Assembly: GCA_040005235.1 (NCBI GenBank)
Contig: JBDTZG010000100.1
Location: 1 to 13,775 of the forward strand
Length of the DNA: 13,775 nucleotides
Reading direction: 5' to 3'
DNA from: Acidobacteriota bacterium
GTDB lineage: Bacteria > Acidobacteriota > Thermoanaerobaculia > Multivoradales > UBA5704
Both the position numbers and the translations under genes were made by a program. Shown here in pieces: positions 1-13,775 of the stretch (the first letter of the stretch is position 1; each line of letters begins with the position of its first letter). The notes below the pieces were generated by a model. That model ran no database searches and was not told the origin of the DNA. It saw only the letters and a list, made by a program, of their open reading frames with translations.

Positions 1-8
1 CATGGTGG

Positions 9-85
9 GGGAGTTTATCCGAGGCGCCGAATGTCTTTGCGGGCTGTAGGCCCGCCAAAGCGTGGGTGGATCGGCGTAAACTCCC
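9..85. promoter_or_regulatory. Symmetric bidirectional promoter/operator region
   Basis: GGGAGTTTA (9-17) and TAAACTCCC (77-85) form a perfect 9-bp inverted repeat, placing a TAAACT -10-like hexamer on each strand, 8-9 nt before an ATG (3..1 on -, 92 on +). An inner imperfect palindrome CTTTGCGGGC (35-44) / GCCCGCCAAAG (50-60) shares the same centre (~47). Confidence 0.45.
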
Positions 86-91
86 GATCCA

Positions 92-904
92 ATGTCCACC
101 TCTGCGTTCGGCGGTTACGAAGGCCTCGGCGTCACGCGGCACGGTGTCTTCGTGTTGCTCGGTGTGGTCGTCGCCACGGTCCTTTACCTGCGCGCTGCGC
201 GGCGGGCGGGCCGGTTGGACGACGACCATCTCGCGGTGCTCGCCGGTGCATTGATCGGCGGGGTGCTGTTCGCGAAGCTCGGGGTGGTCTGGCGGTACCT
301 GGGAGACGGCGCGGGGCATTCGCTCGCGGATCTCGCGTTGCGCGGCGGCCAGAGCGTGCTCGGCGGTTTGGCGGGGGCCTACCTTGGGGCGCTCGGAATC
401 AAGCGCATCCTTGGAATGCGCCGCTCGACCGGCGAGCTTTTCGCGGCGCCCGTGGCGCTCGGAATCGCGATCGGCCGGGTCGGCTGCCTCCTCACCGAGC
501 TTCCGGGCCGGCCGGCGGATCTGCCGTGGAGCGTTACGGTCGACGCGGCGCGGGCGGCTTCGATCCCGGGCTTTCCCGTGGCTTGGATCGGCCGGCCGCT
601 CCATCCGTCGTTCGCCTATGAGATCGCGTTTCACCTTGCGGCGTTCGTGTTGCTGCTTCGGCTGGCGCGCGATCGGGAATGGGCGCCCGATCTGTTCAAG
701 GTCTATCTGGCGATCTATGCGCCGGTTCGATTCCTGTTGGAATGGACCCGCGCGAATCCGCCTATCGCATTGGGCCTGTCGGGCTCGCAATGGTTTCTAA
801 TCCCGTCGATGATCCTGCTCGGCGGCTGGTGGTGGCGGCGCTTCCAGCGCCCTCAAGTTCTCAGATTGATTGCCATCGAGGCAGTGGGGGAGAGAAGATC
901 ATGA
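92..904 (+). CDS. Prolipoprotein diacylglyceryl transferase (Lgt) family protein, divergent paralog, 270 aa
   Basis: Multi-pass hydrophobic protein with Lgt motifs in order: GGQSVLGG (cf. GGMSFHGG), IGRVGC..E..G, LPW, HPSFAYE, RFLLEWTR, GLSGSQW. Its stop overlaps the next start (ATGA 901-904). Confidence 0.88.
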   Translation: MSTSAFGGYEGLGVTRHGVFVLLGVVVATVLYLRAARRAGRLDDDHLAVLAGALIGGVLFAKLGVVWRYLGDGAGHSLADLALRGGQSVLGGLAGAYLGALGIKRILGMRRSTGELFAAPVALGIAIGRVGCLLTELPGRPADLPWSVTVDAARAASIPGFPVAWIGRPLHPSFAYEIAFHLAAFVLLLRLARDREWAPDLFKVYLAIYAPVRFLLEWTRANPPIALGLSGSQWFLIPSMILLGGWWWRRFQRPQVLRLIAIEAVGERRS

Positions 905-1326
905 CGACCGAAGAGACGCCGGGCGGGCTGCCGAATCGTCCGCCAATTGACCTGCAGGATCCGCCGCAGAACATCCCGCCGAGCGACCCGGCGGTCCACC
1001 CTCCGGGGATTCTGCCCCCTTTGCCGGAGCGGCGTGCCTGGCCCTGGGCGCTTCTGTTGGCCATTGCTCATCAAGCGGCTACGGGGTTGGGCTTCGCTGC
1101 GCTGAACAGCAACCAAGAGGTGCTCAACCTGTTCTTCTTTCTCATGGTCGGGCTCGTCCCTCTCGCCTTTATTCTCGGGCTCGTGCTGATTGCGCGTAAA
1201 CGCTCTTTTCCGGGACGGGTCTTGATGTTTGGAGCGCTCTATTCCGTTGCGCTCGTCGCGCTGGAGCTCGCTGTCGCCGCGGGGGTATGCATCTTCGCGT
1301 TCTCGAAGCCCGGATCTTTTCACTGA
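901..1326 (+). CDS. Small membrane protein, 141 aa: Pro-rich N-tail, ~3 TM helices, single Cys in the last helix (AAGVC)
   Basis: 3' part of ORF 679..1326. ATG at 901 overlaps the upstream stop and follows a purine-rich GGGGGAGAG. Its stop overlaps the next start (TGATG 1324-1328). Confidence 0.8.
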   Translation: MTTEETPGGLPNRPPIDLQDPPQNIPPSDPAVHPPGILPPLPERRAWPWALLLAIAHQAATGLGFAALNSNQEVLNLFFFLMVGLVPLAFILGLVLIARKRSFPGRVLMFGALYSVALVALELAVAAGVCIFAFSKPGSFH

Positions 1327-2894
1327 TGGCAACCGCACCCTCCGGCATGCCGCTCCGCGGCGATCGGCTCCACCGCTACGTCACGGCGTTCTGCCCGCAT
1401 TGCCACGTCGAGCAGCCCGACCGGCCGCTCGCGCAGGTCCGCCGTTTGGCCGGCTACCTCGCGGAAGAGGACGGCCGGATTTACTTGATTCGCGGCTGCC
1501 CGGAGCACGGTAGGGTGCGCACGCTCTACGACGAGTCAGCCGAGATCCTCCGCTGGCTGGAGGAGTGGACCGCGCCGACCAAGCGCCACACCCCCGACCG
1601 GCCGGGCAATTACGATCCGATCCCTTCGGCCTACCTGCGCGGCCTGCCGGAGCTGCAGACCCAGCACACCTGCATTCTGCTCGAAGACGTCGAGCTCTCC
1701 TGCAACCTGTGCTGCCCGAATTGCTTCGCCGCCAGCTCGCCGCAGCTCCAGGGAGTGGTGCCGATCGACGAGGTGCTCGCCAACGTCGATGCCCGCCTGG
1801 CGCGCGAGGGGGGCCGGCTCGACGTCGTGATGCTCTCGGGGGGAGAACCCACGCTCCACCCGCAGCTTCTCCCGCTGCTTTCCGGCCTGCTCGCCCGGCC
1901 GATCGGCCGTATTTTGCTCAACTCGAACGGCATCGCGATCGCGCAGGACGACGCGTTGGTCGCGTTCCTCGAAAAGAATCACAAGCAGATCGAGGTCTAC
2001 CTTCAGTTCGACGGCCTTCGCGCCGAGACCCACCGCTACCACCGCGGCGCGGACTTGGGAAAGATCAAGGCGCGCGCGATCGAGCGGCTTTCTAAAGCCG
2101 GGGTATTTACGACGCTCACCATGACTGCCACGCTTGGGGTGAACGACGATGAGATCGGCGACGTGCTCCGGGTGGCGCTCGACACGCCGTTCGTCGGCGG
2201 CGTCTCGATCCAGCCGCAATTCGGCAGCGGCCGATCGACCCAGATCGATCCGCTCGATCGTCTGACCCACACGGGCACCCTCGCGCGTCTGGGACCACAG
2301 ACCGACGGCCTGGTCACCTGGCGCGATTTGACGGCGCTGCCGTGCAGCCATCCCCACTGTTGCAGCATCGGCTACCTGCTGCGCACGGATTCGGGCGACT
2401 GGCGTTCGCTCACTTCGATCGTCGGCGTCGAGACCCTCCGTTCGCACCTGGGGCTCGTAAGCAATCGGATCGTCGACCCGGAGCTGTCGGCCGAGCTGCG
2501 CAAGCTGGTCAAAGAAGCGTTTCTCGGCCTGTTCTCCGAATCGAGCTCGCTCGCCCAACCGGGGATCGGCGCGCTGTTCCGCGACGTCTGCACCGCCTGC
2601 GATCTCGGCCTGTCCACTCTTTCGCGCCTGGCGGGCGAAGCGCTCACCGGTCGCGGCGAGGCGTTCCGCCGGCTGGTCGGCGACCGGATCAAACGGATCA
2701 CGATCAAGCCGTTCATGGACATGAACACGATGATCGAAGAGCGCCTGATCCAATGTTGCGTTCACGTCGGAGCGGTGGGGGAGGATGCCGAGCACCAATG
2801 CGTGCCGTTCTGCGCCATCCAGGCCTGGAATCCGCTCAGCCGGACCAAGCTCGCGGAGCGCGCGGGGGCGCAACGAAAGGCCGCGCTGGCATGA
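1326..2894 (+). CDS. Radical SAM enzyme, Tes/GDGT-MAS (MJ0619)-like family, 522 aa
   Basis: N-terminal CPHC (1392) and CPEHG (1497) metal site; HTC; CxxxCxxC as CNLCCPNC (1701-1724); SGGEPTLHP; LNSNG; VYLQFDG; GVNDDEIG; CSHPHCC (2343-2363); C-terminal QCCVH and VPFC (2751-2813). Start placed at 1326 by TGATG coupling. Confidence 0.88.
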   Translation: MATAPSGMPLRGDRLHRYVTAFCPHCHVEQPDRPLAQVRRLAGYLAEEDGRIYLIRGCPEHGRVRTLYDESAEILRWLEEWTAPTKRHTPDRPGNYDPIPSAYLRGLPELQTQHTCILLEDVELSCNLCCPNCFAASSPQLQGVVPIDEVLANVDARLAREGGRLDVVMLSGGEPTLHPQLLPLLSGLLARPIGRILLNSNGIAIAQDDALVAFLEKNHKQIEVYLQFDGLRAETHRYHRGADLGKIKARAIERLSKAGVFTTLTMTATLGVNDDEIGDVLRVALDTPFVGGVSIQPQFGSGRSTQIDPLDRLTHTGTLARLGPQTDGLVTWRDLTALPCSHPHCCSIGYLLRTDSGDWRSLTSIVGVETLRSHLGLVSNRIVDPELSAELRKLVKEAFLGLFSESSSLAQPGIGALFRDVCTACDLGLSTLSRLAGEALTGRGEAFRRLVGDRIKRITIKPFMDMNTMIEERLIQCCVHVGAVGEDAEHQCVPFCAIQAWNPLSRTKLAERAGAQRKAALA

Positions 2895-3301
2895 GTGATT
2901 CGAACGAAGTCCCCTCTCCAATGGAGAACGAAATCAACCCGGCGCTGGCCGCTGCGCGCCGGGCGCGGGAAGAGCAGGCGCTCCGCGCGATCGAGCCGCC
3001 GCTGCGACCCCCGGCGGCCCCGCCCGGCGCCACGCCGCTGATCGAAGACCCGTTCCGCCTCTGCACCTACGCGACGCTGGTCGCCCTTGCCTGGCTGTTC
3101 AGCCCGCCGGTCGTCCTCGCGATTTGCGCGATTCTCGGTTTCGTCGCCTATGCCAAGGCGCTCCGCGCCGGGCTTAAACGCAGCCGCTGTCTGCTGCGCG
3201 ATACGCGGTTGACGCTGGTCTATCTGGGGGTTCTCGCGGTGATGGCGTTGACCGTGATCGGCCTTCGGGTTGCGGAATCGTGTGGCTGGCGTGTTCCGTA
3301 G
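2891..3301 (+). CDS. Small membrane protein, 136 aa, Pro/Ala-rich N-tail, DPFRLC and RSRCLLRDTRL motifs
   Basis: 3' part of ORF 2342..3301. ATGA overlap with the radical SAM stop (2891-2894); about three hydrophobic segments. Confidence 0.8.
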   Translation: MSDSNEVPSPMENEINPALAAARRAREEQALRAIEPPLRPPAAPPGATPLIEDPFRLCTYATLVALAWLFSPPVVLAICAILGFVAYAKALRAGLKRSRCLLRDTRLTLVYLGVLAVMALTVIGLRVAESCGWRVP

Positions 3302-3317
3302 GGACGCGGGCTTTCGC

Positions 3318-5318
3318 TCATTTGGCCACCTTGCGCTCCCGCACCGCGCTCACCCAGACGTAGACGCAAAGCGCGAGGAAGAGCAGCGCCGAGACGGACT
3401 GCGATACCGGATCGTTGTCATAGAACGGCAGCTTGATCTTGTCCTCCGAATACCAGGGGAACAAGCGGAACGCCGCGCCGAACACGCCGCCGAGGGCACC
3501 TCCCGCCATCAGACCCGAGGCGATGATCACGCCTCGCTCGCGCATCGACCGACCGCTCTCGCCGCCCACGCTGCGCGAGCGCTTCTCGATGAAGTGGGCG
3601 AGGAAGCCGCCGACCAGGGCGGGGGAGTTCAGCTCCAACGGCAGGTACATGCCCAGGGCGAAGATCAGCGCCGGGACGCCGAGCATCTCCATCGCGAGCG
3701 CGATCATCGCGCCCGCGCCGAACAGGATGTAGGCGATCGGCTGGTGGCTCATGAAGCCTTCGACCAGCGCTTTCATGATCGAGGCCTGCGGCGAGACGAG
3801 CACTTGGCGCGGATCGCCCGGTATCGCCTCGCCGAACTGGAACGCCTTGGCGAGCAGCATGATGGTGAGCGCAACGGTGATCGCCGAGACGAACACGCCT
3901 AAGAACTTCACCTTCTCCTGGGTGGCGGGAGTCGAGCCGAGCCAGTAGCCGGTTTTCAAGTCGGTGATCGTCTGCCCCGAGACCGAAAGCGCGGTGCAGA
4001 CGACGCCCGCGATCGCCATGACGAAGAACATGCCGGTGGTGCCGGTGAGGCCGAAGCGGAGCAGCACGACGGAGGAGATGATGATCGTCAGCATGGTCAT
4101 GCCGGAGACCGGATTCCGCGCCGTGGTGGCGATCGCGTTGGCCGCCACCGAGGCGAAGAAGAACGAAAAGAGAAGCGTGAGCCCAAGGCCGATCACCACG
4201 ACCAGCAGCGAGGCCCCTAGCGAGTTGAAGAAGATCCCCGCGGCAAGAGCCGAGACGATCACTCCGGCAAGCATGATCCCCACCGAGATGTCGCGGTCGG
4301 TGCGCTCCTGGCTCGCATCTTCGCCCTTCCTAAACGCGCGGGCCGCGATCGAGAACGAGCCGACCACGATCGGCAGCGATTTGATGATTCCGATGATTCC
4401 CGCGGTCGCGATCGCGCCGACCCCGATGAACCGCACGTAGCCGCGGAAGATCTCGTTGGCGGACATCTCGGCGATCGCCTTGGTCCCCGGATAGACCACG
4501 TCGGGGAAATGGCGGCCGATCATCCAGATCAACGGCACCAGCACCAGGTTGGACACCACGCCCCCGGCGCACAGGATCATCGAGGAGCGCAGGCCCATCA
4601 CGTAGCCGAGGCCGAGGATGAACGCGATCGCGTCGAACCGAAGCACCGCCTTGGCCTTGTCGCCGATCGATTTCACCACCCCGATGAACTGGAAGTCGAG
4701 GGTCTCCTTCCACACCTGAAAGGTGGTGACGAAGAAGTCATAGACCGCGGCGATTCCCGTCGCCTGGAGCAGCAGCGCCGCCTGCGATCCCCCCTTCTCT
4801 CCCGTCACCAGCACCTCGGTGATGGCGGTTGCCTCCGGGTAGGGGAATTTGCCGTGCATCTCGTGCACGAAATATCGACGCAGGGGAATCAAGAACAACA
4901 CGCCGAGCGCGCCGCCGGCCAGGCAGATGAACGTCGTCTGCACCGGATGGGGGTCGAGATTCAAGATATAGAGGGCGGGCAGGGTGAAAATCGCGCCCGC
5001 GACCATCGCGCCCGAGGTGCCGCCGATGCCCGACATGATGACGTTTTCGAGCACCGTCGACCGCCGCGAATAGACCCGCGCCAAGCCGATCGCCAGAATC
5101 GAGATGGGGATCGACGCCTCCATCACCTGGCCGACCTTCAACCCCGAATACGCCGAGGCGACGGTAAACAAGATACAGAGCGCCAGGCCCCAGCCGACCG
5201 ACCGCCAGGTCGCCTCCGGCGGAGCCGAGGTCGCGGGAACCATCGGCGCATACGTCTCGCCGGGGGCGAGCGGTAGGTAGGCGTTCTCCGGAAGAGACTT
5301 CGATTCGGGAGCGTCCAT
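3318..5318 (-). CDS. OPT-family oligopeptide transporter, 666 aa
   Basis: YSGLKVG, SIPISIL, ENVI, IFTLPAL, IPLRRYF, YPEATA, NPVSGMT, DLKTGYWLGSTP, GMYLPL and IASGLMAGG motifs; many TM helices. Start MDAPES at 5318 has a strong RBS (AGAGGAGG). The longer ORF extension to 5795 overlaps the next gene. Confidence 0.95.
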   Translation of the reverse strand: MDAPESKSLPENAYLPLAPGETYAPMVPATSAPPEATWRSVGWGLALCILFTVASAYSGLKVGQVMEASIPISILAIGLARVYSRRSTVLENVIMSGIGGTSGAMVAGAIFTLPALYILNLDPHPVQTTFICLAGGALGVLFLIPLRRYFVHEMHGKFPYPEATAITEVLVTGEKGGSQAALLLQATGIAAVYDFFVTTFQVWKETLDFQFIGVVKSIGDKAKAVLRFDAIAFILGLGYVMGLRSSMILCAGGVVSNLVLVPLIWMIGRHFPDVVYPGTKAIAEMSANEIFRGYVRFIGVGAIATAGIIGIIKSLPIVVGSFSIAARAFRKGEDASQERTDRDISVGIMLAGVIVSALAAGIFFNSLGASLLVVVIGLGLTLLFSFFFASVAANAIATTARNPVSGMTMLTIIISSVVLLRFGLTGTTGMFFVMAIAGVVCTALSVSGQTITDLKTGYWLGSTPATQEKVKFLGVFVSAITVALTIMLLAKAFQFGEAIPGDPRQVLVSPQASIMKALVEGFMSHQPIAYILFGAGAMIALAMEMLGVPALIFALGMYLPLELNSPALVGGFLAHFIEKRSRSVGGESGRSMRERGVIIASGLMAGGALGGVFGAAFRLFPWYSEDKIKLPFYDNDPVSQSVSALLFLALCVYVWVSAVRERKVAK

Positions 5319-5459
5319 CCGTCCTCCTCTTCGATTCTGGGGTCTAAAGTCGCGACAGTGTAACCCAGGCGGCCGGGAGCGAGGCCGCCGGCCGGAAACG
5401 AAAGAAGTGTGTGTCTGGTCAAGCTTCAGTGCTTTCTCGCAGGTATGATGAGAGCGCCA

Positions 5460-7727
5460 ATGTGCAATCACGTCTACACCGCGAACTACAAGAGGCTGCC
5501 CGCTACGTTGGGCGTCAACTGCCCGGTCGCTGCGCTCTACGAGAAAGCGCAAGCGACCGGGCCGGTCGGGCCTTTGTCGGTTCTTCCGATTGACGCCCAC
5601 GGCCTGTGCCTCTTCCATAGCCGGGAGGTCGAGTGGAAGCGGGACCACGACTTCGAGGGGCACTTCCTTCAACTCGTGCGGATATACGAAGCGGTGCCCG
5701 AGGCCAAGTACTACGATTTTGCGGAATTCGCCTTCGTCGGCGGTCGCACCCGGCCTTTCGCGCTTCGGGTCGCCGATACGGTCTTTCTCCGGCAAGCCTT
5801 TTTCGTGGCGGCCTCATTCCTCGAACCGCTCATTCTCGAAGGAGTCGAGTTTCGGGACGGCGCCGATTTCCGCCAAGCCATTTTCGTCGGCGATTTGCGG
5901 GTCGCCAAGGCTCGCTTCGGCGGCCTCACTCTGAGTGGCGCCGAGCTCCGACGGCTTGCTTGGTTCACCCAGGTTGAGATCGTGAGCTTCGCAGTCTTGG
6001 ACAACGCGAAATTCACCGGCACGGCACTCGGTTCCGTGGTCAAGTTTGAGGACTCGCGGTTTGACGCGATCACCGATTTCTCAGGGGCGATTTTTGCCCT
6101 TGGAGGTGAATCGACGGCGATGTTTCTGCGGACTCGATTCGAGAATTCCGTGGACTTTACCCGCTCCCGGTTCCATTGCCAGGTCGTTTTCCAAGAAGTT
6201 ACCTTTGCGGATTCTGCCGAATTTATCGATACCTTGTTCGATGCCGTCAATTCCTCGGCACGATACGTAGGCGGTGCGGTCGAGTTCAACCAAATCGAGG
6301 TCACGGCGCGTTCGGTCCTGCGGTTCGAGAGCACCGATCCCCAGCAGAAACTCTTTCACCACAGCGTACAAATGAGCTTCAAAGAGACCCCGGCCGGGCT
6401 GATCCGCTTCGAGAACGCCAACTTCAGGAATCTGAGCGCGGCTTCCCAGGATCGCCTGAAAGCGCTCGCCCGGTTGGGCTTTGTCGAGATCGGCTCGGGC
6501 TGCATCAAGTACCGGTTTCAGACCCCGATCACGAAGATCGATCTTGGCGAAGGCAATACTCCCCTGATCATCAAGTTGTGCGAGACCTTCACGAGTTATT
6601 TCACGGTGAGCAATGGGCTCAATCTGGGGTTTGAGATTGTGGAGCGGACCCCCACCGCGGTCCACTATTTCTTCTTTACGGACGAGGACATCTCCGAGGC
6701 GACTTTTGAAGAGCGCTTGGCGCAAACGGCGCAGCAGATGTGGAGCCTGCTTTCGGTCCGTTCCGAGGAGCAGCTCCTGGCGCTCGAAGCGCCGTCTGCG
6801 CTCGTGCCTCCAGCGGAAAAGGAGAATGCGACAATCCACGCCGTCGATTGCGTGACAGCTTTGATGGGGCTCCTCTTCGGCGTAGGAATCCGGATCGCCT
6901 GCGGGAAATGGAAAGAAGCCGATACCCGCGCCCTACGACGCACCGTCCTTTTCAAAGAGGAAGGCCCGGAGATTGCCCAGGGGCTTCATCGCGTTTTGGT
7001 GGACAGGTATACGGGGGCCTCTCTCTTTCATATCAGCGGTCAGCAGAATGCGGGGCTGCCGTCCAAGCTCATTGAGCCGCCCGCGCCGAGAGCTACTCCT
7101 CGGCTGCTCTTCGTTGCTGTTGACACAAATCGGAGAGATCGCCTACGCCTCGATTTCGAAGTGAAGGCCGTTGAAGAGGCTCTGCGATCGGCGGGCCATG
7201 AGGATCTCGTCGCGCTCGAACATTGTTGGGCGGCGACGCTCCTGGACCTGCAGCACGCGCTGCTGAGGTATCGACCGGCCCTGCTGCATTTCAGCGGTCA
7301 TGGAACCCCTTCCGGGGAACTGGTGATGGAGAGGGACTCGCAGGTCCCCGCCGAAAGCCGCCGCCCTGAAACCCACGACTCGCGCCCCGCCGAGACACTG
7401 GCTCGCATGCTCGGAGCCATAGAGGGCTCCCAAGTTCGATGCGTAGTCCTGAACGCCTGCTTCTCTGAAGTCCAAGCCGCCGGGGTTGCCCAACACGCTG
7501 ATTGCGTCATCGGCCTTTCCGCCGAGGTCCGAGATTCGGCGGCGATCGAATTCGCACGCGGGTTTTACAGCGCGCTAGCTTTTGGGCAAAGTGTCCAGGC
7601 GGCTTTCGACCTGGGGGTCGCCGATGTGAAATCCCAGAACGATGCCGGGCTGTATCGGCTCATCTCGACCAAAGCGGACCCGCGGACGGTTAAGTTAGTT
7701 GAGGTCGGCGAACGAAAGCCCGGCTGA
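5460..7727 (+). CDS. Pentapeptide-repeat protein with C-terminal CHAT (caspase-like) domain, ~755 aa
   Basis: N-terminal Cys/His motif (CNH...CPV...CLFH); repeats such as ADFRQAIF, TDFSGAIF, VDFTRSRF, AEFIDTLF; C-terminal LRLDFEV, LLHFSGHG, VVLNACFS, AAIEFARGFYSAL. Start uncertain (5445, 5448 or 5460); TATGAT at 5444-5449 favours 5460. Confidence 0.85.
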   Translation: MCNHVYTANYKRLPATLGVNCPVAALYEKAQATGPVGPLSVLPIDAHGLCLFHSREVEWKRDHDFEGHFLQLVRIYEAVPEAKYYDFAEFAFVGGRTRPFALRVADTVFLRQAFFVAASFLEPLILEGVEFRDGADFRQAIFVGDLRVAKARFGGLTLSGAELRRLAWFTQVEIVSFAVLDNAKFTGTALGSVVKFEDSRFDAITDFSGAIFALGGESTAMFLRTRFENSVDFTRSRFHCQVVFQEVTFADSAEFIDTLFDAVNSSARYVGGAVEFNQIEVTARSVLRFESTDPQQKLFHHSVQMSFKETPAGLIRFENANFRNLSAASQDRLKALARLGFVEIGSGCIKYRFQTPITKIDLGEGNTPLIIKLCETFTSYFTVSNGLNLGFEIVERTPTAVHYFFFTDEDISEATFEERLAQTAQQMWSLLSVRSEEQLLALEAPSALVPPAEKENATIHAVDCVTALMGLLFGVGIRIACGKWKEADTRALRRTVLFKEEGPEIAQGLHRVLVDRYTGASLFHISGQQNAGLPSKLIEPPAPRATPRLLFVAVDTNRRDRLRLDFEVKAVEEALRSAGHEDLVALEHCWAATLLDLQHALLRYRPALLHFSGHGTPSGELVMERDSQVPAESRRPETHDSRPAETLARMLGAIEGSQVRCVVLNACFSEVQAAGVAQHADCVIGLSAEVRDSAAIEFARGFYSALAFGQSVQAAFDLGVADVKSQNDAGLYRLISTKADPRTVKLVEVGERKPG

Positions 7728-7738
7728 TTCGGTCCAGC

Positions 7739-8524
7739 TCAGATCTCCACCTCGCCCTCCAAATAGAATACGCAGTCACCCTCCAGCTCGACGCGACCCC
7801 CAACCAACCGACAAACGACCTCTCCGCCTCGACGCGAGGCCTGGAAGGCGTGAAACTCAGTTTTGTTCAGGCGCTTGGCCCAATAGGGCGCCAACATGCA
7901 GTGCGCGGCGCCGGTCACCGGATCTTCCGGGATCCCCTTGGCCGGGGCGAAGTAGCGGCTGATGAAGTCGTAGGCTTCGTCGCCCGGCGCGGTCACGATC
8001 ACCCCGGGGCGGTCCATGCGGGCAATCGCCGGCGGGTCAGGGGAGAGTTTGCGCACGGCTTGCGCGTCGGAAAGCACTGCCATGTAATTGAAGGCGTTGG
8101 CGAGGACCTCGATCGGCTCGACGCCCAGCGCTTCGCTGAGCCCGGGTGGTGCCGGGACCGGCTCGGAGGGCCGGGAGGGGAAGTCCATGACGTAACCCGC
8201 ATCCGTCCGTTTCACCGTCAGGGGCCCGCTTAGCGTGTGAAAAACCACCCGCCTGCGTTCCGGCTCCAGGCGCTCCATGACCACCGCTGCGCTGGCCAGC
8301 GTCCCATGGCCGCAGAGCGGCACCTCGGTGGCCGGCGTGAACCAACGGAGGGAATAGTCGCCGCCTTCCGGCACCAGGAAAGCCGTCTCGGAGAGATTGT
8401 TTTCGGCCGCGATGGCCAGCAGGGTCTCGTCCGCCGGGAAGCCGGCCATCGGCATCACGGCGGCGGGATTTCCCGCGAATCGGCGGGTGGTGAAGGCGTC
8501 CACCTGGAAGATCGGTATGCGCAT
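7739..8524 (-). CDS. PhzF family phenazine-biosynthesis-like isomerase/epimerase, 261 aa
   Basis: QVDAFT...GNPAAV, ENNLSETAF, LRWFTP.TEVPLCGHGTLA, SRYFAP..GIPEDPVTGAAH. Confidence 0.95.
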   Translation of the reverse strand: MRIPIFQVDAFTTRRFAGNPAAVMPMAGFPADETLLAIAAENNLSETAFLVPEGGDYSLRWFTPATEVPLCGHGTLASAAVVMERLEPERRRVVFHTLSGPLTVKRTDAGYVMDFPSRPSEPVPAPPGLSEALGVEPIEVLANAFNYMAVLSDAQAVRKLSPDPPAIARMDRPGVIVTAPGDEAYDFISRYFAPAKGIPEDPVTGAAHCMLAPYWAKRLNKTEFHAFQASRRGGEVVCRLVGGRVELEGDCVFYLEGEVEI

Positions 8525-8563
8525 GGGCTTGATTCTGACCTGAGTTCGTTTCCGGCACCTGAG

Positions 8564-8986
8564 TTAGTGGATATCGCCACCTCGCCCCGACTGCCGGCGA
8601 GAGATCAACGCGGCGATCGGGACGACGATTGCGGTCAGCAGCCATGACGCCGGTGGAACGGCGACGTAGACGAACGCGGCCTTCGCCGTGCGGTGCCCCA
8701 TGGCATCGTCCCCGTAGATCGCCAGTGAGCCCAACGTGACAACCAACATCACGCCATAGAGCGCCGCTCGGGTCATCGTCGACCAACGCTTCGAAGCTCT
8801 GTCAGCCCATACGAGGACGACGAATGGAGAAAGCACCCAGAAGACGAAGAGTACTAGCAGGAACCGGGGAGTCCGCTGACCCGCATGGAGCAACAAAACG
8901 ATCGAGGCCACGGCCCCGACCAGGACCGAGATCAGGGCCGCAGCGCGGAGGCCGCGAAGGGAATCAGCTCGGTCAGGATGGCTCAT
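8564..8986 (-). CDS. Hypothetical 4-TM membrane protein, ~140 aa
   Basis: Four hydrophobic segments (incl. FWVLSPF, AFVYVAVPPASW); co-oriented 39 nt upstream of the PhzF gene. Start uncertain (8986 vs 9061). Confidence 0.65.
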   Translation of the reverse strand: MSHPDRADSLRGLRAAALISVLVGAVASIVLLLHAGQRTPRFLLVLFVFWVLSPFVVLVWADRASKRWSTMTRAALYGVMLVVTLGSLAIYGDDAMGHRTAKAAFVYVAVPPASWLLTAIVVPIAALISRRQSGRGGDIH

Positions 8987-9134
8987 GGGAGTAGAGGACA
9001 CGACGAATGGCCGACGGGTTCCACCTTGATCGGAGTGCGCATGGGCGCCATCATGCTTCATCGTAGGTGGCCCATGCGAGAGGCTCCGCGCGGGCGCCGT
9101 TTGAAGATTCTCGGCGCAGGGCGCCCATCTCTCC

Positions 9135-9140
9135 TACAAT
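9135..9140 (+). promoter_or_regulatory. Putative -10 element for the tRNA
   Basis: TACAAT 20 nt upstream of the mature tRNA 5' end; no convincing -35 at canonical spacing. Confidence 0.4.
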
Positions 9141-9160
9141 TCCTCGTCGCCTCCCTCCTT

Positions 9161-9246
9161 GCCGGAGTGGCGAAATGGCAGACGCAGAGGACTTAAAATC
9201 CTTCGGCCGCAAGGTCATGCGGGTTCAATTCCCGCCTCCGGCACCA
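9161..9246 (+). tRNA. tRNA-Leu, anticodon TAA
   Basis: Acceptor stem GCCGGAG/CTCCGGC followed by ACCA; D arm TGGCGAAATGGCAGACGC; anticodon stem GAGGA/TCCTT with loop CT-TAA-AA (anticodon 9194-9196); long variable arm; T arm GCGGG-TTCAATT-CCCGC. Confidence 0.97.
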
Positions 9247-9427
9247 CTACTCGGGCGATGCGATCTTTCCCGCAAGCCACTGGATTCCGGCCAGGTGTTG
9301 TTGGTCGTGGCTGCGCAGGTAGTGGACCAGAGACCGCAAGGTGAGCCGGCCGTAATTGGCGAAGGGCTCGCTCCAACTGTTGCGGCATCTCTTCGAGCTC
9401 GTTCAGCAAATCGGCCGGCAGGGCCAC
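9247..9427 (-). pseudogene. DinB-like (DinB_2) gene remnant with internal deletion
   Basis: GTG at 9427 with RBS AGGAGA gives MALPADLLNELEEMPQQLERALR. A different frame from ~9363 reads FANYGRLTLRSLVHYLRSHDQQHLAGIQWLAGKIASPE* (TAG 9249-9247), a DinB-type C-terminal HxxxH helix. The middle of the protein is missing. Confidence 0.7.
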
Positions 9428-9430
9428 CGC

Positions 9431-10061
9431 TTATTCTCCTTCGCCCGGGTTGCGGGTCGTTTGGGCAGGTTCGCCCCGGTTCGAATCTGGCACAACCTCC
9501 TGAGGTGAATTCGCGGGAGGCTCGGCTGGAACCTGGGCGGCCACGGGCGCCTTCTCGTGCTCTCCGGTCGCCACGTAGGTCACCGTGTCCCACGCATTTC
9601 GGATGCCGATCAGGAGCAGGCTGAGCACCACGCCGGCTATCACGAAGAGCGAGGCATGGGGATGGCCGGGCAACATCGTTGCCGCGATCAGGAGGGTTGC
9701 GTAGATCCCGCAGGGCGTCAGGACGTACCACCACCAGTCCTCCCGGTCGGGTGTATCCATCCTGCCGGCTCGCCCGCCGGGTGACGATCAAGGCGTAGAG
9801 GAGGCCGGCCAGGCCGAAGATTGCGAGGGTTGTCGATATCGCGCCGAGGGTCCGCCAGGGTGCGCTCATCACGGCGGAGAGCACGAGGGCGCCGACGAAA
9901 TGAACCACGGTCGGCGTGCCGAACGCGTTCAACGTCTCGCGCGAGGCGAGCGCCCGTCGATCGGCGATCAGGGTGATCACGACGAACTGGAGACCGATTA
10001 GCGCCGCGCCGGACGAGCCGACTTTGACGTAGAAGCTCTCCCATACGGACAGGATCGGCAT
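9431..10061 (-). pseudogene. Frameshifted conserved-type membrane protein
   Basis: ATG 10061 gives MPILSVWESFY..GSSGAALIGLQFVV...TPTVVHF...RRASRQDGY. Hydrophobic coding continues in another frame from ~9751: PDREDWWWY...LLLIGIRNAWDTVTY... to TAA at 9431. Confidence 0.75.
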
Positions 10062-10259
10062 CAGGGGATCTCCGCGAAAGGCCCGGATCGGGCGGCACGA
10101 AACGACGTCTGAAGGCGCCGGCGATGCTAGCACCGGTCGACGCCGAGCTCCTCCCGGCTCAGGTCGGAAAGTGCTCGAACCGATACGCCGTTGAGTCCTA
10201 TTCCAGGTGCCGGTTGGTCTCCCATAAAAGGTGTGGCGGGTCGGGCGCTCGCCTTATGA

Positions 10260-10293
10260 TATATAGGCAGAAGCTGGAGTCTATATAGGCAGA
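10260..10293 (+). repeat. Direct repeat TATATAGGCAGA x2, 22-bp period
   Basis: Exact copies at 10260-10271 and 10282-10293; degenerate third copy TATGCAGAAG at 10297-10306. Confidence 0.8.
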
Positions 10294-10350
10294 GCCTATG
10301 CAGAAGGCTCTGGTGGCGCTTCGTGGATGTGGAGTCCCGCCTGAGGCGTC

Positions 10351-10373
10351 GGGCCGGAGTTGGACTCCGGCCC
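10351..10373. repeat. Perfect 10-bp inverted repeat
   Basis: GGGCCGGAGT-TGG-ACTCCGGCCC. Confidence 0.75.
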
Positions 10374-10518
10374 TGGATGCGGGGTGTTGGACGCTGAAGT
10401 TTTGTTTCCTTTTCGTGGCGCTCGCAGCGGGATGTTTTCCGTCGCGATCCGGGTGCTCACGCAGGCGGAGTGGTGGCTCCCCTTGCGGCGGGTTTCGGAG
10501 ACGAGGGTGGTCGCCTGG

Positions 10519-10553
10519 TTCGGCAGCGGTCGCGACGCTGCTGCCGAAGTTTT
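10519..10553 (+). terminator. Possible intrinsic terminator
   Basis: TTCGGCAGC...GCTGCCGAA 9-bp stem followed by GTTTT; the U-tract is short. Confidence 0.35.
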
Positions 10554-10677
10554 CCCGAGCAAAGTTTACTTCCTTGCCCCGGAAGGTGCGAGCATACTCC
10601 GCGCGAGTTCGTCCGACCAGCCGCCGGAAATCCCGTCGCGCCGCAAACGAACCCCGACACCCCGAGAGGAGAGGAAG

Positions 10678-11076
10678 ATGGAGCACGCCAAGGGCGAATT
10701 CGACGTTAAGGTGAACCCGCTGCCGCTGGCCGGTCCGGCGGAGGACGCGACCCTCGGCCGCATGTCGATCGAGAAAGAATTTCACGGCGATCTCGTCGGC
10801 ACCGGCAAGGGGCAGATGCTCACCGCGGGCGCGGCGGAAGGATCGGGGGTCTACGTCGCGATCGAAACGGTGACCGCCACCCTCGCCGGGCGGAAAGGCA
10901 CGTTCGCGCTCTACCACCGTGGGATCATGACCCGCGGCACGCCGGACCTTGCGGTGAACGTGGTGCCCGATTCCGGCACCGGCGAGCTGGCGGGGATCTC
11001 CGGCACTCTTCACATTCTGATCGAGGGAGGCAAGCACGGGTACGACTTCGAGTACTCGCTGCCGGCGCTACCGTAG
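10678..11076 (+). CDS. DUF3224 family protein, 132 aa
   Basis: AKGEFDVK, GRMSIEKEFHGDLVG, YVAIETV, GRKGTFALYH, VVPDSGTGELAGISG, Y.FEY motifs; RBS GAGGAGAGGA before ATG 10678. Confidence 0.9.
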   Translation: MEHAKGEFDVKVNPLPLAGPAEDATLGRMSIEKEFHGDLVGTGKGQMLTAGAAEGSGVYVAIETVTATLAGRKGTFALYHRGIMTRGTPDLAVNVVPDSGTGELAGISGTLHILIEGGKHGYDFEYSLPALP

Positions 11077-11266
11077 CCACCCCGAGCCGGTTCTCGGATC
11101 CGCCGTCGTACCTGAGGGCCAGCGAAGGCTCTAAAGTTTTGGGTGTTCGTGCCCAGGCGGAAAGAGACGGACATCGGAATCCGTCGCCCCGCCTCTCGGT
11201 GCCGGTCGCGTCGGTTTGCGCAGAGGATTCAGCTATGCTGTTACGCCAACCGCCAGGAGATACGAC

Positions 11267-13021
11267 ATGCATTCAGGTATTCGCGCTTTCGCCTTGGTCT
11301 CGACGTTTGCCGTGCTGTCCGCCTGTCCGCCGAAGGACACCGCTCCGCCGGCCGCGGAAGCTCCGAAGACCACCAAGGTTGAAAGGGTGGCGGACCCGGT
11401 GGCTTGCGACAACTTGACCCCGCCACCCACCGCGCAGTTTCCCGCGGGCTTCGACTATCCGCAATCTTCCGGCACGATTCAATCTTGGGTCACGCCGGGA
11501 CAGGGCCCTCGGATGCGCTTTCACGCCTATTGCCTGTTCGCCGGTTTGAACCAAGCCGCCAACGCGGCGAAGGACCCCACCTGGCGGACCTGGGGGACTT
11601 CGACCCAGGCCTTCCCCTACCAGTACAACCCCTGGAAACCTTCGCTGGCCGAAGGGGGAGGGGGCGGCGCGCAGGCCGCGGCCGAGGTCCTGCGTCCGGT
11701 GACGCTCAACGCCAAGAACCAGGCCAACGCGGCGGTCGGCGGGGTGGGCGCGATCAACAACCCGGCTCCGATCTATGGCGTGAATCAAGCGATCGTCAAC
11801 AACCGCGCCTATAAGGACTGTCTACAGAGGATCCCCGGCACCAATCCGCAGCTCTACAACCTCAAGGATGGCCAGAATTTCCAGAGCAACGGCGACATCA
11901 TGGTGGCGGCCGTGAGCTACAACTCGGCGGCGCTCAAGAACATCCTCGGAACGGGCTTGTTCAACGCCGCCTTGCTCGACACCAAGCTGCCGCCGAAGCC
12001 GACGAGCCAGTCGACGAGCATTCAGCCGTTTCCCGCCACGTCGATCGTCCTCAAGGTCATGCTTTGGCCGGTCGCGGGGGGCGGCCCGACCTACACAAGC
12101 GTCACGGCCTTGCCCATCTGGGATTGGGATTCCAACAAACCGGGCTCGCCGGCCGACGGCAAGTACGCCGGCTACGAGATGCAGAACCTGTGGACCCGGG
12201 CGGTCGCGATCTCCAGCGGCCCACCGGGGCCCACGGAGCAGAAGCGGGTGCAGTTCCTCTATGGCGTGCTCGACCCCAACGGCAAGCCGCTCGGCCCGAA
12301 TTTCTACGACGGTGATCGGGTCACCCTCGATCGCTTCTACAGCAAGAAGTATTCACCGACCGATCTGGCCTCGCTGTCGACCTGCGACCGCGCGATCCTC
12401 GACGCCTCGGCCTATTGGACCTACAACCGCGCGTTTCAAGCGGGCGACTCGCTGGCGCTGGTCGCCATGCACATGATCACCAAAGAGCAGTCGGATTGGA
12501 CCTTCCAGTCGGCCTGGTGGCATCCGGACGCTTTCGCCTGCACCAACCCGTCCAGCAGCCGTTACTGCCAGCATCGTCCCAACGCGGTGCCCGGCGGCGA
12601 CACCACGTACAAGAACTACATGATCACCACCACCTACGGCACGACCCAGCAGCAGGGCAACTCCAACTACTACGCCCCGCCGGGAACCAAAGGACCGGTG
12701 TGGCCGGTCGCCTACAACCCCTATATCGAGCTGGCCGCCTCGCACCCAATCACCACCAACTGCATGAACTGCCACCACCGTGCCGCCTGGCCGCCGTTGA
12801 ACCCCGACCAGAAACCGGACGCCGGCCGCGCGTCGAGCTATCTCCAGGCGAACCCGCCGAATCCGAACGCGCTCGAGACCTTCCAATTCAACAACCCGAT
12901 CTTCAACGGCCTCACCATAGTCGATTCGAATTGGGCGGTCTCCGACCGGGCTGGGTATTCGACCGGGGCTACCGGCGCCACCGGAGAGGCGCCGCCACCG
13001 GCGCCGGAGCCGAAAAAGTAG
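11267..13021 (+). CDS. Lipoprotein with single C-terminal c-type heme motif, 584 aa
   Basis: RBS AGGAGA (11255-11260); signal peptide with lipobox LSA|C20; CMNCH at 12761-12775; Asn/Pro/Thr/Gly-rich exported-protein composition. Confidence 0.85.
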   Translation: MHSGIRAFALVSTFAVLSACPPKDTAPPAAEAPKTTKVERVADPVACDNLTPPPTAQFPAGFDYPQSSGTIQSWVTPGQGPRMRFHAYCLFAGLNQAANAAKDPTWRTWGTSTQAFPYQYNPWKPSLAEGGGGGAQAAAEVLRPVTLNAKNQANAAVGGVGAINNPAPIYGVNQAIVNNRAYKDCLQRIPGTNPQLYNLKDGQNFQSNGDIMVAAVSYNSAALKNILGTGLFNAALLDTKLPPKPTSQSTSIQPFPATSIVLKVMLWPVAGGGPTYTSVTALPIWDWDSNKPGSPADGKYAGYEMQNLWTRAVAISSGPPGPTEQKRVQFLYGVLDPNGKPLGPNFYDGDRVTLDRFYSKKYSPTDLASLSTCDRAILDASAYWTYNRAFQAGDSLALVAMHMITKEQSDWTFQSAWWHPDAFACTNPSSSRYCQHRPNAVPGGDTTYKNYMITTTYGTTQQQGNSNYYAPPGTKGPVWPVAYNPYIELAASHPITTNCMNCHHRAAWPPLNPDQKPDAGRASSYLQANPPNPNALETFQFNNPIFNGLTIVDSNWAVSDRAGYSTGATGATGEAPPPAPEPKK

Positions 13022-13033
13022 CGGTCGGAGCGT

Positions 13034-13063
13034 CGCCCGGGTAGAGTCCGCTCTCCCCGGGCG
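13034..13063 (+). other. GC-rich intergenic hairpin without U-tract
   Basis: CGCCCGGG-T-AGAG-TCCG-CTCT-C-CCCGGGCG, between the lipoprotein stop and the next RBS. Confidence 0.5.
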
Positions 13064-13090
13064 CTGCCCGGATCTTTCCGGAGGATGGAT

Positions 13091-13775
13091 ATGGCTATTC
13101 AGAAGGTGGGCGTCCTCGGCTGCGGCCTGATGGGCGCCGGGATCGCCGAGATCGCGGCGAAGGCGGGCCTGGCAACGGTGGTGCGCGAAGTGAACCAGGG
13201 GTTTCTGGACAAGGGGCTCGGCCGGCTTCGCGGCTCGCTCGACAAGGCGGTGGAAAAGGGCAAGCTCGACGCGGCGGCGCGCGACGCGGCGCTCGCGAAT
13301 TTGAGCGGAACGACCGAATTCTCCGATCTCGCCGACTGCGACCTGGTGGTCGAGGCGATCGTCGAAAACGTCGAGGAGAAGAAGAAGACCTTCGCGGCGC
13401 TCGACGAGATCGTCAAGCCCGAAGCGATCTTCGCCTCCAACACCTCGTCGCTCACCATCACCCAGCTCGCGATGAGCACGAAGCGGCCGGACCGCTTCGT
13501 CGGGCTCCATTTCTTCAACCCGGTGCCGGTGATGAAGCTGGTCGAGGTGGTGCGCACGATCCTCACCTCGGACGAGTGCGTAGAGGCGGCGTTTGAGTTT
13601 GCCCGGAAGGTCGGCAAAGAGCCGATCGCAGCGCGCGACAATTCGGGCTTCATCGTCAACCGGCTGCTCGTCCCCTACCTTCTCGACGCGATCCGCGCGC
13701 TCGAAGAGGGGGTGGGTTCGGTCGAGGACATCGACAAGGGGATGCAGCTCGGCTGCGGCTACCCGATGGGGCCGT
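13091..13775 (+). CDS. hbd: 3-hydroxybutyryl-CoA / 3-hydroxyacyl-CoA dehydrogenase (3' truncated by window edge; absent from the ORF track)
   Basis: My translation: MAIQKVGVLGCGLMGAGIAE (GxGxMG), DLVVEAIVEN, FASNTSSL, VGLHFFNPVPVMKLVEVV, GFIVNRLL, DIDKGMQLGCGYPMGP. RBS GGAGGA at 13080-13085. Confidence 0.95.
   Translation, partial: MAIQKVGVLGCGLMGAGIAEIAAKAGLATVVREVNQGFLDKGLGRLRGSLDKAVEKGKLDAAARDAALANLSGTTEFSDLADCDLVVEAIVENVEEKKKTFAALDEIVKPEAIFASNTSSLTITQLAMSTKRPDRFVGLHFFNPVPVMKLVEVVRTILTSDECVEAAFEFARKVGKEPIAARDNSGFIVNRLLVPYLLDAIRALEEGVGSVEDIDKGMQLGCGYPMGP

Follow-up and report, generated by a model that had tools for sequence, protein, structure and literature searches.

What might a bacterium want with a second protein of the Lgt family, and why should the gene for it be tied into an operon with a radical SAM enzyme resembling GDGT-MAS/Tes and with two very small membrane proteins? 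This is the question raised by one end of the window, by which we mean the whole stretch of 13,775 nucleotides of acidobacterial DNA that was analysed here. Between positions 92 and 3301, four co-directional genes on the plus strand follow one another with an overlap at every junction: a 270-residue Lgt paralog (92..904), which is the second LGT-family gene of the genome; a 141-residue membrane protein (901..1326), the 'mid' mini-protein; a 522-residue radical SAM enzyme of the GDGT-MAS/Tes superfamily (1326..2894); and a second mini-protein, P0004, also a membrane protein, of 136 residues (2891..3301). The three stop/start overlaps claimed by an earlier, sequence-only reading of this DNA can all be read in the sequence, again on the plus strand: ATGA at 901..904 between genes 1 and 2, TGATG at 1324..1328 between genes 2 and 3, and ATGA at 2891..2894 between genes 3 and 4. 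On translation, all four frames are free of internal stops, and the GC3 of the four genes, at 0.73-0.85 against a GC of 0.643 for the window, is consistent with coding sequence. A convergent OPT transporter gene, ending at 3318, forms the 3' boundary of the operon, and at the other end the window starts where the contig starts, so that the operon promoter and upstream context are out of view in this genome. What the operon encodes could well be a membrane-bound two-enzyme machine together with its own small protein clients, although we would not go so far as to call this probable.

The first gene had been described as an atypical Lgt, and the description turns out to be apt. Its product matches the LGT family of Pfam (PF01790) over residues 12-243 with 99.2 bits, where the cut-off is 24.9, and scores only 47.2 bits against the NCBIfam equivalog TIGR00544, under the cut-off of 118.9; in addition, a second, higher-scoring LGT gene (155.3 bits) lies on another contig, C18. 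Judged by these profile scores, the C18 copy is very probably the housekeeping Lgt and gene 1 is very probably not the cell's housekeeping lipoprotein transferase. The same arrangement is seen elsewhere, since exactly two LGT genes were found in each of five genomes from five phyla and, as in the window's genome, it is the lower-scoring one that adjoins the radical SAM gene. The obvious reference is E. coli Lgt (b2828; PF01790), which shares the Pfam domain over nearly the whole length of gene 1; the paralog departs from it in lacking one residue after position 146 and in its shorter periplasmic head, as well as in being a second copy, under the equivalog cut-off and always paired with a radical SAM enzyme. 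When the two are aligned, G142, R143, G145, E151, G154, H196, Y235, R239, E243 and R246 are kept, and three positions are changed (Y26H, H103L and N146C). Gene 1 keeps 10 of the 13 residues of an Lgt motif (Y26, H103, G104, G142, R143, G145, N146, E151, G154, Y235, R239, E243 and R246) that was proposed in 10.1101/2025.03.27.645668, the available part of which describes H103 as variable and N146 as Cys in distant Lgts. The paralog appears, from the alignment, to keep the phosphatidylglycerol-binding and catalytic residues of Lgt. Throughout the subfamily of gene 1 two of these changes, Y26H and N146C, are invariant, and residues H17 and C132 of gene 1 are invariant in 38 of its 38 members. N146C as a mark of the paralog had nevertheless to be dropped, because the other Lgt of this genome carries N146C too and the change alone is not diagnostic.

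What, then, of the radical SAM enzyme? Pfam recognises PF04055 and PF23545 (HMPTM zinc ribbon) in gene 3, and the sole PDB match by sequence is 7tol (E 5.4e-33). An AF2 model (pLDDT 86.7), when searched with Foldseek, finds 7tom (E 6.6e-32) and 7tol (E 3.6e-31) with TM scores of 0.71-0.75 over some 550 alignment columns, the next match being SkfB at a TM of 0.34; as modelled, gene 3 has the four-domain GDGT-MAS fold of 7TOL over its full length. In an alignment of 39 sequences, the conserved ligand columns (C23, C26, C58 and H61; H114, C116, C340 and C345; C126, C130 and C133; M464, C477, C478 and C496) provide ligand sets for all four Tes-type centres, that is, 3Cys+His, 3Cys+His, the CX3CX2C radical SAM site and 3Cys+Met, where ligands were assigned to centres by pattern rather than by superposition. 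These are the features of Tes/GDGT-MAS itself (MJ0619; 7TOL, 7TOM), for which the portion of PMC13459092 available describes a rubredoxin-like 3Cys+His site, an N-terminal cluster, the radical SAM cluster and a Met-ligated C-terminal cluster. The differences are that identity to gene 3 is about 21-22%, and that gene 3 is bacterial and encoded with an Lgt paralog and mini-proteins.

The sequence-only reading had called this enzyme Tes/GDGT-MAS-like and, while the likeness stands in the full-length fold and the four ligand sets, a place within the Tes clade does not. Gene 3 scores 139.4 bits against the Tes profile NF045702, well under the cut-off of 450 and the lowest among the clades tested, and in two trees of 63 rows (FastTree and IQ-TREE), with MJ0619 not included and a single archaeal sequence, from Nitrososphaera and itself under the Tes cut-off at 334 bits, the 23-row clade of the window and the 20-row Nitrososphaera clade each lie on one side of a branch. 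By the criterion that the sequence-only reading had set for itself, this separation amounts to a refutation of membership of the Tes clade, though not of Tes-like chemistry. The best NCBIfam match of gene 3 is the TrsS radical SAM (seleno)protein, whose profile, NF045646, spans nearly its whole length at 184.5 bits, likewise well under the cut-off (490); TrsS differs in that the in-frame TGA is absent from gene 3, and the literature that we found holds TrsS as a table entry only, with no function stated. Mss, the membrane-spanning lipid synthase of Thermotoga, is a further radical SAM enzyme, one for which a role in joining lipid tails has been proposed; compared here by description only, it is just remotely related to Tes according to the available part of PMC13159169.

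Is the pairing of the two enzymes a peculiarity of this genome? It is not: the Lgt paralog travels with the Tes-fold radical SAM enzyme, both in inheritance and in gene order. Among the 240 loci fetched, 160 have an Lgt-family gene next to that for the radical SAM enzyme, and these 160 come from 17 named phyla; the remainder comprises 47 loci without an Lgt gene within 2.5 kb and 33 that are cut by contig ends. Within the orthogroup set the two genes adjoin in 77 of 80 loci, the three misses being contig ends; a second set, reaching 27-35% identity, has an Lgt neighbour in 69 of 80; and the most Tes-like set has one in 14 of 80 (absent in 45, undecided in 21). Moreover, among 41 related genomes the orthologs of the Lgt paralog and of the radical SAM enzyme occur in the same eight. 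That the four genes form one unit had been proposed from the overlaps, and the linkage proves to be kept across phyla, far more widely than was then suggested. No flanking gene beyond the cassette is conserved across phyla, and our literature search found no description of an Lgt-radical SAM pairing.

The two enzymes are also predicted to occur as one protein. P0205 and P0227 have PF01790, PF23545 and PF04055 in a single chain, all three domains are carried by 49 of the 55 database matches to the N-terminal 330 residues of P0227, and 49 of 50 fused proteins share a Cys-Cys motif in their linker, all of these fusions being known from predicted proteins only. None of 80 metagenome loci was fused (58 have adjacent but separate genes and 22 the radical SAM gene only), and locus L271 is unfused as well. 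A Planctomycetota genome (G113) that was considered as a genomic fusion was rejected, with a stop after its Lgt gene and a frameshift inside its radical SAM gene.

The two remaining genes had been read as Cys-bearing membrane proteins, which is indeed what they encode, with one cysteine in gene 2 and four in gene 4. The mid protein matches nothing in Pfam or NCBIfam. Its N-terminus is rich in Pro and is followed by three hydrophobic helices, a basic loop and a final helix that closes with AAGVC-IFAF; its single Cys, within AAGVCIF, is predicted to lie on the periplasmic side. Of the 77 loci in which Lgt is a neighbour, 56 have an open reading frame of the same build at the same position, and the 56 can be aligned with one another. 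By a hydrophobicity threshold the Cys is embedded in a helix in 51 of 57 mid proteins, and in the other six it is visible by eye in the alignment; position -2 is Gly in 49 of the 51, and 36 of the 51 have a bulky residue (V, L, F or I) at -1, unlike the canonical lipobox. The mid protein evolves fast, as can be judged from the mere two of 80 loci in which tblastn matched its sequence, and a profile search recovers few distant members (10 of 80 loci in the second set and 3 of 80 in the third), so that its spread was judged by a structural screen. The gap between the Lgt and radical SAM genes lacks a mid gene in 21 of the 77 linked loci, including most Gemmatimonadota and a relative from the same genus (L028); two of these 21, L075 and L082 from Nonomuraea, have a mid-like gene upstream of Lgt instead.

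P0004 follows the radical SAM gene in 59 of 80 loci by tblastn, has no Pfam match and falls into 'hypothetical' clusters only in the ESM Atlas. Of its four cysteines, C58 and C100 are shared by all 36 aligned homologs, and D53, P54, T62, W68, Y87, G94, Y111 and L112 are likewise invariant; both conserved cysteines are predicted to be on the cytoplasmic face; an AF2 model (pLDDT 76, pTM 0.39) has helices at 54-70, 72-92 and 105-130. A P0004 profile found nothing in five mycobacterial genomes (best E 0.17). Across the wider collection, small membrane proteins with G-x-C near the outer end of a helix recur in several clades and none is universal. A strict automatic screen for a small same-strand open reading frame with a Cys in its C-terminal helix was positive in 84 of the 160 loci linked to Lgt but in just 2 of the 47 that lack an Lgt neighbour, with examples from Bacillota, Bacteroidota, Elusimicrobiota, Planctomycetota and Chloroflexota, and with a tandem pair at locus L278. 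At locus L060, neither mini-protein was found by the screens used. That only about half of the Lgt-linked loci are positive in the strict screen, and that neither mini-protein is universal, tells against the explanation preferred below.

How might these parts work together? The reading that we prefer, and regard as a serious possibility rather than a probability, is the dedicated S-lipidation of a mini-protein, coupled to radical chemistry on lipid tails. In its favour we count the linkage and co-occurrence of the two enzyme genes, the paralog status of gene 1, the predicted fusions, the residues of Lgt and the metal ligands of Tes that are retained, the kinship between the substrate of Tes and the lipid donor of Lgt, the recurrent small proteins with a helix Cys, and an ICMT-family gene in one clade. 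The Lgt paralog would transfer diacylglyceryl from phosphatidylglycerol to the thiol of the single mid Cys; this acceptor would sit near the outer end of the last helix, in the G-x-C motif and with a basic loop before it, a layout resembling a signal peptide with its lipobox. The mid protein would stay uncleaved, since the bulky residue at -1 would be a poor fit for signal peptidase II. The radical SAM enzyme may bind to the Lgt paralog from the cytoplasmic side, perhaps with P0004 as its membrane partner. Working as Tes does, with SAM, its radical SAM cluster and the C-terminal cluster that has a Met ligand, it would remove hydrogen at the tip of a lipid tail and make a new bond there, which might close a macrocycle within the diacylglycerol or tie in a second tail; the lipid acted on could be phosphatidylglycerol, as the donor, or the lipid after its transfer. 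The active site of E. coli Lgt faces the periplasmic leaflet, whereas a radical SAM enzyme is necessarily cytoplasmic, so direct action of the two on the same lipid needs explanation. In 20 loci, all from one clade, an ICMT-family methyltransferase gene comes after the Lgt paralog, and eukaryotic ICMT methylates lipidated C-terminal cysteines. The most elaborate form of the proposal would have a private Lgt paralog lipidating an internal Cys of a dedicated, uncleaved mini-membrane-protein, after which the docked Tes-like radical SAM enzyme welds the tails, so that the protein would have a macrocyclic or bilayer-spanning lipid as its anchor, with variants across at least 17 phyla and with carboxyl-methylation by ICMT; as a complete package, we consider this unlikely.

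The sequence-only reading had offered two functional guesses, and of these a new lipid modification of a membrane protein seems, on the recurrence of the mini-proteins, to be the better fit. Bulk synthesis of membrane-spanning lipids is the weaker, because bacterial Tes homologs do not track the producers of diabolic or iso-diabolic acid: the available part of PMC13159169 reports such producers to be without Tes homologs, and gives homologs for only 3 of 14 acidobacteria with iso-diabolic acid. A rival reading would be a free-lipid pathway whose product is a modified glycerolipid of low abundance, for instance a derivative of phosphatidylglycerol that is macrocyclic, tail-linked or bilayer-spanning, and in which the Lgt paralog handles the lipid or passes it to a non-protein acceptor and the mini-proteins are scaffolds or regulators; this we judge somewhat unlikely, and it has to contend with the same mismatch between Tes homologs and diabolic-type producers. 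It would sit well with a radical SAM enzyme that has the complete Tes fold and Tes-type metal sites, with the fact that neither mini-protein is universal and with the conserved Cys-Cys motif that some fused forms have of their own, and also with the substrate of Tes, archaetidylglycerol, which is the archaeal counterpart of the lipid donor of Lgt and has a like glycerol headgroup (PMC13459092, in the part available). It nevertheless leaves unexplained both the recurrence of cysteine-tipped mini-proteins beside the pair and the retention of the thiol-transferase residues of Lgt. The distribution of the cassette, which is also found in mycobacteria, in Nanopelagicales MAGs and in gut bacteria with genomes of 1.4-1.6 Mb, is a further difficulty, as none of these is known to us for diabolic-type, tail-linked or spanning lipids.

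Could the mini-proteins instead be precursors of a RiPP-like peptide, modified by the radical SAM enzyme (for example, with a thioether at Cys), given a lipid by the Lgt paralog and released as a lipopeptide? We find this improbable. No conserved gene for a protease or an exporter accompanies the cassette, the mini-proteins are predicted to be multi-helix integral membrane proteins, the mid Cys is predicted to be periplasmic, away from the cytoplasmic radical SAM enzyme, and the whole-length structural match of that enzyme is to a lipid enzyme, with SPASM-type peptide maturases at a TM of 0.35 or less; to be set against this are the fast-evolving N-termini and conserved C-terminal Cys motif of the mini-proteins, the tandem pair of mini-protein genes at locus L278, the ICMT-family gene of one clade, and the more distant fold matches to SkfB, SuiB and a sactipeptide thioether synthase, radical SAM enzymes that act on peptides, over the core domain only. 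That a redundant housekeeping Lgt lies by chance beside an unrelated radical SAM enzyme or pterin methyltransferase is scarcely credible and is already contradicted by the conservation data, namely the adjacency in 160 loci of 17 named phyla, the co-occurrence in eight of eight genomes and the predicted fusions, even though some sources name the homologs '7,8-dihydro-6-hydroxymethylpterin dimethyltransferase', a name inherited from an early annotation of MJ0619, whose structure was deposited as the lipid enzyme GDGT-MAS, and the available text of 10.1101/2025.01.07.631728 discusses a second Lgt homolog of M. smegmatis (Y26H, N146C) as possibly redundant.

Why should any of this matter beyond one operon? 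Outside the most Tes-like clade, most of the radical SAM clades sampled are firmly tied to a second Lgt and in many cases have cysteine-tipped mini-proteins as well. Bacterial Tes homologs have been proposed as the makers of the branched tetraether lipids that serve as climate proxies, and we know of no demonstration of their function so far. The tie to a second Lgt and to mini-proteins points away from bulk membrane lipids and towards a joint reaction on a lipid derived from phosphatidylglycerol, carried out by a cassette that is a three- or four-gene unit; were the protein-lipidation reading true, this would be a new branch of bacterial lipoprotein biogenesis. It also furnishes a candidate role for the unexplained 'second Lgt' of many genomes, possibly including those of mycobacteria. 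Of particular interest here is MSMEG_5408, the second Lgt homolog of M. smegmatis, which is reported to have Y26H and N146C, like gene 1, and is treated as a possibly low-activity or redundant Lgt, a radical SAM partner going unmentioned in the available portion of 10.1101/2025.03.27.645668. M. smegmatis was not found among the best 80 cassette loci, and the literature on the locus tags neighbouring MSMEG_5408 yielded a zinc-starvation expression table only; the cassette itself is carried by many Mycobacteriaceae.

The four genes at 92-3301, within the contig's initial 13,775 bases, lie on one strand and overlap at every junction (ATGA at 901, TGATG at 1324 and ATGA at 2891, all on +), so the stop/start overlaps that had been claimed for all three are indeed to be read in the sequence. 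Third-position GC is raised in all four (0.73-0.85 vs a window GC of 0.643), and although the upstream side of the operon is lost at the contig end, its 3' side is closed by a convergent OPT oligopeptide transporter gene (Pfam; 3318-5330, -). At the heart of this operon are an Lgt paralog (gene 1, 92-904) and a radical SAM enzyme with a Tes fold (gene 3, 1326-2894), which together form a conserved and co-inherited unit. We screened loci of species-representative genomes, 80 in each of three sets, for an Lgt-family neighbour of the radical SAM gene. With the window's own enzyme as query (62-96% identity), 77 loci have such a neighbour, 0 lack one within 2.5 kb and 3 are undecided at contig ends; the corresponding figures are 69, 2 and 9 for a query from the closest sister cluster (extending to 27-35% identity), and 14, 45 and 21 for the most Tes-like representatives, a Nitrososphaera sequence included. 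Overall, the pair is present in 160 of 240 loci from 17 named phyla, and to that extent the gene linkage that the sequence-only reading wanted checked across phyla is conserved. Orthologs of both genes co-occur in the same 8 of 41 relatives of the window's genome; in one further relative that is 93% complete (G006), all that is found of the radical SAM gene is a 58-residue fragment at 86% identity, and this genome and another (G013) carry a second, more distant pair. In the literature searched, no paper on the pairing was found.

Sometimes the two partners are predicted to be a single protein. Two superfamily representatives, P0205 and P0227, have LGT, zinc ribbon and radical SAM domains in one chain, and the first 330 residues of P0227 matched 55 proteins, 49 of which have all three domains; of 50 fused proteins that were aligned, 49 retain a Cys-Cys pair in the linker, just past the LGT domain. 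These predicted LGT/HMPTM zinc ribbon/radical SAM fusions (P0205, P0227 and P0277-P0328) are 618-825 aa long, and some are named as coming from Tepidisphaeraceae and Verrucomicrobiota MAGs. Since no fusion was confirmed on DNA in the metagenome loci, the Planctomycetota genome G113 or locus L271, the evidence for fusion consists of predicted proteins. In G113, the radical SAM gene (L449, 2655-4075, -) is split across two frames by a frameshift or an assembly error, and a gene resembling gene 2 ('LLNAACFGAG', 2257-2658) follows it. In an Acidobacteriota MAG (L051), radical SAM-like sequence occurs twice, and a long ORF, in part out of frame, runs into an end like that of gene 4, which suggests a duplication or misassembly.

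Gene 1 (270 aa) belongs to the LGT family (PF01790, 99.2 bits) and scores under the NCBI Lgt equivalog cut-off (47.2 vs 118.9 bits); it is a paralog, because the genome holds a higher-scoring LGT gene (155.3 bits) on contig C18. Five genomes from five phyla have exactly two LGT genes each, and every time it is the lower scorer that adjoins the radical SAM gene. In alignment, gene 1 shares G142, R143, G145, E151, G154, H196, Y235, R239, E243 and R246 with E. coli Lgt and differs from it by Y26H, H103L and N146C, by the loss of one residue and by a head region that is shorter; all 38 of 38 subfamily members have H17 and C132. N146C alone does not mark the paralog, since the genome's other Lgt likewise has Cys at 146. 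A preprint gives the second M. smegmatis Lgt homolog (MSMEG_5408) both Y26H and N146C (10.1101/2025.03.27.645668), a combination that is the signature of the gene 1 subfamily, of which this homolog is a candidate member. Immediately upstream of the paralog, 11 mycobacterial loci encode a membrane protein (in L087, at 3968-4684) whose match to ZIP zinc transporters is weak (18 bits, under the Pfam cut-off); separately, a paper records ~9-fold repression in zinc starvation for the hypothetical protein MSMEG_5406, whose locus tag is two away from that of MSMEG_5408. A different companion comes after the paralog at L174 6127-7110 and in 19 other loci, in a clade of Elusimicrobiaceae, Kiritimatiellae and gut Alphaproteobacteria: a membrane methyltransferase of the ICMT family (PF04140), with a C-terminal extension that bears an 'NCPC...HGCPC' motif; the order in L174 is radical SAM gene, 72-aa one-helix Cys protein, Lgt paralog and ICMT, all overlapping.

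In gene 3 (522 aa), Pfam recognises a radical SAM domain together with an HMPTM zinc ribbon, and the sole PDB match to its sequence is GDGT-MAS (7tol, E 5.4e-33). Its AlphaFold2 model (pLDDT 86.7) matches 7tom/7tol over the whole chain (TM 0.71-0.75), the next structural match, SkfB, covering the core only (TM 0.34), and in a 39-sequence superfamily alignment the columns where the four Tes metal centres, as described in section 8 of PMC13459092, should have their ligands are conserved. Judged by its sequence, gene 3 is nevertheless not Tes: it reaches 139 bits vs a cut-off of 450 on the Tes model and 184.5 vs 490 on that of TrsS, cut-offs reached by 0 of 56 full-length superfamily representatives, and the window's clade has the lowest Tes-model scores among those tested. 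Clustering at 50% shows a tight family, with scores dropping from 721 to 473, 376 and ~225 bits, and its homologs are named in databases only as 'radical SAM protein' or, by inheritance, pterin methyltransferase. In FastTree and IQ-TREE trees of 63 sequences (near-duplicates removed at 72% identity), two clades are each set off by a well-supported branch: the window's super-clade, in which every one of 23 rows has an Lgt neighbour, and the clade with Nitrososphaera, in which 1 of 20 rows has such a neighbour, 12 have none and 7 are undecided. Membership of the Tes clade, as first proposed, is thus contradicted by model scores and by trees whose single archaeal row itself scores 334 bits, under the Tes cut-off.

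The unit is usually accompanied by cysteine-bearing mini-membrane-proteins, in the window genes 2 (901-1326) and 4 (2891-3301), neither of which matched a Pfam or NCBIfam family. Homologs of gene 4, modelled as three helices, lie 3' of the radical SAM gene in 59 of the 80 loci found with the window's enzyme and share ten invariant residues, C58 and C100 among them, both Cys being probably cytoplasmic by the positive-inside rule; its profile had no match in five cassette-bearing mycobacterial genomes. Gene 2 evolves fast (tblastn matches in only 2 of 80 loci), and in 56 loci the gap between the Lgt and radical SAM genes holds an ORF of its build. The N-terminus is variable and often rich in Pro, helices and a basic loop come next, and the last helix has [A/V/G]-G-x-C a few residues short of its outer end; as a variant in some Acidobacteriota loci, 'L-x-G-S-C' closes the first helix instead. 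Comparable small genes occur in cassettes of Brevibacillus, Mucilaginibacter, Elusimicrobiaceae, Chloroflexota and one Planctomycetota genome, and a strict automatic screen for a small Cys-bearing ORF was positive in 84/160 Lgt-linked vs 2/47 unlinked loci. The gap lacks the gene in 21 of 77 linked loci, and screens of locus L060 saw neither mini-protein. In a same-genus relative (G002), the gene is absent at L028 4275-4278, where the paralog stops 3 bases short of the radical SAM gene and the two flanking genes share 83-95% identity with their counterparts in the window. Mucilaginibacter pineti has tandem copies of a small Cys-tipped membrane protein after the radical SAM gene (L278, 4892-5152 and 5153-5419).

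What might the cassette do? Our tentative preference, held at a little short of even chances, is a joint reading in which the Lgt paralog would S-lipidate the G-x-C cysteine of a mini-protein and the radical SAM enzyme would, in the manner of Tes, abstract hydrogen from lipid tails of the same phosphatidylglycerol-derived unit and form a bond there. Geometry is a difficulty here, the Lgt active site being periplasmic and the radical SAM enzyme cytoplasmic, and the main rival, that the product is a free lipid, we consider somewhat less likely. Synthesis of a bulk membrane-spanning lipid, a pathway suggested by the sequence-only reading, is unlikely: Tes homologs, as reported in PMC13159169, do not track the producers of such lipids.

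Beyond the operon, Pfam identifies a PhzF-family protein (7739-8524, -), a DUF3224 protein (10360-11076, +) and a 3-hydroxyacyl-CoA dehydrogenase truncated where the window ends (13085-13774, +); neither these nor the OPT gene are kept beside the cassette in the other lineages examined. A 772-aa protein at 5409-7727 (+) has pentapeptide repeats (PF13576) and, at its C-terminus, a CHAT domain (PF12770), and a 601-aa ORF without a Pfam match (11216-13021, +) has an internal Met followed by hydrophobic '...FAVLSAC', which resembles a lipobox-bearing lipoprotein signal peptide.
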